Shown: positions 1 through 64,000 of the stretch, in pieces
How positions within the stretch are numbered: the first letter of the stretch is position 1
Layout of the letters: each line of letters starts with the position of its first letter
Assembly (NCBI GenBank): GCA_045863395.1
Contig: BTVJ01000001.1
Coordinates: forward strand, 288,001-352,000
Source: Myxococcales bacterium
GTDB lineage: Bacteria > Myxococcota_A > UBA9042 > JABWCM01 > BTVJ01
Reading direction: 5' to 3'
DNA: 64,000 bases
Translations under genes and position numbers: made by a program
Notes under the pieces: model-generated
The model's database searches: none
Seen by the model: the letters and a program-made list of their open reading frames with translations, nothing else
Told to the model about the DNA's origin: nothing

Positions 1-2
1 AG

Positions 3-308
3 ATCAAGACCACGCGGCCCGGCGGCACGCGCAACGTGCGGTCGGTGTACTGGGGGCGGGTCGCCTTCGTCGGGTGGCTGGTCGGGTACGGAAACACCGT
101 GATCCTGGACCACACGAGCGGCTACCATACGCTCTACGCCCGGCTCGCGAGCGTCGAGGTGAAGGAGGGGGACATCGTGGAGACGCGCGGGCTCATCGGG
201 CAGGCAGGCGGCGCCGTGACGCTCGGCACGCCGGGGACCCTCTACTTCGAGCTGCGCCACGACGGGCGGGCCATCGACCCGACCTCGTGGCTGATGATGC
301 AAGAATGA
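3..308 (+). CDS. M23 family peptidase / EnvC-like murein hydrolase activator, C-terminal part (5' truncated by window edge)
   Basis: Frame is open from the window start; GYGNTVILDH..YHTLYA.L...V..GD.V..G.LYFELR..G..IDP..WL is an M23/LytM domain lacking catalytic His residues (EnvC-like). Confidence 0.85.
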   Translation: MKTTRPGGTRNVRSVYWGRVAFVGWLVGYGNTVILDHTSGYHTLYARLASVEVKEGDIVETRGLIGQAGGAVTLGTPGTLYFELRHDGRAIDPTSWLMMQE

Positions 309-1072
309 TCCTGGCAGTGGCGAACCAGAAGGGCGGGGTCGGCAAGACGACCACCGCGGTGAACCTCGCGGCGTCCGTGGCCGTGGCGGAGCGTCCGACG
401 CTCCTCGTGGACCTGGACCCGCAGGGCAACGCGACCAGCGCGTTCGGCCTCGAGCGTGAGTCCATCGAGCGGTCGATCTACGACGTGCTGATGCGCGAGG
501 CGACGCTGGCCGACGTCCTGCGGGCGACCGACCTGGCGCACCTGCGGGTGGCGCCGAGCACGCCGGACCTGGTCGGGGCGGAGATCGAGCTGGTGGCGGC
601 CCTGTCGCGGGAGGGGCGCCTGAAGGCGGCGCTCCGGGGCGCGCGGGAGGGGCTCGTCGTCATCGACTGCCCGCCGTCGCTGGGGCTCCTGACCGTCAAC
701 GCGCTGACCGCGGCGGACGCGGTGCTGGTGCCGCTCCAGTGCGAGTACTACGCGCTGGAGGGCCTGACGCAGCTCCTGCAGACCGTCGAGCTGGTGCGCG
801 ACAGCCTCAACCCGAGCCTGCGGGTGCACGGGATCCTGCTCACCATGTTCGACCGGCGCCAGCGGCTGTCCAACCAGGTGGCCAACGAGGCGCGGCGGTA
901 CTTCCCGGGGCTGGTCTACGAGACGGTCATCCCCCGCAACGTCCGGCTGTCGGAGAGCCCGTCCCACGGCAAGCCGGTGCTGCTCTACGACATCTGCAGC
1001 CCCGGGTCGCGGGCGTACATGGACCTGGCCGAGGAGATCCTCGGCCGCATGCCGACCGCCCACGCCGTCTGA
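305..1072 (+). CDS. parA: ParA/Soj chromosome partitioning ATPase
   Basis: ANQKGGVGKTTT deviant Walker A, DLDPQGNAT, IDCPPSLGLLT, IPRNVRLSESPSHG; ATGA overlap with upstream stop. Confidence 0.95.
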   Translation: MILAVANQKGGVGKTTTAVNLAASVAVAERPTLLVDLDPQGNATSAFGLERESIERSIYDVLMREATLADVLRATDLAHLRVAPSTPDLVGAEIELVAALSREGRLKAALRGAREGLVVIDCPPSLGLLTVNALTAADAVLVPLQCEYYALEGLTQLLQTVELVRDSLNPSLRVHGILLTMFDRRQRLSNQVANEARRYFPGLVYETVIPRNVRLSESPSHGKPVLLYDICSPGSRAYMDLAEEILGRMPTAHAV

Positions 1073-1080
1073 GGAGCGCC

Positions 1081-1938
1081 ATGCCCACACAAGACACACC
1101 ACGCAGGGGCCTCGGGCGCGGGCTCGGGGCGCTCTTGCCCCAGCGGGACGCCGCCGCGACTTCGCCGCGCTACTTCGAGTGCGACCTGGAGCGGCTGCGG
1201 CCGGCGGCGGACCAGCCGCGCAAGACCTTCGACCCGGACAAGCTGCGGGAGCTGGTCGACTCGGTGCGGGAGCAGGGCATCATCCAGCCCATCGTCGCGC
1301 GCCCGGACGGGGAGGGGCTCGTCATCGTGGCGGGCGAGCGGCGCTGGCGAGCGGCGCGCATGGCGGGGCTCCCGACGGTGCCGGTGGTCGTCAAGGACAT
1401 CGACGGGGCGGAGGCCTTCGAGGTCGCGCTGGTCGAGAACGTCCAGCGGGACGACCTCAACCCCATCGAGGAGGCGGAGGCCTACCAGTACCTGCTCCAG
1501 TTGAGCCGGGCCACCCAGGAGAAGGTGGCGGAGCGGGTCGGCAAGGACCGGGCGACCGTCGCCAACCTGGTGCGGCTGTTGGGGCTGCCGGCGCCGGTCC
1601 AGGACAAGGTGCGCACGGGCCGGCTGTCTGCTGGAGTCGCGCGGGCCCTGCTCGGGCTGCGCGACGAGCAGAAGATCCTGGAGATGGCAGACAAGGCGGA
1701 GACCCGCGGCATGAGCGCCCGGGCCGTGGAGGCGGCCGTGCAGCGAGAGGCGCGGCCGACCCCAGCGAAGGCGCCCGTGCCAGCCGAGGCGGAGCGCATC
1801 GCCGAGAAGCTGGAGCGGCTGCTCGGCTTCGAGGTGGAGCTGGCGGCGACGGCGCGGACGGGCAAGCTCACGGTGCGCTGGGCCGGCAAGCAGGCACGCG
1901 AGGCGCTGGAGAAGCGCCTCGACGTGCTGCTGGAGTAG
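1081..1938 (+). CDS. parB: ParB/Spo0J partition protein
   Basis: RRGLGRGLGALL N-terminus, QPRK.F, GIIQPIV, AGERRWRAA, ENVQRDDLNPIEEA, HTH; GAGGAG RBS. Confidence 0.95.
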   Translation: MPTQDTPRRGLGRGLGALLPQRDAAATSPRYFECDLERLRPAADQPRKTFDPDKLRELVDSVREQGIIQPIVARPDGEGLVIVAGERRWRAARMAGLPTVPVVVKDIDGAEAFEVALVENVQRDDLNPIEEAEAYQYLLQLSRATQEKVAERVGKDRATVANLVRLLGLPAPVQDKVRTGRLSAGVARALLGLRDEQKILEMADKAETRGMSARAVEAAVQREARPTPAKAPVPAEAERIAEKLERLLGFEVELAATARTGKLTVRWAGKQAREALEKRLDVLLE

Positions 1939-1950
1939 GGGGACCGCGGG

Positions 1951-3081
1951 ATGAGCGCCATCTATCTGGACCACAACGCGACGACGCCGCTCCTGCCCGA
2001 GGTCGTCGACGCCATGCTGCCGTATCTGCGCGAGCACTTCGGGAACCCGTCGAGCGGCCACGTGTACGGCGCGCGGGCCCGGGACGGCGTGGCGCGGGCC
2101 CGGGAGCAGGTGGCGGCGCTGCTCGGGTGCGACGCGGGGGAGGTGCTCTTCACGTCGGGCGGCACCGAGGCGAACAACCTCGCCATCCGCGGGGTGTGTG
2201 AGGCGGTGGGTGGGAGCCACGTCGTCACCAGCGTGATCGAGCACCCGGCGACGGCGCGGCCCTGCGCCTGGCTGGAGCGGCACGGGCGGAGAGTCTCCTG
2301 GATCGGCGTCGATGGCGAAGGGCGGGTGCGGGTGGACGACGCGCGCGCGGCCATCGGCGCGGACACGGCGCTCGTGACCGTGATGCACTCGAACAACGAG
2401 ACGGGCGTGCTCCAGCCGATCACGGAGCTGGCGGAGATCGCGCACGACCGGGGCGCACTCGTCCACATCGACGCGGCGCAGTCCTGCGGGAAGGTGCCCG
2501 TGCGGGTCGGGGAGCTGGGAGTGGACCTGCTGTCGGTCGCCGGCCACAAGCTGTACGCGCCGAAGGGCGTGGGCGCGCTCTACGTGCGGGCCGGGACGCC
2601 GCTCGCCCCGCTGGTGCTCGGCGCAGGCCACGAGCGGGGGCTCCGGCCGGGGACGGAGAACGTCGCCTCCATCGTGGGCCTCGGCGCGGCGTGCGAGGCC
2701 GCCCTGCGGGACCTCGACGCGGTGGCGGCGCGGGTCCGGGGGCTGCGGGACGACCTGTGGGGGCGCCTGGTGCGGGCCATCCCGGGCCTCGCGCTCAACG
2801 GCCACCCGGAGCTGCGGCTGCCGAACACGCTCAACGTGCGGTTCCCGGGGGTGTCGGGCAGCGACGTGCTTGCCGCGGCGCCCGAGCTCGCCGCCTCGAC
2901 CGGCTCCGCGTGCCACGAGGGCCACGAGGTCGCCTCGGCGGTCATCCTGGCCATGGGGGTGAGTCGAGAGGTGGCGCTCGGCTCCGTCCGCCTGACCCTC
3001 GGTCGCGACACCACCGCGGACGACGTGGCCCGTGCGGCGGAGGCGCTGGTCCGCGCCTGGCGGTCCGCGCTGGGGGCGTGA
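1951..3081 (+). CDS. Class I cysteine desulfurase (IscS/NifS family)
   Basis: IYLDHNATTP, GNPSS.H, FTSGGTEANN, HSNNETG, GHKLYAPKG, STGSAC catalytic Cys. Confidence 0.92.
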   Translation: MSAIYLDHNATTPLLPEVVDAMLPYLREHFGNPSSGHVYGARARDGVARAREQVAALLGCDAGEVLFTSGGTEANNLAIRGVCEAVGGSHVVTSVIEHPATARPCAWLERHGRRVSWIGVDGEGRVRVDDARAAIGADTALVTVMHSNNETGVLQPITELAEIAHDRGALVHIDAAQSCGKVPVRVGELGVDLLSVAGHKLYAPKGVGALYVRAGTPLAPLVLGAGHERGLRPGTENVASIVGLGAACEAALRDLDAVAARVRGLRDDLWGRLVRAIPGLALNGHPELRLPNTLNVRFPGVSGSDVLAAAPELAASTGSACHEGHEVASAVILAMGVSREVALGSVRLTLGRDTTADDVARAAEALVRAWRSALGA

Positions 3082-3129
3082 GCGCGCAGTGGCGGCGCTC
3101 ATGTCGGCCCCGCCGGCACCTGGGCCGAT

Positions 3130-4197
3130 CTACCGCGCGCTCAGCTCCCGCACCGCCTGGAACATGGCGATGGCGTGGGTCGGATCGACGTCCGGCGTGA
3201 TGCCGTGGCCCAGATTGAACACGTGGCCCGAGCCCTCGCCGAAGCGGGTGAGGATGTCCGCGACCTCCGCGCGGATGCGCGCCGGGCTCGCGTAGAGCAT
3301 GGCGGGGTCCATGTTGCCCTGGAGCGCAACCTTGTGGCCCACCCGGGCGCGCGCCACGTCGATGTCGATGGACCAGTCGAGGCCGACCACGTCGCAGCCC
3401 GTGTCCGCGATGGCCTCGAGCCACCCCATGCCGCCCTTCGTGTAGACGATGACCGGGACGCGGCGGCCCTCGCTCGTGCGGGTGAGCTGGGCGATGACCC
3501 GTCGCATGGGCTCGAGGGACAGCGCCATGTAGTCGCGGGTGGTCAGGATGCCGCCCCAGGTGTCGAAGAGCTGCACCGCCTGGGCGCCGTTGGCCACCTG
3601 CGCGTTGAGGTAGGCGGCCACCGTGTCGGCGAGCTTGTCGAGGAGCAGCCCCATGGTGGCGGGCTCGTTGAAGGCCATCGCCTTGACCTTGCTGAAGGTC
3701 TTGGAGCCGCCCCCCTCGACCATGTAGGTGGCCAGCGTCCAGGGGCTGCCGCTGAAGCCGATGAGGGGCACCCGGCCGCCGAGGCCCGCGCGGATGGCGC
3801 GCACGGCGGCCATCACGTAGCCGAGCTCGTCCTCCGGGTCCGGCACGGGGAGCCGCTCCACGTCTGCGCGCGACGCGATGGGGCGCGGGAAGCGGGGGCC
3901 CTCGCCGACACCGAAGGTCAGCTCCATGCCCATGGCCTCGGGCACGACCAGGATGTCCGAGAAGAGGATGGCCGCGTCGGCGCCCAGGATGTCGATGGGC
4001 TGCAGCGTCACCTCGCACGCCAGCTCTGGGTTCTTGCAGAGGTCGAGGAACCCGCCCGCCCTGGCCCGCGTCGCCCGGTACTGCGGCAGGTAGCGCCCGG
4101 CCTGGCGCATCATCCACGCGGGCGTCCGCTCCACGGGCTCGCGCAGGCAGGCCCGCAGAAACAGGTCGTTCTTCAGCTCGCTCTTCGGATCGCTCAT
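3130..4197 (-). CDS. hemE: Uroporphyrinogen decarboxylase
   Basis: [63 protein letters not shown]. Confidence 0.97.
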
Positions 4198-4291
4198 GTC
4201 CGCCTCCTGGCGCGGCCAGCATCCGCGCGGGGCAGACCGTCGCATGTTTTGAGGGGCGATGGAAGCCCTGGCTGTGGGCGAGGCTCGTTTA

Positions 4292-4322
4292 CATGAATTC
4301 AAAATCCAGTCTTGATTTCATG
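4292..4322. promoter_or_regulatory. Imperfect palindrome (putative operator) overlapping the promoter of the AAA/DUF4143 gene
   Basis: CATGAATTCAA-N9-TTGATTTCATG (1 mismatch); TTGATT 4312-4317 and TAGGCT 4334-4339 resemble -35/-10. Confidence 0.55.
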
Positions 4323-4345
4323 CGGGAGCGCCGTAGGCTGACCCC

Positions 4346-5524
4346 ATGATCGCGCGAGACCTGGAGCCGATCCTCCTCCGTGACGCTGCGTTCCTGCCGG
4401 CTGTGACGCTGGTCGGCCCCCGGCAGTCGGGAAAGTCCACGCTGGCGCGCGCCGCCTTCCCTCACCACGGGTACCTCAACCTGGAGCGCCCCGACCTCCG
4501 AGAGGCGGCCCGAGACGACCCGCGTGGGCTCCTCGCCGCACACCGGGACGGGGTCGTGATCGACGAGGTGCAGCATGTCCCTTCGCTGTTGTCCTGGGTA
4601 CAGGCCGCGGTCGACGACGACGCGCGACCGGGTCGGTTCATCCTGACCGGGTCGAACCAGCACGCGCTGTCCGCTGGGGTTGCCCAGACGCTGGCCGGCC
4701 GCACCACGGTGCTTCGGCTGCTGCCACCGGACCTGTCGGAGCTGCGACGCTTCCCCCACCCACCGCAGGAGTTGTGGGCGACGCTGTGGACCGGCGCCTT
4801 TCCCCGCATCCACGACACGGGGATTCCTGCCGACCGCTGGCTCTCGGGGTATGTCGCGACCTACCTGGAGCGCGACGTGCGCCAGGTGCTTCAGGTGACC
4901 GACCAGGTCGCGTTCCAGACCTTTGTGCGACTCATTGCAGGCCGCACGGCACAGGAGCTGAACCTGGCACAGCTCGGCGCCGATGCGGGAGTCAGCCAGC
5001 CGACGGCCCGCGCCTGGCTGTCTGTGCTCGAGACCAGCTACCTGGCCACGCGCCTCCCCGCATGGCACCGAAACACGCGGAAGCAGCTCATCAAGGCGCC
5101 GAAGGTGCACGTGATCGACACGGGCCTGGTCGCCTTCATGCTCGGAGTACGCACCCCCGACGAGCTCTCAGGCCACCCTCTGCGCGGCGCCCTGTTCGAG
5201 ACCTGGGTCGCGACGGAGGTCATCAAGCAGCGCGAGCACCGCGGCCTCGTGCCTCGCGCGTATCACTGGCGGGAGTCTCGGGCCCACGAGGTGGACCTCA
5301 TAGTCGACGACGGGGCGACGCTGTGGCTGATTGAAGTGAAGTCCGGCGCGACAGTCGGCGCGGACTGGTTCCCGCCGCTGCTTCGCGCCGCCGAGGCCCT
5401 CCGCGCAGAGGAGCCTGCGCGCGAGGTGCGTCCCGTCCTGGTCTACGGGGGCAATGAGCCCGGCGAGCGCCGTGGAGTCCGCGTGCTCCCTTGGCACCAG
5501 GTGGGGGAGCTGGCACCACATTGA
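4346..5524 (+). CDS. AAA_14 family ATP-binding protein with C-terminal DUF4143 (PD-(D/E)xK-like) domain
   Basis: GPRQSGKST, VIDEVQ, FILTGS, TYLERDVR, K.PKVH..DTGL, GALFETWV, EVDLI...IEVKS. Confidence 0.9.
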   Translation: MIARDLEPILLRDAAFLPAVTLVGPRQSGKSTLARAAFPHHGYLNLERPDLREAARDDPRGLLAAHRDGVVIDEVQHVPSLLSWVQAAVDDDARPGRFILTGSNQHALSAGVAQTLAGRTTVLRLLPPDLSELRRFPHPPQELWATLWTGAFPRIHDTGIPADRWLSGYVATYLERDVRQVLQVTDQVAFQTFVRLIAGRTAQELNLAQLGADAGVSQPTARAWLSVLETSYLATRLPAWHRNTRKQLIKAPKVHVIDTGLVAFMLGVRTPDELSGHPLRGALFETWVATEVIKQREHRGLVPRAYHWRESRAHEVDLIVDDGATLWLIEVKSGATVGADWFPPLLRAAEALRAEEPAREVRPVLVYGGNEPGERRGVRVLPWHQVGELAPH

Positions 5525-5556
5525 CGGGCCGGGGCCGCTGGCCCTATGGTCGAGAC

Positions 5557-6726
5557 ATGATGCACGCAAGGCACGGATGGGTCGGGCTGGCGATCACGCT
5601 CGCGGCGTGCGTCACCACCGAGGAGCGCCAGGTCGCCGGGGAGGGAGGCGCGGACACCTCCTACGGACACTGGGCAGACGCGGCAGGCGCTGGGGACGCC
5701 ACTGTGCGGTCGGATGGCGCTGGGGCGCCTGGCGGGACCGACGGGGGAGGCCAATTCGACGCAGGCGCGCGCAGCGATGCCGGAGGCCGGGTCGACGCGA
5801 GCATGGGCGGAGACGCGGGAGGCCGGGGCCTGGACGCGGGACCCGGTTCAGACTCCGCGACCGACGCGGGCGATGGTGGCGACAGCGGCCCACCCCCATG
5901 CACACCGAGTACTGCGGGCACCAACGAAGCGATCTTCGTCGACCACACCCTGCCCGCGGCGGTGGTGTGCGGGCAGGCGGTCGAGGCCGCCGTCACGGTC
6001 CGCAACACCGGCACGACGACGTGGTCCGCCGCGCTCGGCTACAAGCTCGGCGCCCAAGACGACGAGGACGCGCTCTACCCCTGGGGCACCCGCGTCACCC
6101 TTCCGGAAGGTGCCTGCATCCCCCCAGGGGGCGAGCACACCTTCACGATACCGCTCCAGGGACCGGCGACGGCTGGTGCGGTCTTGACCGACTGGCGCAT
6201 GGTGCTGGAGGGCGTCGAGTGGTTCGGTGGCGTGGTCGCCCAGGGCGTTGAGGTCTCGTGCGCTGCGCCCGGAGAGGACGCCTTCGACCTGTCCGCGGCG
6301 ATCATCGTCAAGGGGGCGCCCGGCGTCGCGACCTGGCCCATGACGGCCACCCTCGACGAGGTCACCATCGCCAGCGAGGAGCTGTGCACCTACCACTCCA
6401 AGGCGGGACAGTGGCCGACGGTGCCCTTCTTCGACGACCCGGAGAACCCCATCGAGGGCAACCAGTGGTACTTCGCCAACATCGGCGGGACCTGGTACGG
6501 CGGCGCCGGCGAGTGGCTGCGCCCCGGGCAGCAGTGCAAGATCGTGAACACCGACGCGCTCGGGCCCGACGAGTTCTACGGCGGCGAGGAGCCCCTCTTC
6601 TCGTGGATCCCCAAGCCCGGCGAGCTGATCGGCGTCATGGTGAGCACCCCCGCCCGCGCGTGGCCCGCCATGGCCACCCTCGACGAGCGCAGCAACGTGG
6701 TGCTGGTGCCCTGGCCGCAGCTCTGA
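5557..6726 (+). CDS. Lipoprotein with G/D/A-rich linker, NBR1-like Ig domain and unassigned C-terminal domain
   Basis: LAAC lipobox; VTVRNTGTTTWS...YKLG...PGGEHTF...WRMVLEGVEWFG is the NBR1-Ig-like pattern. Confidence 0.7.
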   Translation: MMHARHGWVGLAITLAACVTTEERQVAGEGGADTSYGHWADAAGAGDATVRSDGAGAPGGTDGGGQFDAGARSDAGGRVDASMGGDAGGRGLDAGPGSDSATDAGDGGDSGPPPCTPSTAGTNEAIFVDHTLPAAVVCGQAVEAAVTVRNTGTTTWSAALGYKLGAQDDEDALYPWGTRVTLPEGACIPPGGEHTFTIPLQGPATAGAVLTDWRMVLEGVEWFGGVVAQGVEVSCAAPGEDAFDLSAAIIVKGAPGVATWPMTATLDEVTIASEELCTYHSKAGQWPTVPFFDDPENPIEGNQWYFANIGGTWYGGAGEWLRPGQQCKIVNTDALGPDEFYGGEEPLFSWIPKPGELIGVMVSTPARAWPAMATLDERSNVVLVPWPQL

Positions 6727-6769
6727 CGGCGGTCGCGACGCGGCCGCTGCCGCGCGGCGTTGTTTTCAT

Positions 6770-6799
6770 CTTGAGCCATATTCGATAATATGGAACAAG
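6770..6799. promoter_or_regulatory. Inverted repeat upstream of the Fic gene (putative autoregulatory operator)
   Basis: CTTG-AG-CCATATT-CGAT-AATATGG-AA-CAAG, an AT-rich patch in a GC-rich context. Confidence 0.55.
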
Positions 6800-6829
6800 G
6801 CTGCGTGGCTTACTGTCGGGAGCGACAAC

Positions 6830-8017
6830 ATGCGAAAGCCAGACCGAGCGGGGAGATACCTGAGGCAATCGACCGGCTACCGGGCGTTCCACCCATCGCC
6901 GCTGCCGCCAGACCCTCCGGTGTTCAGAGACGCCGAGCTGGACGACCTGCACTTCAAGGCCACCCTGGCCCTCGGCAAATTGGACGGGGCGGCCGAGACG
7001 CTGCCCAACCCTGACCTCTTCGTCTTCATGTACGTCCGCAAAGAGGCGGTGCTCTCCAGCCAGATCGAGGGTACTCAGGCGTCGCTGATTGACGTCGTCG
7101 AGTTCGAGGCAGGCCGGCGGCGCCCAGACGGGCCCAAGGACGTTGCGGAGGTCGTCAACTACGTCCGCGCGATGAACCACGGGCTCGCCCGCCTCCAGGC
7201 GCTCCCTGTGTCGCTACGCCTCATCCGAGAGATCCATCGAGAGCTGTTGCAGGACGTCCGAGGCCACGAGCGGAGCCCTGGGGAGTTCAGGACGAGCCAG
7301 AACTGGATCGGGCCGGCGGGCTGCACCCTGCAGACGGCCTCGTTCGTGCCACCGCCACCGCACGAGGTGCAGGGCCTGCTCGGTGACCTGGAGCAGTTCA
7401 TCCATGCGCCCGATCCCATGCCGGCGCTGCTCAAGGTTGGCTTGGTCCACGCGCAGTTCGAGACGATCCACCCGTTCCTCGACGGCAACGGCCGAGTCGG
7501 GCGCCTTCTCATCACCTTCCTCCTGTGCGAGCAAGGGGTGCTCTCGCGACCGCTGCTCTACCTGTCCTACTTCTTCAAGCAACACCGCGCGGACTATTAC
7601 CGGCTTCTGCAGGCCGTTCGCGACGAGGGGGACTGGGAGTCCTGGCTGAAGTTCTTCCTGCGGGGCGTGGCGCAGGTCGCCACCGAGGCGACGACGAAGG
7701 CCCGGCGGATTGCAGCCCTGCGAGAGGACCACCGCAGCCGGATCTCGTCGGAGCTGGGCCGCGCTGCGGGGAACGGGCTGGCACTCCACGAGCACCTGTT
7801 CGAGCGCCCCATCGTCGCGGTGGGAGACGTCGCGCGGCTCACCGGGGTCACGTTCGCCACAGCAAACCGCTTGGTAGACCGGCTCAGCGCGCTGGGCGTC
7901 CTGACGGAGACGACCGGGAACCAGCGCAACCGCGTGTTCGCATACACTCCCTACCTGGAGCAGTTCTCCGACGATCAGACCGGCACCCCGCTGCCCCCCG
8001 CTGACGTGAATGGGTGA
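6830..8017 (+). CDS. Fic family protein (N-terminal DUF4172-like region, Fic domain, C-terminal HTH)
   Basis: EAVLSSQIEGT inhibitory helix, HPFLDGNGRVGR Fic motif, C-terminal HTH ending RNRVFAY. Confidence 0.93.
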   Translation: MRKPDRAGRYLRQSTGYRAFHPSPLPPDPPVFRDAELDDLHFKATLALGKLDGAAETLPNPDLFVFMYVRKEAVLSSQIEGTQASLIDVVEFEAGRRRPDGPKDVAEVVNYVRAMNHGLARLQALPVSLRLIREIHRELLQDVRGHERSPGEFRTSQNWIGPAGCTLQTASFVPPPPHEVQGLLGDLEQFIHAPDPMPALLKVGLVHAQFETIHPFLDGNGRVGRLLITFLLCEQGVLSRPLLYLSYFFKQHRADYYRLLQAVRDEGDWESWLKFFLRGVAQVATEATTKARRIAALREDHRSRISSELGRAAGNGLALHEHLFERPIVAVGDVARLTGVTFATANRLVDRLSALGVLTETTGNQRNRVFAYTPYLEQFSDDQTGTPLPPADVNG

Positions 8018-8163
8018 CGCCGTTTCGGAAGGAGGTCCTCGGGAACGTGCAAGACGACCAACTCGGCTCCAGGCACGTTGGAACGAGCCAGCTTGGACGC
8101 GGCGCTGAGCCCGCGCGATGGACCGGGCGTGACGCGAGGCGCCCCGAGGGCTAGACTGGTGTC

Positions 8164-8973
8164 ATGCGGTTCGACGAGCTGGAGCGACTCCTTCGGCGGC
8201 ACGCGGTCCTGGGCACGCTGGAGACCTACGGCGAGCAGGACGACGGCCTCGGGCGCTACCCTCTGCTGCGCCTGACGACGCCCGGTCGCGTCGTGTGCCT
8301 GATCACCGCGGGCTTCCACGGGGACGAGCAGGCGGGCCCCATCACGCTGGCTCACCACCTGGCCGAGGTCGTCGACTACGCCGCGGCGCGCGACGTGGGA
8401 CTGCGCGTCTACCCCTGCATCAACCCGTCGGGCTTCGACGCCTTCACCCGCTACAGCCGCCGCGGGGAGCGGCCCAACAACGACTGCATGCGCTACGAGC
8501 TGCCCGGCGGGGCTCTCGCCGGAGAGGTCCGGGGGGCGGCGCCCTTCGTCGCCATCCACCCGCACCGGGGCGGCCCGCAGGAGACCCGAGCGCTGGTGAC
8601 GGACCTGCTCGGGGTAGTGCCGGCGGCGGCGCTCGACCTGCACCAGGACCCCTACATCTCCGGCCCCGTGACCTACGCCTACACCTTCGGGCCGAGCGGC
8701 CCCTTCCTGCCGCTCTTGGCCGCGTCCGAGGCCCACGTCCCCGCGGCGCGCAGCCGGGAGGTGGACGTTGGCGTCCACACCGACCCGGACGGCCTCATCG
8801 CGCTGCACGACGGCAGCGTCACGGACTGGATGTGGCGGCAGGGCGTGCCGTTCACCGCCGCCCTGGAGACGACGACCGACACTCCTGCCGGCCCCCGCGA
8901 TGCGGTGAACTTGATCTGGATCCGGGGGTTCATCGAGCTGGCGGCTGGGGCGGGGCGGCAGCCTCGGCGGTGA
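8164..8973 (+). CDS. M14-like Zn carboxypeptidase / succinylglutamate desuccinylase-aspartoacylase family protein
   Basis: AGFHGDE.AG, PCINPSGF...R, LDLHQD, LET motifs. Confidence 0.75.
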   Translation: MRFDELERLLRRHAVLGTLETYGEQDDGLGRYPLLRLTTPGRVVCLITAGFHGDEQAGPITLAHHLAEVVDYAAARDVGLRVYPCINPSGFDAFTRYSRRGERPNNDCMRYELPGGALAGEVRGAAPFVAIHPHRGGPQETRALVTDLLGVVPAAALDLHQDPYISGPVTYAYTFGPSGPFLPLLAASEAHVPAARSREVDVGVHTDPDGLIALHDGSVTDWMWRQGVPFTAALETTTDTPAGPRDAVNLIWIRGFIELAAGAGRQPRR

Positions 8974-9105
8974 CCCGCGTGGCGCTGGGCGTCAGGCAAG
9001 CCCAAGAGGGGACCGCTGCTCGCTCGTCCGAGGGGGCGTCGCGCCACGCGGGGACCCCGCGCCACGCTTGACCCGGCAGCGGTACAGAGGAGAGGATCTC
9101 CGCCC

Positions 9106-10341
9106 ATGGGCGACCGGGCCATCCTGCACGTCGACATGGACGCGTTCTACGCCTCGGTGGAGCAACGGGACGCGCCCGCGTTGCGGGGGAGGCCGGTGAT
9201 CGTGGGGGGGCACCCGACGCGCGGGGTGGTGCTGGCGGCCTCCTACGAGGTGCGGCCCTTCGGGGTGCGGAGCGCCATGCCCATGGCGCGCGCCGTGGTG
9301 ATGGCGCCGCACGCGGTCGTCGTGCCTCCCCGGCCGGGCGCCTACGCCGCCGCCAGCGAGCAGGTCTTCGCCATCTTCCACCGCTACACGCCGCTGGTGG
9401 AGCCCCTGTCTCTGGACGAGGCGTTCCTCGACGTCACGGCGTCCGTCACCTTGTTCGGGACGCCGACCGACATCGCCACCCGCATCCGCCGCGAGATCCG
9501 GGAGCAGACGGCGCTCGCCGCGTCGGCGGGCATCGCGGAGGTCAAGCTGGTCGCCAAGATCGCCTCGGACCTGGCCAAGCCCGACGGGCAGCTCGTGGTG
9601 CCGCCGGGGGAGGCGGCGGCCTTCCTCGCTCCACTGCCAATCAGTCGCGTGTGGGGGGTGGGGCCGCGCGCCGAGGAGCGGCTCCTCGCGCTGGGGCTGC
9701 GCACCATCGGGGACCTGGCCCGGGCGGACCCGCGGTGGCTCGCGGGCAGGGTGGGCAAGCACGGGGCGGAGCTGAACGCCCTGGCCCGCGGCATCGACCC
9801 GCGGCCGGTCGTGCCGGACCGGGAGGCGAAGAGCCTCGGGGCCGAGGACACCTTCGCGGAGGACCTGCGGGGCGACGAGGCGCTGCGACCCCACGTCCAC
9901 GCCCAGGCGCTGCGGGTGGCGCGGCGCCTGCGGCTGGCGGGGGTGAGGGCCCGGGTCGTGCAGCTCAAGGTGAAGCTCGCCGACTTCACCACGGTGACGC
10001 GGCGCGCCACGCTGCCCGAGGCCACCGACGACGGGCAGGAGCTGTTCCGGGTGGCAGTGTCGATGCTGCCCGAGGCCCATGGGGGCAAGTCCGTGCGGCT
10101 GACCGGGGTATCGGCGCAGGACCTGTGCGGGGAGCCGGCCCAGCTCCCCCTGCTGGACGCCGGGCCGTCGCGCCGGACCCGGCTCAACGCGGCGCTCGAC
10201 CAGATCGCGGACCGCTTCGGCTCGGGGGCAGTGCGGACCGCCGACCTGGGCGGAGAGACGGAGCATGGAGACGACGAGGCGCGGCGGCGCATGGGCGCGA
10301 GCCGCAATGACGTCGAAGGGGGCCCCGTCCGTCGCGCGTGA
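9106..10341 (+). CDS. dinB: DNA polymerase IV
   Basis: ILHVDMDAFYASVEQ, AASYE.R.FGVRSAM, SLDEAFLD, AKIASDLAKPDG, VRLTGV. Confidence 0.95.
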   Translation: MGDRAILHVDMDAFYASVEQRDAPALRGRPVIVGGHPTRGVVLAASYEVRPFGVRSAMPMARAVVMAPHAVVVPPRPGAYAAASEQVFAIFHRYTPLVEPLSLDEAFLDVTASVTLFGTPTDIATRIRREIREQTALAASAGIAEVKLVAKIASDLAKPDGQLVVPPGEAAAFLAPLPISRVWGVGPRAEERLLALGLRTIGDLARADPRWLAGRVGKHGAELNALARGIDPRPVVPDREAKSLGAEDTFAEDLRGDEALRPHVHAQALRVARRLRLAGVRARVVQLKVKLADFTTVTRRATLPEATDDGQELFRVAVSMLPEAHGGKSVRLTGVSAQDLCGEPAQLPLLDAGPSRRTRLNAALDQIADRFGSGAVRTADLGGETEHGDDEARRRMGASRNDVEGGPVRRA

Positions 10342-10395
10342 CCAGACTCTCGATCAGCGGCGCTGGAGGTCGGCTCCCTCGATGCACGGGGGCCG

Positions 10396-10869
10396 TCAGT
10401 CGTTCTTGACCAGGCTCTCGAACATCGACGGCTTCGAGGTGAGCGCGTCCTCCACCCAGGACCGGAGCCGCGCCGCGCTCAGGGCGCCCACCTGGGTGTC
10501 GACCACCTGCGCGTCCTTGAAGAGCATCAGCGTGGGGATGCTCCTGATGTTGAAGCGACCCGAGGTGCGGCTGTTCTTCTCGGTGTCGACCTTCACCACC
10601 TTGAGGCGGCCGGCCATGCTCGCGACCAGCTCCTCCACGAGCGGCGCGATGGTCTTGCACGGGCCGCACCACGGCGCCCAGAAGTCCACCAGGACCGGGA
10701 CGCGGCTCAGGAGCACCGCCTGATCGAAGGTGGCGTCCGTGACCTCCACGGGCTTGCCCTCCACGACCGCCTCGACCTTGGCGACCTGCACCTCGGCCCG
10801 CTTCTCCGCGAGCTCCAGCCGCCGCTCCCGCTGCTTCCGCTTCTTGTTGCTGTCCGCGCTCGCGCCCAT
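10396..10869 (-). CDS. trxA: Thioredoxin with charged N-terminal extension
   Basis: VDFWAPWCGPCK, IRSIPTL; GAGGA RBS. Confidence 0.88.
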   Translation of the reverse strand: MGASADSNKKRKQRERRLELAEKRAEVQVAKVEAVVEGKPVEVTDATFDQAVLLSRVPVLVDFWAPWCGPCKTIAPLVEELVASMAGRLKVVKVDTEKNSRTSGRFNIRSIPTLMLFKDAQVVDTQVGALSAARLRSWVEDALTSKPSMFESLVKND

Positions 10870-10950
10870 GTCCTCAGTCCTCCGTTCGGGGTCCGCCAGT
10901 CCGGCCCTCCGAGAGCCACCCGCCACCGTAAAGGGCGCACCCCGCGGGCG

Positions 10951-13900
10951 TCAATCGGGAGGCGGTGCACCCAGGCTCGCGAACAGGGTGTCGGCCGCGC
11001 GCCGGAGTCGCCCACCCTCTGCGCCACCGAGGTGGCTCGCCAGGTGGTGCGCTGCCAGTGCCTCTTCGTAGGGCATTCGCAGGCGCCGCGCCTCTGCGAG
11101 CCCCCGCCGGAGCGCCCGTGCAGCGCGGTGGGGGTGCCCGGATCGCGTCGCCAGGAGCCCGTCGCAGACGAGGGAGCGCGGGCGCGCGATGGGGAACACC
11201 CCCGCGTAGCGCCGCAGCGCGCCGCAGGCAGCCCGAGCGTCGCCCTCGACGCTGACGTCCCCCCCGCCCCAGATCGCGAGCAGGACCTGGGCCGCGGCCG
11301 CGTAGCCCTCGAAGCAGTAGACGGCAACCGGGTCTGTCTTTCGGCTCGCCTCGTTGGCGGCCAGCGCAGAGGCGCGGGCAGCCGCCACGTCTCCGCGGCG
11401 CAGCCACCCCGCCGCGGTCAGCCCGTGGCCCCAGATCAGCTCCGAGCGTCCGACATTCTTCTGAAGAAACGGCGCGAGGGCGTCGAGGAGCGGCGCGGCC
11501 CTGTCCATGTCCCCGAGCGGCAGCAGGCTCTCCACCTGGTCGAGCAGCCCCCACACCTCGGCCTGCACGTCCCCCTGGCGGCGGGCGGACGTGTAGAGCA
11601 CCTCGGCGCCCATCTGGACCCTGCGACTGTACTGCCCCTCGAAGTGCAGCAGCGTCGAGAGACCGCAGACCGCCTCGATCCAGCGCCGCTTGTCGCCGAT
11701 CTGCGCGGCCAGCTCCACCGCTTGCTCGAGGGCCGCCCGCCCCTCCTCCCAGCGACCGGTCGCCACCCGGCTGAAGCCCGTGAAGAACTGCACCGGCTGC
11801 AGCGCGCTCTGCGCGGCCGGCATCGCCACCAGCTCCGCGGCTCGGGCCAGATACAGGTCGCAGAGCCCATGCAGCGGGATCATCGACACGATCCACCCCG
11901 TGAGGGCGCAGGCGCGGGCCAGCTCCGGCGACGGGCCGGCTGCCTCGGCGGCGTTGAGGGCGCGCAGCGCTGCGTTGAGCGTCTCGGGGGGGCCGGCGAG
12001 GAAGAAGTACGTCTCGATGAGGCGCAGGTATGCGGAGGACACTTCCAGCAGAGTCTCGCGCGAGGTCGCCGAGCGCGCCCGCCGTCCGAGGAGCCGCGCC
12101 GCCTGCTGGCCCGCGCCCCGGGCGAGAGAGGCACCGAGAGAGGGGAGGCCCTCGGGCACGGGGAATCCAAACAAATCGAGCGAACGCTCAAGGGCAGAAC
12201 GGCTCTCAGGCAGATTGCCCAGCCCGAGCTGAGCCTCGCCGAGGAGCCTCTCCCAGCGGCCCCGCCGATGAGGCTCGTCCGCACCCGTCGCCGCGTGGAC
12301 CGTCAGGGCCTCGCTGAAGTCGTCGACGGCCTCCTTGTACGCGCCCGTGCGAAGGGCCTCGTCTCCGGCGAGCTCAAGGTAGTGCAGGGTGCGGTCCGGG
12401 TCCTCGGCGCGAGCCCAGTGCCAAGCGAGCCGGGCGTAGACCGCCGGGAGATCCGCCGGGCTCGACGCCTCCAGGGCCACGGCGACGTCCCGGTGGAGCT
12501 GCCGGCGCTGCGAGTAGAGCAGGAGGCCGTAGGCGACCTCCCGAGTGATCTCGTGCTTGTAGAGCCAGGCGGGCTCCGGGTCCGTCGCTCGCTGGGTCAG
12601 GGCGACCCGCTCCAGCTCCGCGAGGGAGTGGGGGAGCTGCGGGCAGTCCTGGCGCACGGGATAGACCCGATCGAGCACGGCGCCGCCGAAGCGCCGCCCG
12701 ATGACGCTGGCGACCTTCACCAGGAGCTGCGCGCGTGGCTCCAGGCGGTCGATGCGTGCGAGGACGGTGCCCTGCACGGTGTCGGGCACCGCCAACGCGT
12801 GCTCCCCGACGGCCCAGCCCAGGTGGGCGACCCCGTGGCGGACCTCGATGGCGCCCGCCTCCCGGAGCGCCAGGGCCAGCTCGTCCGTGAAGAACGGGTT
12901 CCCCTCGGCGCGGCCGTGGATCAGGGCCGCCAGATCCTCGCCCACGGGCTGCCCCAGACGCTCGGCGAGCAGCTCGCGGGTGCCGGCCAGGTCAAGCGGT
13001 GACAGGGCGACCAGGCCCCCTTCACGGAGGCGTTGATACTCGGGGGGAGGCGCAGCCAGCGGGCGTGACGCGACGAGGAGCAGCGGGGGAGTGACCCCCT
13101 CGGCGACCTGGCGCAGGAGCCCCCAGGAGGCGGAGTCGAACCAGTGCGCGTCCTCGAGGACGATGGCGAGCGGGGCATTGGCGCTCTGGCGGAGCAACGC
13201 CACCAGGAGGTCCTGGGTGTTGTGGGCGCGGACCTCGCCGGACATGCCGGCGGTCAGCGGGGTGTCGGGCAGGTCGACGCCGACGACGTCCCGCAGCAGG
13301 GGCGCGAGGCGGAGCTGGGAGGCCGGGACGGCGGACAGGACCCGGGCCCGGCGCCCGTCCCGGTCGTCCGGGGGCAGCGCGTCCAGGCCGAGGGCGGCGG
13401 AGAGGACCGATCGCCAGGCGTAGTAGGGGGTGCCCTGCTCCATGGAGTCCGCGGCGCCCAGCAGGCACAGGACCCCGAGGGCGCGGGCCTGCTCGGCGAA
13501 GTCCTCGACGAGCCGTGACTTGCCGAGCCCCGTCTCGCCCTCGAGGAGCAGCGCGCGGCCTTCCCCGGCGGTGAGAGCGCCGAGCGCGGCGGCCAGCATG
13601 GCGCGCTCCTGGGCGCGGCCGACGGGGGCGGGTCCGCGGCTGCGCCTCGCACCGGCCCGGGGCGCGAAGACCGGGACGGGGCGGGCTTTGCCCTTGACCA
13701 CGACGGGCGGCAGCTCGTCGAAGGCGATGCTCGCCGCGTCGCAGGTGGCAGCGTCGCAGAGCACGCGCCCCGCGGCGTGATGCATCAGGCGCGCGGCGAG
13801 GTTGACCACGTCGCCTATGACCGTGTACTCGCGCCGCGTCGCGCTGCCGATGACCCCGCAGAACACCCGGCCGGTGGCGACGCCCACCGACGGGCGCAGG

Positions 13901-14910
13901 CCCCGCGCGCCGAGCGCCGAGTGCAGCTCCATGGCGAGCCGGACGCCCCGAGACGGATCGTCCTCGTGGGCCAGGGGCGGGAGCCCGGTGGCGGCGAGCA
14001 GCACGACCCCTTTGTCGTCCACCGCGATCTTGTCGATGGACCCCTCGCAGCGCTCCACGGCCTCGGTGGCCGCCGCGAGGGCCACCTGAGCCCGGTCGAG
14101 CAGGTCCGGCGCCGCCGGGTCGAGGCCCCCGAGGCCAACGAAGACCACGGTGACGCGCCGGAGCTCCGAGAGCCACTCCGTCTGGCCCGCGGCGACCCGC
14201 CCGCGGACGGCCTCCGGCAGGAACGGCGCAAGGCCGGCGGACGCTGCCGGGGGCGACGGGACGCGGCGGGCCGCCACGGGGACGCGCACCGCAGTGACGC
14301 GCACCATGCCGTCACGCCGGGGCAGGCCGTCGCAGCTCGCGGCGATGGCGGCCCAGGCCTCCCGCGAGAGCACGACCTCGCCGGCGCGGGCGGCGCGCTC
14401 GGCAGCGGCCACCTGCACGAGCGGGGCTCCGGCCACGAAACAGTGCCACCGGTCCCCTGCACCGGCGTAGCACACCCGCGCGTCCCCGGCGCCGACCCCG
14501 ATGCGGAGCTCGAGCCGGATGGTGGCGCCCGTGGCCTGGTCGAGGGTGCCCTGCAGGGCAAGGCCGCAGGCGGCGGCGCGCAGGGTGGAGGCGGCGACCT
14601 CGTCCCCGTGCCAGAGGGCGAGCAGCGCGTCACCCGCAAACGTGACGACCTCGCCCCCGTGGTCGCCGATCAGCGCAATCAGGTGCCCGAAGGTGCGCTC
14701 CAGCAGGGCGCCCAGCTCCTCGGCGCCGCGGGGTCCGAGGGCCGCGAGGCGCTCGGCGAGCGGCGTGAAGCCCATGATGTCGGCGAAGAGGACGGCGCCC
14801 GGCGCGAGCTCGGCGTCGGGGCGGGAGGGGGCATGCGCCCCGAAGCGCCGGGCCGCGAGGGCCGGCACGAAGCTGGGTGCAGCTTCGGACGTCTGGGAGG
14901 GCTCGCTCAT
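10951..14910 (-). CDS. Tandem class III adenylate cyclase + AAA ATPase + TPR-like region (sAC/ADCY10-like STAND)
   Basis: FADIMGFT, FAGDA, DDKG, RREYTVIGDVVNLAARLM, GETGLGKS Walker A, LEDAHWFD, GNPFF. Confidence 0.9.
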   Translation of the reverse strand: MSEPSQTSEAAPSFVPALAARRFGAHAPSRPDAELAPGAVLFADIMGFTPLAERLAALGPRGAEELGALLERTFGHLIALIGDHGGEVVTFAGDALLALWHGDEVAASTLRAAACGLALQGTLDQATGATIRLELRIGVGAGDARVCYAGAGDRWHCFVAGAPLVQVAAAERAARAGEVVLSREAWAAIAASCDGLPRRDGMVRVTAVRVPVAARRVPSPPAASAGLAPFLPEAVRGRVAAGQTEWLSELRRVTVVFVGLGGLDPAAPDLLDRAQVALAAATEAVERCEGSIDKIAVDDKGVVLLAATGLPPLAHEDDPSRGVRLAMELHSALGARGLRPSVGVATGRVFCGVIGSATRREYTVIGDVVNLAARLMHHAAGRVLCDAATCDAASIAFDELPPVVVKGKARPVPVFAPRAGARRSRGPAPVGRAQERAMLAAALGALTAGEGRALLLEGETGLGKSRLVEDFAEQARALGVLCLLGAADSMEQGTPYYAWRSVLSAALGLDALPPDDRDGRRARVLSAVPASQLRLAPLLRDVVGVDLPDTPLTAGMSGEVRAHNTQDLLVALLRQSANAPLAIVLEDAHWFDSASWGLLRQVAEGVTPPLLLVASRPLAAPPPEYQRLREGGLVALSPLDLAGTRELLAERLGQPVGEDLAALIHGRAEGNPFFTDELALALREAGAIEVRHGVAHLGWAVGEHALAVPDTVQGTVLARIDRLEPRAQLLVKVASVIGRRFGGAVLDRVYPVRQDCPQLPHSLAELERVALTQRATDPEPAWLYKHEITREVAYGLLLYSQRRQLHRDVAVALEASSPADLPAVYARLAWHWARAEDPDRTLHYLELAGDEALRTGAYKEAVDDFSEALTVHAATGADEPHRRGRWERLLGEAQLGLGNLPESRSALERSLDLFGFPVPEGLPSLGASLARGAGQQAARLLGRRARSATSRETLLEVSSAYLRLIETYFFLAGPPETLNAALRALNAAEAAGPSPELARACALTGWIVSMIPLHGLCDLYLARAAELVAMPAAQSALQPVQFFTGFSRVATGRWEEGRAALEQAVELAAQIGDKRRWIEAVCGLSTLLHFEGQYSRRVQMGAEVLYTSARRQGDVQAEVWGLLDQVESLLPLGDMDRAAPLLDALAPFLQKNVGRSELIWGHGLTAAGWLRRGDVAAARASALAANEASRKTDPVAVYCFEGYAAAAQVLLAIWGGGDVSVEGDARAACGALRRYAGVFPIARPRSLVCDGLLATRSGHPHRAARALRRGLAEARRLRMPYEEALAAHHLASHLGGAEGGRLRRAADTLFASLGAPPPD

Positions 14911-14939
14911 CGGCACAACCTGCACCCAGGTCCGGGTGC

Positions 14940-15686
14940 TCAGAACTGGAAGTAGATGAAGGGGGTGGGCGGGGTGCAGATGCCGCCCTCCACCCGGCAG
15001 GGCTCGCCCTGCTTGCAGCGCTCGAGGGCGGCGCAGTCCTCTGGGGTCGCGACGCACACTCCCCCGCCGAGGGTGCAGGCGCCGTCCTGCGCGCAGTCGG
15101 TGGACGCGGCGCAGTCGGCCGCGCTCGTGGCGATGCACACGCCGCCCCAGGCCGCGCACTGGCCAGAGAGGCGGCAGACCTCGGAGGCGCGGCAGCCGGC
15201 GTCCTGCTCTGCGACGCAGCGCCCGCCGCGCGCCGTACACTGTCCGTTGGTGGCGCACGGCGAGTAGCTCGCGGTCCCGCCGTGGCTCCGGCAGTCGGTG
15301 TCCGTCTCCGCCGGGCGCACGCAGCTCCCCCGCAGGGGCGCGCACTCCCCGAACAGCTCGCAGCGGACCGACGCCGCGCAGTCCGCCTCGGTCACGGCGG
15401 CGCACATCCCGGCGACCACCTGGCAGCGCCCCTCCTGCTTGCACCAGTCGTAGTCGCCACCGCAGGGCGGCGCCGGGCGGCACTGCCCGTCGAAGGCCCG
15501 GCAGGCGCGACGGTCGGCGCAGTCCCTGGACGCGGCGCAGGACGAGTCCAGGGCGGCCACGCAGCGAGGTCCGTCCGTCGTACACATGCCGAAGGTCGCG
15601 CAGAGCCAGTGATCGCGGCAGGGGTCCGGGGCCGGGATGGTGCGGCAGGAGGCGAGGGTCAGCAGCAGGGCCAGAGCGAGGCGCAT
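14940..15686 (-). CDS. Cys-rich repeat lipoprotein
   Basis: LASC lipobox; repeated CxxSxxCxxxGxCxxxxGxC units. Confidence 0.75.
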   Translation of the reverse strand: MRLALALLLTLASCRTIPAPDPCRDHWLCATFGMCTTDGPRCVAALDSSCAASRDCADRRACRAFDGQCRPAPPCGGDYDWCKQEGRCQVVAGMCAAVTEADCAASVRCELFGECAPLRGSCVRPAETDTDCRSHGGTASYSPCATNGQCTARGGRCVAEQDAGCRASEVCRLSGQCAAWGGVCIATSAADCAASTDCAQDGACTLGGGVCVATPEDCAALERCKQGEPCRVEGGICTPPTPFIYFQF

Positions 15687-15923
15687 GGCGCACCTTAGCA
15701 CGCCGGTTGGGGAGGCGTCGCCCCCGTGAAGGGGGCGCGCGGCGGTGCATCCGGGGTGTTGAAACCAGGGGCCCGCGGGCATGGTCCACCGTCTGCTCTG
15801 GGCGGAGGCGCCCACGTTCCCCACGCGCCTTGCCACTGTACGCCGCGGAGAGTAGCTTCCCGGGCAGCGCGGCCGACCGCGCGCGACGGAGGGAACATGG
15901 GGAGCTTGACCATCGAGCTGGGG

Positions 15924-16832
15924 ATGCGACGCACGGTCTGGGCGATCCTCTGCCTCACCCTGGCCGCCGGCTGCGACAGGGCAACGGACGCACCCGTGAG
16001 CACGCTGGCCGGCCCCGGAGAGGCGTGCGCGGAGACAACGGACTGCGCTGCGGGCCTGGACTGCATCGCGCTCCAGTGCCTGGTCGCCGTCCCGGTCGAT
16101 GCGGCTGCCGGCGTGGACGCTACGGACGCGACCGCGCCGGACGCCCCCTCCCCTGACGCCACCCTCGACATCGCCGACCCCTTCGACGCCGGGCCCCCAA
16201 CCCCGTCATCGAACCCCGACGAGCTGGACGACCAGACCCTGGCGATCTCGGGCCGGGTGCTCTACAGCGGCGACCTGTCGCCCATCGAGGGTGCCCTGGT
16301 GACCGGCACACCGGGGCTGGGCGCGGTGCTCAGCAACAAGAGCGGACAGTACGTGTTCCTGAGCAGCGATCACGCCCCCATCGAGCCCGGGGCGCTCTAC
16401 CAGATCACGGCGAGCCGCGCGGCCTACGAGGACAACTCAGTGGTGGCCACAGCCACGGACGGACACGCCCGAGACGTGGACATCCTGCTCGACGCCTACG
16501 TCCCGAACATCCCCTTCGGAGCGAACCCGAGCGCCCTCGACTTCGACCTCGGTGCCTTCGGCGGGTCCGACACGGCGGTCAAGCAGGTGGTGCTGTTTCT
16601 CACGCCAACCTTCGAGGGCGGCGGCCCGGTCGGGTTCACCATCGCCGTGCAGCCACCTGCGAGCTGGCTGTCGGTCAAGCCTGCGACCGGCCAGGTGGGC
16701 AAGACCCCCTTCACGCTCGTCGTCACGGTGGACCGCACAGGGCTCACCGGCAGCGCTCAGGGCTCCTTCGAGGTGACCCCCTCGACGGGCGACCCCCTCA
16801 GCATCCCTGTGACCGTCACGGCCACGCAGTAA
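15924..16832 (+). CDS. Lipoprotein with carboxypeptidase-regulatory-like and BACON-like domains
   Basis: LAAGC lipobox; ISGRV....PIEGALV...G.Y; SWLSVKPATG...VVTVDRTGL; start could be ATG 15897. Confidence 0.7.
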   Translation: MRRTVWAILCLTLAAGCDRATDAPVSTLAGPGEACAETTDCAAGLDCIALQCLVAVPVDAAAGVDATDATAPDAPSPDATLDIADPFDAGPPTPSSNPDELDDQTLAISGRVLYSGDLSPIEGALVTGTPGLGAVLSNKSGQYVFLSSDHAPIEPGALYQITASRAAYEDNSVVATATDGHARDVDILLDAYVPNIPFGANPSALDFDLGAFGGSDTAVKQVVLFLTPTFEGGGPVGFTIAVQPPASWLSVKPATGQVGKTPFTLVVTVDRTGLTGSAQGSFEVTPSTGDPLSIPVTVTATQ

Positions 16833-16967
16833 CCCCCTCGTCCCACGGGCATTGCAGGGGCATGACCCCGGCCCTCCGGAGGCGTCACCCCGTGGGTCGG
16901 GCCCCGACCGTGCACCCTTCCTGGGGCGGGACGGCTCCAACCGCGCCTCTACAAGGGAGGTTCGCCC

Positions 16968-17159
16968 ATGCGCCTGATTGACCTGAAGTGCCGCCACTGC
17001 GGAGCCGTGTTCGAAGAGCTCGTCCGGAGCGACGAGGACACCGGCGCCATCCCCTGCCCCACGTGCGGCGAGCGAGGAGCCGAGAGGCAGATCTCAGCCG
17101 CCGCCGTCGTGGGTGGTCGCTCCTCCTCCAGCTCCTGCGGCGGCGGCCGCTTCTCCTGA
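16968..17159 (+). CDS. FmdB-family zinc ribbon protein
   Basis: CRHCG..FEEL...CPTCG, C-terminal SSCGGGRFS; GGAGG RBS. Confidence 0.85.
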   Translation: MRLIDLKCRHCGAVFEELVRSDEDTGAIPCPTCGERGAERQISAAAVVGGRSSSSSCGGGRFS

Positions 17160-17382
17160 GCGTGAGCGCCGAGCGGCGGTCGCCGCTCCCCGACCACACG
17201 CCCCCTCGAAGTGTGCCCCGGCCGCGCACAGTGCGGCCTGGATAGCCATGGGCGCGTCCGCCGGCCCCCCCGCCGAGGCGGTGGGGAGGGTGCCTCGACG
17301 CCCCCACGGGATGCATCGGCCTCGCTCGCGGGTCGTACCCGGGAGCAGGGGCGCAACTCGTGCGCGCCCCGAGGAGGTTCCG

Positions 17383-17880
17383 ATGAAGACGATGATGGCG
17401 GTCGCAGTGACCGCGCTGTTCCTTGCGGCGCCCCCGGCCCGGGCCGCCGCCTATGGTGGCGGTGACGTGGGGCTGGGTGTCACCCTCGGGAGCCCGACGG
17501 GGCTGGACGCCAAGTTCGGCCTCGGTGGAGTGCACTCCCTGGACGCGACGTTCGGCGTGCACTTCCTGCTGCACGACGCGGTCGGCATCGGGGTCGAGTA
17601 CAACGCCGAGGTGTTCTCCTTCAACGCGGGACCCACGCACAACGGCTTGTACCTGGGCGCCGGTGGGCTGTTCACCTTCCTGAACCACGGCCTCTACCAC
17701 AAGCACCGGGACCACACGGACGTCGGCTTTGGCGTGCGCGTCCCCTTCGGGGTGGACTTCGTGTTCAACCGCGCGCCAGTCAACCTGTTCGCCGAGATCG
17801 CGCCCGGCTTCACCGTCGTGACGAACCACGGCCTCGACTTCCTGTTCGATGTGGCCATTGGCGTGCGGTTCATACTGTGA
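17383..17880 (+). CDS. Small outer-membrane beta-barrel protein (DUF3996-like)
   Basis: Signal peptide ending ARA; GLGVTLGSPTGL.AK, GVRVPFGV, LFAEIAPG, terminal GVRF; GAGGAGG RBS. Confidence 0.75.
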   Translation: MKTMMAVAVTALFLAAPPARAAAYGGGDVGLGVTLGSPTGLDAKFGLGGVHSLDATFGVHFLLHDAVGIGVEYNAEVFSFNAGPTHNGLYLGAGGLFTFLNHGLYHKHRDHTDVGFGVRVPFGVDFVFNRAPVNLFAEIAPGFTVVTNHGLDFLFDVAIGVRFIL

Positions 17881-17929
17881 CGCGCCTGGGAACGGAATTC
17901 GCGGCCGCTCGCCGCTGTTCCGCGCTCCC

Positions 17930-18583
17930 ATGAGCCGACTGTTCTCCATCGCGCTGGTCGCGCTGCTGCTCGGGTGCCGGTCCCAGGCCGAGGCCCCCGC
18001 CCCGGCGGCGCCCGCCCCCCCTCGGGAGCGCACCACCTGGCTGTTCGTGGGCGACTCGCTGACCGCGGGCTACGGGGTGGCGGGCGACGAGATCTACTCG
18101 GCGCACGTGGAGGCCGCGTTCCGGGAGCGGGGGCTCCCCTGGACCGTGCGCAACGCCGGCGTGAGCGGCGACACCACGGCGGGGGTCCTGCGGCGCATCG
18201 ACTGGCTCCTCACGCCTGACGTCCACACCGTGTTCGTGGTCATCGGCGCCAACGACGGCCTGCGCGGGCTGCCCACCGAGGAGGCGCGCAAGAACCTCGG
18301 GGCCATCGTCGATGCGGCCAAAGAGCGGGGTGCCCGGGTCGTCCTGGCCGGGATGAGGCTGCCACCCAACTATGGGGAGGACTACGGGCGCGCCTTCGAG
18401 CAGGTCTACCGTGAGGTCGCGAGCAACAGGAAGGTGCCGCTCATGCCGTTCTTCCTGGAGGGCGTGGGCGGCGTCGACGCGCTCAACCTGCCCGACGGCA
18501 TCCACCCGAACCCCGAGGGGCACGTGGTCATCGCGCGCCATGTGCTGGCCTTCCTCACCGCGGAGTCGCTGCTTGAGCCTTGA
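17930..18583 (+). CDS. tesA: Arylesterase / SGNH (GDSL) hydrolase lipoprotein
   Basis: GDSLTAGYG, NAGVSGDTT, GANDGLRG, LPPNYG, DGIHPN. Confidence 0.92.
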   Translation: MSRLFSIALVALLLGCRSQAEAPAPAAPAPPRERTTWLFVGDSLTAGYGVAGDEIYSAHVEAAFRERGLPWTVRNAGVSGDTTAGVLRRIDWLLTPDVHTVFVVIGANDGLRGLPTEEARKNLGAIVDAAKERGARVVLAGMRLPPNYGEDYGRAFEQVYREVASNRKVPLMPFFLEGVGGVDALNLPDGIHPNPEGHVVIARHVLAFLTAESLLEP

Positions 18584-19262
18584 CGCCCGCATCCCGCCCG
18601 TCGTGGAGCTGGTCTCCGTCACCAAGCAGCTCGGCCACGGGGCGCAGGCCGTCGTCGTGCTGCGCGGCGCCTCGCTGGCCATCGCCGAGGGGACGACCGC
18701 GGCCGTCCGCGGCCCGAGCGGCAGCGGCAAGACCACGCTCCTCTTGCTGATGGCGGGCCTGGACCAGCCGACGGAGGGGAGCGTGCGCTTCCGCGGGGAG
18801 GCCATCGAGGCCTGGTCGGAGGACCAGCGCAGCGCGTGGCGGCGGGGGCGCGTGGGCTTCGTGTTCCAGGACTTCCGGCTGCTGCCGCGGCTGACCGCCC
18901 TGGAGAACGTCGCCCTGCCGCTGGAGCTGCTCGGCCGGAGCCCGCGGGAGGCGCGGGCGCGGGCGACAGAGCTGCTCGGCGGCCTCGGCCTCGCGAGACG
19001 CCTCGACCACCTGCCGGCGGCGCTCTCCGGCGGGGAGCAGCAGCGCACGGCCATCGCGCGCGCCTTCGCCCACGAGCCCGACGTGGTGTTCGCCGACGAG
19101 CCCACGGGCAACCTGGACCCACGCACGGCGGGTGAGGTGCTCGACCAGCTCCTCGCCACCGTCGCGGCCCACGGCACTACGCTCGTGACGGTCACCCACG
19201 ATGAGGAGGTCGCCGGCCGCATGCAGCGCCAGATCCGCATCGTGGACGGCCGCATCGCGTAG
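18573..19262 (+). CDS. ybbA: ABC transporter ATP-binding protein (YbbA/LolD-like)
   Basis: GPSGSGKTT, LSGGEQQR, FADEPTGNLD, VTHD; follows tesA; TTG start is inferred. Confidence 0.85.
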   Translation: MSLDARIPPVVELVSVTKQLGHGAQAVVVLRGASLAIAEGTTAAVRGPSGSGKTTLLLLMAGLDQPTEGSVRFRGEAIEAWSEDQRSAWRRGRVGFVFQDFRLLPRLTALENVALPLELLGRSPREARARATELLGGLGLARRLDHLPAALSGGEQQRTAIARAFAHEPDVVFADEPTGNLDPRTAGEVLDQLLATVAAHGTTLVTVTHDEEVAGRMQRQIRIVDGRIA

Positions 19263-19327
19263 CGGGCCGACGCCCGAGCCGGCGCCGCCTCGCCCTCCCA
19301 CCCGGGGTCAGCGCGCCGCGCGGCCCA
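19095..19327 (+). repeat. 233-bp exact direct repeat, copy 1 (3' end of ybbA, spacer and GT2 stop region)
   Basis: Base-by-base identity with 26377-26609 (offset 7282). Confidence 0.95.
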
Positions 19328-19664
19328 GGGTGCGGCGCAGGGCCAGGACCTGCTGGAGGTTGGCGAGGATCGTCCGGGCGTTGCGCACCTTGGACTGGCC
19401 GCCGAGGCGCGGGCGCAGCTCCGTCGGCTCGTTGACCCACCGGTGGCCGCCGCGGTCGGCCTTGAGGATCAGCTCCATGAGCACGGTCCAGCCGCGCCCT
19501 CCCACGGTGCGATGGTCGATGGTGTCGAGGAGGGGCCACCGGAACATCAGCGCGCCCTGGAGCACGGCGCACGCCTCCCGAACAACCGCCTCCAGGCATC
19601 AAACCTCGTTTCTGGCCGGGATCCGCGCCGATACGCTCAGCGCCGCCTCCTCTCAACACTGCGC
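19308..19664 (-). pseudogene. Internally deleted, diverged copy of the GT2 gene at 26590-27312
   Basis: Aligns to both ends of GT2 with about 370 bp missing; GTG start changed to GCG. Confidence 0.85.
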
Positions 19665-19678
19665 GCGGCCCTCCTCCG

Positions 19679-20067
19679 TCAGTGCGTCGCGCCGCGCTCC
19701 GCCAGCGCGTGCGACAGAAACAGCAGCCCCGTGGCGTGGACGACCCGCTCGATGCGGATCTCCTGCAGCACGTGCGCGCGCTGGGCATCCGAGAAGGTTG
19801 CGACCGTGGCGCGGAGCTGCGCCAGCTCGCTGCCACCGGCCTCCATCACGGCCTCGGCCCAGCCCAGCGCCGCCGCCACCCCGGTGGAGCGGCCGGCCGC
19901 CTGACCATGGATCGCCCCCTCCGCGGCCGCCGCGTCGATTCCCGCCATGGGGGCCAACTTCGGGAACAGCGCCCGGCACACGGGGCACCCGAGCAGCCTC
20001 GACATGCGCAGGAAGAAGGCGACGCGTCGCTGCCTCGACGCGCCCCTCCCCTACGAAGCCCCTCAGG
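19679..20067 (-). pseudogene. 5'-truncated, frameshifted copy of the AhpD-like gene at 27327-27818
   Basis: LLGCPVCRALFPKLAPMAGIDAAAAE retained; 2-bp deletion near 20025; 5' end absent. Confidence 0.85.
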
Positions 20068-20424
20068 TCCACGCCCGGGACGTTGCCCGCGCCGAAGATG
20101 ACCGGGATATCGTTGTCGACGGCGGCACTCTGAACTTCGGACCAGTTCGCGGTGACCTCAGGCGCCGGTGCATAACAACCCGATTCATCGAGGGTCACGA
20201 TGCGCCCCGCTGGCAGTCTGGTGAGCCCGCAGGCACGGCTTTGTCCTTCCAACCGTCCGATCTCCGGCGCCCAGGCCGCGGGCTGAGACGCCCCGGGTCC
20301 CGGCGTCCGGACAGACCACGCGAACGCCGCCCCGGACTCCCACACCGTCACGCACTCCGTCCTCTTGGGAGATGCGAAGGGTGCCGACCTGAGCACCGCG
20401 TGTCAGGCCCCCGCCTGCCCCGCC
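20066..20424. pseudogene. Two fragments of the 3' end of the beta-helix lipoprotein gene (29471-30958), the second one inverted
   Basis: 20066-20159 matches about 29581-29674 in the same orientation; about 20244-20424 matches the reverse complement of about 29675-29857. Confidence 0.8.
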
Positions 20425-20620
20425 AAGGCGCCCGTGCACAACAACCTGTGCCATTCGGGCCACGCTGCATCCCGACTGGTAGCCTGGCGAGGCATCGGGG
20501 AGCCGTCACGCGGACGTGGAAGCGCGGACGCGGGACGCGGGGACGCAGCATGGCGGGGCTGCCGAGCCTGGACCAGGCGGCTCCGCCAGCCCTGGCCGTC
20601 GCAGTCGCACCAGATCCCCG

Positions 20621-20719
20621 GGCCAGGACGAGTGTCGCGCCTGGACGATCAAGCGCAGCAGTCGCGCACAGGACGTCGCCGGCAAGATCCACAGCGACAT
20701 CGCGCGAGGCTTCATCCGA
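20621..20719 (+). pseudogene. ychF: Fragment of the ychF C-terminal (TGS) coding region
   Basis: Translates as [33 protein letters not shown], matching the conserved YchF E.RAWTI..G..A..AAGKIHSD..RGFIRAE motif. Confidence 0.75.
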
Positions 20720-20853
20720 CTGTGGCCTCCCACCCTTGCCGCCCTGACGCGCCACGGCGCTGCCGGTACGCAGCTTCCGGGGCGATACGCGGACACCGTG
20801 CGAAGGCCGGAAAGAATAGAATGCAACCGCCAAACAAGGGACGAAATTCGGCC

Positions 20854-20882
20854 TTGCCACGGCGTGCGTCCGGTGCTAGTCT
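20854..20882 (+). promoter_or_regulatory. Sigma70-type promoter for the islet operon
   Basis: TTGCCA-N17-TAGTCT with extended TG; AAGGAGG RBS at 20918-20924 precedes ATG 20930. Confidence 0.6.
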
Positions 20883-20929
20883 TCCAGACCGTCGACAGTC
20901 CAAACTCCCCCAGATTGAAGGAGGCATCC

Positions 20930-23168
20930 ATGTCCCCCCCCCCCCCCCGCCCTGCGCGTCTGGATAGGTCCAGCCGTAGTGCTCATCGTCGTGGCCAACT
21001 GGAGTGACAAGACCCGTGCGAGTGAGCCCAAGTGGACCGAGGTCGAGTCGACAGAAGTCACGCCGGCCGCAAAGGGCGCTGTCGTCGAAGTGGCCCTGAC
21101 TCGTGTCGCCGATGTCGCACAGAAGCTCACCGTAACGGCGCGGGCCAGCACCGGATGGACGTGCAAGGTCGGTGCTGGCGTTGAGGCGCTGGGGACCACC
21201 ACCAAGATTGACGCCATTGCTGGCGCGCCGATCCCGACCCTGATGGTATCACTCGAGCCAACCAACCCGGATGAGAACTTCGACAAGCCGTTCGTCGTCG
21301 TAGACCTGGTCGTCGAGGATGACGCACGCGACCAACGGACCTCCGTGAACCGAATCTTCCTGGTCGACAAGAGTGGCGTGCTCTCGACCACGAGCTACAA
21401 TGCTTATCTGGCAGGGCTGAGCGCAGGAACTGCGGGCGCTTACGCCATCGTGACGCCCGGCTTTTGGGGGCTGGCGCGACAGGAGCTCCAGAACGTCCCC
21501 CCGTGGGAGAATCCGGAGCTGCCAAAGGGCGACTGGGAGCAGCACGCGACGGGTACCGGAAAGCCGAGCGTGGAGACTGCGGCCGTCAGCTCCGCCCTGA
21601 CACAGGGATCCGCGAACGAGTCGACTTCGGGAGCGAGGGACGCGGGCGATGCGATGGGCTGCGCCGCGTCGGGCGGTTCTTCCGGCGGCACCATCCCCTT
21701 CGCCCTTCTCCTCCTCGGCTTGACGTGGAGCTGCCGGAGGCCGCGCCGATTGACAGGCCTCGCACCGGTCATGACGGCCATGCTGATCACGGGAGTGCTC
21801 GGCGGAGCACGAACAGCCCGGGCATCGAGCTGCTACTACTACGGCTACCTCACATTCTGGGATTCGAGAGGCTCGAACTTGCGAGTCGACGAGGCGGGCA
21901 ACCGCCTGGGCGCCTGCGAACCCGCGTTCACATCCTGCAACAGCTTCACACCAGGCTGTTGCTTCGCCGGTATCCCGAACGTCACGATTCACTTGCACAA
22001 GGACAGCCTCAATCCGAACAACATCGTGGCCACCAGCCAGACGGGCAACACCGGGTACTTCCTGCTGGAAGACGCGAACTGCAACCCTTCGGGGGTGCAC
22101 TATCTCAGCGTGGAGTATAGCCGCACCGGCTCACCTGCGACGCAGATCATCACGACAAGTCAATATGGATCGACCGCCTATCGGACGGCGCTCGGAACCC
22201 CGCTCACCGGAACAGCGACGTGGAACTACCTGCCAAACGTGTCCGTGAACAACGCCAACGACACGAACTCATCCACTGGAAATGTAGCGACTACTTGGGC
22301 GACCAGCTACCTGACGTTCAAGTCCCTCGACGCCGAGGGCGAGACACGATACCGCCGCTCCTACGGCAGCAGCAATACCTACGACCTCGTGTTGATGAGG
22401 AACTACCAAGTACCAAAGTCGCAGGCTCTCTGCGGCAGCGAAACCATAGAGATCGACGTTGGTGACGAACGTACCGACACGCCGTCTCATGAGTTCGGAC
22501 ACTCGTTGCACGGGCGCGTGGTCGGCTGCAACGGCGCTCAGCCTGCGTTCCCCGCCGGAGCGTCGAGTTGGGACTGGTCTGGCGGGTCTGAGGGACGAGC
22601 GATCAAGGAGGCGGTGGGAAGCCTCGTGGCGCAGCTCGCGTTCTGGGACCCTTCGACAACGGAGATCCCATCTTTCACGTCCCGGTACCCGTGCTGGGAC
22701 ATGAGCTGGAACACCAATGCCAACGACGCGTCCGTCTCCCGAAACGTCTGGTACGGGCTGTGGGAATATATCGACACCAGCACCAACAATGCGGACAGCT
22801 TCGCTGACTACGTTGACCTGACCCTGAAGGATCTTTTTGATGCCATGGTGCTGTGGCAAGCGTCTCCGGCGCAGAACGGGGTGAACCGGTCATCCGCCGA
22901 GTGGTTCTATACGGCGACAGCGCAGTCCTGCGCTTCCCATCAGGCCTGCTGCGACTACTCCGGCTGCCCCTACCCGGGATCCGTGTGCGAGAACGGCGTT
23001 TGCCAGATTGGCGACCCGCATGGAAACAACGTTCGCGATTGGGTATACTGGATGGCGGTGCAGCAGGGGGCCGGCGAGACGAACTATGCAAGAACGCTCC
23101 CTTCGTCGCCGTGTCTCGGCGTCGAGGACAACACGTGGCCCTTCAACGGCGGCTTCCGGCTTGACTAG
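20930..23168 (+). CDS. Secreted multidomain protein with internal MYXO-CTERM, second signal peptide and HExxH zinc metallopeptidase domain; frameshifted at the poly-C tract (in-frame GTG at 20979)
   Basis: 729-aa open frame from 20979; [29 protein letters not shown] at 22488-22502 followed by EGRAIKEA. Confidence 0.75.
20934..20948 (+). repeat. C15 homopolymer just after the start codon (putative slipped-strand switch)
   Basis: ATG-T-C15; C14 would join ATG 20930 in frame to the long ORF. Confidence 0.8.
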
Positions 23169-23177
23169 GCATCCGCA

Positions 23178-24482
23178 ATGATCGGTCACGATAGGCAGTG
23201 CCTCCTGCACTCTGCCATCATGCTTGTCGCACTTGCTGGATGCGGCGCGTGCGCTGACGCCAGGGGGCCATCGGGTCCCCCAGCATCGTCGCCCTCGGAC
23301 GTCTCACGCGCCAATCTGGACGACGCCCTCTTGCATGATGCTCCCGGCGCTGAGGCAGCAGCATGCTTCACCAATTGTCTGAATCGGACGTGCGGCGACG
23401 ACGGTTGCGGTGGGATCTGCGGGGCCTGCGCGCCGGGGCAGGCATGTCACGGCGGGGCCTGCGCCTGCGAGCCTCGGTGCAGGAAGGACGACGGGAGGTG
23501 CGGGATCGACGGGTGTGGCGGATACTGCCAATGCGCTCCGGGGCGAATCTGCGACGAGGTGGCGGGGGCGTGCCTGGAGCCCGCCGCGTCGTGCAAGGCG
23601 GGCTTCTGTATCATCCCCGCGGGGAGCTTCATCATGGGAGGCCTCGGAGTCGAGGCACCGAAGAACGAGATCCCGCGGCACCCCGTGATCTTGACGCGGT
23701 CCTACGAGATACAGCAGACCGAGACCACCCAGGCGCTCTGGATGGAGGTGACGGACACGGACGTGAACCCGTCGATCTTCGCCGCCTGTGGGCCCGACTG
23801 CCCGGTGACGAATCTGACGTTCTTCGACGCGCTCCTCTTCGCGAACGCGATGAGCGCGAAGGCGGGGCTGCCGCCGTGCTACGAGTTGGTGGAGTGCCAG
23901 GAGCTGTTCGAGGGGTTCGGCGCGGAGTGCGAGGCCGCCCAGTTCGCCGGCCCGGATTGTCCCGGCTACAGACTGCCGTCGGAGGCTGAATGGGAGATGG
24001 CCGCGCGCGCCGGGTCCCACACGTGCTTCCCCGACGGGCAGGATCAGACGGGACCGTGGAGCTGCCACCCGAAGGAGCCGCTGGTCGAGACGGGGTGGTT
24101 CTGTGCCAACAGCGACGTCTCCTTTGCGGGCTGCGTGACGTGCGTCGACGCGCACCCGTCCGCGTTCTGGAACACTTGCTGCGGGCCTCACCCGGTCGCC
24201 GGAAAGGCGCCGAACGCCTATGGGCTGTTCGACACGAGCGGGAACGTCGGGGAGATCACCGGAACGGTCTTCGAGGAGACCGGGCCAAGCGATCTCGAAG
24301 TGGACCCTGGATTCTCTGAACCGTTCAGGGCGGGGCAGACCTTCTCTCTCCGTGGAGGATCGTTCGCATGGGGCAACACCGGTTGCTGCTCGACTACGCG
24401 CCTGGCCATCGGCATGAACTATCAGTCGATCGCGGCCGGTGTTGTCGGTATCCGGCTCGCGCGCACATTGGACCTGCCATGA
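23178..24482 (+). CDS. Formylglycine-generating enzyme (SUMF1/FGE-sulfatase) domain lipoprotein with Cys-rich N-terminal repeats
   Basis: LAGC lipobox; CGDDGCGGICG; IPAGSFIMG, YRLPSEAEWEMAARAG, NAYGLFDTSGNV.E, RGGSF, GIRLAR. Confidence 0.88.
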   Translation: MIGHDRQCLLHSAIMLVALAGCGACADARGPSGPPASSPSDVSRANLDDALLHDAPGAEAAACFTNCLNRTCGDDGCGGICGACAPGQACHGGACACEPRCRKDDGRCGIDGCGGYCQCAPGRICDEVAGACLEPAASCKAGFCIIPAGSFIMGGLGVEAPKNEIPRHPVILTRSYEIQQTETTQALWMEVTDTDVNPSIFAACGPDCPVTNLTFFDALLFANAMSAKAGLPPCYELVECQELFEGFGAECEAAQFAGPDCPGYRLPSEAEWEMAARAGSHTCFPDGQDQTGPWSCHPKEPLVETGWFCANSDVSFAGCVTCVDAHPSAFWNTCCGPHPVAGKAPNAYGLFDTSGNVGEITGTVFEETGPSDLEVDPGFSEPFRAGQTFSLRGGSFAWGNTGCCSTTRLAIGMNYQSIAAGVVGIRLARTLDLP

Positions 24483-24496
24483 GGGAGGCCGCGGAT

Positions 24497-26278
24497 ATGA
24501 CGAATGTCGACCTGCCCTTCTTACAACGGCTCCGCCCGGTCATTATTGCGTGGGGGATGGCGGTCCTCTGTGCCGGATGCACGACTCAGTCGGGGCACGC
24601 TGTCGCGCCGGCCCCGCAGGTGACCTCAGTGCTCGGCGCAATGAGCGTGGACCCGAGCTGTGTGGTCGTGATCGAAATCGGCACGAACGCGAAGGATAGC
24701 AAGCTCGGGGCAGCGCTGGCGGCGGGCCGGGACGTCGATGGCGACGGAGTCGCGGACATCGTCGCCGGGGCACCGGGGGCAGAGAGCCTCCACGGCGGAA
24801 TCGCGTTGCTTCTTGGCTGGGGCCCCGACGGAGCCCCGTCGTCGACCTGGCTTGGCGGCGACGAGCTGGACCTCGGATACCCGAGCGGCTATGGACACGG
24901 CGTCGCCCTCGGAGACTTCGATGGGGACGGGTACGCCGACGCGGCCGTGGGGGCGCCGTTTCACTCCGGCGGGGCCAAGAAGGGCTCCCTTGTGGTCCAT
25001 GCCGGAGGCCCGACGGGTCTCTCCGCCACGCCGTCCATGGTGATCAGCGGGGGCGCCATTGGGATTGGAGGCTCGATGGCCGGCGCCGATGTCAATGGAG
25101 ACGGCTTCGACGATCTGGTCGTGTCGGGATCGGGGGACGACCCCATCGCGCACGCTTCGCTCTACCTCGGAGCGGCCGGCGGCCTCAGCGCGAAGCCCTC
25201 ATGGACCTATCTCGGAGGCGCAGTGAACTCCATCCTCGACATCGCGGTGGCTGGGGTGGGCGACGTCAACCACGATGGCTACGACGACGTGGCGGTCGTC
25301 ATGGCACACGGTCGAGCGAAGCTGTTTCTCGGCACGAGCGATGGCCTGGAGGCAGAGCCTGCCTGGGAGGACTCATCGGCAGCCCCCTTCGAGCTGTCTG
25401 TCGCTGCGGCCGGAGATGTGGACGGCGACGGGGTGGCGGATGTGCTGGTCGGCAACCGGCGCTTCGAGGGTCCACCCGGGGAGGGATCAAGAACCACGAA
25501 CGCGGTCGGCCGCGTCGCGCTCTACCGAGGGACCCCAGCGGGCCTCGAGCAGGAGCCTTTCTGGACGTATGTCGGGACCGTGGAAGACGAAGAACTCGGC
25601 ACCTCCGTGGGGGCAGCGGGGGACTTCAACGGGGACGGCTACGGCGACTTCCTCGTCGGGGCCCCGAGGTACGACGTCGACGATCCGGGCCAACCGCAGG
25701 AGGGGCGCGTGCTGCTCTTCCTCGGTGGACCGGACGGACCTGGCACGGCGCCTGCCGTCGTGGTGGAGGGCAACGCCTGGGTGGCCAAACTGGGTGAGAC
25801 GGTCGCCGCGGCGGACGTCGATGGTGACGGACGGAGCGACATCATTGCCGGAGCTCCCGGGGCATTCTTCGGTCGGGGAGCGCTCTACGTGGCGACCGCT
25901 GCCGCCATCGACTCCTGCAACACGAGTGTCGGAGACGGCAACGTGGAGACAGGGGATGGTGAGGGAGCGGACGCCAGCGGGGACTCCGGCGTCATGCCGG
26001 GCGAAGACGCCATCGACGCTTCCATCGACGGCGACGCCACCAACACCCTGGACGGGGACGGCGGAGCGATGGGGCCCCTCGATGCGGTTGTCGCGGAAGA
26101 CTCCGGGCGGGTCCGTGACCACACTCCAGCCGGCGATGACGAGCCACAAAGCTCCGGCGCCGCATCGGGGGGCTGCGGCGGCTGTTCGGCGAGCGGGGCG
26201 ACGGAGCCGGGCTGGCTCTGGCTCGCAGCCCTCCTGCTCCTGCTACGGATGCGTCGTCGCCCCGCACGCTCGGTCTGA
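24497..26278 (+). CDS. FG-GAP (integrin alpha-like) repeat protein with C-terminal MYXO-CTERM
   Basis: Repeated GDVDGDGxxDxxVGAP units; GGCGGCSASG..WLWLAALLLLLRMRRR; GGGAGG RBS (alternative start 24479). Confidence 0.88.
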   Translation: MTNVDLPFLQRLRPVIIAWGMAVLCAGCTTQSGHAVAPAPQVTSVLGAMSVDPSCVVVIEIGTNAKDSKLGAALAAGRDVDGDGVADIVAGAPGAESLHGGIALLLGWGPDGAPSSTWLGGDELDLGYPSGYGHGVALGDFDGDGYADAAVGAPFHSGGAKKGSLVVHAGGPTGLSATPSMVISGGAIGIGGSMAGADVNGDGFDDLVVSGSGDDPIAHASLYLGAAGGLSAKPSWTYLGGAVNSILDIAVAGVGDVNHDGYDDVAVVMAHGRAKLFLGTSDGLEAEPAWEDSSAAPFELSVAAAGDVDGDGVADVLVGNRRFEGPPGEGSRTTNAVGRVALYRGTPAGLEQEPFWTYVGTVEDEELGTSVGAAGDFNGDGYGDFLVGAPRYDVDDPGQPQEGRVLLFLGGPDGPGTAPAVVVEGNAWVAKLGETVAAADVDGDGRSDIIAGAPGAFFGRGALYVATAAAIDSCNTSVGDGNVETGDGEGADASGDSGVMPGEDAIDASIDGDATNTLDGDGGAMGPLDAVVAEDSGRVRDHTPAGDDEPQSSGAASGGCGGCSASGATEPGWLWLAALLLLLRMRRRPARSV

Positions 26279-26293
26279 CGGCACGCACCCTTG

Positions 26294-26313
26294 CCCGGCA
26301 ACCATGCCGGGCG
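26294..26313 (+). terminator. GC stem-loop after the FG-GAP gene
   Basis: GCCCGGCA-ACCA-TGCCGGGC; no U-tract. Confidence 0.35.
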
Positions 26314-26376
26314 ACCAGGGCACCTGCGCCCCGGCCCTCCCCAGCTCGTTCGTCCAGATGCGTTCGCCACACCCTG

Positions 26377-26609
26377 GACGAGCCCACGGGCAACCTGGAC
26401 CCACGCACGGCGGGTGAGGTGCTCGACCAGCTCCTCGCCACCGTCGCGGCCCACGGCACTACGCTCGTGACGGTCACCCACGATGAGGAGGTCGCCGGCC
26501 GCATGCAGCGCCAGATCCGCATCGTGGACGGCCGCATCGCGTAGCGGGCCGACGCCCGAGCCGGCGCCGCCTCGCCCTCCCACCCGGGGTCAGCGCGCCG
26601 CGCGGCCCA
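26377..26609 (+). repeat. 233-bp exact direct repeat, copy 2 (orphan ybbA 3' fragment 26377-26544)
   Basis: Identical to 19095-19327; begins mid-gene at DEPTGNLD. Confidence 0.95.
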
Positions 26610-27312
26610 TGGTGCGGCGCAGGGCCAGGACCTGCTGGAGGTTGGCGAGGACCGTGCGGACGTTACGCACCTTGGACTGGCCGCCCAGGCGCGGGCGCAG
26701 CTCCGTCGGCTCGTTGACCCACCGGTGGCCACCGCGGTCGGCCTTGAGGATCAGCTCCATCAGCACGGTCCAGCCGCGGCCCCCTTGGGTGCGGAGCTCC
26801 ACGGTGTCGAAGAGGGCGCGCCGGAACATCAGCGCACCTTGGAACCGGGGGAAGGTGCCGAACAGCACCCGAAAGAGGAGCCGCTCTGCGGCTGACAGGG
26901 CTTTGGCGAGGAGCGGTGCAGGCCGGTCGGGCAGATAGCCGAGGACCAGGTCCGCCTCGGCCATGCGCGGCAGGAAGCGTTCGATCACGGCGGGGGAGAT
27001 CTCGCCATCGGCGGGCAGGAAGATCACGCACTCACAGCGCGCCTCGCGGAAGCCGGTCTGGTAGACCGCGCCGAGGCCCTGGTTCGGGGCGTGATGGACG
27101 GCGCGAACGCCGAGGAGCTCGCCCGCGAGGCGGTCCGCCAGGGGTCCCGTCCCGTCGGTGCTCCCATCGTCGATGATCACGACCTCCCACGCCGGAGCGC
27201 AGCGCAGAAGGACGGCGCACGCCTCCCGGACGACCGGCTCCAGGCCCGTGACCTCGTTGTAGGCCATGATCAGCGCCGACACGCTGGGCGTCGCCACTTC
27301 GCCGCTCTGCAC
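26590..27312 (-). CDS. Glycosyltransferase family 2 (DPM1-like)
   Basis: IMAYNE, IIDDGSTDGT, HAPNQGLG, PADGE; GAGGAGG RBS before GTG. Confidence 0.9.
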   Translation of the reverse strand: MQSGEVATPSVSALIMAYNEVTGLEPVVREACAVLLRCAPAWEVVIIDDGSTDGTGPLADRLAGELLGVRAVHHAPNQGLGAVYQTGFREARCECVIFLPADGEISPAVIERFLPRMAEADLVLGYLPDRPAPLLAKALSAAERLLFRVLFGTFPRFQGALMFRRALFDTVELRTQGGRGWTVLMELILKADRGGHRWVNEPTELRPRLGGQSKVRNVRTVLANLQQVLALRRTMGRAAR

Positions 27313-27326
27313 GCGGGCCTCCTCGG

Positions 27327-27818
27327 TCAGTGCGTCGCGGCGCGCTCCACCATCGCGCGCGGCAGGAAGAGCAGGCCCGTGGCGTGGACGACGCGCTCGA
27401 TGCGGATCGCCTGCAGCAGGTGCGCGCGCTGGGCGTCCGAGAGGGCAGCGGCCGCGGTGGGGACCTGCGCCGGCTCGTCGCCGCCGGCCTCCATCACGGC
27501 CTCGGCCCAGGCCAGCGCCGCCGCGGCTTCGGCGGGGAGGCCGGCCGCCTCTCCGTGGATCGCCCGCTCCGCGGCCGCCGCGTCGATGCCCGCCATGGGC
27601 GCGAGCTTCGGGAACAGCGCCCGGCACACGGGGCAGCCGAGCAGCTTCGACATGCGCAGGAAGAAGGCGACGCGCGTCGCCGGCTCGACGCGGCCCTCCC
27701 CCACGAAGCCCCCCAGGAACTCGGGGAGCCCCCGCACCGCGCGCGGCCCTTGTGCGGCGGCCTCACGGGCGAGGAAGGAGAGGGTGTAGGGTCCCGGGAG
27801 CTGGTCTGTGTTCGTCAT
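27327..27818 (-). CDS. AhpD/carboxymuconolactone decarboxylase-like protein
   Basis: Helical protein with GCPVC and AAALAWAEA; AGGAG RBS. Confidence 0.6.
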   Translation of the reverse strand: MTNTDQLPGPYTLSFLAREAAAQGPRAVRGLPEFLGGFVGEGRVEPATRVAFFLRMSKLLGCPVCRALFPKLAPMAGIDAAAAERAIHGEAAGLPAEAAAALAWAEAVMEAGGDEPAQVPTAAAALSDAQRAHLLQAIRIERVVHATGLLFLPRAMVERAATH

Positions 27819-27981
27819 GGTCGGCTCCTGTGCGAGGGGGCGCCCGGCGGGGGCGCCGGGGCGGACTCTACGCCCGCCCGCGGCGCGTAGACAAGTGGTC
27901 GTGATGGCGGGACTTCGGACGTGACGCACCCCCCGGGACGTGATACTTGCTGCCCAGGCATATCCCGCCAAGGAGGCTCTG

Positions 27982-29226
27982 ATGTATGATTTTCTCCTGA
28001 CCGACGAGCAGCGGACGCTCCGCGACGAGGTGCGGGACCTGGTGCGCTGGGTGCCCCGCGACATGGTCGTCGCGATGGACAAGGACGAGATCCGCTTCCC
28101 GCGCGAGTTCCTCCGCGAGGCGGGGCGCCGGAACCTGCTCGGCTGCCGCTACCCGAAGCAGTGGGGCGGCCGGGGCCTCGACTGGCAGGCCGCGTGCGTC
28201 GTGATGGAGGAGGTCGGCACCCTCGGCTACATCTTCGCGTGCACGTTCGGCGTCGGCGCCGAGCTGGTGTGCGACGCCATCATGCGCCACGGCACGGACG
28301 CGCAGCGCGAGCGCTACGTGCGCCCCCTCCTGCGCGGCGAGCTCTTCGCCGCCGAGGCCCTCACCGAGCCCCGCGGCGGGTCTGACTTCTTCGGCGCCAC
28401 GACGACCGCCATCGACCGGGGCGACCACTTCATCCTCAACGGCCAGAAGCGCTTCATCGTCGGCGCCGAGGGGGCAGACACCTTCCTCGTCTACGCGCGC
28501 ACCGACCCGGACGCGAAGCCCCACAAGGGCCTGAGCGCCCTCCTCGTGGACCGGGGCGACGGCGTCTCCGTCGAGTACGTCTACGGCCTGATGGGCTGCC
28601 ACGGCGGCGGCACCGGGCGCGTGGTGTTCAAAGACGTGCGCGTCCCGAAGGAGAACGTCGTCGGCCGCGAGAACGGAGGCGCGGCGGTCTTCGAGACCAT
28701 GATGATCCCCGAGCGCCTCGGTACGGCGGCCATGACCATCGGCCCGGCCCGCGCAGCCCTCGAGGTCGCGGGCACCTACACGACCCGCCGCAAGGCCTTC
28801 GGGCGCCGCATCAACGAGTTCCAGGGCGTGAGCTTCCAGGTGGCCGAGGCGTCGATGCTGCTCGACGCGTCGCGCTCCCTCGTCTACACGACGGCGCGCG
28901 CCGTGGACGCCGGCGAGGACCCGGCCCGCACGCGGCGCTACATCAGCGAGACCAAGAGGTTCGTCACGGAGAGCTGCCAGAAGGTCGTCCACAACGCCAT
29001 GCAGGTCATGGGCGGCATCGGCTACACGGACGTCTACCCGGTGGAGCGCCACCACCGCGACCTGCGCCTCGCCTCCATCTGGACCGGCACCAACGAGGTG
29101 ATGAGCATGATCATCGCCCACGAGTGGTACGCGGAGCACGCGGCGCGCCGCGCCACAGGCCGGGAGCGGGACCTCGAGGCCGACGCCATCCACGCCACCG
29201 ACGTCGCCGAGAAGGTGTACGAGTGA
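27982..29226 (+). CDS. Acyl-CoA dehydrogenase
   Basis: ALTEPRGGSD, LNGQKRFI, RKAFGR.I.EFQ, QVMGGIGY, IWTGTNE; AAGGAGG RBS. Confidence 0.95.
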   Translation: MYDFLLTDEQRTLRDEVRDLVRWVPRDMVVAMDKDEIRFPREFLREAGRRNLLGCRYPKQWGGRGLDWQAACVVMEEVGTLGYIFACTFGVGAELVCDAIMRHGTDAQRERYVRPLLRGELFAAEALTEPRGGSDFFGATTTAIDRGDHFILNGQKRFIVGAEGADTFLVYARTDPDAKPHKGLSALLVDRGDGVSVEYVYGLMGCHGGGTGRVVFKDVRVPKENVVGRENGGAAVFETMMIPERLGTAAMTIGPARAALEVAGTYTTRRKAFGRRINEFQGVSFQVAEASMLLDASRSLVYTTARAVDAGEDPARTRRYISETKRFVTESCQKVVHNAMQVMGGIGYTDVYPVERHHRDLRLASIWTGTNEVMSMIIAHEWYAEHAARRATGRERDLEADAIHATDVAEKVYE

Positions 29227-29470
29227 CCCCCTGGTCCACCGCCGGGCCCCGCAGTGGCGGGCGCACCGGCCTCCCCCCACCGACTGGATGAGGCGGTCCG
29301 TGGGGCGCCCCGCGGACGTCGCCCACGACGGGCGCCCGAACCGATCCGGCGGCAGCTCCTGTTGCGCGGGCCCTTCTGCCTGGTGCGGGTCTGTGGGTCG
29401 AGGCGACGTGCTCCTTGCACCACGCAGGGAAGGAGGTCACGCGTCGCTCGCCCGCCAACGAGCGGGGGCC

Positions 29471-30958
29471 TCACGGTGCGCCGCCATGGGCGCCGAGGTC
29501 GGAGCCGTCCTCGGCGGCGCCAAGGGCCGGGCTCCCGGGGAGGAGGCGGAAGTCGTGGGCGGCGGCATCCACGAAGAGGGGGTCCACGCCAGGGAGGTTG
29601 CCCGCGCCGAAGGTGACCGTGATGCCATTGTCGACGGTGGCGCTCTGGACGTCGGACCAGGTCACGGTGACCTCGGCGGGGCAGGATGCGGCCTGACACG
29701 AGGTGCTCAAGTCAGCGCCCTCCGCGTTTCCCCAGAAGATGGCGTTCGTGAAGGTGTGGGAGTCCGGGGCGGCGTTCGCCTGGTCGATCTGGACGCCGGG
29801 GCCCGGGGCGCCGCAGCCCGCGGCAAGGGCGCCGTAGATCGTCACGTGGTCGAAGGTGGAGACGGTGGGGGCGGCCGGGTCGGATCCTGCGTCCAGGTAC
29901 ACGTTGCCGCCGCAGTTGCTGTCGTAGATCTCGTGGGAGGCGATGCAGGTCGCCGCGTCGTCGCAGAAGAAGCCCCCGCCCGCCACCTCGGCGCGGTTTC
30001 CGCGGTAGACGTTCCCGCTCAGCCGGGCCGTCGTGTGCTGGCCCTGCCCGACCATGGCGCCGACGTAGAGGCCGGCGCCCCAGGCGGTCACCGTGTTGTC
30101 CGTGAACAGGTTCCCCGTCACGGTGAGGTCCGCGCAGAAGAGGTAGAGGCCGCCGCCGTGGCTTGTCTGCGGCTCGTCGCCCGCGTTCGCGTCAATCCAG
30201 TTGTCCGCGACGGTGACCTCGTTGCTGGCCGTACCGTCGTCGAGAGCACCTCCACCGCCGCGACCGCAGGAGTTGCCGGCGATGACGTTGCCCCGGATGG
30301 CCCCTGACACGTTGCTCAATGCGAAGCCACCACCGACGAGGCCTGGCGCGCAGTGGTTGCCGTGGATGTGGTTGTTCGTGAGGTCGAAGCGCTGCGACGC
30401 CCAGTGCACGCGAACTACGCCCTGCGCGTACCCAGTGATCTCGAAGCCGTCGATCACCGTGCGCTGGTCTCCGGTGGGGGCCTCGTCCCGGACCTCGAAG
30501 AAGGCGCCTGTGCCGTCGCCCAGCGCCCGCGAGACGTACAGGGCGGAGTCGCGATCCTGGAAGCCCTGGCCTGACCGGAAGCCGCCGGCCAGCGTGAGGG
30601 ACTTCGTGCCTGGGGCGAGCTTCTCCGGGTACGTGCCCTCGGCCACGCAGATGACCGCACCCGAGGGGGCGGCGGTGATCGCAGCGGTGATCGTCGGGTG
30701 GGGGCTCTTGGCGCTGCCGTCCGCGGCACCGGCCTGTGCGGCATCGACATGGAGGGTGCAGGTCGGGATCGCGGTGGCGCGCGCGACGCGGAGGCCGCCG
30801 CGTGGGACGTCTGCGGTGGGCGCCGCGTCGCCTCGGGGCGCGTCGGCCACGGCGTCCGAGGCGCCACTGCCAGCGTCCGCCAGGGCGCCTTCCGCCCCTC
30901 CGTCCGCACAGGCTGCCATCCACCCAAACGCTGCGACCAGGACCACGCGCCAGCACAT
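29471..30958 (-). CDS. Right-handed parallel beta-helix (pectin lyase-like) lipoprotein
   Basis: MAAC lipobox; GSAKSPHPTITAAI, VAEGTY.E, IDGFEITG, repeated N....GGG units, DPLFVD....DFRL..GSPA. Confidence 0.82.
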   Translation of the reverse strand: MCWRVVLVAAFGWMAACADGGAEGALADAGSGASDAVADAPRGDAAPTADVPRGGLRVARATAIPTCTLHVDAAQAGAADGSAKSPHPTITAAITAAPSGAVICVAEGTYPEKLAPGTKSLTLAGGFRSGQGFQDRDSALYVSRALGDGTGAFFEVRDEAPTGDQRTVIDGFEITGYAQGVVRVHWASQRFDLTNNHIHGNHCAPGLVGGGFALSNVSGAIRGNVIAGNSCGRGGGGALDDGTASNEVTVADNWIDANAGDEPQTSHGGGLYLFCADLTVTGNLFTDNTVTAWGAGLYVGAMVGQGQHTTARLSGNVYRGNRAEVAGGGFFCDDAATCIASHEIYDSNCGGNVYLDAGSDPAAPTVSTFDHVTIYGALAAGCGAPGPGVQIDQANAAPDSHTFTNAIFWGNAEGADLSTSCQAASCPAEVTVTWSDVQSATVDNGITVTFGAGNLPGVDPLFVDAAAHDFRLLPGSPALGAAEDGSDLGAHGGAP

Positions 30959-31082
30959 CGTGTTCGCTCCTCCGCCCCCTCCCGAGGGCGGCTCTGTGTC
31001 GTGCGCCGCCGCGTCGGCCCTGTGGGCCGCCTCGTGGCTCGCCAGCGCCGCGGGCGCCACCGCCGGCGCCAGCGCACAGGAG

Positions 31083-31553
31083 TCAGAGGAGCCGATCACG
31101 GCGCTCCGCATACCGCTGTTCGTGGGCCAGAAGCCAGCGCTTGACGGGGATTCCCCCACCGAACCCGGTCAGCGAGCCGCCCGCGCCGATGACGCGGTGG
31201 CAGGGGACGAGGATCGGCAGCGGGTTCCTCCCGTTCGCCGCTCCGACCGCGCGAGAGGCGGACGGACGACCGACGGTTGCGGCCAGCTCCGCGTAGGTGC
31301 GCGTCTCGCCGTAGGGGATCCCGCGGAGCGCCTCCCACACGGAGAGCTGGAACGGCGTCCCCTGCGGTGCCAGCGGCAGCGTGAACTCCCGGCGCTCGCC
31401 GCGGAGCCACTCGGAGAGCTCTGCCACGGCCTGGTCGAGCAAGGGCGACGAGTCGTCCCCCTCCCCGGCGCCAAACCAGACATGGACGACGGCGACGTCG
31501 CTCGTGACGATTCGGAGCGGCCCGAATGGGGTCGTGATCGTGCGCTCCTGCAT
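31083..31553 (-). CDS. ogt: Methylated-DNA--protein-cysteine S-methyltransferase
   Basis: GTPFQ..VW..L..IPYGETRTY, RAVGAANG.NP..ILVPCHRVIG. Confidence 0.95.
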   Translation of the reverse strand: MQERTITTPFGPLRIVTSDVAVVHVWFGAGEGDDSSPLLDQAVAELSEWLRGERREFTLPLAPQGTPFQLSVWEALRGIPYGETRTYAELAATVGRPSASRAVGAANGRNPLPILVPCHRVIGAGGSLTGFGGGIPVKRWLLAHEQRYAERRDRLL

Positions 31554-31801
31554 CACGGCGTCCCTCCACGGTGTGGTCCACTGGTGGAGCCGTGCGTCCG
31601 CCCGTACCAGGGCATCGTGGGCTTCATGTGCACATGCATACCGCAGGCAGCGGCGCCCGTCTCGCCATTTCTGGACGCGGGGGCAACTTCGATCAGCGCG
31701 GCGCCTCCCGTGTCCGTCGCGCCGTGCTCGGCGCCTGCTTGACGCGCCCCTCGCGACCGGCCACGCTCTGACGCCGGAGTCCTGCACCGGCGGAGCGCCC
31801 C

Positions 31802-33004
31802 TTGCGAGAGCTGCCACGCTTCGACATCGACGGCTACCGCGCGCTGCTCGGCGCGCTGCTCGGCGCCGGCGTGAGCGTCGTGCCCGTGGGGCGCATGCGC
31901 GAGCCGCACGAGCCCCCCGTGCTGTTCCTGCGGCACGACGTAGACTTCTTCCCGGCGCCCGCGCTCGCCTTCGCCGAGGCCGAGGCTGCCCTCGGAGTGC
32001 GCGCGACCTACTACTTCCTGCTCACGGGGCCCTACAACCTCCACGCGCACGCGGAGCGGGGTCTGCTCCGCCGCATCGCGGCGATGGAGCACGAGGTGGG
32101 GCTCCACTACGACCTGGAGACCTGGCCCGAGGGAGCCGAGGAGGCGCGTGAGCGGCTCCGTGAGGAGCTGCGCGTGCTCTCTGCGCTCGTCGGTCGGCCC
32201 GTGACCACCATCAGCACCCACAACCCCCACCGGGGCGGCGCCGACCCCTTCCGCACCTTGGACGATCTGGTGCACCCCCACGACCCGCGAGGGGCGCCGC
32301 TCGCCTATGTGAGCGATAGCTGTCGGGGCTGGCGCGATCTGGAGCTGCTGCGGTGGATCGACGCTCCACCCCCGCGCGCCATGCTGCTCACCCACCCCGA
32401 GCTGTGGCTCGACGGGTCGGTGGTCGACCGCCTCGACTACCTGGAGCGGGTGGTGCTCCCCCGCGCGGTGGGGCCGCTCCAGCGGTACTTCGGCGAGGAC
32501 GTGCGGGCCATCTGGCGAGACCACGCGGGAGGGCGCGCCCACGACCAGCGCACCGGCGCCGCCTTGAGGATCACCTGGCCGGACCGCGCGGGCGTGGAGG
32601 CGTCCCTCGACGCGGTGATGGCGCGCTTCACCGAGTTCACGGAGCTGCCCTGGACCCGGGAGCAGGTGCTCACCGAGCTGCCCGGCAAGTGGGAGGTCAG
32701 CGCCCTCGCGTGGCGCGCAGGTGCGCTCGTCGGGATGTCGTTCAACTCCATCCGTGGCGGGGAGCTCTACGTGCACGCCTTCTTCACGGCGCCGGAGTCG
32801 CGGCGGAGCGGGCTCGGAGCCCGCCTGATGGGCGCGGTGGTGGACCGGGCGCGCGCGCTCCACCTGCCCGGGGTGCGGCTCAAGGTGGATCAGGCGAACG
32901 GGCGGGCTCTCCGGTTCTACCTCGGGCTGGGCTTCGCGGTGGTCGCCACCGAACCCGACCGGCACATGCTGGAGCTCCTCCTTCCGGTGGGGGCCGCCCC
33001 GTGA
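31802..33004 (+). CDS. Polysaccharide-deacetylase-like domain fused to GNAT acetyltransferase
   Basis: LRHDVDF, HEVGLHYD, YVSDS..GW, LTHPELW; C-terminal RRSGLGARLM...N.RALRFY..LGF. Confidence 0.75.
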   Translation: MRELPRFDIDGYRALLGALLGAGVSVVPVGRMREPHEPPVLFLRHDVDFFPAPALAFAEAEAALGVRATYYFLLTGPYNLHAHAERGLLRRIAAMEHEVGLHYDLETWPEGAEEARERLREELRVLSALVGRPVTTISTHNPHRGGADPFRTLDDLVHPHDPRGAPLAYVSDSCRGWRDLELLRWIDAPPPRAMLLTHPELWLDGSVVDRLDYLERVVLPRAVGPLQRYFGEDVRAIWRDHAGGRAHDQRTGAALRITWPDRAGVEASLDAVMARFTEFTELPWTREQVLTELPGKWEVSALAWRAGALVGMSFNSIRGGELYVHAFFTAPESRRSGLGARLMGAVVDRARALHLPGVRLKVDQANGRALRFYLGLGFAVVATEPDRHMLELLLPVGAAP

Positions 33005-33759
33005 CGGTCGCGGCCATCCACCAGCCCAACCTGCTGCCCTGGCTCGGGTGGTTCGACAAGCTGGACCGGGCAGACGTGTTCGTGCTCCTCGACCAGGTGT
33101 GGCTCAACCGGCGGAGCACCACCCACCGGGTGGGCGTCCTGCACCATGGGCGGGCCCTGCAGATCGCCGTGCCGGTGCAGCATGTGGGGACCCAGGAGCT
33201 GCCGATCTGCGAGGCGCGCCTCGACCCCGGCGGCCGGAGGCTCCAGAGCGTCGCCGAGACGTTGCGCCACTGCTATGGGCGCATGCCGCACTGGCGCGAC
33301 GTGGGGGAGCCCGTCCTGGCCCTGCTGCTCGACCCGCCGGAGCGCCTGCTCGACTTGAACCTCGCGCTGATCCGGCACCTGCTGACCCAGCTCGGGCTGG
33401 ATGCCGGGAAGCTGCGCCTCCAGTCCGACCTCGGCGGGATCGGGCGCAAGGCGGAGCTGATGGCCTCGCTGACCCGCGCCGCGGGGGCGGGCACCTACCT
33501 GTCGGGGGGACACCCGCCCGAGGCGGGTCGCAGCGGCACAGGCGCCGACTACAATGACCCAGCTGTCTTCTCCGAGTACGGCGTGGCGCTCGTCTATCAG
33601 TCCTTCCGCCACCCGGTGTACCCCCAGGGCGGGCCGTTCGTGCCCGGCCTCTCGGCGCTCGACGCCCTGGTGAGGCTGGGCGGAGCGGCGACCCTGGCGC
33701 TCCTGCGGGAGGCGCGGGGGAATTCGCGAGGCCCCACCCCGGTTGAGCCGCCTTCATGA
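33001..33759 (+). CDS. wbqC: WbqC family protein
   Basis: AIHQPN.LPWLGWFDK...DVFVLLD, YLSG, HPVYPQ...FVPGLSALD; GTGA overlap. Confidence 0.9.
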   Translation: MTVAAIHQPNLLPWLGWFDKLDRADVFVLLDQVWLNRRSTTHRVGVLHHGRALQIAVPVQHVGTQELPICEARLDPGGRRLQSVAETLRHCYGRMPHWRDVGEPVLALLLDPPERLLDLNLALIRHLLTQLGLDAGKLRLQSDLGGIGRKAELMASLTRAAGAGTYLSGGHPPEAGRSGTGADYNDPAVFSEYGVALVYQSFRHPVYPQGGPFVPGLSALDALVRLGGAATLALLREARGNSRGPTPVEPPS

Positions 33760-36329
33760 CGCCTCCCATGCCACGCGCATCCCTCGCCGGCGACACTCCC
33801 CCCGTGCCCGCCCTGCGCCTCATGGCCCGCCTCTTCTGGCCCTACCGCGGGCGCATCCTGCTCTTCGCGGCCACCATCGCGCTGGGCATCGGGTCGCTGT
33901 TCGCCGTGTCCAACCTGCTCGGGCTGGTCGAGCGCACGCTGGCCGAGCAGGCCCGCTCCCTGATGAGCGCGGACCTGGCGGTGTCGAGCTGGCGGCCGCT
34001 GGACGACGACGCGCGCGGGGCGCTGGAGGAGACCCTCGCCGGGGAGCGGGTCCGGCGGACCGACGTGCTGGAGCTTGCGTCCATGGCGCGGGCGGGGGAC
34101 ACCCCCTTCCTGGTCACGGTGCGGGGGGTGGAGCCCACCTACCCGCTGCACGGCGACATCGGGGCGGACGGTTGGGAGGGGTCGCTCACCGGGGATGCGT
34201 GCCTGATCGACCCCTCCATGGCGGCGCAGCGGGGGCTCGGCCCGGGCGACACCCTGGAGCTGGGTCGCGCGCGGTTCCGGGTGGCGGCCGTGCTCTCGCG
34301 GGACCCGGACCGCGCCACGGCCGGGGTGTTCGCGTTTGCGCCGAGGGTCATCGTGCCGCTCGACGCCCTCGCAGCCACGGGCCTCGTCGACCAGAAGAGC
34401 CGGGTGCGCCGCACCTCCTTCATCGCGGTCGACGCGGGCGCCGAGGACCCCACCCCGCGCGTGCGTCGCCTGGCGCAGCAGCTCACGGAGCGCATCGGGT
34501 CGCCCAACGTCGAGATCACGAGCTTCGTCGACGCGCAGCCCACCACCTCCGAGATGTTCCGCCTCATCGCCACCTTCTTCGCCATGGTGGCGCTCGTGAC
34601 CCTGGTGCTCGGCACCCTCGGGGTGGTGGTGGGGGTGCTGTCCCTGCTCAACGACCACCTGGAGATCATCGCCACCCTGCGGTGCCTGGGGGTGGACCCG
34701 CGGTCGGTCTCGCGCGCCTACCTGGGGCTCTGCGCAGGCATCGGGCTCCTTGGCGGGGTCCTCGGCGTCGCGGTGGGGGCCGCGCTCGACGCCCTGGCCG
34801 TGGACGCGGTGGCGGCGGCGACGGACCTCCCCTTGACCCTTCGGATCGGGGCGGGCGAGGTCGCGCGGGCCCTGGTCCTCGGGGTGGGGATCGCGGTGGC
34901 GTTCAACCTGGCGTCGGTGCGGGCGCTCGCGCGCGTCGCGCCCCGTGACATGCGGAGCCCCGACGCCCGCCCCCTGGCGCTGCGGCGCCTGGATCTCGCG
35001 CTGCTGGTGGTGGGGGCGCTCCTCGCGGTGGGGGCGTGGCTGTGGGTGGAGACGCGGAGCCCCATCCTGTCCGCGGGCTTCGCGCTGGGGCTCGCCGCCA
35101 CGGCGGGGGCGGCGCTGCTGCTGGTGGGGGCGGGGTTCCTGGTGCTGGGGGGGCTCCACCGGGCGCTGCTCCGCGTGCGCTCCCCCCTGGTGCTGCGCCA
35201 CGGGATCCTCCAGGTGGTCCGCAACCGCCGCCGCTCGCTGGCCTACCTGATCACGCTCGGGCTCGGCCTCACCCTGGTGGTGGCGCTCGGGCTCATCCAG
35301 CACAGCATCGAGGCGGAGCTGCAGCTCGACGGGGAGGTCCCGAACCTGTTCCTGGTGGACGTGCAGACGGACCAGGCGGCGGACGTGGAGGCCTTCGCGG
35401 GGAGGGCTGGGGCGACGCGCCTGTCTCTGAGCCCGCTGGTGCGGGCGCGCCTCGTGTCCATCGACGGGCAGGCGGTGGTGCGGGACGAGGGCGGGACCCG
35501 CGAGGAGCGGCGACGGCAGCGCATGCTGAGCCGCGAGTACAACCTGACGGGGAAGGACGCGCTCAACGCCAGCGAGACGGTGGTGGAGGGGCGGCTGTGG
35601 GAGCCCGGGACGACGGCGGTGGAGCTGAGCCTGGAGCGGCGCTTCGCCGACCGGCTCGGCGTGGGGCTCGGTGGCCGCCTGACCTTCGACGTGCAGGGGA
35701 GGCCCCTCGACGGCGTCGTGACCAGCATCCGCCAGATCAACTGGCTCAGCCTGCTGCCCAACTTCTTCGTCGTGCTCCCGGCGCAGGTCCTGGAAGGGGC
35801 GCCCCAGACGCTCATCGGCTCGCTGCGGCTGCCCGGCGTGGAGCGCATGGCGGAGTTTCAGCGGGAGCTCTTCGCCGCCCACCCCAACATCAGCGTCATC
35901 GACCTCGGGCCCCTGTTCGGCCAGGTGCGGCGCCTGCTCGGGACCGTCGGCGCCACCATCCAGCTCCTCGCGGCCGTGTGCGCGGGGGTGGGCCTGCTGA
36001 TCCTGCTGCTCGCGCTGCGGCTCGGGCGACCCGAGCGCGTGCGGCAGGCGGCGATCCTGCGGGCGCTCGGCTTCGACACGCGCCAGATCCTGGGCCTCGA
36101 CCTCGTGGAGCACGCGGCCGTGGGGCTGATCGCGGCCGTGACCGTGCTGGTGCTCGCGACCACCTTCGCGGCGGTGGCCCTCGGGAGCATGGACGTGCGC
36201 CCGCGCTTCCCCCCCGGCGCCCTCGCCGCCGCCGCCCTCGTCGCGATCGCGCTGCCGGTGGTGGCGGCGCTGCTCTCCAACACCCCGGCCTACCGGCGGG
36301 GCGTTCGCGCGGCGTTCAGCGCGGGGTGA
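33756..36329 (+). CDS. ybbP: ABC transporter permease (YbbP/FtsX-like, duplicated architecture)
   Basis: ARSLMSADL, VEPTYPLHG, LRCLG, PNLFLVDVQ.DQ, REYNLT, NFFVV, LRALG; ATGA overlap. Confidence 0.88.
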   Translation: MTPPMPRASLAGDTPPVPALRLMARLFWPYRGRILLFAATIALGIGSLFAVSNLLGLVERTLAEQARSLMSADLAVSSWRPLDDDARGALEETLAGERVRRTDVLELASMARAGDTPFLVTVRGVEPTYPLHGDIGADGWEGSLTGDACLIDPSMAAQRGLGPGDTLELGRARFRVAAVLSRDPDRATAGVFAFAPRVIVPLDALAATGLVDQKSRVRRTSFIAVDAGAEDPTPRVRRLAQQLTERIGSPNVEITSFVDAQPTTSEMFRLIATFFAMVALVTLVLGTLGVVVGVLSLLNDHLEIIATLRCLGVDPRSVSRAYLGLCAGIGLLGGVLGVAVGAALDALAVDAVAAATDLPLTLRIGAGEVARALVLGVGIAVAFNLASVRALARVAPRDMRSPDARPLALRRLDLALLVVGALLAVGAWLWVETRSPILSAGFALGLAATAGAALLLVGAGFLVLGGLHRALLRVRSPLVLRHGILQVVRNRRRSLAYLITLGLGLTLVVALGLIQHSIEAELQLDGEVPNLFLVDVQTDQAADVEAFAGRAGATRLSLSPLVRARLVSIDGQAVVRDEGGTREERRRQRMLSREYNLTGKDALNASETVVEGRLWEPGTTAVELSLERRFADRLGVGLGGRLTFDVQGRPLDGVVTSIRQINWLSLLPNFFVVLPAQVLEGAPQTLIGSLRLPGVERMAEFQRELFAAHPNISVIDLGPLFGQVRRLLGTVGATIQLLAAVCAGVGLLILLLALRLGRPERVRQAAILRALGFDTRQILGLDLVEHAAVGLIAAVTVLVLATTFAAVALGSMDVRPRFPPGALAAAALVAIALPVVAALLSNTPAYRRGVRAAFSAG

Positions 36330-36424
36330 GGGCTCGGTGGGGGCGACGCCGCAGCGCCGTGCGGGCCCCACAGCGGCCCCTGGCCCTCGCCGCACGGCTC
36401 CTGCTCTGGCCGCTTGTCGTCGAC

Positions 36425-36446
36425 TCCACCAGGTTATACTGGTGGA
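36425..36446. promoter_or_regulatory. Palindrome overlapping a TATACT -10 element
   Basis: TCCACCAG-GTTATA-CTGGTGGA, 15 nt before ATG 36462. Confidence 0.45.
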
Positions 36447-36461
36447 TGAGGTGCGCGAACC

Positions 36462-36944
36462 ATGATAGTTCTGGCGTTCATCCTGATCGCGGGGGTCACC
36501 CCGGAGGCGGACATGGAGAAGCTCATCGCCGCGCTGTCCGCGGTCGCCGCCGGAGCGACGCCTGCGGCCCAGCTCACCGGCGCCTACGCGGACGGCAACG
36601 GCCTCGACGGGTGGACGCACGTGACGATCCAGGGCGGCGAGGTCCACGTGAAGCGGACCCGCCCGCGCAAGCCCGACGCCGAGTTCAAGGGCGCGTTGTT
36701 GGAGAGTGAGGCGCGCGAGCTGGCGCGGCTGGCCGTGGACGGCAAGCTCTGGACGGTGGTGTCCGCCCGCGCCCACGGTGTGCCCGACGAGACGCAGCCC
36801 AGGATCACGCTCGGCGTCGACGGCGCCGAGCTCTCGGTGAAGCTCTGGGACAACGAGGCGGACGGCGTGCCCGCGTTCAGCGCGGTGCGCAGAACCCTGT
36901 TGGCTATTGCCGCGCGCGTGAGCCGCGGCGCAGTGACGTACTGA
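36462..36944 (+). CDS. Small exported hypothetical protein, possibly an emfourin-like protease inhibitor
   Basis: Hydrophobic N-terminus; GVPDETQPRITLGVDG motif. Confidence 0.6.
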   Translation: MIVLAFILIAGVTPEADMEKLIAALSAVAAGATPAAQLTGAYADGNGLDGWTHVTIQGGEVHVKRTRPRKPDAEFKGALLESEARELARLAVDGKLWTVVSARAHGVPDETQPRITLGVDGAELSVKLWDNEADGVPAFSAVRRTLLAIAARVSRGAVTY

Positions 36945-36955
36945 GGAGCAGGGAC

Positions 36956-38221
36956 ATGCCGGAGCTCAAACAACAGAAGCAGCCGAAGGTCGCCCCCCGA
37001 CCCGCCCAGGAGCCCGAGCGGCGTCCGGGCCCCAGCCTCCGCGGCATGAGCTACGCCGAGGGCGCCGCCCAGGTGAAGCCGGGCCCTCGCCCGCCCGATC
37101 CAGATGGCCTGATGCGGCCGGACTTCGACGCACCGACGGCCGGCGACGACCTCATGCGCCCGGACTTCGACCAGCCCAAGGACGACGCCGACGGCGTGAT
37201 GCGCCCGGACTTCAGCGCGCCCAAGGCGACCGGGAAGAAGCCCCCCGCCCGGCCGGCGGCCGAGGTCGTCAAAGAGAACAAGCGCAGGCTCGCCTGCATC
37301 GACGACCTGATGAGCTACGGCGCGTTCGACTGGGCCATCACGGACGGGGAGGCCACGCGCGCATTGAGCCTGCTGGCCGGGGCCGGCGACGCGGCGCTGC
37401 CGGCGCTGGTGCAGCACCTCGACAAGGGCAAGGCGCTGTCGCGGCTGCTGGAGAACCTGCCCAGGAAGGCCGTCGAGGCCAACGCGCTCTCTGTGCTGAA
37501 GCTCTTCAAGCACCGCACCCGGAAGGGAGCGGACAAGGTCCGCGAGATCGCCATCCGCGCCACGGAGCTGCAGGGCAAGGACCCCGACGCGCTGCTCGGC
37601 AACTACACCCAGACCCGGTGGGCGTATGCCTCCTACGACGAGCAGCTCGCGGAGCGCGACGACGCGGGCAACTGGATCGCCAAGACCTACACGGGCCACA
37701 AGTCGTACACCATCGGCATCACCGACCGGGAGGTCGTGGTGTCCGTGGCCATCCGGCTGGGCGCGGACGCCGCCCTGGCCGACAAGATGCAGAAGATCAA
37801 GGCGCGGTGGCTGGACGGCATCAAGGAGAAGTGGAACGGGAAGTTCCGGGCCTCGAACGGCGTGACCACCCTGCCCATCCGCTTCCGGCCCCTCTTCCTG
37901 GCGGACGCGGACACGGAGACCGTGGCCGACCACGACGTGAAGGTGAAGGCGGGCTCGGGCCGCGCCAACGCGGGCAAGTTCTACGAGAAGTCCACGAAGG
38001 GCACGGCCGCCCACGAGTTCGGCCACATGATCGGCAACGTCGACGAGTACGATCAGCCGGTCTACGACAAGGATCACAAGGTCACGGGCGGCAAGGACGA
38101 GCACGACAGCGTCATGTCCGACCACGGCGCGGTCCACGCGCGCCACTTCGACTCCGTGATCGCCGACCTGAACAAGATGCGCGACCCGGCCAAGCCCGAG
38201 TTCAAGCTGAAGCCGCAGTAG
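36956..38221 (+). CDS. Putative zinc metalloprotease effector/toxin-like protein
   Basis: No Sec signal; three MRPDF repeats; SYGAFDWAITD; AAHEFGHMIGNVDEY and SVM Met-turn; GAGGAG RBS. Confidence 0.7.
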   Translation: MPELKQQKQPKVAPRPAQEPERRPGPSLRGMSYAEGAAQVKPGPRPPDPDGLMRPDFDAPTAGDDLMRPDFDQPKDDADGVMRPDFSAPKATGKKPPARPAAEVVKENKRRLACIDDLMSYGAFDWAITDGEATRALSLLAGAGDAALPALVQHLDKGKALSRLLENLPRKAVEANALSVLKLFKHRTRKGADKVREIAIRATELQGKDPDALLGNYTQTRWAYASYDEQLAERDDAGNWIAKTYTGHKSYTIGITDREVVVSVAIRLGADAALADKMQKIKARWLDGIKEKWNGKFRASNGVTTLPIRFRPLFLADADTETVADHDVKVKAGSGRANAGKFYEKSTKGTAAHEFGHMIGNVDEYDQPVYDKDHKVTGGKDEHDSVMSDHGAVHARHFDSVIADLNKMRDPAKPEFKLKPQ

Positions 38222-38260
38222 CGGGGGGACGTTCGTGTCGGCGGACGCAGCCCGGGTGCG

Positions 38261-38608
38261 TCAGGCAGCGCGCAGCACGAACTCGACTCGGACCGTCTGG
38301 TAGGGAAACTCGACTCTGCCGTCTGCGCCGCGGTCGAGCAGGCCGGCGTTCAGCAGGGCCACCACGTCACCGTGAACGGCCTTGACGTCTCGTTTCACGC
38401 GTCGTGCGGCCTCGCGAATCGAGAGGGGACCGGCGCCGGCGAGTGTCCTCAGGAGCTCCCAGCGCTTTGCTGTCAGCACCTCCCAGAGCAGCTCGGGGGT
38501 GGCGAAGCTGATTCGCGCCTCCGCCTCGGGCTCACCGCTCGCCATCGCGCGAGCGACGTCCGCGAGAGACCCGGAGAGGGAGCGGACCTCAAGGACGACC
38601 GTGCTCAT
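38261..38608 (-). CDS. HTH DNA-binding protein (HVO_A0114-like), putative antitoxin
   Basis: ISFATPELLW.VLTAKRWELL..L.GAGPLSIREAARRV.RDVKAVHGDV. Confidence 0.85.
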   Translation of the reverse strand: MSTVVLEVRSLSGSLADVARAMASGEPEAEARISFATPELLWEVLTAKRWELLRTLAGAGPLSIREAARRVKRDVKAVHGDVVALLNAGLLDRGADGRVEFPYQTVRVEFVLRAA

Positions 38609-38885
38609 CGTTCCACCTCGAAATGTCGGCGGCAAAGTCAGACAGCAGTTGCTCCGGCGAGGAGAACGCGTAGGGGGACTCCGTGTCTCCCCAGTGCCGA
38701 TGGTCCCCTTTGCCCCGCTCGTTGTCGTACCGGATGACGCACTCCCCCGCCACGACGTACGCCAGCCGGTACTTGAACGGGTGGCCCGCTGGAAGGACCA
38801 GATCGGGGACGCGCCACACCACGACGTCCGCGAACGCCTTGGTCCCGAGGATGATCCGACGGCGAACGAGGGGAGCGGCGCTCAT
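38589..38885 (-). CDS. DUF6516 / TumE-family putative toxin
   Basis: VVWRVP...H.FKYRLAY......RYDNERGKGDHRH; overlaps its HTH partner. Confidence 0.85.
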   Translation of the reverse strand: MSAAPLVRRRIILGTKAFADVVVWRVPDLVLPAGHPFKYRLAYVVAGECVIRYDNERGKGDHRHWGDTESPYAFSSPEQLLSDFAADISRWNDEHGRP

Positions 38886-39068
38886 GTTGGAGATGATGAC
38901 AACACGCCCGTCGCGGCGTCAAGTCGACGAGGGCGAGGCAGCGAAGTGTCTTGCCGTGGCGGGAACAATAGAATGGGGAGTTCACCGTTCCTGGTCAGGG
39001 GCAAGGAGGCCCCTTCTCGCAAGGAGCGACGGGTCCACGGACGGGCGGTAGCAAGCTCGGACCGCCCC

Positions 39069-40397
39069 TCAGCCCAGCGCCAGCGCCCCGGTGCCGTCGT
39101 CGCCGAACTTCGCGTTCGGGACGCCGCAGGCGTTGAGGATGGTGGTGAAGAGGTTGGCGACCGGGGGGTTCCCGTCGAGCTTCACGTGGCGGCCGCTCTG
39201 GAAGACCTTCGTGCCGCCCGCCACCAGGACCGGCATGTTCACGTGGTTGTGGAGGTTGCCGTCGGACACCTCGCTCGAGAAGTACACGAGGGTGTTGTCG
39301 AGCACCGTGCCGTCGCCCTCCGGCATGGCGTCGAGGCGCGTGAGCAGCCAGGCGAGCATCTCCACCTCCCACGCATTGATCTTCGTGAGCTTGTCGAGCT
39401 TCTGCGGGTCGTTGCCGTGGTGTGACAGGTAGTGGTGCACGTCGTTGATGCCGAGCCAGGTGTGGACGCGGCCGCCGAGGCCGTTGCTCATCATGAACGT
39501 CGCCGCCCGGGTCATGTCGCAGCGGAAGGCCAGGGCGATGACGTCCATCATCTGCTCGACGTACTGGGTGATGGTGCTCCAGGACGGCGGCGCCTTGCCC
39601 GGGTCGCAGACCGGCCCGGTGGGGGCCTGACCCGCCCCCTCCAGCTTCTTCTCGAGCTCCCAGATGCCGTTCTGGTAGGCCTCGAGCTTCTGGCGGTCCG
39701 TCACGCCCAGCTTCGCGTGCAGCTTCTTCGAGTCGTCGAGCACCGCGTCGAGCACCGAGAGCTTCAGCAGGCGCCGCCGCTCCAGCGTCGCCGCCGCGAG
39801 CCCCTCGCCCGGGTTGAAGCCCGCGAACAGGCGGTTGAACGCCGCCTTGGGGTCGATCTCCTTCGGCAGGGGCGTCGTCGGGGTGGCCCACGCGATGTTG
39901 TGGCTGTACGCGCAGGAGTAGCCGCTGTCGCAGCCCGGGTAGCTCCCCGGCTCGACGCAGCCGAGCTCCAGCGACGGCAGCTTCGTCTGCGCGCCCACCT
40001 TCTGGGCGATGAGCTGGTCCACCGAGACGCCGTTCTTGATGTTGGCGCCCTCGGTCTTCACGACCTTCGTCGCCGTGAGGAACGCGCCGATGCCCGACGC
40101 GTGGTCACCGGCCCCGTCTGGCTTGCCCGGGTTGGCCGACAAGCCGGACAGGACGAGCACCTTGTCCTTCACTGGCGCCAGAGGCTTCAGGATCGGCGTC
40201 AGCGCGTAGCCGGGGCCCGTCGTCGCGGGGGTCCAGTGCTCCATGCGGATGCCGTTCGGCACGTAGTAGCCGAGGAAGCGCGTCGGAGGGGCCGGCATCG
40301 TCGCGGCGCGCGCCGTGCGGGGCAGCATCGCCTCGAGCCAGGGGAGGGCCATCGCGACGCCGGCGCCGCGCAGGAGGGTCCGTCGGGAGAGGGTCAT
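39069..40397 (-). CDS. DUF1552 domain protein with Tat-like N-terminus
   Basis: SRRTLLRGAG..MALPWLEAM, YVPNG, SVDQ, CDSGYSCAY, HHYLSHH, LDNTLV, HNH. Confidence 0.9.
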   Translation of the reverse strand: MTLSRRTLLRGAGVAMALPWLEAMLPRTARAATMPAPPTRFLGYYVPNGIRMEHWTPATTGPGYALTPILKPLAPVKDKVLVLSGLSANPGKPDGAGDHASGIGAFLTATKVVKTEGANIKNGVSVDQLIAQKVGAQTKLPSLELGCVEPGSYPGCDSGYSCAYSHNIAWATPTTPLPKEIDPKAAFNRLFAGFNPGEGLAAATLERRRLLKLSVLDAVLDDSKKLHAKLGVTDRQKLEAYQNGIWELEKKLEGAGQAPTGPVCDPGKAPPSWSTITQYVEQMMDVIALAFRCDMTRAATFMMSNGLGGRVHTWLGINDVHHYLSHHGNDPQKLDKLTKINAWEVEMLAWLLTRLDAMPEGDGTVLDNTLVYFSSEVSDGNLHNHVNMPVLVAGGTKVFQSGRHVKLDGNPPVANLFTTILNACGVPNAKFGDDGTGALALG

Positions 40398-40398
40398 G

Positions 40399-42729
40399 TC
40401 ACAGCACCTCCGCGCGCCGCATGCGGAACGGGTCGCTCAGCGCGATCAGGACGAAGAGCTCGCGGAGCCGGTAGCCGCGCTCCTGCCACTGGTCGACCAG
40501 GGCCTCGACCGTGCACTGGTCCGTTGCCTGGAGGCCCCGGCCGAGCGCGTAGGTCAGCGCATGCTCGACCATGCAGCGCGGCACCTCCGGGTACTCCTTG
40601 ACCAGGATGGCCAGCTCGAACGGATCGACGAAGTCCTCGCCCGTGAACAGCGTGCCCGCGGGGTCGATCGGCTCGCCGGCGTCCTCGGTGCGCCACCTGC
40701 CCGTGGCGTCGAAGTTCTCGAGCCCGAAGCCGATGGGGTCCATCAGGGTGTGGCAGCCCGCGCACTTGGGGTCCGTCGTGTGCTGGAGCATGAGCTCCTT
40801 GACGGTCTTCGGGCTCGCGTCCTGCGCGGACTCCACGAGGCCCGTGACGTCGGAGGGCGGCGGCGGCGGCTCCAGGCACATCAGGCGCCCGAGGACCCAC
40901 TTGCCGCGCTTGACTGGCGACGTGCGGTTCGGGTGGGCGTTCACGGTCAGGACGCTCGCCTGGTGGAGCAGGCCGCTGCGCTCGGTGCCCTCCAGGCTCA
41001 CGCGGGTGAAGCCGGGGGCGCCCGTCGGCGCGAGCCCGTAGTGCTCGGCGAGGCGGTCGTTCACGTAGGTGAAGTCGGCGTCGATCATGTCGAGGGCGCT
41101 CTGGTCGGAGTGCAGGAACTCGTCGAAGAAGAGCTCCGTCTCGGCGCGCATCGCCTCGCGCAGCTCGTCGTCGAACGCGGGGAAGAGCTCCGCGTCCTTC
41201 GTCACGCTATCCACGGCGCGGGTGGTGAGCCACTGGCCGGCGAAGTTCAGGGTCAGGGCCTCGGCGCGGGGGTCGTCCATCATGCGGAGCGCCTGGGCCT
41301 CGAGGACCGCCGGGTCCAGGAGCGAGCCGTCCTCGGCGGCCGCGAGCAGCTCCGCGTCCGGCGTGCTGCTCCAGAGCAGGTAGGACAGGCGGGTCGCGAG
41401 CTCCGGCCCGGAGAGCGCGTGCGGGCCGGGGCCCGGGTCGAGCTCCACCCGGTAGATGAAGTGCGGGGAGACCAGCACGCCGGCCAGCGCCACCTCGATG
41501 CCCTCGTCGAAGGTGCCGCCCAGCGCGATGGCCTCCTGGACCACGGCGGCGAGGGGGGCGATCTCATCGGTCAGCGGCTCGCGGCGCCAGGCCCGGCGGG
41601 CGAAGTCGCGAATGATCTGGGTTGCGCAGGGGCCTGTGCCCGCCTTCTGTGGGTCGCACGTGACGATGACGGCGCGGGTCGGGCTCATGACGGGCGCCTT
41701 GGGCTGCCCCTCGACGGCGATCCAGTCGAGCCACAGGTTGCGGTCTCCGCTCTGGTTGTAGTCGTTGATGAAGCCGACCGTGAAGGTGTGCGCCCCCGCG
41801 GCCGCCGTGGTCGCGTGCTCGAAGAGCTGCGGGCTGGCCTTCAGCGCCGTCACGTCGAAGGTAGTGAGCACCTTGCCATCGAGGGCGAACGTCATCTTGG
41901 CGGCCTCGGACCCGGCCTGGTCCTGCCAGGCGAGGGCGGACAGCACCACCGGTCCGTCGGCCGGCAGCGTGACCTTCGCGGTCATGGTGCCGACCGCGTA
42001 GAGGTTCCATGCCGAGCCCTTCGCGGCTCCCGCCGTGGCGCCGAGGTCCTCGGCCTCGAACAGGAACGAGGCCGCCTCGCCAGGGGTGACCTTCAGCGCC
42101 TCGGCGAGCAGGGCCTCGGCAGCGGCGGCGTACTTGTCGACGTGCAGCGGGGAGACGGTCAGCACGTCCGCGATGTTGTCGAAGCCGTAGCCCACGTCGT
42201 CCGCCGGGAAGGCAGCGGCCGGGCCCGTCACGTCGTCGAGCAGGTCGCGGACCGTGTTGTCGTACTCGACGCGGTTGAGCCGGTGGAGCGAGACGTGGCC
42301 CGGATCCACCGTGCCCTGGCACGTGCTCGGAGCGGGAGCCGGGTCGGTCGGGGCGCCGACCGGGTCGGCCGGGTCCGCAGGGCCCGTCTGGTCCCCGTCA
42401 GGCGACTGGCCGTTTCGGGTCCCTGGTGGGAGCTCGGCGGGGACGCGCTCGCCAGCGTCGCCGCCCGGGGCGCCCGGGCCACCGGAGCCGCCGGAGGATC
42501 CGTGGCCATCCGAGGCGCCAGTCGCCCCTCCGCCCGTGGCGGGCCCCGAACCCTCATCGGCCGGCTTGATGGTGATGGAGCCACCATCAACCACGGGGGC
42601 GCCGTCGGTCGGCGCATTGGCGGCTGGGCCACCCTCTCCGAGGGACCGGGGTGCGCGTCCGACAGGCTCGCCAAGGCACCCGGCGAGGGTGGCGGCCGCT
42701 GCGCATACCAACGCGACACGATGGATCAT
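40399..42729 (-). CDS. DUF1587/1595/1592/1588/1585 domain lipoprotein with an inserted carbohydrate-binding-like module
   Basis: LAGC; HRLNRVEYDNTVRDL, GFDN, FARRAWRR, ELATRLSYLLWSS.PD, TSPVKRGKW, CAGCH, DPIGFGLENFD. Confidence 0.9.
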   Translation of the reverse strand: MIHRVALVCAAAATLAGCLGEPVGRAPRSLGEGGPAANAPTDGAPVVDGGSITIKPADEGSGPATGGGATGASDGHGSSGGSGGPGAPGGDAGERVPAELPPGTRNGQSPDGDQTGPADPADPVGAPTDPAPAPSTCQGTVDPGHVSLHRLNRVEYDNTVRDLLDDVTGPAAAFPADDVGYGFDNIADVLTVSPLHVDKYAAAAEALLAEALKVTPGEAASFLFEAEDLGATAGAAKGSAWNLYAVGTMTAKVTLPADGPVVLSALAWQDQAGSEAAKMTFALDGKVLTTFDVTALKASPQLFEHATTAAAGAHTFTVGFINDYNQSGDRNLWLDWIAVEGQPKAPVMSPTRAVIVTCDPQKAGTGPCATQIIRDFARRAWRREPLTDEIAPLAAVVQEAIALGGTFDEGIEVALAGVLVSPHFIYRVELDPGPGPHALSGPELATRLSYLLWSSTPDAELLAAAEDGSLLDPAVLEAQALRMMDDPRAEALTLNFAGQWLTTRAVDSVTKDAELFPAFDDELREAMRAETELFFDEFLHSDQSALDMIDADFTYVNDRLAEHYGLAPTGAPGFTRVSLEGTERSGLLHQASVLTVNAHPNRTSPVKRGKWVLGRLMCLEPPPPPSDVTGLVESAQDASPKTVKELMLQHTTDPKCAGCHTLMDPIGFGLENFDATGRWRTEDAGEPIDPAGTLFTGEDFVDPFELAILVKEYPEVPRCMVEHALTYALGRGLQATDQCTVEALVDQWQERGYRLRELFVLIALSDPFRMRRAEVL

Positions 42730-43012
42730 CGTCGACTCTCTTCGAGGTGTGGGGTGAGCGGCAGCTCGTGGCCGCTGAGGACAAGAGACGCCCCCCTGCC
42801 GAGGCGCTCACCGGTGAATCGGCCCTTCGATGTAACCAACGCGGCGTGGCGCGGCGAGGTCTCGGTGTCCCTGCGAAGAGCCCCCCCCCGGGTCACGAGT
42901 CCAGGGCCGCGCAGCGCGCTGTCCGCTGGCGTGGTGGTCGCGCCTGTCTAGGTTCGATGGTGATGCTCCCCGCTCGGGTGACCAATCCCCAGGGTCCGAG
43001 GAGGTTCCGGAC

Positions 43013-43552
43013 ATGAAGTGGAGTCTGCTTGGCACAATCAGGCGGATCCTTGACCCGCCGCCCCGCGAGGAGACTGATGCCCCCCCCCTGAGCGACAGAG
43101 AGCACGCCACGCTCTATGCGCTCCTGGAGGTCGCCGCCGGCGCATCGGACCTGCCGCGCGAGCGCCTTCGCGACCACCTCGCCCGCCAGGTTGCGGCTAC
43201 CCCGGCCCTGCTCGCGGAGTATCGCTCGGCCGCGCGCCTGCTCGATCGGGTCGCGCGGCGCGGACACGGCGAGCGTCCCTTCGCGGCGCTGGACCTTCGC
43301 GCCCGCGACAGCGTGCTGCGGGAGCTCCTGCGGACCTACCCGCACGAGGAGCGAGAGCCAGCGTGGCGCCGCTTGACCCGCCTGACGGGCGACAACCTCG
43401 ACCTGGTGATCGCTCCTCGGGACGCGCGGCGCCTGCGGAACCACGTGCTGCGGGACCTCCTGCGGCTGTACTACTCGAGCACGGCCGGCTGGGCGGTCGT
43501 CAGCTACGACCGGCGACCAGGGCGCGCCAAGCGGCAAGGGGAGCTCCGATGA
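43013..43552 (+). CDS. Gluconate 2-dehydrogenase subunit 3-like protein
   Basis: F..L....RD.VL and LYYSS..GW..V.Y...PG patterns; ATGA-coupled to a GMC gene. Confidence 0.6.
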   Translation: MKWSLLGTIRRILDPPPREETDAPPLSDREHATLYALLEVAAGASDLPRERLRDHLARQVAATPALLAEYRSAARLLDRVARRGHGERPFAALDLRARDSVLRELLRTYPHEEREPAWRRLTRLTGDNLDLVIAPRDARRLRNHVLRDLLRLYYSSTAGWAVVSYDRRPGRAKRQGELR

Positions 43553-45099
43553 TTCGCGCCGGGCAGACCGCCGTGGTCATCGGGTCCGGCCCCGTGGGCG
43601 CCGCCAGCGCCTGGGCGCTCGCGACGGCCGGGGTCCACACCACCGTGCTCGAGGCCGGCCCGCGCCCGCCGGCGGATCGGTTCGCCGTCCTCCAGCGCGC
43701 CGAGAGCGGTGCACCTGCGTGGCCCTCCCCCCGCTACGCCTATGAGTCACAAGGCGACGATCCGTCCATCAACCGACTCACGCTGCGAATGCTCGGGGGA
43801 ACCAGCCTGACGTGGGGCGCCGTCACGCCCCGCTTCCTGCCAGCCGACTTCCGAATGCAGACGCTGTACGGCGTCGCCGAGGACTGGCCTCTGACCTACG
43901 AAGAGCTGGAGCCGTGGTATGTCCGCGCAGAGCGCCTCCTCGGCGTCTCGGGCACCGTCGACAACCCGTGGTCCCCACCGCGCAGCGCTCCCTACCCGAT
44001 GGGACCGTTCGCCATGAGTGAGACGGACCGGCTGGTGCAGGCTGCCGGCGCAAAGGTCGGCGTCCCGTTCCACCACGTCCCTACGGCGCGCAACTCCATC
44101 CCGTACGATGGGCGCCCCGCATGCCAGTCCTTCGCGACGTGCCGCACGTGCCCCATCGGCGGCATGTACAGCGCCGACCAGACGATGAGCCGCATCGAGC
44201 GCCTCCCGCACGTGCGCGTCCTGACGGAGGCAGAGGCGGTCCGCATCGAGACGTCCAGGAGCGACGCCGTCTGCCGCGTCCTCTACCTCGACGCGAGCGA
44301 CCGGACGCATGCCGTCGAGGCCGACGTGGTGGTCGTCGCGACCCAGGCCGTCGAGGCGGTCCGCTTGCTGCTCAACTCTGCGTCGGGCGCCTTCCCACAG
44401 GGGCTCGCCAACCGCAACGGCCAGCTCGGCCGCTGGTTCATGGACCGCCCCAAGTTCTATGTGATGGGCCGCGTCGATCAGCGCCTGAGCCCCTATCGCC
44501 TCGGCTTCGAGACCGCCACCTCGTTGGCGATGCACGACCACCCGGGACGCTCGGAGTATTCCGGCGGCCGCATCCTCGTCCGCGAGAATGCCGGACCGTC
44601 GCCGGCCGACGTCTCCGCCCGCAGCGGGCTGTGGGGCCAGGCCCTGCGCGAAGAGATCGCGGAGCTGTTCGGCCACTGGATCACCCTCGGCTGCTACCTC
44701 GAGCCCCTCCCGCGCGAAGACAACCGCGTGACACTCTCCACGCGCCTGAGGGGCCGCGCTGGTCTCCCTGCGCCACGCGTCGACCTGCGCCTGATGGGGC
44801 CGTATGTCGAGCGCGGCTACCATGAGCTGCGTCGTGTCATGGAGCGGATCCTCGAGGCCGCGGGCGCGCACGATGTCCGCGTCCTGGTGCCGCCGTCCAT
44901 CACCGGCCACTACATGGGTGGCCACCGCATGGGGAGCAATCCCGAGACGTCCACGATCAACTCCTGTCTCCAGGCACACGACGTCCCCGGGCTGTACCTT
45001 GCCACGGCCGGCGCGTTCCCATCGGGGGGCATCAGCAACCCGACGCTCACTACCATCGCGCTCGCGCTTCGCATGGCGGCCTCGATCACGGGCGGCTGA
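43549..45099 (+). CDS. GMC family FAD oxidoreductase
   Basis: IGSGPVG, LGGTSLTW, DWPLTYEELEPWY, C..C..CP, HYMGGHRMG, NPTLT..AL. Confidence 0.92.
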   Translation: MIRAGQTAVVIGSGPVGAASAWALATAGVHTTVLEAGPRPPADRFAVLQRAESGAPAWPSPRYAYESQGDDPSINRLTLRMLGGTSLTWGAVTPRFLPADFRMQTLYGVAEDWPLTYEELEPWYVRAERLLGVSGTVDNPWSPPRSAPYPMGPFAMSETDRLVQAAGAKVGVPFHHVPTARNSIPYDGRPACQSFATCRTCPIGGMYSADQTMSRIERLPHVRVLTEAEAVRIETSRSDAVCRVLYLDASDRTHAVEADVVVVATQAVEAVRLLLNSASGAFPQGLANRNGQLGRWFMDRPKFYVMGRVDQRLSPYRLGFETATSLAMHDHPGRSEYSGGRILVRENAGPSPADVSARSGLWGQALREEIAELFGHWITLGCYLEPLPREDNRVTLSTRLRGRAGLPAPRVDLRLMGPYVERGYHELRRVMERILEAAGAHDVRVLVPPSITGHYMGGHRMGSNPETSTINSCLQAHDVPGLYLATAGAFPSGGISNPTLTTIALALRMAASITGG

Positions 45100-45190
45100 C
45101 GCCTGCGTTGCCTCGCTCTTCGAGCGAAGTCCAAGGGTCCAGGTGCAAGGCGTCACGGAAGCTGGCGGGGGGCTCGGAGGTCGGGCCAGC

Positions 45191-45922
45191 CTACGAAGCG
45201 GCCCTGTCGAGGGCGGCGAGCAGGGAGACGACGCTGCGCTCGCCCTGCTCGACGATGCGGCGGCCCGCCTCGAACGCGGCGCCCTCGTCGCCGCGGCGGA
45301 TCGCCTCGACCAGCGCCTCGTAGGCGGGGAGGTCGCGGAGCTCGGCCGCCAGCGGCTGCTCGAGCACGCTCCAGATGCGCGCGTAGGCGGCGCGCATGGT
45401 GTTGAAGGCGAGCTGGTAGGCGACGTTGTCCGCGCCCTCCACCACGACCTCCCAGAGCGCGATGCCGAGCTGCTGGAGCGCCGGGAGGTCGCCCTGCGCG
45501 GCCTTCATCCGCTGAAGCAGCGGGTCGAGGCGGGCAGCCGTGACGGAGCCCCCGCGCGCCGCGCACCGGCGGGCGATGTCGGGCGCCAGGGCGGTGCGCA
45601 TCTCCATGACCCCGCGCGCCACCTTTGCGCTGAGGGCGCCGCCCGGGCCGACCAAGAGCTCGGAGAGCAGATCCATGCCCGCCGTGCGCGCGAAGTCGAG
45701 CACCCGCGTGGCTCCGCCCTGCTGGATGGCCACGAGGCGAGCCTGCTCCAGCCGCTTGAGCGCCTCCCGCACCGCGCTGCGGTTGACCCCGAGCACCAGG
45801 GAGAGGGTCCGCTCGGCAGGCAGGGTCGCCCCTGGCTCCAGGGCGCCGCTGACGATCTGCTCCCGGAGCTGCTCGAACACGCCTTGAGACAACGAGGTGC
45901 GCACGACGGGCCGCAGGGTCAT
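45191..45922 (-). CDS. GntR/FadR family transcriptional regulator
   Basis: LPAER.LS..LGVNR.AVREALKRL......QGG.TRV; FCD-like C-terminus. Confidence 0.92.
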   Translation of the reverse strand: MTLRPVVRTSLSQGVFEQLREQIVSGALEPGATLPAERTLSLVLGVNRSAVREALKRLEQARLVAIQQGGATRVLDFARTAGMDLLSELLVGPGGALSAKVARGVMEMRTALAPDIARRCAARGGSVTAARLDPLLQRMKAAQGDLPALQQLGIALWEVVVEGADNVAYQLAFNTMRAAYARIWSVLEQPLAAELRDLPAYEALVEAIRRGDEGAAFEAGRRIVEQGERSVVSLLAALDRAAS

Positions 45923-46620
45923 GCGGGCACCTCGCGGCCCGCGCCCAGGTCACCTTCGTAGCCCAGGGTGCGGCAGGTGGGGGAGAGTGGGGTCGCCTGT
46001 GGGGCAGGCGAAGTGCCCAGCAGGCGGTCGCCCGAGAGCATGGTCACGCCGTACCAGTACCGCTCGTTCTTGCAGTGGTGGAGGCGGTGGCTGTGCCACA
46101 GGCGCCGCAGCCAGGCGCCCCGAGGCTTGTAGCGGGTGTGCACGATGAAGTGGATCCACTCGTAGTGGGTCGCGAGCAGCAGGTAGAAGGCGATGCCCGT
46201 GAAGGCGAGCGTCGGGGGCAGGAGGACGTTCCAGATGAGGAGCTGGAACGGCACGCCGCCGATGACGATGTGCAGCGGGATGAACGCCTTGTCGATGCGC
46301 CACGGGTCGCGGTGGTGGGCGCGGTGGGCGCGGGCGACGGGCAGGTCGAGCGTGCGCCCGAGCAGGCGGCGCGGCCGGAAGTGCAGGAACACCACGTGGA
46401 AGACCCACTCCTGGGTGGGCCACAGCGCGAGGATCGCCGCGGGGATCACCAGGTCCCAGTAGGTGAAGGCGCCGAGCCACAGCCGCACGGCCAGCGCGGC
46501 GAGGGCCGAGACGCCCAGGATCCAGGGCGTCGGGTAGCGCAGGAACACACGCACCGCTCCGCGCAGGGTCACCGTCTCCGCCTGGTCGCGCTTGTTGCGC
46601 GACTCGCGCTCATCCGCCAT
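45919..46620 (-). CDS. Sterol desaturase / fatty acid hydroxylase family protein
   Basis: His boxes EWVFH..FLH, HRAHH, YEWIHFIVH, HRLHH; GGAGG RBS. Confidence 0.9.
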   Translation of the reverse strand: MADERESRNKRDQAETVTLRGAVRVFLRYPTPWILGVSALAALAVRLWLGAFTYWDLVIPAAILALWPTQEWVFHVVFLHFRPRRLLGRTLDLPVARAHRAHHRDPWRIDKAFIPLHIVIGGVPFQLLIWNVLLPPTLAFTGIAFYLLLATHYEWIHFIVHTRYKPRGAWLRRLWHSHRLHHCKNERYWYGVTMLSGDRLLGTSPAPQATPLSPTCRTLGYEGDLGAGREVPA

Positions 46621-46680
46621 CGTCGCCTCCCGGGTGTGCTTCCGACAACGGGGAGCATGCCAGCAGCTCGTCCGCTGGTC

Positions 46681-46697
46681 AACTGGTCGGACCAGTT
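46681..46697. promoter_or_regulatory. FadR-type operator
   Basis: Perfect palindrome AACTGGTC-G-GACCAGTT upstream of the hydroxylase-regulator operon. Confidence 0.85.
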
Positions 46698-46800
46698 TCT
46701 TCGGCTCAGCTCGTGCCGGCGAGTCTCTCGGGACCCTGGACACCTTGGCAGCTCGGCGGGGGAGGTGGGTCCGCGCAGCCTGCCTGGCGTCGTCCGCGGG

Positions 46801-47901
46801 TCAGGGGGGGGAGGCGTCGCCCAGGAGGGCGGCACGGACGGCGAGCGCGCACCCGAGGAGGGCTCCCGTCCGCCCCGCGAACAGAGGAGGGGGCGTGGGG
46901 AGGCCGCGCGCCGCCACCAGGGCCACCAGATCGCCGGCGGGCGCTCGCGTGGCGTTGCACCACGCAGCCTTGAGCAGCACGGCGTCGGGTTGGGCTCCGA
47001 GGGCCTGCAGGGTGCGGCTGCTCCACGCGCAGAGCTGCTCACCCGGACGCAGGAAGGCTCGCCACCGCTGCCGGAGCAGCTCCTCGGGGATCGCGGCCGC
47101 GCGGTGCGCTTCGCTGAGGCCGAGGTGGGCCAGCTTCGTGTCCGCAGTCCTGGCAGGACACCCCACGGCCTCGAAGCGCTCGCCGGTCGCGACGCGCACG
47201 GCGCACAGATGCACGATGCGCCGCGCGTCGGGCGGGCCAGCGGTCTCCGCGTGGACCACGACGTCGCCCAGGGCGACGGGTGGGCGCGCCCTGGTCACGG
47301 CCCGCGCGCGTCGGACGGCCCGCTGCCGGGCGCGGTCGATCTGGTAGTCCACCATGGCGCCGAAGGAGCACAGCAGCGTGGTGAGCCCCGGCGTGTCGGG
47401 CTCGATGAGCGACAGCGCCGCGACGATGGCCTCGACGGTCGAGAGGTAGTGGCGGCGTGGCTCCGCTCGGATGCGATAGGCGCTCGGCGTCGGGTCGGCG
47501 AGCACGACGTGCGGCAGCGCGTCGAGCCACGGGTTGCTGCGGTGGAGCGTGCGCGCCTGGTGCCACGTGCCGTCGAGGACGATCAGGGCGCGGGGGAGCT
47601 CCGTCAGGGGCAACGTCTCCAGGGGGCGGGCGCCCTCGCTCGGGTACAGGACCGCCGCGCCGGGGGGCGGCGCGGCTGCCAGGCGGGACGGCGCGCCGGA
47701 CCATGGCGCGTTGACCTCCACCGTGCAGCGCTCGAGCCCGAGGCGCACGAGGCGCACCGTCCCGATGGCGCAGCGCGCCTCGCGCGGGTGCTGGATGACA
47801 TGCACGGGGGTGCGGTTGGGCACCCGCGGCAGGGAGGCGCACACACAAGCTCCCAGGGCCTTGTGGCAGCGGTAGCAGAACTCCCTTGGCGCCTCGCTCA
47901 T
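46801..47901 (-). CDS. tapT: tRNA-uridine aminocarboxypropyltransferase (DTW domain) with C-terminal extension
   Basis: CYRC....CVC, QHPRE, LYP, LDGTW, YRIR.EP, LSTVEA. Confidence 0.85.
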   Translation of the reverse strand: MSEAPREFCYRCHKALGACVCASLPRVPNRTPVHVIQHPREARCAIGTVRLVRLGLERCTVEVNAPWSGAPSRLAAAPPPGAAVLYPSEGARPLETLPLTELPRALIVLDGTWHQARTLHRSNPWLDALPHVVLADPTPSAYRIRAEPRRHYLSTVEAIVAALSLIEPDTPGLTTLLCSFGAMVDYQIDRARQRAVRRARAVTRARPPVALGDVVVHAETAGPPDARRIVHLCAVRVATGERFEAVGCPARTADTKLAHLGLSEAHRAAAIPEELLRQRWRAFLRPGEQLCAWSSRTLQALGAQPDAVLLKAAWCNATRAPAGDLVALVAARGLPTPPPLFAGRTGALLGCALAVRAALLGDASPP

Positions 47902-48066
47902 CGGCTCTCCTCGGCGGCGCCACCCTACACCGGCGCGCCGCACGGGGTCCACCCGGCGTCGCACTGGCACCGGCGGCCCCCACGGAGGGGGAAGCGTCGT
48001 GCAGTTGCGGTGGCGGCGGGGCTGTCCTATGGTCACGAACGATCTCACCAACAGGAGGCAGGACCC

Positions 48067-49806
48067 ATGCGGTTTGACAGAGTCTGGATCGGGGTGCTCG
48101 CGCTGGCGCTTGCTGCGTGCGCCGACGAGGCGGTGACCGGGGCGAGCGGGGACGCGGACGCGGACGCGACGCCCGCAGGCGACGCGGGGGGCATCGGGGA
48201 GGCGGACGTCACGGGGCCCGACGCGGGGGACGTGAAGGGCCCGGCGTGCGGAAAGGACGGGGATCCGTGCGAGGACGGAGACCCCTGCACGGTGGGCGAC
48301 ACGTGCAGCGACGACGTGTGCGTGGCCGGCGCACCCATGGCCTGCGACGACGGGCTCGCGTGCACGACCGAGGCCTGCGTCGGCGGCGCGTGCGTCGCGA
48401 CGCCCACCGCGGGAACGTGCGCCATCGGGGGCGCGTGCTACGCCGACGGGGACGCGGATCCGCAGAACCCGTGCGCCGCCTGCGACGCGGGGGCCAACGC
48501 CTGGGCGCCGGTGGCCGACGGGGCGGCGTGCGGCGGGTGCGGCGCGACGTGCGAGGCGGGGGTGTGCGTCGGGGAGACCTGCGACGACGGCAACCCGTGC
48601 ACCGATGACGCGTGCGAGGACGGCGCCTGCGTCCACACCGACAATGAGGCGACGTGCGACGACGGAGACGCTTGCACGACGGGCGATGTCTGCGGCGGCG
48701 GCGCGTGCGCGGGGACGGCGGCCGGGTGTACCACCGACGCGGACTGCGCCGGTCAGTTCGACGCGTGCCACGAGGCCTACCGGTGCGAGGCGTGCGCCTG
48801 CGTGCCCGACCCGGCGTCCCCTGTGCCGCCGCCGCCTTCCCTGCCGGAGCCGTGCCAGGCGTGGAGCTGCGATCCGCAGGCTGGCTGGGTCCAGGGGCCC
48901 GCACCGGACGGCGAGGCCTGCGACGACGGCGACGTGTGCACCGAGGCGGACGCCTGCGCCGCAGGCGACTGCGCCGGGTCCGCGGTCGTGTGCGACCAGG
49001 GCCCGCTCTGCGGCGTCGCGGCCTGTGAGGCGGGCGTCGGGTGCGTGGCGGACACGGCGCCCGAGTGCGACGGCTGCCCGGTGCAGCGCCTGACGACCAT
49101 CCAGTTCGCGAGCGGCCCCGGAGCTGCGCTCGACGTGACCGGCGACGGCGTCCCCGACAACGCGTTCGGACCGGCGGCGGGGCTGCTCAACGGCCCGCTG
49201 GCGGCGGACGTGGAGGCGGGGACCTTCACATGGCTGGCGCAGCACGCGGGGCTCGTGGGGGACGGGAGCACCTACACGCTGACGATCCACCACGGCGACC
49301 CCGAGGACGGCTGCGACCCCGCGGTGGCGAGCTGCAGCTACGTGGTGCGCGAGATCAGCTTCACGGAGTCGTGCACGCCCAAGTTCACCTTCACGGACGC
49401 GACGGTGGACGGCAGCCACGTCAGCGCGGGCGGCGCCGGCACCACGGTGGTGGCGCGCTTCACGATGATCCCCAACGTCATCGTGGAGTACACGCTGCAT
49501 GACGTGCGCATCGAGGCCGACTTGGCGGTCGCGCCTGGGGAGGGGGTCGACGTGCTGGGCGGGACCATCGGGGGCGTGGTGCCCATGGCCGACATCGTGG
49601 CGTCCATCGAGGCGGTGCCGGACGCCCAGCTCCCCTTCCCCAAGGAGGCGCTGCTGGGGATGCTCGCGGCCAGCGTGATCCCCGACGTGGACTTGGACGG
49701 CGACGGTGTGGCCGACGGCGTGAGCTTCGCGCTGCTCATCGAGGGCGCGCCGTCGGCCATCACCGGGGTGGCGGGGGACGTGTGCCCGGTGTGCTGGACT
49801 CCGTAG
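48067..49806 (+). CDS. Cys-rich repeat lipoprotein (CDDGxxCT repeats) with unassigned C-terminal domain
   Basis: LAAC lipobox; multiple CDDGNPCT.D.C units; AGGAGG RBS. Confidence 0.82.
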   Translation: MRFDRVWIGVLALALAACADEAVTGASGDADADATPAGDAGGIGEADVTGPDAGDVKGPACGKDGDPCEDGDPCTVGDTCSDDVCVAGAPMACDDGLACTTEACVGGACVATPTAGTCAIGGACYADGDADPQNPCAACDAGANAWAPVADGAACGGCGATCEAGVCVGETCDDGNPCTDDACEDGACVHTDNEATCDDGDACTTGDVCGGGACAGTAAGCTTDADCAGQFDACHEAYRCEACACVPDPASPVPPPPSLPEPCQAWSCDPQAGWVQGPAPDGEACDDGDVCTEADACAAGDCAGSAVVCDQGPLCGVAACEAGVGCVADTAPECDGCPVQRLTTIQFASGPGAALDVTGDGVPDNAFGPAAGLLNGPLAADVEAGTFTWLAQHAGLVGDGSTYTLTIHHGDPEDGCDPAVASCSYVVREISFTESCTPKFTFTDATVDGSHVSAGGAGTTVVARFTMIPNVIVEYTLHDVRIEADLAVAPGEGVDVLGGTIGGVVPMADIVASIEAVPDAQLPFPKEALLGMLAASVIPDVDLDGDGVADGVSFALLIEGAPSAITGVAGDVCPVCWTP

Positions 49807-49834
49807 AGACGCGGCGTCAGGCTTCCCTCCGCTC

Positions 49835-51535
49835 CTACCACTCCCCGCCGGGGATGCCGTTGATCGACCGCCCGTTGAGCGGCTGGACGGGGCGGTGGTT
49901 GCCGTGGAGGACGGCGGCCAGCGCCTCGATCTGGTCCTTGGTGGCGCTGATCGGCTGCGCCATCACGTTCCACCTCACGCCCTCCGTACACTTGGGCGTC
50001 GTCAGCGACCCGTCGTAGCGCCAGGTCTCCTGCGCCGGAGGCAGGAGCCCCATCGCGTCGATCACGGGGCCGCCCTCGAGGACGGGGGAGAGGGTCGCAG
50101 GGACGTAGGGCAGGATGGAGGCGAGCGCGTCGTTCTCATCTGGCCCCTCCTCGACGAACACCCCGACCACCGCGGCCCCCTCGGGCCCGTAGTGGACGAA
50201 GTGGATCTCCAGCGGCCAGTCGGCGCCGCTGACGAGGTGCTCGCTGTGGGCGTGGAAGTGGAACTGGTCGAGCTCGTAGGTCGCGCCGTCGATGACCAGC
50301 TCACTCCCCGGCTCCCAGCGCACCTCGACCGTGTGGCCGTTGTTCAGGATGGCGAGCGGCGCCGGCTCCCACTGCACGTGGAACATCTCGGGCACATTGG
50401 GCACGGCCCACTCGCTGGGGATGTCGATGGGGGACTGCGCCTGCCCCTCGGAGCAGAGCACGAAGTCGGGGGAGAGGTCCGCCCAGTGCTCGGGGCCGGT
50501 CTCGCCCTCGTAGCCCCAGTGGGGCCCCTCGACATGGCGATCATGGAGCGGCTGGGCCGGGCGCCAGTTGTGGTCGAAGACCTTGGTGAGCTTGGTGATC
50601 TGGGCAGTGGACGCGGTGATGGGCTGGGACATGACGAACCACTCCACACCCTCGGTGCAGGGGGGCACGGTCAGCGATCCGTCGTAGCGCCAGCTCGCCT
50701 TGACGGCCGGGAGCAGCGCCGCGGCGTCGATGGTCACCCCGGGGACCGCGGTGGCCTTCTGCTCCTCGGTGGGCAGGTTGTCCACCACGGGGTTCAGCGC
50801 CTCGGTCTCCTCACCCTCCTCGATGAACACGCCGACGACGCCGAGCTTGCCGCCCTCCGCCTCGTGGACGAAGTGGAGCTCTGCGGGGTAGAAGTGGCCG
50901 CCGACGGTGTGCTCCGAGCGGGCGTGATAGTGGAGCTGGGTCAGCGCGAAGGTGTGGCCGTCCACGGTCAGCGTGCTGCCCGGGTCGTAGTTGAACTGGA
51001 CCGTGTGGCCGTTGTTGAGGACCACCGCCTTGCTGGTCTTCCAGGCGAAGTTCATCGCGGGGTGGGACGCCGGGCTCACCGCCACGATGTCGATGGGCGA
51101 CTGCGCCATGCCGGTCTCGCACAGCGCGTACTTGTCCGAGAGGCTGCCCCAGTGCTCGGGACCTGTCTCGCCCTCGTAGCTCCAGTGGGGATCTCCGGTG
51201 TGGGCGTCACCCTGGTGGCCGTCACCCTCGTGGGCGTCACCCTCGTGGGCATCGCCAGCGTGGGCATCGTCGACGTGGGCGTCCTCGTGGGCGTCCCCGG
51301 CGAGGCCGTCCTCTGCGTGGCTGTCGCCTCCGTGGATGTCGGCGTGCGCGTCCTCGGACTGACCGTCCCCTGCGTTCGTGTCGCCGGCAAGGGAGTCGCT
51401 GCTCCCCGTGTCACCGACCCCCGCGTCCGCGCCCGATCCGTTGCCGCCGGGTTCATCGCCCTCACACGCGGCCGCTCCCGCGATCACCAGGAACAGCGCG
51501 CTGACGAGCGCGATGGTCCTTCCTCGTACTCTCAT
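49835..51535 (-). CDS. cah: Lipoprotein with two tandem alpha-carbonic anhydrase domains and a His/Asp-rich linker
   Basis: AAAC lipobox; two copies of HW.YEG..GPEHW, QSPIDI, NNGHT, HxH..SEH, ExHFVH, YDGSLT, RP.QPL. Confidence 0.93.
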   Translation of the reverse strand: MRVRGRTIALVSALFLVIAGAAACEGDEPGGNGSGADAGVGDTGSSDSLAGDTNAGDGQSEDAHADIHGGDSHAEDGLAGDAHEDAHVDDAHAGDAHEGDAHEGDGHQGDAHTGDPHWSYEGETGPEHWGSLSDKYALCETGMAQSPIDIVAVSPASHPAMNFAWKTSKAVVLNNGHTVQFNYDPGSTLTVDGHTFALTQLHYHARSEHTVGGHFYPAELHFVHEAEGGKLGVVGVFIEEGEETEALNPVVDNLPTEEQKATAVPGVTIDAAALLPAVKASWRYDGSLTVPPCTEGVEWFVMSQPITASTAQITKLTKVFDHNWRPAQPLHDRHVEGPHWGYEGETGPEHWADLSPDFVLCSEGQAQSPIDIPSEWAVPNVPEMFHVQWEPAPLAILNNGHTVEVRWEPGSELVIDGATYELDQFHFHAHSEHLVSGADWPLEIHFVHYGPEGAAVVGVFVEEGPDENDALASILPYVPATLSPVLEGGPVIDAMGLLPPAQETWRYDGSLTTPKCTEGVRWNVMAQPISATKDQIEALAAVLHGNHRPVQPLNGRSINGIPGGEW

Positions 51536-51762
51536 GCTATCTCCTCTATGAGTCGCGTCGCACCGGTCGACGGCGCGCGCGACGGCAGGATCTGTGACGC
51601 CCTGGGGCCAGATTCCCCCAAGTGCCGCTCGCTGGACCGCGGCGCCACTCGCCTGGTGGGGGAGGACTCTCCAGGACTGAAGTTGGAACACGTGGTACAG
51701 CACGGGCCCGTGGGGCGCAAGTCGGCGCGCCGGGATCCATGATCTGGGGGACGGAAGAAAAC

Positions 51763-51829
51763 TTGCACAAAGAAGCAATCGTCTCTTGACACCCACCGCT
51801 GAACGGACATCATTTGCACAATGACGCAA
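51763..51829 (+). promoter_or_regulatory. arsR promoter flanked by two operator boxes
   Basis: TTGCACAAAGAAGCAA (51763-51778) and TTGCACAATGACGCAA (51814-51829) flank TTGACA-N16-CATCAT. Confidence 0.7.
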
Positions 51830-52258
51830 CAATGCAACGATGACACGACGCCCTGCTGCTCCCCCCTGGGGGCTCTCCTGTCCCCGGACCTGTTCCGGGC
51901 GCTCGGGGACGCCTCCCGGGTTGACATCCTGACCTGGCTCGCCCGCTGCCGGGAGCCCGTGACGGTCGGAGAGATCGCCACGTGCTGCCCGCTGGACGTC
52001 TCCGTGGTCTCGCGGCACCTGACGGTGCTCCGTGACGCGGGGATCGTCGAGACGCGCAAGGAGGGCCGCAAGGTGCTGGTCAGGCTCCGCTTCGAGCACC
52101 TCTCGGGGCTCCTGCGGCAGATCGCGGACGCCATCGACGCATGCTGCCCACCTGGCGGCGGTTGCGCGGCGCAGCCCCCGGACGGTTCGGGGGCGCCTGC
52201 CAAGAGAGACTCCGGGGGCGACGCTCCCGGGACCGACGTTCAGGAGGAACGACCATGA
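51821..52258 (+). CDS. arsR: ArsR/SmtB family repressor
   Basis: FRALGDASR..IL, VSRHL..LR.AGIV; CC pairs at three positions. Confidence 0.88.
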   Translation: MTQQCNDDTTPCCSPLGALLSPDLFRALGDASRVDILTWLARCREPVTVGEIATCCPLDVSVVSRHLTVLRDAGIVETRKEGRKVLVRLRFEHLSGLLRQIADAIDACCPPGGGCAAQPPDGSGAPAKRDSGGDAPGTDVQEERP

Positions 52259-53085
52259 GCGAAGCGAAGGCGATCAGGGACGAGGTGGCGCAGAGCTACA
52301 CGAAGGCGGTATCCGGCGCCTCGTGCTGCAGCACGTCATGCTGCGGCGCGGAGCCGACGAGTGAGACGGCAAAGGCCGCCGGCTACGATCCGGCGGACTT
52401 GGCGAGCCTCCCGGCGGACGCGGTGGCCAGCTCCTTCGGGTGCGGCGCCCCCGTGGCCTTTGCAGGCATCCGCGAGGGGGACACGGTGCTCGACCTGGGC
52501 AGCGGCGCGGGGATCGACCTGCTGCTCGCCGCGCAGAAGGTGGGCCCGGCGGGCAAGGTCATCGGCGTCGACATGACGGACGCGATGATCGAGCGCGCTC
52601 GCGCCAACGCGGCCAGGGCCGGCGCGACCCAGGTGGAGGTCCGCAAGGGCATCATCGAGGAGCTGCCCGTCGCGACGGAGAGCGTGGACTGGGTGATCTC
52701 CAACTGCGTGGTCAACCTGTCGCCGGAGAAGGACCGGGTGTTCCGCGAGATCGCGCGTGTCCTCAAGCCGGGCGGGGAGCTGTCCATCTCCGACATCGTG
52801 GTGGAGGAGCTGCCGGCCGCCCTGCGGGGAAACCCGGCGCTGCGCGCGGCGTGCGTCGCCGGCGCCATCACGGAGGCCGAGTACCTGGCGGGCCTGCGGG
52901 CGGCGGGGCTGTCGGAGGTGCGCGTCGAGGATCGGCTGGTCTATGACGCGGCGCAGATCGCGGGCTTCCTGGGCGGCGACGAGCTGGGGGAGCTGACCCG
53001 AGCGCTTCCCGCCGAGGTGGTGCGGGCGCTGCCCAAGGCGCTCGACGGCAAGGTGTGGAGCGCGCGGTTCCGCGCACGCAGGTGA
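52255..53085 (+). CDS. arsM: Arsenite methyltransferase
   Basis: N-terminal CC..CC, SFGCG.P, LDLGSGAGID, GVDMT..MI, ISNCVVNL, ACVAGA. Confidence 0.92.
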   Translation: MSEAKAIRDEVAQSYTKAVSGASCCSTSCCGAEPTSETAKAAGYDPADLASLPADAVASSFGCGAPVAFAGIREGDTVLDLGSGAGIDLLLAAQKVGPAGKVIGVDMTDAMIERARANAARAGATQVEVRKGIIEELPVATESVDWVISNCVVNLSPEKDRVFREIARVLKPGGELSISDIVVEELPAALRGNPALRAACVAGAITEAEYLAGLRAAGLSEVRVEDRLVYDAAQIAGFLGGDELGELTRALPAEVVRALPKALDGKVWSARFRARR

Positions 53086-53092
53086 GGAGAAC

Positions 53093-53119
53093 CCGGGCGC
53101 GGGTCGGCCCGCGTCCGGG
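53093..53119 (+). terminator. GC stem-loop after arsM
   Basis: CCGGGCGCGGGTCGGCCCGCGTCCGG hairpin; no U-tract. Confidence 0.35.
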
Positions 53120-53291
53120 AGCCACCAGACTCGGGGCACGGGAACCCCGGGACGCGCTCCCGGGGCGACGACACGCGACAGCCCCGGGCGCACAAGGGAG
53201 ACGCTCCCAGCCGTCGCATCCACGCCCTGGCGGCCAGACTGCGCTTCTGGTATAGGGGGAGCTACCTGACAATCAATTCCGCGAGGGTGCC

Positions 53292-55940
53292 ATGCGCCTC
53301 CTGCCCGTGCTCGTCCTGGCGTTGTCCGTCCACGCACGTGCGGCCGTCCCGGACCGCGTCCCGTTCCAGGGCTTCCTGGCCACATCCTCGGGAGCTCCCG
53401 CATCGGGGTCCTACGCGCTGACCATCCGGGTGTTCGATGCCCAGACGGGCGGAGCGCTCCTCTACGAGCAGCCCGCCAGCGTCGCCGTGGGCGGCGGGCT
53501 CTTCGACGTGGAGCTGGGGCCGCTGCCCGCGGCGGTGACGGCAGCCCCATCCCGGTGGGTGGAGGTGCAGGTGGAGGCCGAGCCCCCGCTGGCCCGCCGC
53601 CCGCTGCTGGCTGCCGCCTTCGCGCTCCAGGCGGGGCGGGCGGACCTGGCCACCGCCGCGGAGACCCTGGCGTGCTCCGGCTGCGTAGGGACGGCGCTGA
53701 TCGCGCCCGGAGCGATCAAGGCGGCCCAGCTCGGCGTCCCATGGGCGGCTGGCGCAGGGCCCGGGGGCGACGCGGCGGGGCTCGCGTGCTCGGGCTGTGT
53801 GGACGCGACGGACCTGGCGGCGGGCAGCGTCGGCACGGCGGCGTTGCAGGATGGGGGCGTCGCGAGCGCGGACGTCGCCTTCACCTACGCGGGCAGCGCG
53901 TCCAAGGGCGGTCCTGCGGGCGACGTCGCCTGCACGGGCTGCATCCACAGCGCAGACCTGGCGGCCAACCTGGAGGTCACTGGATCCTTCGCGGCCGACG
54001 GCTCCACCCTCTACGTGGACGGGCTGACCCACCGGGTGGGGGTCGGCGTCGGCGCGCCGGCCAGCACGCTGCATGTGGTCGGCGGGACCTTCCAGGGGAC
54101 GACCATCGACCAGAAGGGCAACGGGCCGGCCCTGGAGGTGACGCGGAGCGGCGCGGGCGAGGGGCCCAACGATCCCGTGTTGCGGGTCACGGAGCTGCGC
54201 CAGGGGGGCGGCAGCGCGCAGCCGGTCCTGGGCGTGGTCGGGGCGAGCACCAGCGGGTGGTTCGTGCAGGTGGGCAACCCGCCCAACGGCAACTCCAGCA
54301 ACCCCACGGGCGGTGGCCTCATCGTCCAGAACACGGCGGCGAGCACGAGGCCCACCCTGCGCCTCGTCCAGGGCGGAGCGGCGCCGGTCATCGAGGGCGG
54401 CGACGGCTCGGCGACCACGTTCACGGTGGCGAAGTCGGGAGCGGTCGCGGCCAAGGCGCTGGATCTCGGGGGCGGCTCGCTGACGTCCTTCCGGGCCCAT
54501 CCGGCGTCGACGGCTCCGGGATCGTGTAGCAACGCCAACGCGGGGCAGATCTGGTTCGACACGGCCAACGCGAAGTTCATGGGCTGCGACGGCACCGAGT
54601 GGGTCCCCCTGTCGGGCGGGTCGGCGGGGCCAGGGTCGAGCCAGTCGCTGGCGGGCCGGGACTGCGTGGAGCTGAAGGAGCTGGGCGTCCAGGCGAGCGG
54701 CATCTACTGGATCGACCCGAACGGGGGCACCCAGGCCGACGCCTTCCCCGCCTACTGCGAGATGGACACCGACGGCGGCGGCTGGACCATGTGCTACACG
54801 GACAATGGGGAGGTGCGCCTCCAGTCGCAGACGACCTTCACCCAGGCGAACCCCTACGGGACGGACGGCTATCGGACCGCCTGTGGGGCCGTCGCGTGGT
54901 CCGAGGTGCTGTACGTCAACCACACGGCCAACCAGAAGGCGTGGTTCAAGCGCGACATCGACCTGGACCTGACGTTCGGCGCGACGGGCTACGACAGCAC
55001 GGGCGGCTCCTTCGGCACCTGGTCGGGCTACGGCGTCGCGAGCGCGTCCACGAAGTACCAGGTGATGGTGTGCGACACGTCGGGCCTGTTCGGCGCCATC
55101 ATGACCACGGGCTACAACGGCTGCTGGAAGTACTGCAACAACTGGTGCAACGACGGGTCGGCCACCTACTTCCGTACCGATGCGGACAGCGGGGGCAGCT
55201 TCAACGGCGTCGCCTTCAACGAGAACGGCCACCAGACCGTCTCGACCAAGCTCATGAGCGTGGGGATCCGGCGGGCGCGGCCGTTCACCGATGCGCCATC
55301 CAACACCAAGGACACGCCGGCCGCGTCCTGCCTGGCGCTGCGCAACGGGGGCACCGACACGGACGGCTACTACTGGCTCGACCCCAACGGCGGGAGCGCG
55401 GCCGACTCGTTCCTCGCATGGTGCGACATGACGACGGACGGCGGCGGCTGGACCATGTGCCACACGGACAACGCGGAGGTCCACGCCAAGACCGAGGTGA
55501 CCTTCTCGATGGCGGGCGCCTTCGGCTTCGACGGCTACCGCAGCGACTGCCGCAACATCCCGTTCAACAACGTGCTCTACGTGAACCACGACAACGGCCA
55601 GAAGGCGTGGTTCAAGCGGGACACGGCCGGGACCATCGTCGCCAGCAGCACGACCTGGTTCACCAACGGGTCCACCTACGGGCTCTGGACCGGCTACGGG
55701 TCGATGAACGGCAGCTACAAGTACCAGCTCCTGCTCTGCGACAACGGGTGGATGTGGACCGGCTTCTTCATCTCCGGCTACACGAGCTGCTGGAAGGGGT
55801 GCAACAACTGGTGCAGCGACGGCTCGACCCCCTACTACCGCTACGATGGCGATGACGGCGGCAGCTACAACGGCGTCTCGTTCAACCAGAACGGCCACAC
55901 GAACGTGCCCTACAAGATGATGAGCGTGGGGGTCCGGTAG
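53292..55940 (+). CDS. Secreted fibre/adhesin-like protein with two C-terminal fibrinogen-like (YCDMxxxGGGW) domains
   Basis: Signal peptide ending ARA; VPFQGFL N-terminal domain; three ACxGC repeats; YCEMDTDGGGWT and WCDMTTDGGGWT. Confidence 0.85.
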   Translation: MRLLPVLVLALSVHARAAVPDRVPFQGFLATSSGAPASGSYALTIRVFDAQTGGALLYEQPASVAVGGGLFDVELGPLPAAVTAAPSRWVEVQVEAEPPLARRPLLAAAFALQAGRADLATAAETLACSGCVGTALIAPGAIKAAQLGVPWAAGAGPGGDAAGLACSGCVDATDLAAGSVGTAALQDGGVASADVAFTYAGSASKGGPAGDVACTGCIHSADLAANLEVTGSFAADGSTLYVDGLTHRVGVGVGAPASTLHVVGGTFQGTTIDQKGNGPALEVTRSGAGEGPNDPVLRVTELRQGGGSAQPVLGVVGASTSGWFVQVGNPPNGNSSNPTGGGLIVQNTAASTRPTLRLVQGGAAPVIEGGDGSATTFTVAKSGAVAAKALDLGGGSLTSFRAHPASTAPGSCSNANAGQIWFDTANAKFMGCDGTEWVPLSGGSAGPGSSQSLAGRDCVELKELGVQASGIYWIDPNGGTQADAFPAYCEMDTDGGGWTMCYTDNGEVRLQSQTTFTQANPYGTDGYRTACGAVAWSEVLYVNHTANQKAWFKRDIDLDLTFGATGYDSTGGSFGTWSGYGVASASTKYQVMVCDTSGLFGAIMTTGYNGCWKYCNNWCNDGSATYFRTDADSGGSFNGVAFNENGHQTVSTKLMSVGIRRARPFTDAPSNTKDTPAASCLALRNGGTDTDGYYWLDPNGGSAADSFLAWCDMTTDGGGWTMCHTDNAEVHAKTEVTFSMAGAFGFDGYRSDCRNIPFNNVLYVNHDNGQKAWFKRDTAGTIVASSTTWFTNGSTYGLWTGYGSMNGSYKYQLLLCDNGWMWTGFFISGYTSCWKGCNNWCSDGSTPYYRYDGDDGGSYNGVSFNQNGHTNVPYKMMSVGVR

Positions 55941-56004
55941 GCGGTTACACGTCGAAGTGGAGAGCGCTCGTTGGGGCGCGCCACCTGGTGCGTCCTGCAA
56001 CGGC

Positions 56005-56634
56005 ATGCGATGGCTGCTCCTGCTCCTGGTCGTTCCCGGTCCCGCGCTCGCGCTCCCGCTGCACGCGCCGCTGCCCGCCAACGCCGCGCCGGAGGAGGAG
56101 GCCGCGCTCTCCGTGCTGCGCGGCGAGGGGTGCGAGCTGAGGGGCCTGACCGCCGCGGAGGACCGGGTGGTGCGCTCAGCCGCGGCGCGCGTCACCCGCG
56201 CGCTCGCGGACCCGGAGGTCGTGGACCTGCTGCGGAGCAAGACCGACTGGGTCGTCGAGGAGGACGCGGGGTGGCGCACCAAGGCCGTGGACGTGCCGCT
56301 GGCGCTCCGCTGGGAGAGGCTGATCGGCGTGTTCGTGCTCGACGGCGGCTGTGACGTGGCGGGGGGAGCCGAGGCGCTCACCGTCATGGGCACGCGGGCC
56401 ATCGTCCTGCGAGCGCCTCTGCTCGCCCCCGGGCAGGAGGTCTCGCTGTCACGCACGCTGATCCACGAGGCGCTGCACGTGCTCGGCTACACCCACCCGG
56501 ACGCCACGGTCGATCTCGGCGGCGTGACGTACAACAACAGCGTGCCCGTGTACGTCGGGTGCATCCTCCAGCGGTGGCCGGACCTGGTGGCAGCCCGCAG
56601 AGACTGCCACCAGCCGGGAGACCACCTACTCTGA
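56005..56634 (+). CDS. Small secreted HExxH metallopeptidase-like protein
   Basis: Signal peptide; TLIHEALHVLGYTH. Confidence 0.7.
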   Translation: MRWLLLLLVVPGPALALPLHAPLPANAAPEEEAALSVLRGEGCELRGLTAAEDRVVRSAAARVTRALADPEVVDLLRSKTDWVVEEDAGWRTKAVDVPLALRWERLIGVFVLDGGCDVAGGAEALTVMGTRAIVLRAPLLAPGQEVSLSRTLIHEALHVLGYTHPDATVDLGGVTYNNSVPVYVGCILQRWPDLVAARRDCHQPGDHLL

Positions 56635-57489
56635 CGGAGCGGCGATGGGCTCCACCACGATGTCGACGCGACGGTTCTCCGCGCGCCCGGTCGGGGTGTC
56701 ATTGGAGGCTGCGGGGCGACCCTCTCCGTAGCCCTTCGTGTCCACACGCGAGGCGGGGACGCCCTTGCCGACCAGGTACTCCTTGACCGCCTGCGCCCGG
56801 GCGATGGAGAGCTGCAGGTTGCGCTCGTCCGGCCCCTGGTTGTCCGTGTGGCCCTCGACCACCACGTTGCGGTCAGGGACGCTCCGGAGCAGGTCGGACA
56901 CGCGGTCGAGCTTGTCGAAGGCGGAGGGCCGGAGCTGAGTCTTCCCCGTGTCGAAGAGCACTCCGCCTGACAGGCTGATCACCAGGCCTCTTGCCTCTTG
57001 GGAGATTCGCGCCTCCTCCTTCAGCCGGTCCATGGCCTGGTTCATCTTCGCCTCGGCCTGGATCCGAGCCTGTTTCTCCTGCTCGAGCTGCTGCTGCTTC
57101 TCCTGGAGCGCCTGCTCCTTCTCGCGGACCTCCTCCCCGAACCGGGCACCAGCCTGCACGAGCTGCTCCTTCGCCTGGGTCAGCCGCGAATCGTACAAGC
57201 GGGTCTGGGCGATGACAGTCGCCTGCTCCGCCTTGCGCTGCGCGATGTACGCCCGATCTCGCACGCTCCACTCGTTTCCGTTCGAGTCGAAGTCACTCTC
57301 CGCCGCGGCGAGCCACTGCTTGGCCGTCAGGAGCTCCGACGGCGCCTTCGAGGCCGCAGGGCCCTTCTCGGCCTCCGCCACGGCGATCCTCGCCTGCTTC
57401 AGCTCCTCGGGAGTCGTCGTTGCACACCCCGCCCCGGTCAGCATCAGCGCCGTGATCGGCACACTCCACATCGCTCTGTGAGTCATCAT
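56626..57489 (-). CDS. OmpA-family lipoprotein with N-terminal DUF4398 domain
   Basis: GAGC lipobox; VLFDTGK, VEGHTD, N..LS..RA.AV, GYGE.RP, NRRVDI. Confidence 0.92.
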   Translation of the reverse strand: MMTHRAMWSVPITALMLTGAGCATTTPEELKQARIAVAEAEKGPAASKAPSELLTAKQWLAAAESDFDSNGNEWSVRDRAYIAQRKAEQATVIAQTRLYDSRLTQAKEQLVQAGARFGEEVREKEQALQEKQQQLEQEKQARIQAEAKMNQAMDRLKEEARISQEARGLVISLSGGVLFDTGKTQLRPSAFDKLDRVSDLLRSVPDRNVVVEGHTDNQGPDERNLQLSIARAQAVKEYLVGKGVPASRVDTKGYGEGRPAASNDTPTGRAENRRVDIVVEPIAAPSE

Positions 57490-57510
57490 GGGGGTCCTCC
57501 ATGCGCCGGG

Positions 57511-57873
57511 TCAGCGGACCTCGGTCGCTCCCATCAGCTTCTGGATCTGGCGCTCCGCAGCGTCTGCCTGCTTGCGGGTCGCCTCCATCTGCGCGATCTG
57601 CCGCGCGACCTCCGCGTCCGCCTGTGCCCGCTCCAGCACGAGCTTCGCCCGGGCGTTCTCTCCGTCCTCGATCAGCCGCTTGGCCGCGGTGTACTGGTCC
57701 GCGGCCAGCTTCAGGTGAAGCGATGCCTGGGGGATCTCGCCCGCTCCGATCGCCTCCGCTTCGCGGATGGCGGCCTCCGGGGCCGCCGTCTGCTCGACGG
57801 TGGGCGCGGAGGCGCCGCAGGCCCCGAGCCAGCCGCCGAGGGCTCCAATCGCCATGAGTTTGAAGATTGTCAT
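57511..57873 (-). CDS. DUF4398 domain lipoprotein
   Basis: LGAC lipobox; AAIREAE..GA...PQA.LHLKLA...A.ADAE; typical pairing with the OmpA gene. Confidence 0.85.
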   Translation of the reverse strand: MTIFKLMAIGALGGWLGACGASAPTVEQTAAPEAAIREAEAIGAGEIPQASLHLKLAADQYTAAKRLIEDGENARAKLVLERAQADAEVARQIAQMEATRKQADAAERQIQKLMGATEVR

Positions 57874-58020
57874 GGATCCTGCCTCCTGGGCCTCCGACAC
57901 AGCGATTCTGCCAGTCACGCAGCATTGGTGCTGCATCGGGCCCGTCTCAGGTTGTGTGTACCCCATCCCAGGGACCACACGGCAGCTAAGGCAGTCTCGT
58001 GAGAGGAGTCAAGATCCGGC

Positions 58021-58090
58021 GGGGGTCAAGTGTACTCATATCTCATATCCTGGCGCCCCAGGATATGAGATATGAGTACGCTTGACCCCC
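58021..58090. repeat. 70-bp near-perfect inverted repeat (REP/REPIN-like hairpin)
   Basis: GGGGGTCAAGTGTACTCATATCTCATATCCTGG-CGCC-CCAGGATATGAGATATGAGTACGCTTGACCCCC; 33-bp stem with one G:T pair. Confidence 0.85.
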
Positions 58091-58091
58091 A

Positions 58092-58757
58092 TCAGCTCGC
58101 CGCGAGGAGGGCGAGCCACGCCGCGAACAAGGCCGCGGAGGCGGCGGCCCAGCGGAGGGCGGTGGCTCGGCGGACCGGGCCGTCGCCCGGGACGCTGCGC
58201 CAGACGCCGGTGGCCATGGCGGCGATCCAGGCGGCGAAGCAGAGGACGGCGACGGTGGCCGGCACGGGCTTCGGGGAGCGGTCGCGGGCCACGTCCTCGC
58301 GGAAGCGGGCCTCCAGGGCCGGGCGGTCTTCTGAAGAGGAGCGGGGGCCCGTCGGGTGGACCTCGCGGGCGCGGGCGAGGACCGCGGGGAGGCGCTCGTT
58401 GGCCGCGGCGAGGGCCGCCGCGTGGGGGGTGTAGAAGCTGCGGGCCCCGAGGGAGGCCGCACGCACCGCGTCGTAGGCCTCCAGGGCGAGGAGCCAGTCC
58501 TCACGCTGCTCGGCGGCGGCTCCCAGCGCCATGAGCTCCGCGACGGCGTCCGCCGCCCAGGGGTTGCCGGGGGTCACCCAGCGGCCGGCGGAGCGGAGGT
58601 GGAAGAGGGCGGCCGGGTGGTCGCCGCGCAGGAGGGCGGCGCGCCCCGCGTCGAGGGCGGCATGGGACTCGACGAGGGCGCGGGCGGCCATGGCGGCGAC
58701 GACCACGAGCGCGACCAGGGCGACGCGCACCAGGGCGCGGCGGACCGGGCCGCGCAT
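58092..58757 (-). CDS. Hypothetical membrane protein (N-terminal TM, helical TPR-like region, two C-terminal TMs)
   Basis: TGATG coupling to the upstream permease; hydrophobic segments; GC-rich third codon positions. Confidence 0.75.
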   Translation of the reverse strand: MRGPVRRALVRVALVALVVVAAMAARALVESHAALDAGRAALLRGDHPAALFHLRSAGRWVTPGNPWAADAVAELMALGAAAEQREDWLLALEAYDAVRAASLGARSFYTPHAAALAAANERLPAVLARAREVHPTGPRSSSEDRPALEARFREDVARDRSPKPVPATVAVLCFAAWIAAMATGVWRSVPGDGPVRRATALRWAAASAALFAAWLALLAAS

Positions 58758-59551
58758 CAGATGAAGTCCCGGCGCTGGAAGAGGAGCACGGCGAGCGCCA
58801 GGAAGAAGGCGACGTAGGCCAGGGAGTAGGTCAGCGCGGCCGCCACGAAGGTGCCGGGGATCGGCATGGCCAGGAGCAGGTTCTGGGTCGCGTCGAAGAC
58901 CTGGAGGTCGGGGAACACGGCGACGAAGGCCTCGCCGAGCGGGCGCAGGGAGGGGTGGTCCACGAAGAGGCCGCGACGGGCGTCGAGGAGCTGATCCACC
59001 TGGTAGGCCACCCGCCCGAGGAAGAAGATCCCGAACGTGAACAGGCCGCTGAGCACGGGGCTCGAGAAGGCCGAGAAGAGCACGGCGACGGCTGTGACCA
59101 GCATGATCTCGAAGAAGACCAGCGCGACGACCTTGACGACCTCCACGGTGACGGGGGCCCCCTTGACGGCGAGCACGCCGGTCCACGCGAGGCCGAGGAC
59201 GCCGACCGTCACAAGCAGGATCGCGAGCAGGCCGGCGTACTTGCCCAGCACGATCTCGAAGCGGTGGACCGGCTTCGGGATGATCGTGAAGATGGTCTTC
59301 TTGTCGATCTCTTTGTAGAGCAGGATCACGCCCATGGTGATGGCGATGACCACCCCGAACAGGCCGATGGCGAAGGGGCCGAAGTCCTGGACCACCCGGG
59401 CTGCCTGACCGCGGACGGCCAGCTCTCCGAGCACCAGCGAGAAGGCGATGAAGGCGAGGGCGGCCAGCAGGAGCCCGAGAAACGCGCGGTTGCGGATCGC
59501 CTCGCGCGTGGTGTTCGACGCGATGGCGGAGATGCGAAGCAGTGAGCTCAC
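58757..59551 (-). CDS. ABC-2 type permease (PilI-like)
   Basis: AIASNTTREAIRNR, KEIDKKTIFTI..KPV.R...LGKY, FPDL..F, FQRRDF; GTGA overlap. Confidence 0.88.
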   Translation of the reverse strand: MSSLLRISAIASNTTREAIRNRAFLGLLLAALAFIAFSLVLGELAVRGQAARVVQDFGPFAIGLFGVVIAITMGVILLYKEIDKKTIFTIIPKPVHRFEIVLGKYAGLLAILLVTVGVLGLAWTGVLAVKGAPVTVEVVKVVALVFFEIMLVTAVAVLFSAFSSPVLSGLFTFGIFFLGRVAYQVDQLLDARRGLFVDHPSLRPLGEAFVAVFPDLQVFDATQNLLLAMPIPGTFVAAALTYSLAYVAFFLALAVLLFQRRDFI

Positions 59552-60495
59552 GGCTCGCCTCCTGTCTTGAGCGCCTCGCGCATGAACAGATCCTCCAGGC
59601 TGTCGCGCTTCGGCACGACGCCATCGACCTCTGCGCCGCCGTCCAGCAGCAGGCGCAAGAGCTCCGTGGAGCGGGGCGCCTCGACGACGGCCCGCCACAG
59701 CGCGCCAAGGTCGTCCACCTTGGCGCCGAAGGTCTCGACCCGCTGGGGCAGGTCCGCGTCACCACGGCGCCACGTGACCTCCGCGGTCATCAGGCGCGGG
59801 TTGAGCAGGTCGCTCAGGCGCCCGGCCGCCTGGATGACGCCCTTGTTGATGATCGCCACCTCGTCGCAGATCATCTCGATGTCCGCGAGGATGTGGCTGG
59901 AGAAGAACACCGTCTTCCCGCGGCGCCGCAGGTCCACGATGATGTCGCGGATCTCTTTCCTGCCGATGGGGTCGAGGCCGCTCAGCGGCTCGTCGAGGAC
60001 CACCAGCTCCGGGTCGTTGATCAGCGCCTGCGCGATGCCCACCCGCTGGAGCATGCCCTTCGAGAACTTCCGCAGCGTGCGCTCGCGGGCGTCCGCGAGG
60101 CCCACCAGCTCCAGGAGCTCGCCCACGCGTCGCCTCCGGGCCGCGCGGTCCATCCCGAACAGGCGGGCATAGAAGTCCAGGATCTCGTGGGGCTTCAGGT
60201 AATCGTAGAAGTAGGGCTGCTCCGGCAGGTAGCCGATGCGTGCCCGGACAGCCAGGCTCGCGATGGGCTCCCCGAGCACGCGGACGGTGCCCGCGCTCGG
60301 CCGGATGAGGCCCATGCACATCTTGATGGTGGTGGTCTTGCCCGCGCCGTTGGGACCCAGGAAGCCGAAGACGTGGCCCGCCGGCGCCGCGAAGGTGATG
60401 TCCCGCACCGCCTCGACCTTCTTCAGGCGAACGCCCAGGCGGAAGGTCTTGGACAGGCGCTCCACGGCGATGGCCGGGGTTGCTCCGGAGCTCAC
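59548..60495 (-). CDS. ABC transporter ATP-binding protein (PilH-like)
   Basis: GFLGPNGAGKTT, GYLPEQPYFYDYL, FSKGMLQRVGIAQAL, LDEPLSGLDPIGR, SSHIL. Confidence 0.92.
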   Translation of the reverse strand: MSSGATPAIAVERLSKTFRLGVRLKKVEAVRDITFAAPAGHVFGFLGPNGAGKTTTIKMCMGLIRPSAGTVRVLGEPIASLAVRARIGYLPEQPYFYDYLKPHEILDFYARLFGMDRAARRRRVGELLELVGLADARERTLRKFSKGMLQRVGIAQALINDPELVVLDEPLSGLDPIGRKEIRDIIVDLRRRGKTVFFSSHILADIEMICDEVAIINKGVIQAAGRLSDLLNPRLMTAEVTWRRGDADLPQRVETFGAKVDDLGALWRAVVEAPRSTELLRLLLDGGAEVDGVVPKRDSLEDLFMREALKTGGEP

Positions 60496-61595
60496 GGCTC
60501 ACCTCCCGTGGTGGTCAAGAGCGCGTCGCGCAGAGCGGCGCCGACCTCGTCGATGGCGTCGGGGCCCATGCCGGGCCACAGCGGCAGGGTGACGCCCGAG
60601 TCATGGATGCGCGCCGCCATGGGGAGCGCCGCGTCGGTGGCCCAGGGGCGGCCTCGCCAGGGCGCCAGCCGGTGGATGGCGTAGCTGGCGACCGTCGCCT
60701 CCGCGCGTGGCGCCAACGCGGCGAGGACGGCCGCGCGATCCACGCCGGGCGGGAGCAGGCCGACCAGGGACTGGACCACGGCGCCGGGCGCGAAGAGGCC
60801 GGGGAGGAGCGCGAGAGGGAAGGAGCGCGCCCGCTCCGCCAGGGCCGCGCGCTCGTCGATGAGGGCGTCGAGGCGCCGCAGCTGCACGACCCCAACAGCC
60901 GCGTGCACGTCGCTCAAGCGCAGGTTCAGGCCGACCTCCTCGAACCGCGCGCCCGGGTCGCCCCCGGTGGCGGGACCCATACCGTGGTTGCGCAGGCGGC
61001 GGGCGCGGTCGACGATCCCGGCGTCGGGGCTGGTCAGGGCGCCGCCCTCGCCGGTGGTGATGACTTTCCTCGGATGGAAGGAGAAGCACGCGACGTCCCC
61101 GAGGGTGCCGCAGGGGCGCCCGTCCAGGGTGGCGCCCAGCGCGCAGGCGGCGTCCTCGATGATGGGCACACCGAGTGAACGCAGCGCTGGGACGTCGGCC
61201 GGGACGCCGAAGGGGTGGACGACGATGACGGCGCGGGTGCGGGCGCTCATGGCCGCCGCGGCGCGGGCGGGATCGAGGGCCCAGCGCTCGGGATCCACGT
61301 CGGCGGCCACCGCGCGAGCGCCGACGGCCTCCACGGCGTTGGCGGGGGCGGGGAAGGTGACGCCCGGCACGATGACCTCGTCGCCCGGGCCCACGCCGAG
61401 GGCGAGCAGCGCCAGGTGCAGCGCCGCGGTGCCCGACGAGGTCGCCGCGACGGGCTGGCCGAGGCGCGTCGCGAGGGCCTCCTCGAAGGCCGCGACCCGG
61501 GCGCCCTGGACGAGGTGGCCCGAGGCGAGGACGTCGCCGACCGCGGCCAGCTCCTCCGGGCCCACCGTCGGGCGGCACAGGGGGATGGGAGTCAT
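60492..61595 (-). CDS. DegT/DnrJ/EryC1/StrS sugar aminotransferase
   Basis: SSGTAALHLAL, GPGDEVI, IEDAACALG, SFHPRKVITTGEGG, GLNLRLSD. Confidence 0.93.
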   Translation of the reverse strand: MTPIPLCRPTVGPEELAAVGDVLASGHLVQGARVAAFEEALATRLGQPVAATSSGTAALHLALLALGVGPGDEVIVPGVTFPAPANAVEAVGARAVAADVDPERWALDPARAAAAMSARTRAVIVVHPFGVPADVPALRSLGVPIIEDAACALGATLDGRPCGTLGDVACFSFHPRKVITTGEGGALTSPDAGIVDRARRLRNHGMGPATGGDPGARFEEVGLNLRLSDVHAAVGVVQLRRLDALIDERAALAERARSFPLALLPGLFAPGAVVQSLVGLLPPGVDRAAVLAALAPRAEATVASYAIHRLAPWRGRPWATDAALPMAARIHDSGVTLPLWPGMGPDAIDEVGAALRDALLTTTGGEP

Positions 61596-62545
61596 GCGGC
61601 CTCCCGGGCCCGGTACCACGCGATGGTGCGCCGCAGCCCTTCCTCGAGCTCGACGCGCGGCTCGAAGCCGAGCAGGCGCCGCGCCTTGTCGATGTTGGGG
61701 ATGCGCAGCTCCACGTCGGGGAAGTCCCACGCGACGTGCTCCAGGGCAGACCTGGAGCCCGCGAGGCGCACGATGTCCCGGGCGAGCTGGTGGATGGTCA
61801 CCGTGGATCTCGGGTTGCCGATGTTGAAGGAGTGGCCCACGGCCTCGGGCGCCACGAGCGCCGTCAGGATGCCGTCCACGATGTCGTCGATGTAGCACCA
61901 GGCCCGGATCTGGCTCCCATCGTTGTGGAGCTGGAGGGGCTCGCCGCGCAGGGCGCGAACGATGAAATGGTGGACGGCGCCTTCCCCCACCTGGCGGGGG
62001 CCGTAGATGTTGAACGGGCGGATCGCCACGGTGGGCAGGCCAAACTGTTTGAAGTAGTTGTGCGCCAGGTGCTCGGTGGCGAGCTTGCTGACCGCGTAGG
62101 TCCACCGCGCCTCTCCGACGGCGCCGAGCTGGGTCACGTCCCCCTCGGTGACGTTGAAGGCGTAGCGCCCGAAGACCTCGCTGGTCGAGAAGTCGATGAC
62201 CCGCGCGGCGCCTGCCTCCACGCAGGCGTCGAGGACGTTCATGGTCCCGAGCAGGCTCACCTTCATGGTGAGCACGGGGTTCTTCATGACCGTGTCCACG
62301 CCCGCGATGGACGCCATGTGCACCACGCGGGAGCAGCCCTGGACGGCGGCGCGGACGGTGGCCGCGTCGGTGACGTCGCCCTGGAGCAGGGTCACCGCGG
62401 GGTGGCCGTCCAGCGGCGTCCCGGGCAGCGCGTTCCGGTGTAGGTTGTCGAGCAGCACCACCTCGCGGCCGGCGTCGACGAGGCGCGTCGCGAGGGAGGT
62501 GCCGATGAAGCCTGCCCCGCCGGTGATCAGCACGCGCTCGCTCAC
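61592..62545 (-). CDS. NAD-dependent epimerase/dehydratase
   Basis: ITGGAGFIG, STSEVFG, YAVSK, RPFNIYGPRQ, NIGNP. Confidence 0.93.
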   Translation of the reverse strand: MSERVLITGGAGFIGTSLATRLVDAGREVVLLDNLHRNALPGTPLDGHPAVTLLQGDVTDAATVRAAVQGCSRVVHMASIAGVDTVMKNPVLTMKVSLLGTMNVLDACVEAGAARVIDFSTSEVFGRYAFNVTEGDVTQLGAVGEARWTYAVSKLATEHLAHNYFKQFGLPTVAIRPFNIYGPRQVGEGAVHHFIVRALRGEPLQLHNDGSQIRAWCYIDDIVDGILTALVAPEAVGHSFNIGNPRSTVTIHQLARDIVRLAGSRSALEHVAWDFPDVELRIPNIDKARRLLGFEPRVELEEGLRRTIAWYRAREAA

Positions 62546-63468
62546 GGTGTGGCCTCCTGGTCGTCGGGGGTCTTGGGGGCCTCGTCCTCGGCGGCACGGC
62601 GCTCCAGCGCAACCAGGGCGTCGTCCAGCTCGTCCCAGCTCGCGGGGAGGCGCTCGCTCGCCAGGGGCCCGAGGTAGGTGAAGAACGAGAGGTCCACGAA
62701 GGGGAGCTGCTCCTTCCAGAGCCGCTCCTGCCGCGCGATGTCCAGGAAGGACTCCTCGGCCTCCAGCTTCTGGATCCAGCCGAGCAGCTCCTCGCGCTCC
62801 CGGTCGGACGCATCGAAGTAACGCTGGTAGGCGTGGAACAGCGCCATCTTGTTGTCGTCGCGCTGGGCGTAGAGCGCCGTCAGGTAGCTGGCGTCCAAGC
62901 GGGAGCCCGGAAGCATGGACGCCACCGCGAAGTAGTCGAGGGCCTTCGTGCGCATCGCCTCTCGCTCCTCGGCGGTCTCTGCCTGCCACTCGACCAGGTA
63001 GTTGAAGCCGATGTCGAGCCAGAAGCGCCAGTCGTTGGGGAAGCGCTCGGCGCCGCGCTCTGCATAGTGGATGCTCAACAGGATGTCGTCCTGGGTGATG
63101 TGCTGGCCGTACTTCACGACCTGCGAGGCCCAACGGTAGACGGCCGGGTTGTACGGGTCGAGCTCGATGATCGTGTCGATGTAGGTCACGAGCCAGCGAT
63201 AGACCCGGTCGCCGAAGAGGTGGTCCATGAAATAGGAGAAGCCGCGGATGAACATCAGATCCGCCATGAAGTGCTCCCTACCGAGGGACAGCACGCGCAG
63301 GACCGCCGCAGGCGGCACGTAGGACGCCTCGGCAGCGCCAGGGCGAGCCAGAGCGGCACGCTCGTACCGCAGCTCGACGCGAGTCGTCTGCGTGAACAGG
63401 GCGGACAGCAGCAGCACGACCACCGCGATGACCATGTGCAGGGACCGCTGTAGGGGGACTCCGCGCAA
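62542..63468 (-). CDS. PilG-like (myxobacterial) helical/TPR-like protein with N-terminal TM
   Basis: P....LRVLSLG...MADLMFIR...Y, I.ELDPY....Y, G.ERFPNDWR....GFNY; lies upstream of pilH/pilI-like genes. Confidence 0.65.
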   Translation of the reverse strand: MRGVPLQRSLHMVIAVVVLLLSALFTQTTRVELRYERAALARPGAAEASYVPPAAVLRVLSLGREHFMADLMFIRGFSYFMDHLFGDRVYRWLVTYIDTIIELDPYNPAVYRWASQVVKYGQHITQDDILLSIHYAERGAERFPNDWRFWLDIGFNYLVEWQAETAEEREAMRTKALDYFAVASMLPGSRLDASYLTALYAQRDDNKMALFHAYQRYFDASDREREELLGWIQKLEAEESFLDIARQERLWKEQLPFVDLSFFTYLGPLASERLPASWDELDDALVALERRAAEDEAPKTPDDQEATP

Positions 63469-63553
63469 CCGCTCCTCCTGTGGCTGGGCGCGTTTCGGGG
63501 CGACGGGGGCGATTATGAAGGGTTCGAGGTTGGGTTGGCAAACGCCCGGAGGC

Positions 63554-64000
63554 TCACCGGCCCTCGTGGGCGCTGAGCAGACGGGACGCCCAGTTGGCGA
63601 GCTGCGGTCCCTGGCGGGCGTACAGATCCGCGACGGGCGAGCTCGCCACGGGGGCCCACTCGCCCGTGTCGCGACCTCGAAACGCAGGGTGGGGCATGAC
63701 CAGAAAATCGGCCGGCAGCGCAGCGTAGAGGGGCGGCAGGGCGTCCGCCCCCCCTGGGCTCGACCAGGCGCCGGCGATGGCCTCGGTGATCTGGAGGACG
63801 CGGGGCGGAGCCACCATGCGACCGTCCACGGTCACGCGGAGGGCAGGCCAGGCGTGGTAGAGGATGTAACCGCCCCACGCCGCCGGCGTGGCGACGCGCC
63901 CCTCGACCCCGGAGGAGGCGAGCAGCGCTGTCACCTCCACGGGGAAGTGGCGGGAGTCCACGTCGTCGGCGCGTGCATGGAGCGATGCCGAGACGGACGG
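63554..64000 (-). CDS. C-terminal part of a probable membrane (GT-C-like) glycosyltransferase (5' truncated by window edge)
   Basis: Frame is open to the window end; FP..V....WGGYILY..WP..RV.VDGR motif. Confidence 0.55.
   Translation of the reverse strand, partial: PSVSASLHARADDVDSRHFPVEVTALLASSGVEGRVATPAAWGGYILYHAWPALRVTVDGRMVAPPRVLQITEAIAGAWSSPGGADALPPLYAALPADFLVMPHPAFRGRDTGEWAPVASSPVADLYARQGPQLANWASRLLSAHEGR

Follow-up and report, generated by a model that had tools for sequence, protein, structure and literature searches.

Three genes on the forward strand make up the locus described here, which lies in a 64-kb stretch of DNA that was analysed as a whole and is referred to as the window. 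Gene 1 encodes a large protein with predicted export signals and a predicted protease domain, gene 2 a predicted lipoprotein and gene 3 a protein with FG-GAP repeats (Table 1). Gene 2 starts 9 nt after the gene 1 stop codon without a clear Shine-Dalgarno (SD) sequence, and gene 3 has its own. A weak, sub-cut-off Pfam match of gene 3 to TcdB_toxin_midN is due to the FG-GAP repeats and was rejected. A gene of the gene 2 type follows the protease gene in 8 of the 10 family loci with at least 1.3 kb of downstream sequence. Its FGE-sulfatase domain has 39 matches in the genome, several of them directly behind switched protease genes, and proteins with this domain are possibly inhibitors, immunity proteins or binding partners.

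The three genes form a lower-GC cassette (0.63 for gene 1, 0.73 for the flanks) between duplicated flanks. The left flank, 19095-20164, is a shortened and diverged copy of the right flank, 26377-29841, with blocks of 95%, 84% and 86% identity; one block is inverted, and the duplication includes the 3′ end of an ABC-ATPase gene. Two arms of a dispersed, MITE-like repeat, found on more than a dozen other contigs and mostly in inverted pairs with a spacing of about 170 nt, lie at 20158-20252 and 20422-20491. Just upstream of the promoter candidate, a 100-nt fragment (20619-20718) matches, with 88% identity, the 3′ end of a gene that is intact on contig C83; the fragment is possibly a scar of island integration. 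The C-terminus encoded by the C83 gene resembles that of the YchF GTPase.

At the start of gene 1, the motif AAGGAGG (20918-20924), the ATG at 20930, a single T (20933) and a run of 15 C (20934-20948) follow each other in the order that the initial annotation had described. As assembled, the ATG frame gives a product of 25 residues and ends at the stop codon 21005-21007, in agreement with the earlier call, so gene 1, a gene of 745 codons, is out of frame and OFF. The long frame is open from 20919 to 23168, and the ATG is joined to it at the tract lengths 11, 14 and 17 proposed earlier and also at 8 and 20; a change of one unit thus toggles the reading frame. The earlier translation for a tract of 14 C needs one correction, since it has four prolines and not five. 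Before codon 272, the long frame has no start with an SD motif besides ATG 20930. The deposited protein is called from an internal GTG at 20979 and lacks the signal peptide, which illustrates how automatic annotation truncates such genes.

Apart from the C15 tract, no run in the window exceeds 9, in line with the earlier remark that no other homopolymer of this length was noticed; the next longest are two C9 runs. These lie 200 nt apart (42881-42889 and 43080-43088), the second directly 3′ of an ATG with GGAG upstream. In the whole genome, four internal C/G runs of at least 15 are seen where 0.01 would be expected by extrapolation from the genome's own run-length spectrum, and seven of at least 12 where the same spectrum gives 0.9. 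The promoter proposed upstream, TTGCCA (20854-20859) and TAGTCT (20877-20882) with a 17-nt spacer, is present; it is weak, agreeing with three of six consensus bases at -10, and falls below the threshold of a consensus promoter scan, which does not list it. TTGAC motifs can be seen by eye 5′ of the starts in five homologous loci.

Table 1. Features of the locus (positions in the window)
Feature	Position	Strand	Basis or remark
Left copy of duplicated flank	19095..20067	.	95% and 84% identity to 26377-26843 and 27196-27717
Promoter-like TTGCCA-N17-TAGTCT	20854..20882	+	Sequence; weak, candidate
Shine-Dalgarno AAGGAGG and ATG start	20918..20932	+	Sequence
C15, predicted slippage switch, OFF as assembled	20934..20948	+	Four letters fewer in run X7, 15 in run X2
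Rest of predicted signal peptide 1, cleavage after TRA	20949..21020	+	Translation; homologue comparison
N-terminal Ig-like beta-sandwich domain and linker	21021..21656	+	Model pLDDT 81.6; Foldseek
Internal MYXO-CTERM-like motif (Gly-Cys, hydrophobic helix, Arg cluster)	21657..21749	+	Family conservation
Second predicted signal peptide, ends ARA	21750..21824	+	Begins with TTG, GGAGG upstream
Cys-rich thermolysin-fold domain, predicted zinc protease	21825..23168	+	Model pLDDT 94, pTM 0.93
Gene 2, predicted lipoprotein with FGE-sulfatase domain (PF03781)	23178..24482	+	E 7e-28
Gene 3, FG-GAP repeat protein with C-terminal MYXO-CTERM	24497..26278	+	TIGR03901 22.4 bits, cut-off 20
Right copy of duplicated flank	26377..27717	.	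Sequence comparison

Architecture of the gene 1 protein

All parts of the gene 1 layout are conserved in its family: a signal peptide, a domain of about 210 residues, a Gly-Cys pair, a hydrophobic helix, an Arg cluster, a second hydrophobic stretch ending in A-x-A and a Cys-rich domain of 447 residues. The plausible signal peptide that the initial annotation had proposed is supported by the homologues, whose signal peptides end at the matching place, before a conserved Trp. The N-terminal domain has no Pfam match, and its best Foldseek matches are Ig-like sandwiches (E 2e-4 to 1e-3).

The segment that follows has the tripartite make-up by which MYXO-CTERM is defined, namely a Cys motif, a transmembrane helix and an Arg cluster (available text of PMC11980579). 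In the alignment of 47 family members, the Gly is kept in 42, the Cys in 39 and R268 in 33. The motif sits at residues 242-272 of 744 and not at the C-terminal end, and, unlike MYXO-CTERM proteins, the gene 1 protein does not reach the cut-off of TIGR03901 or TIGR03382. Two paralogues fall under such cut-offs, with 19.4 of 20 bits (TIGR03901, on contig C31) and 13 of 15.85 bits. The genome also encodes a myxosortase core (NF040914, 134.4 bits, cut-off 100; model accession from the accessible part of bioRxiv 10.1101/2023.06.07.544157). An internal MYXO-CTERM motif is described for MXAN_5598, where it is followed by a beta-barrel/OmpA part (PMC11980579, same text), whereas in gene 1 it is followed by the second signal peptide and the protease domain.

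Thermolysin is the best structural match of the predicted model of the 447-residue domain, with Z 15.0 and an rmsd of 4.5 over 254 aligned residues (Foldseek E 2.9e-4), and the match to M36 has Z 13.6. The HExxH zinc motif is HEFGH, residues 519-523 (22488-22502), and Glu559 (22608-22610) lies on model helix 256-273. His, Glu and His of the motif are kept in 26, 25 and 26 of the 47 family members, and Glu559 in 26 of 47, tracking the members with HExxH. About 45% of the aligned members have lost HExxH; they keep the fold-defining Cys residues, G522, R528 and the invariant E553 and are, judged by sequence, a probable clade of pseudo-proteases.

Gene 1 shares with the gluzincins of the thermolysin (M4) and fungalysin (M36) families the predicted fold and the HExxH on a helix; Glu559, in the next helix, is a candidate for their third zinc ligand. 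The protein differs from them in an identity of only about 10%, in an extra beta-sandwich and many Cys residues, in the Ig-like domain, anchor and second signal peptide that precede the protease domain, and in the lack of a Pfam M4 match and of an FTP/PepSY propeptide. No Pfam family, including Peptidase_M4, FTP and PepSY, matches the protein at E 0.1 or better, and NCBIfam names nothing for it. Even though it stands outside M4 by profile, the model predicts a zinc protease that would work like a gluzincin. Motifs and models together suggest that the product of gene 1 is a polyprotein, one half of it Ig-like and anchored and the other an exported protease, and its family is flagged here as a predicted, unnamed protease family with an internal sorting signal.

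Simple repeats in homologues and across the genome

A HMMER search of 1.84 billion representatives gave 87 relatives including the gene 1 protein, while a word-index protein search gave the protein itself only. Of 106 other genomes of the class, 8 have the family, and in a sample of 401 genomes from the phylum it is confined to that class. Named homologue loci belong to Myxococcales, Anaeromyxobacteraceae and Deltaproteobacteria MAGs.

Homologues were to be searched for the tract according to the initial annotation, and repeats are indeed found at the equivalent site in all four thermolysin-fold paralogues of the present genome and in 5 of 13 distinct 5′ ends of homologues (counted after merging of duplicates; G029 and G025, without a 5′ end, dropped). 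In these five, from organisms of other families, (GTCT)n of 5 to 11 copies separates the RBS-ATG from the hydrophobic core; two are ON, with 5.8 and 7.5 copies, and three are OFF, with 5.2, 10.8 and 10.8. Three of the five are near-identical proteins that have 5.2, 5.8 and 7.5 copies and differ in state. The five are kin and not independent cases, and in a quick tree (ignoring the row of L034, which is in the wrong frame) they form a clade apart from the paralogues of the present genome. One of them is also broken further downstream. The other eight 5′ ends have no long coding repeat: two have a repeat upstream of an intact start and six have none. The two upstream repeats, (GCAGGAA)14.7 at L031 18-120 and (GCTGTTCG)3.6 at L028 436-464, are possibly promoter-level repeats.

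The repertoire of the present genome was built from a genome-wide repeat survey and tblastn with the products (Table 2). Sixteen of 18 related secreted-protease units, of the thermolysin-fold, metzincin and subtilase classes, carry a simple repeat in their first codons; 4 are ON, 10 are OFF and 2 are split by the assembly, and 4 ON among 14 callable units is what free drift of lengths would give. A 148-residue fragment on C167 was left out of the count. Eight different repeat units are used at the equivalent position. In all four thermolysin-fold paralogues, three of which were found by protein search, the repeat lies between the RBS-start and the signal peptide, and 7 of the 9 units that were reached by protein similarity instead of by repeat also have one. 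A multi-locus phasome has at least 10 putative phase-variable genes per genome, and the present genome has 16 such units, with length variation shown for one only.

Table 2. Repeat-bearing units besides gene 1
Unit	Repeat	State or remark
C31 paralogue	(GA)16.5	ON
C48 paralogue	(CTCGCTCT)6.6	OFF
C20 paralogue	Imperfect 8-mer array	OFF from SD-bearing ATG; upstream in-frame ATG without SD
C128 subtilase	C15	OFF
C95 subtilase	C12	OFF
C26 subtilase	C10 run	OFF
C186 subtilase	(AGGACGGA)7+	Contig begins in repeat
C121 subtilase	(GA)27	Contig begins in repeat
C165 single large protease	(TC)17	ON
C166 single large protease	(TC)15	OFF
C4 leader	(AC)11(TC)9.5	OFF
C67 leader	G11	OFF
C115 leader	G15	ON; overlaps C120 by 55 nt
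C40 leader	C14	ON
C26 leader	G16	OFF

Three of the subtilases are over the Pfam S8 cut-off. At C4, C67, C115, C40 and C26 the repeat-bearing gene is a small exported leader that precedes a HExxHxxGxxH/D protein of about 1000 residues, and paralogous leaders differ in length and state (G11, OFF, at C67 and G15, ON, at C115). The end of contig C10 carries RBS-ATG-(GA)n. A weak, sub-cut-off Pfam match of C166 to Binary_toxB is due to calcium-binding repeats and was discarded.

The position of the repeats was also assessed by an automated test for an SD and start at most 100 nt upstream, a coding-like frame of 150 codons and a hydrophobic stretch. It was passed by 8 of 18 long repeats (7 without one false positive) and by 64 of 3000 random sites, an enrichment with a Fisher p below 1e-7, the length thresholds having been chosen after the repeat list was known. 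The controls gave 27/1200 for C/G6, 18/1200 for C/G7, 6/305 for C/G8, 0/17 for C/G10 and 0/77 for repeats of a multiple of three. The false positive, a C12 run on C92, is mid-gene and in frame. The test missed C40 and the G16 of C26, and its contig-end margin excluded C115. The C10 and G11 runs of the repertoire are within chance length. Repeats on C45, C143, C38 and C47, a 10-mer on C31 and an 11-mer on C48 are not at starts of secreted genes and were left out; among them, the heptamer (TCGCGAA)5 at C38 28300-28334, which is in frame and close to the 5′ end of a gene for a non-secreted product, is a possible further switch. Both mutS and mutL are open, over cut-off and intact by sequence, and any hypermutability may be localised as opposed to that of a general mutator.

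Such a pattern could in principle arise by neutral decay, with repeats that grew by chance in recently acquired dispensable islands and OFF genes that are young pseudogenes instead of reversible switches. Several observations point that way: the genes lie in lower-GC islands with duplicated flanks, 10 of the 14 callable units are OFF, and the subtilase paralogues C9 and C109, like the homologue L034, are broken by other lesions. These two paralogues are the units without a long repeat. In each, an in-frame TAG, which may be a nonsense lesion or a site of read-through, interrupts the gene a short way past the signal peptide, and the long frame beyond it is intact. However, decay would not explain why the repeats stand in the first codons and are not spread along the genes, why eight unrelated units converge on one place, or why the OFF genes are otherwise intact, with frames of 624-1198 codons. 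ON and OFF alleles also coexist among the near-identical homologues and in a SNP-free background (run X7, below). Decay is therefore considered improbable.

The switch device itself seems, from the sequences compared, to recur in the gene 1 family, and the dense repertoire has so far been seen in the present genome alone. In 12 other genomes, 13 subtilase homologues whose 5′ end is present are all intact, with a longest run of C10 or G9 and none of at least 11, so the dense repertoire is not class-wide; a run of (TC)9 is absent from five other genomes. In the relative G034, a phasome was considered and rejected, as none of its three other (GTCT)n runs stands at the start of a gene. These runs, at L053, L058 and L064, are (GTCT)9-11 and form the end of a repeated element that lies next to related sequences on three contigs; two of these contigs break off within the repeat.

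Length variation among samples

The window or part of it is present, always as assembled contigs, in 20 of 24 listed runs from 12 studies. Most of these 20 runs carry the label wastewater, bioreactor, sludge, biofilm or aquatic, and none gut or host; together with the homologue titles (Myxococcales, Anaeromyxobacteraceae) and the myxosortase, the labels support the earlier assignment to a probably free-living myxobacterial lineage. A pattern scan of JGI metagenomes for the flanks of the tract gave 0 matches.

The tract was compared in 8 of the 20 runs, and among the matches listed, two have a contig that crosses it. The contig of X2, possibly the source sample, has a tract of 15 and stops 15 bases beyond it. 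The contig of X7, from another study, has no substitutions over 20907-21500 and four letters fewer at the tract, which places the gene in frame and ON; its depth is 5.8, and it has 27 bases left of the tract, below the recommended flank of 31. Tract length thus differs between otherwise identical genomes, as judged from one contig each, with a short flank on one side. Contigs of X1 and X12 hold all 15 C from the right and continue with 1 and 4 unaligned letters, which may point to tracts longer than 15. In X5, X8, X11 and X13 the contigs break off in or close to the tract, among the matches listed; in these low-depth runs the breaks were not accepted as a sign of variation. At two other loci, the C20 paralogue (three Logan members) and the C40 leader (two Logan records), repeat length equals that of the present genome, so no variation is visible there.

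A poly-G template troubles short-read chemistry, and C15 might be a consensus error for an allele that is truly in frame. Six of the eight runs have no contig across the tract among the matches listed, a poly-G loose end is present in one run, and many contigs of the genome end in poly-C/G junk, all of which would suit such an error. On the other hand, the separately assembled X2 contig also reads 15 (it may be from the source sample), and units of 2, 4 and 8 bases are part of the pattern too, in other organisms and other assemblies. An error, which of the alternatives is the one least to be expected, would change the state call here and leave the tract and the repertoire unaffected.

The preferred reading is that C15 is a slipped-strand on/off switch, one of about 16 on predicted secreted proteases, and it is given a probability of roughly three in four. 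The contingency locus of the initial annotation is supported by the position of the tract, the in-frame allele of X7, the repeats of the paralogues and the variable (GTCT)n of the homologues.

Proposed mechanism and comparison with known systems

If the tract behaves as in established phase variation, replication slippage would change the run by one or more bases at a high rate, and the reversible change in length would toggle translation of gene 1. Cells with C11, C14 or C17 would make a precursor of 744-746 residues. As motifs and models suggest, Sec would export the N-terminal Ig-like domain; the internal MYXO-CTERM-like helix would be lipidated and cut by myxosortase, so that the Ig-like domain stays anchored in the membrane, while the second signal peptide would export and release the thermolysin-fold zinc protease. 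Gene 2, so close downstream, is likely to be translationally coupled and hence partly switched too. A clonal population would hold many protease combinations. The purpose may be bet-hedging on costly or targeted extracellular enzymes, which is a guess and the weakest step of the scheme.

The switch may not be escape-proof. Directly 5′ of the second signal peptide, gene 1 has an SD-TTG (TTG 21750 with GGAGG), and the protease half might be made regardless of the tract. The main rival to the switch is accordingly that the tract varies without silencing the protease: this internal start, or slippage in transcription or translation, would still yield the catalytic half, and the tract would tune its level or control the anchored N-terminal domain. 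Long homopolymers can slip in transcription. Against such a leak, the internal SD and start are found in gene 1 alone among 15 family loci, about 15% of random sites have an SD and start no more than 100 nt away, and the 2-, 4- and 8-base units at the sister loci fit DNA slippage better. The leak is unlikely, though less so than neutral decay, which in turn is a shade less improbable than a consensus error.

Read as a switch, the C15 tract has its closest parallels in the SSR contingency loci and phasomes of Neisseria, Campylobacter, Haemophilus and Helicobacter, in which, as far as the available texts of PMC11868660 and PMC3315296 go, genes for exported proteins have a long simple repeat in the 5′ part of their coding sequence, the frame shifts when a unit is gained or lost, and at least 10 loci occur per genome. 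An N-terminal bias of SSRs is reported in the same portion of PMC3315296. According to the accessible text of the 2025 review (PMC11868660), phasomes of at least 10 genes are known from host-restricted species, and their apparent restriction to pathogens is a major question. The present host, in contrast, is an uncultured environmental Myxococcota with an 8.8-Mb genome; nearly every target is either a predicted secreted protease or the leader of a protease operon, eight units are used side by side, and switching is predicted from assembled sequence. The mechanism is already known from pathogens, and what would be new is the multi-locus repertoire in a non-host organism, a candidate counter-example to the pathogen restriction of phasomes with 16 addressable loci.

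Two other systems are comparable in part. Putative SSR switches outside pathogens are described for type I R-M genes of environmental bacteria (PMC7383803, text available), which are single loci of methyltransferase systems and not a whole set of exported enzymes. Within the phylum, phase variation is known from the yellow and tan forms of Myxococcus xanthus, a global colony switch and not one of per-gene frameshifts; the words "slipped" and "repeat" are absent from the available text of PMC3986340. The openly accessible main texts covered contained nothing on SSR switching in Myxococcota or in predatory or free-living bacteria, or on such protease repertoires; subscription papers and the review's 378-genome long-SSR dataset may list myxobacteria.

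A wider reading is tentative and perhaps slightly more doubtful than probable. It holds that, in a Myxococcota lineage which is free-living and probably predatory, almost the entire island-encoded arsenal of secreted proteases has come under independent slippage switches, evolved repeatedly from different units, so that a clone would be a combinatorial mosaic of enzyme producers. This would amount to division of labour, or to bet-hedging towards prey and phage, outside any host, and one switched family would be a two-product polyprotein split by myxosortase and signal peptidase. The predatory lifestyle is assumed from the phylum.

Two RNA runs contain sequence words of the window at shares of 0.15 and 0.05. 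Since about a dozen public studies of wastewater, sludge and aquatic settings include the organism, ON and OFF frequencies should be readable from existing raw data.

Follow-up and report, generated by a model that had tools for sequence, protein, structure and literature searches.

We propose that a single bacterial reading frame in the window (here, the whole 64,000-nucleotide stretch of DNA analyzed, from the 8.77-Mb, 71% G+C genome of a Myxococcales bacterium, G000) encodes two exported proteins and is likely switched by a repeat; taken as a whole, we judge this best explanation fairly likely. The long ORF (20979-23168, forward strand, as are all features given here for the window without a strand) runs stop-free throughout for 729 amino acids from a GTG. 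It contains, as a first-pass annotation of this DNA had claimed, Gly-Cys (residues 227-228, 21657-21662), RRPRR (residues 253-257), and Ala-Arg-Ala (residues 280-282, ending at 21824), with one hydrophobic stretch between the first two and another between the last two, followed by the metalloprotease motifs HEFGH (residues 504-508, 22488-22502) and EGRAIKE (residues 538-544). An N-terminal part of about 212 amino acids (21021-21656), comprising a predicted Ig-like beta domain, a conserved PPW(E/D)NP segment (21498-21515), and a low-complexity linker, precedes an internal MYXO-CTERM-like tag (21657-21749) and a second Sec-type signal (21750-21824). The remaining 447 amino acids (21825-23168) form a Cys-rich C part with the predicted fold of a thermolysin/M36-type gluzincin, and the conserved next gene (23178-24482) encodes a predicted Cys-rich lipoprotein with an FGE-sulfatase-like domain (Pfam PF03781, E 7e-28).

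The start at 20930 given in the first-pass annotation did not hold for the assembled sequence, where this ATG is offset in frame by one base relative to the long ORF, separated from it by 15 C, and opens a frame that closes after 25 codons. A good ribosome-binding site, GGAGG, nevertheless lies five bases upstream of this ATG (site and start codon together, 20917-20932), and the run of 15 C (C15, 20934-20948), a candidate phase variation tract, stands directly behind it. Since the hydrophobic stretch after C15, read in the ORF frame, runs into the GTG-started protein, the true start is most likely 20930, out of frame in this assembly; judging from the signal peptides of paralogues, 20949-21020 would encode the remainder of a first signal peptide ending in T-R-A. 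G+C content in the protease region is 58 to 66%, versus 70 to 75% in the flanks. The locus is bracketed by a direct duplication (19095-20067 and 26377-27717; 95% over 467 bases, 84% over 522), and just upstream a short piece of ychF from its 3′ part (20619-20718), which may mark an integration site, shares 88% identity with a copy on contig C83. Two related short inverted elements, REP- or MITE-like, at 20156-20252 and 20419-20493 recur on more than 10 contigs, and an FG-GAP repeat protein with an ordinary terminal MYXO-CTERM (24368-26278) was not seen beside other family members.

Three paralogues in the same genome, each a single frame with the same layout, share 32 to 38% identity with the window protein. 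A class-level genome search (E 1e-5) gave matches in 13 of 107 genomes, three of them tag-only, and a phylum sample, with two candidates scored per genome, gave matches in 8 of 401 genomes, all inside the same class. Metagenome contigs contributed nine family loci, and a single-sequence query of a 5.8-billion protein set retrieved 21 proteins; profiles A1 and A3 recovered only the window protein from that set, and narrow-pattern scans of genome contigs and of viral contigs gave no match. The core alignment holds 29 near-full-length sequences at about 30% identity, including one identical pair and one group at 80 to 85%. Fragments (L007/L020, L010, L016, L022, L023, L032, P0008, and P0022) were kept out of it or counted once, and duplicates (P0024, L015, L005, and L036, under protein ids) were dropped or counted once. 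Two broken copies retain the lipoprotein gene: L032:1381-2013 (reverse strand), where an in-frame internal deletion leaves 211 amino acids, and L007/L020, where an apparent insertion element takes the place of the 5′ part. P0012 (755 amino acids) and P0027 (776 amino acids), from one cluster, were rejected as off and on alleles because start-calling differences explain them equally well. L011, L038-L040, and L042 match through the tag alone, belong to other families, and were excluded from the counts; among these, L011:553-2454 (reverse strand) is an unrelated hairpin ORF joining a matrixin-like protease to an OmpA-domain protein, and L038 is another, a tandem of two homologous units.

The hinge between the two parts is a hydrophobic-basic-hydrophobic hairpin, found in one reading frame in 26 of the 29 family sequences. 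Gly-Cys or Ala-Cys stands at a fixed distance from the helix in 24 of the 29 rows, that is, 24 of the 26 hairpin members, and Gly227 is at least 90% conserved. A-x-A occupies columns 280 to 282 in 20 of the 29 rows (10 of 13 in a smaller set), its middle residue varying freely, and the sole other column with at least 10 A-x-A rows is a helix position. By hydropathy and motif conservation, the segment has the features of an internal Sec/signal peptidase I signal, namely, a basic n-region, a hydrophobic h-region, and small residues at −3 and −1. The internal segment singled out in the first-pass annotation is thus a conserved feature beyond chance, and homologues encoded as two separate genes, which that annotation had associated with a chance fusion, were not seen among the near-full-length sequences, none of the 29 rows being divided at the hinge. 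Three of the 29 (P0020, P0023, and L008) have no hairpin and link the N part to the C part directly; P0020 retains its zinc site.

Assignment of the hinge to MYXO-CTERM held for two paralogues and fell short for the window segment. In a six-frame TIGR03901 search of the genome, with 150 of 287 candidates scored, the window tag reached 14.6 bits against a cut-off of 20 bits, which two paralogues passed (C31, 24.6 bits; C48, 22.0 bits); the third paralogue, the fourth copy of the gene, was not among the matches listed. That list was headed by 30 rows above the cut-off. A whole-protein NCBIfam scan gave no MYXO-CTERM match for the window protein, and TIGR03901 at E 0.1 matched only 5 of the 29 members. 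The first helix is also short. The arrangement nonetheless resembles MYXO-CTERM/myxosortase sorting (TraA, MrtX; MrtP, NF040674; preprint 10.1101/2023.06.07.544157) in its Cys signature, hydrophobic helix (best 12-residue Kyte-Doolittle mean 2.08 in the window protein and 2.3 to 3.3 in the other 25 hairpin members), Arg cluster, and cognate sortase, and the genome encodes a myxosortase MrtP (NF040674, 314 bits, cut-off 250). Unlike an ordinary MYXO-CTERM, the window tag is trailed by 472 residues instead of a stop, and thus is not near the C terminus, and its Arg cluster would double as the n-region of the second signal.

Internal MYXO-CTERM motifs are rare, and MXAN_5598 of Myxococcus xanthus, described as a likely gene fusion, has an N part that has been proposed to be processed and surface anchored (Guo, Haft and Wall, mBio 2025, PMC11980579). 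The same paper reports a myxosortase working in E. coli and models outward transport of MYXO-CTERM proteins. The window protein is like MXAN_5598 in carrying the motif mid-ORF, a layout shared by an ORF on contig C58 of the same genome; unlike in the window protein, the C part of MXAN_5598 is an outer membrane barrel with an OmpA domain. For MXAN_5598, the portions of PMC11980579 available to us are silent on phase variation and on a second signal peptide, and they mention neither release of an enzyme nor conservation as a family. The earlier statement that this architecture is undescribed must therefore be narrowed: an internal MYXO-CTERM with proposed processing is published, and the second signal peptide goes unmentioned in that available account. 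Neither "internal" nor "polyprotein" was found in the accessible text of preprint 10.1101/2023.06.07.544157. Hairpins of this kind are not special to the protease family, since they join unrelated pairs in four other ORFs of the genome: C58 (3-5918, reverse strand), where an internal MYXO-CTERM and second signal stand before a TraB-like barrel, and C57 (4128-6842), C18 (5756-9946), and C167 (2397-5318), all on the reverse strand, where the internal MYXO-CTERM precedes lipobox-type signals. A possible further ORF with an internal MYXO-CTERM and second signal lies on C29 near 56621 (forward strand). A bacterial polyprotein of another type is the FbcH cytochrome b-c1 precursor of Bradyrhizobium japonicum, said to be cleaved at an internal site that resembles a signal peptide; unlike the window protein, FbcH belongs to a respiratory membrane complex and has one cut and no sorting tag or lipid anchor. 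Searches for bacterial polyproteins with an internal signal peptide, for fbcH, for mycolysin, and for a thermolysin propeptide acting in trans found no relevant paper, with few subscription papers covered.

We envisage the following series of events. With the tract in frame, the first signal peptide would export the N part through Sec; the first helix of the hairpin would then stop transfer, placing the Arg cluster in the cytoplasm as an n-region, and the second helix would restart export. A signal peptidase I cut after Ala282 would free the protease, and an MrtP cut at a lipidated Cys228 would leave the N part anchored, to be sent to the surface like other MYXO-CTERM proteins. Export, re-export, both cuts, and anchoring are together likely to proceed in this way. 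Signal peptidase I might alternatively act alone, freeing the protease and leaving the N part in the inner membrane on its hairpin, with myxosortase inactive on the internal tag, as the weak score of the window tag and the 2 of 26 hairpin members that have lost the Cys and keep the A-x-A would allow; in the available portions of PMC11980579, moreover, myxosortase action on an internal tag is a proposal. Conservation of Gly227, together with retention of Gly-Cys or Ala-Cys in the great majority of hairpin members at a constant helix distance, argues against this possibility, which we regard as quite improbable.

The C part gave a confident model (AlphaFold2, residues 283 to 729, 17 sequences; pLDDT 89, pTM 0.90), and a full-length model from four sequences (pLDDT 35) was set aside. 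Compared with 48,161 solved chains, the model matched thermolysin best (5a3y; Z 14.3, rmsd 4.6, 253 aligned), then an M36 protease without its propeptide (7qp3; Z 13.8, rmsd 4.9, 283 aligned) and LasB (Z 13.2), with M1 aminopeptidases at about 10. Identity to thermolysin, M36, and LasB is 8 to 12%; Pfam gave no match for the window protein (P0001) and none to M4/M36 or their propeptide models among 15 members, and a PDB sequence search returned nothing significant. The C part is thus M4/M36-like yet no member of these families by sequence, and we predict from the model that it is a gluzincin with a thermolysin/M36 fold. A mycolysin (M5) relationship is a weaker structural lead (ESM Atlas TM 0.59 to 0.61 to clusters carrying PF27283, under the naming bar). 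In thermolysin (M4), LasB elastase (M4), and fungalysin (M36), the N-terminal region of about 200 residues is a propeptide. The window protein resembles these enzymes in its gluzincin fold, its HExxH with a downstream Glu, and a region of similar length before the enzyme; unlike them, it has 16 cysteines in the C part, an Ig-like N region, and a membrane hairpin replacing the autocleavage site.

Alignments of the model begin at its residues 5, 7, and 9, opposite residues 4, 1, and 1 of the thermolysin, LasB, and M36 chains, respectively. Because the C part aligns from the first residues of the mature enzymes, the hairpin, with its predicted signal peptidase site, sits where a propeptide is removed. 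This position bears on whether the protein is cut at all. It might remain an uncut inner membrane protein with two helices and both domains periplasmic, or the C part might be made from an internal start codon, and 4 of 13 loci, including that of the window, do have an in-frame start with a ribosome-binding-like word ahead of the second signal. Nine of the 13 have no such start, however, and Arg codons alone yield GGAGG; in addition, the A-x-A is fixed at one column beside the mature-enzyme start, and the second helix is short and signal-like. We consider this reading very unlikely. The proposal in the first-pass annotation that one ORF yields two products was upheld in its layout, through the conserved hairpin and A-x-A, the encoded myxosortase, the unsplit homologues, and a predicted cut site matching the mature thermolysin-type start, and its two cuts remain predictions. 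What speaks against our preferred explanation at the hinge is the weak window tag, the short first helix, the Cys lost in two hairpin members, and the internal starts.

Glu544 (codon 22608-22610) goes together with HExxH: all 23 members that have the motif carry it, and all 6 that lack the motif lack it too. This covariation fits a third zinc ligand. The gluzincin-like character noted in the first-pass annotation is accordingly supported for the window protein by its motifs, by Glu544, and by the modeled fold, and does not extend to every homologue: HExxH and the third Glu are lost in 6 of the 29 (L008, L009, L036, P0019, P0023, and P0025), so the label "protease" fails for the family as a whole. 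These six retain the cysteines, the GDPHG motif, and, where the DNA was seen, the lipoprotein neighbor. They may be pseudo-proteases, and the survival of everything but the catalytic site suggests that part of the family functions in binding.

Whether the N part serves the enzyme is a more tentative matter. Its position, its constant linkage to the C part, and the three directly linked variants suggest a pro-region acting in trans, a role to which we give a little less than an even chance. Every full-length member seen has both the N part and the C part, the three hairpin-less ones included, and no stand-alone N part was seen among the near-full-length sequences retrieved. Pfam gave no match of the N part to known propeptide families, and its structural matches are weak (ESM Atlas TM 0.46 to 0.55 to FixG_C and NPCBM-associated Ig folds). 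An Ig-like N part outside the propeptide families, like the loss of zinc ligands in some members, counts against our explanation. It would fit instead with two independent products, both cuts occurring, that were fused once and are only coexpressed, the N part being an adhesin-like surface protein. The N part also diverges fast (mean identity 20% versus 32 to 39% for the C part; its tree is weak), and hairpins link unrelated pairs elsewhere. The unbroken association of the two parts in these members, with or without a hairpin, speaks against independence, and we regard this alternative as unlikely.

Of 18 loci tested, 16 have a lipoprotein homologue immediately downstream, and the two without it share one identical sequence; in two further loci the lipoprotein neighbor was recognized by eye. 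Several of the protease/lipoprotein gene junctions overlap or almost touch. No similarity was found between the protease and the FGE-fold lipoprotein, and a search for literature linking the FGE domain to immunity in myxobacteria, covering few subscription papers, found nothing relevant. The lipoprotein belongs to the unit as a third product, which the first-pass annotation had overlooked, and tether, inhibitor, and immunity-like partner are guesses at its role. As the last step of the scheme, the N part would act as a pro-region in trans (as folding aid, inhibitor, or tether) with the lipoprotein as third partner; this step is conceivable, and we lean slightly against it.

Right behind the ribosome-binding site and start, all four copies in the genome carry a non-triplet repeat, each with another unit: C15 in the window (out of frame), (GA)n (in frame), an 8-base unit (out of frame), and, in the fourth copy (C20), an imperfect, different 8-base unit (out of frame, with a possible upstream in-frame ATG). 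Four other loci have (GTCT)n, in frame in L018 (7 units) and L006 and out of frame in L021 (5 units) and L019 (10 units); the L018, L006, and L021 proteins are 80 to 83% identical, and their GTCT copy number differs and sets the frame. Six full-length loci (L005, L008, L009, L015, L017, and L036) have no repeat. The repeat is thus present in 8 of 14 family loci with 5′ DNA, and it is out of frame in 5 of these 8, close to the two-thirds that random lengths would give. The four copies from this genome form one supported clade on the C-part tree and the GTCT loci fall in another, indicating that repeats arose several times. We therefore think it very likely, reading from the sequences, that slippage of the repeat behind its start codon switches the gene on and off. 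The first-pass annotation had noted neither the frame offset nor the repeats that paralogues carry at this position.

The C15 length could be an assembly error, and the window copy could more generally be dead or misassembled, its tract reflecting either an error in sequencing or assembly or an inactivating mutation that became fixed, with no switch involved. Homopolymers are error prone, and broken members of the family are known (the IS-interrupted L007/L020 and the internally deleted L032). Against this stand the 739 intact codons behind C15, with a GC3 of 0.75 to 0.8, and the 2-, 4-, and 8-base units that seven other loci carry at this position, some in frame and some out. Under strict thresholds, perfect non-triplet tracts inside contigs of the genome number only 16, three of them in this protease family; under looser thresholds, 9 of 23 tracts begin at most 16 bases after a start, versus 193 of 2,000 random positions (P 1.7e-4, with a crude start definition). 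A dead or misassembled copy accordingly seems improbable to us. Other predicted secreted-protein genes of this genome with a repeat after the start, some in frame and others out of frame, lie at C128:3630-3644, C95:21945-21956, C165:4314-4347, C166:5105-5134, and C4:134521-134542; C115:20172-20186 is a G15 tract, in frame, and its paralogue, C67:25233-25243, has G11. Two subtilase-like secreted proteins (motifs judged by eye) are among the repeat genes, out of frame. In Neisseria, opa is a contingency gene with a CTCTT repeat in the region coding for its signal peptide. The family is like opa in encoding an exported protein whose 5′ coding region contains a non-triplet repeat, with frames mixed among relatives; unlike opa, it belongs to an environmental Myxococcota-type lineage and uses five repeat units, and switching here is read from sequence. 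Searches for phase variation, contingency loci, or homopolymeric tracts in Myxococcota found no relevant paper, with few subscription papers covered.

A more far-reaching version of our proposal is that what was the pro-region of a protease is now a lipoprotein sorted on its own. Two housekeeping enzymes, myxosortase and signal peptidase I, would then cut one chain to give a surface-anchored pro-partner and its protease in a 1:1 ratio, which would reassemble on the cell surface with the FGE-fold lipoprotein; independently evolved repeats would switch the four paralogues at random, and the catalytically dead versions would be recognition modules. We put this forward as a speculation that is doubtful in its entirety.

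To our knowledge, bacterial polyproteins cut by the normal export machinery have rarely been described. This study adds a conserved, unnamed family with a predicted thermolysin fold, in which the hairpin stands at the predicted boundary between pro-region and mature enzyme, some members lack it and are natural controls, a lipoprotein is a constant partner, and a candidate frame switch evolved repeatedly. Annotation hides such candidate repeat-switched genes, since gene callers place the start beyond the repeat and so omit the signal peptide. With the same two domains joined through a hairpin in most members and directly in a few, the family is a clean test case and would reveal if a "C-terminal" sorting tag can operate within a chain and hand over to a second signal peptide. 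More broadly, the tracts behind start codons in this genome suggest that an environmental, predator-type lineage has a small number of secreted proteins switched by repeats.
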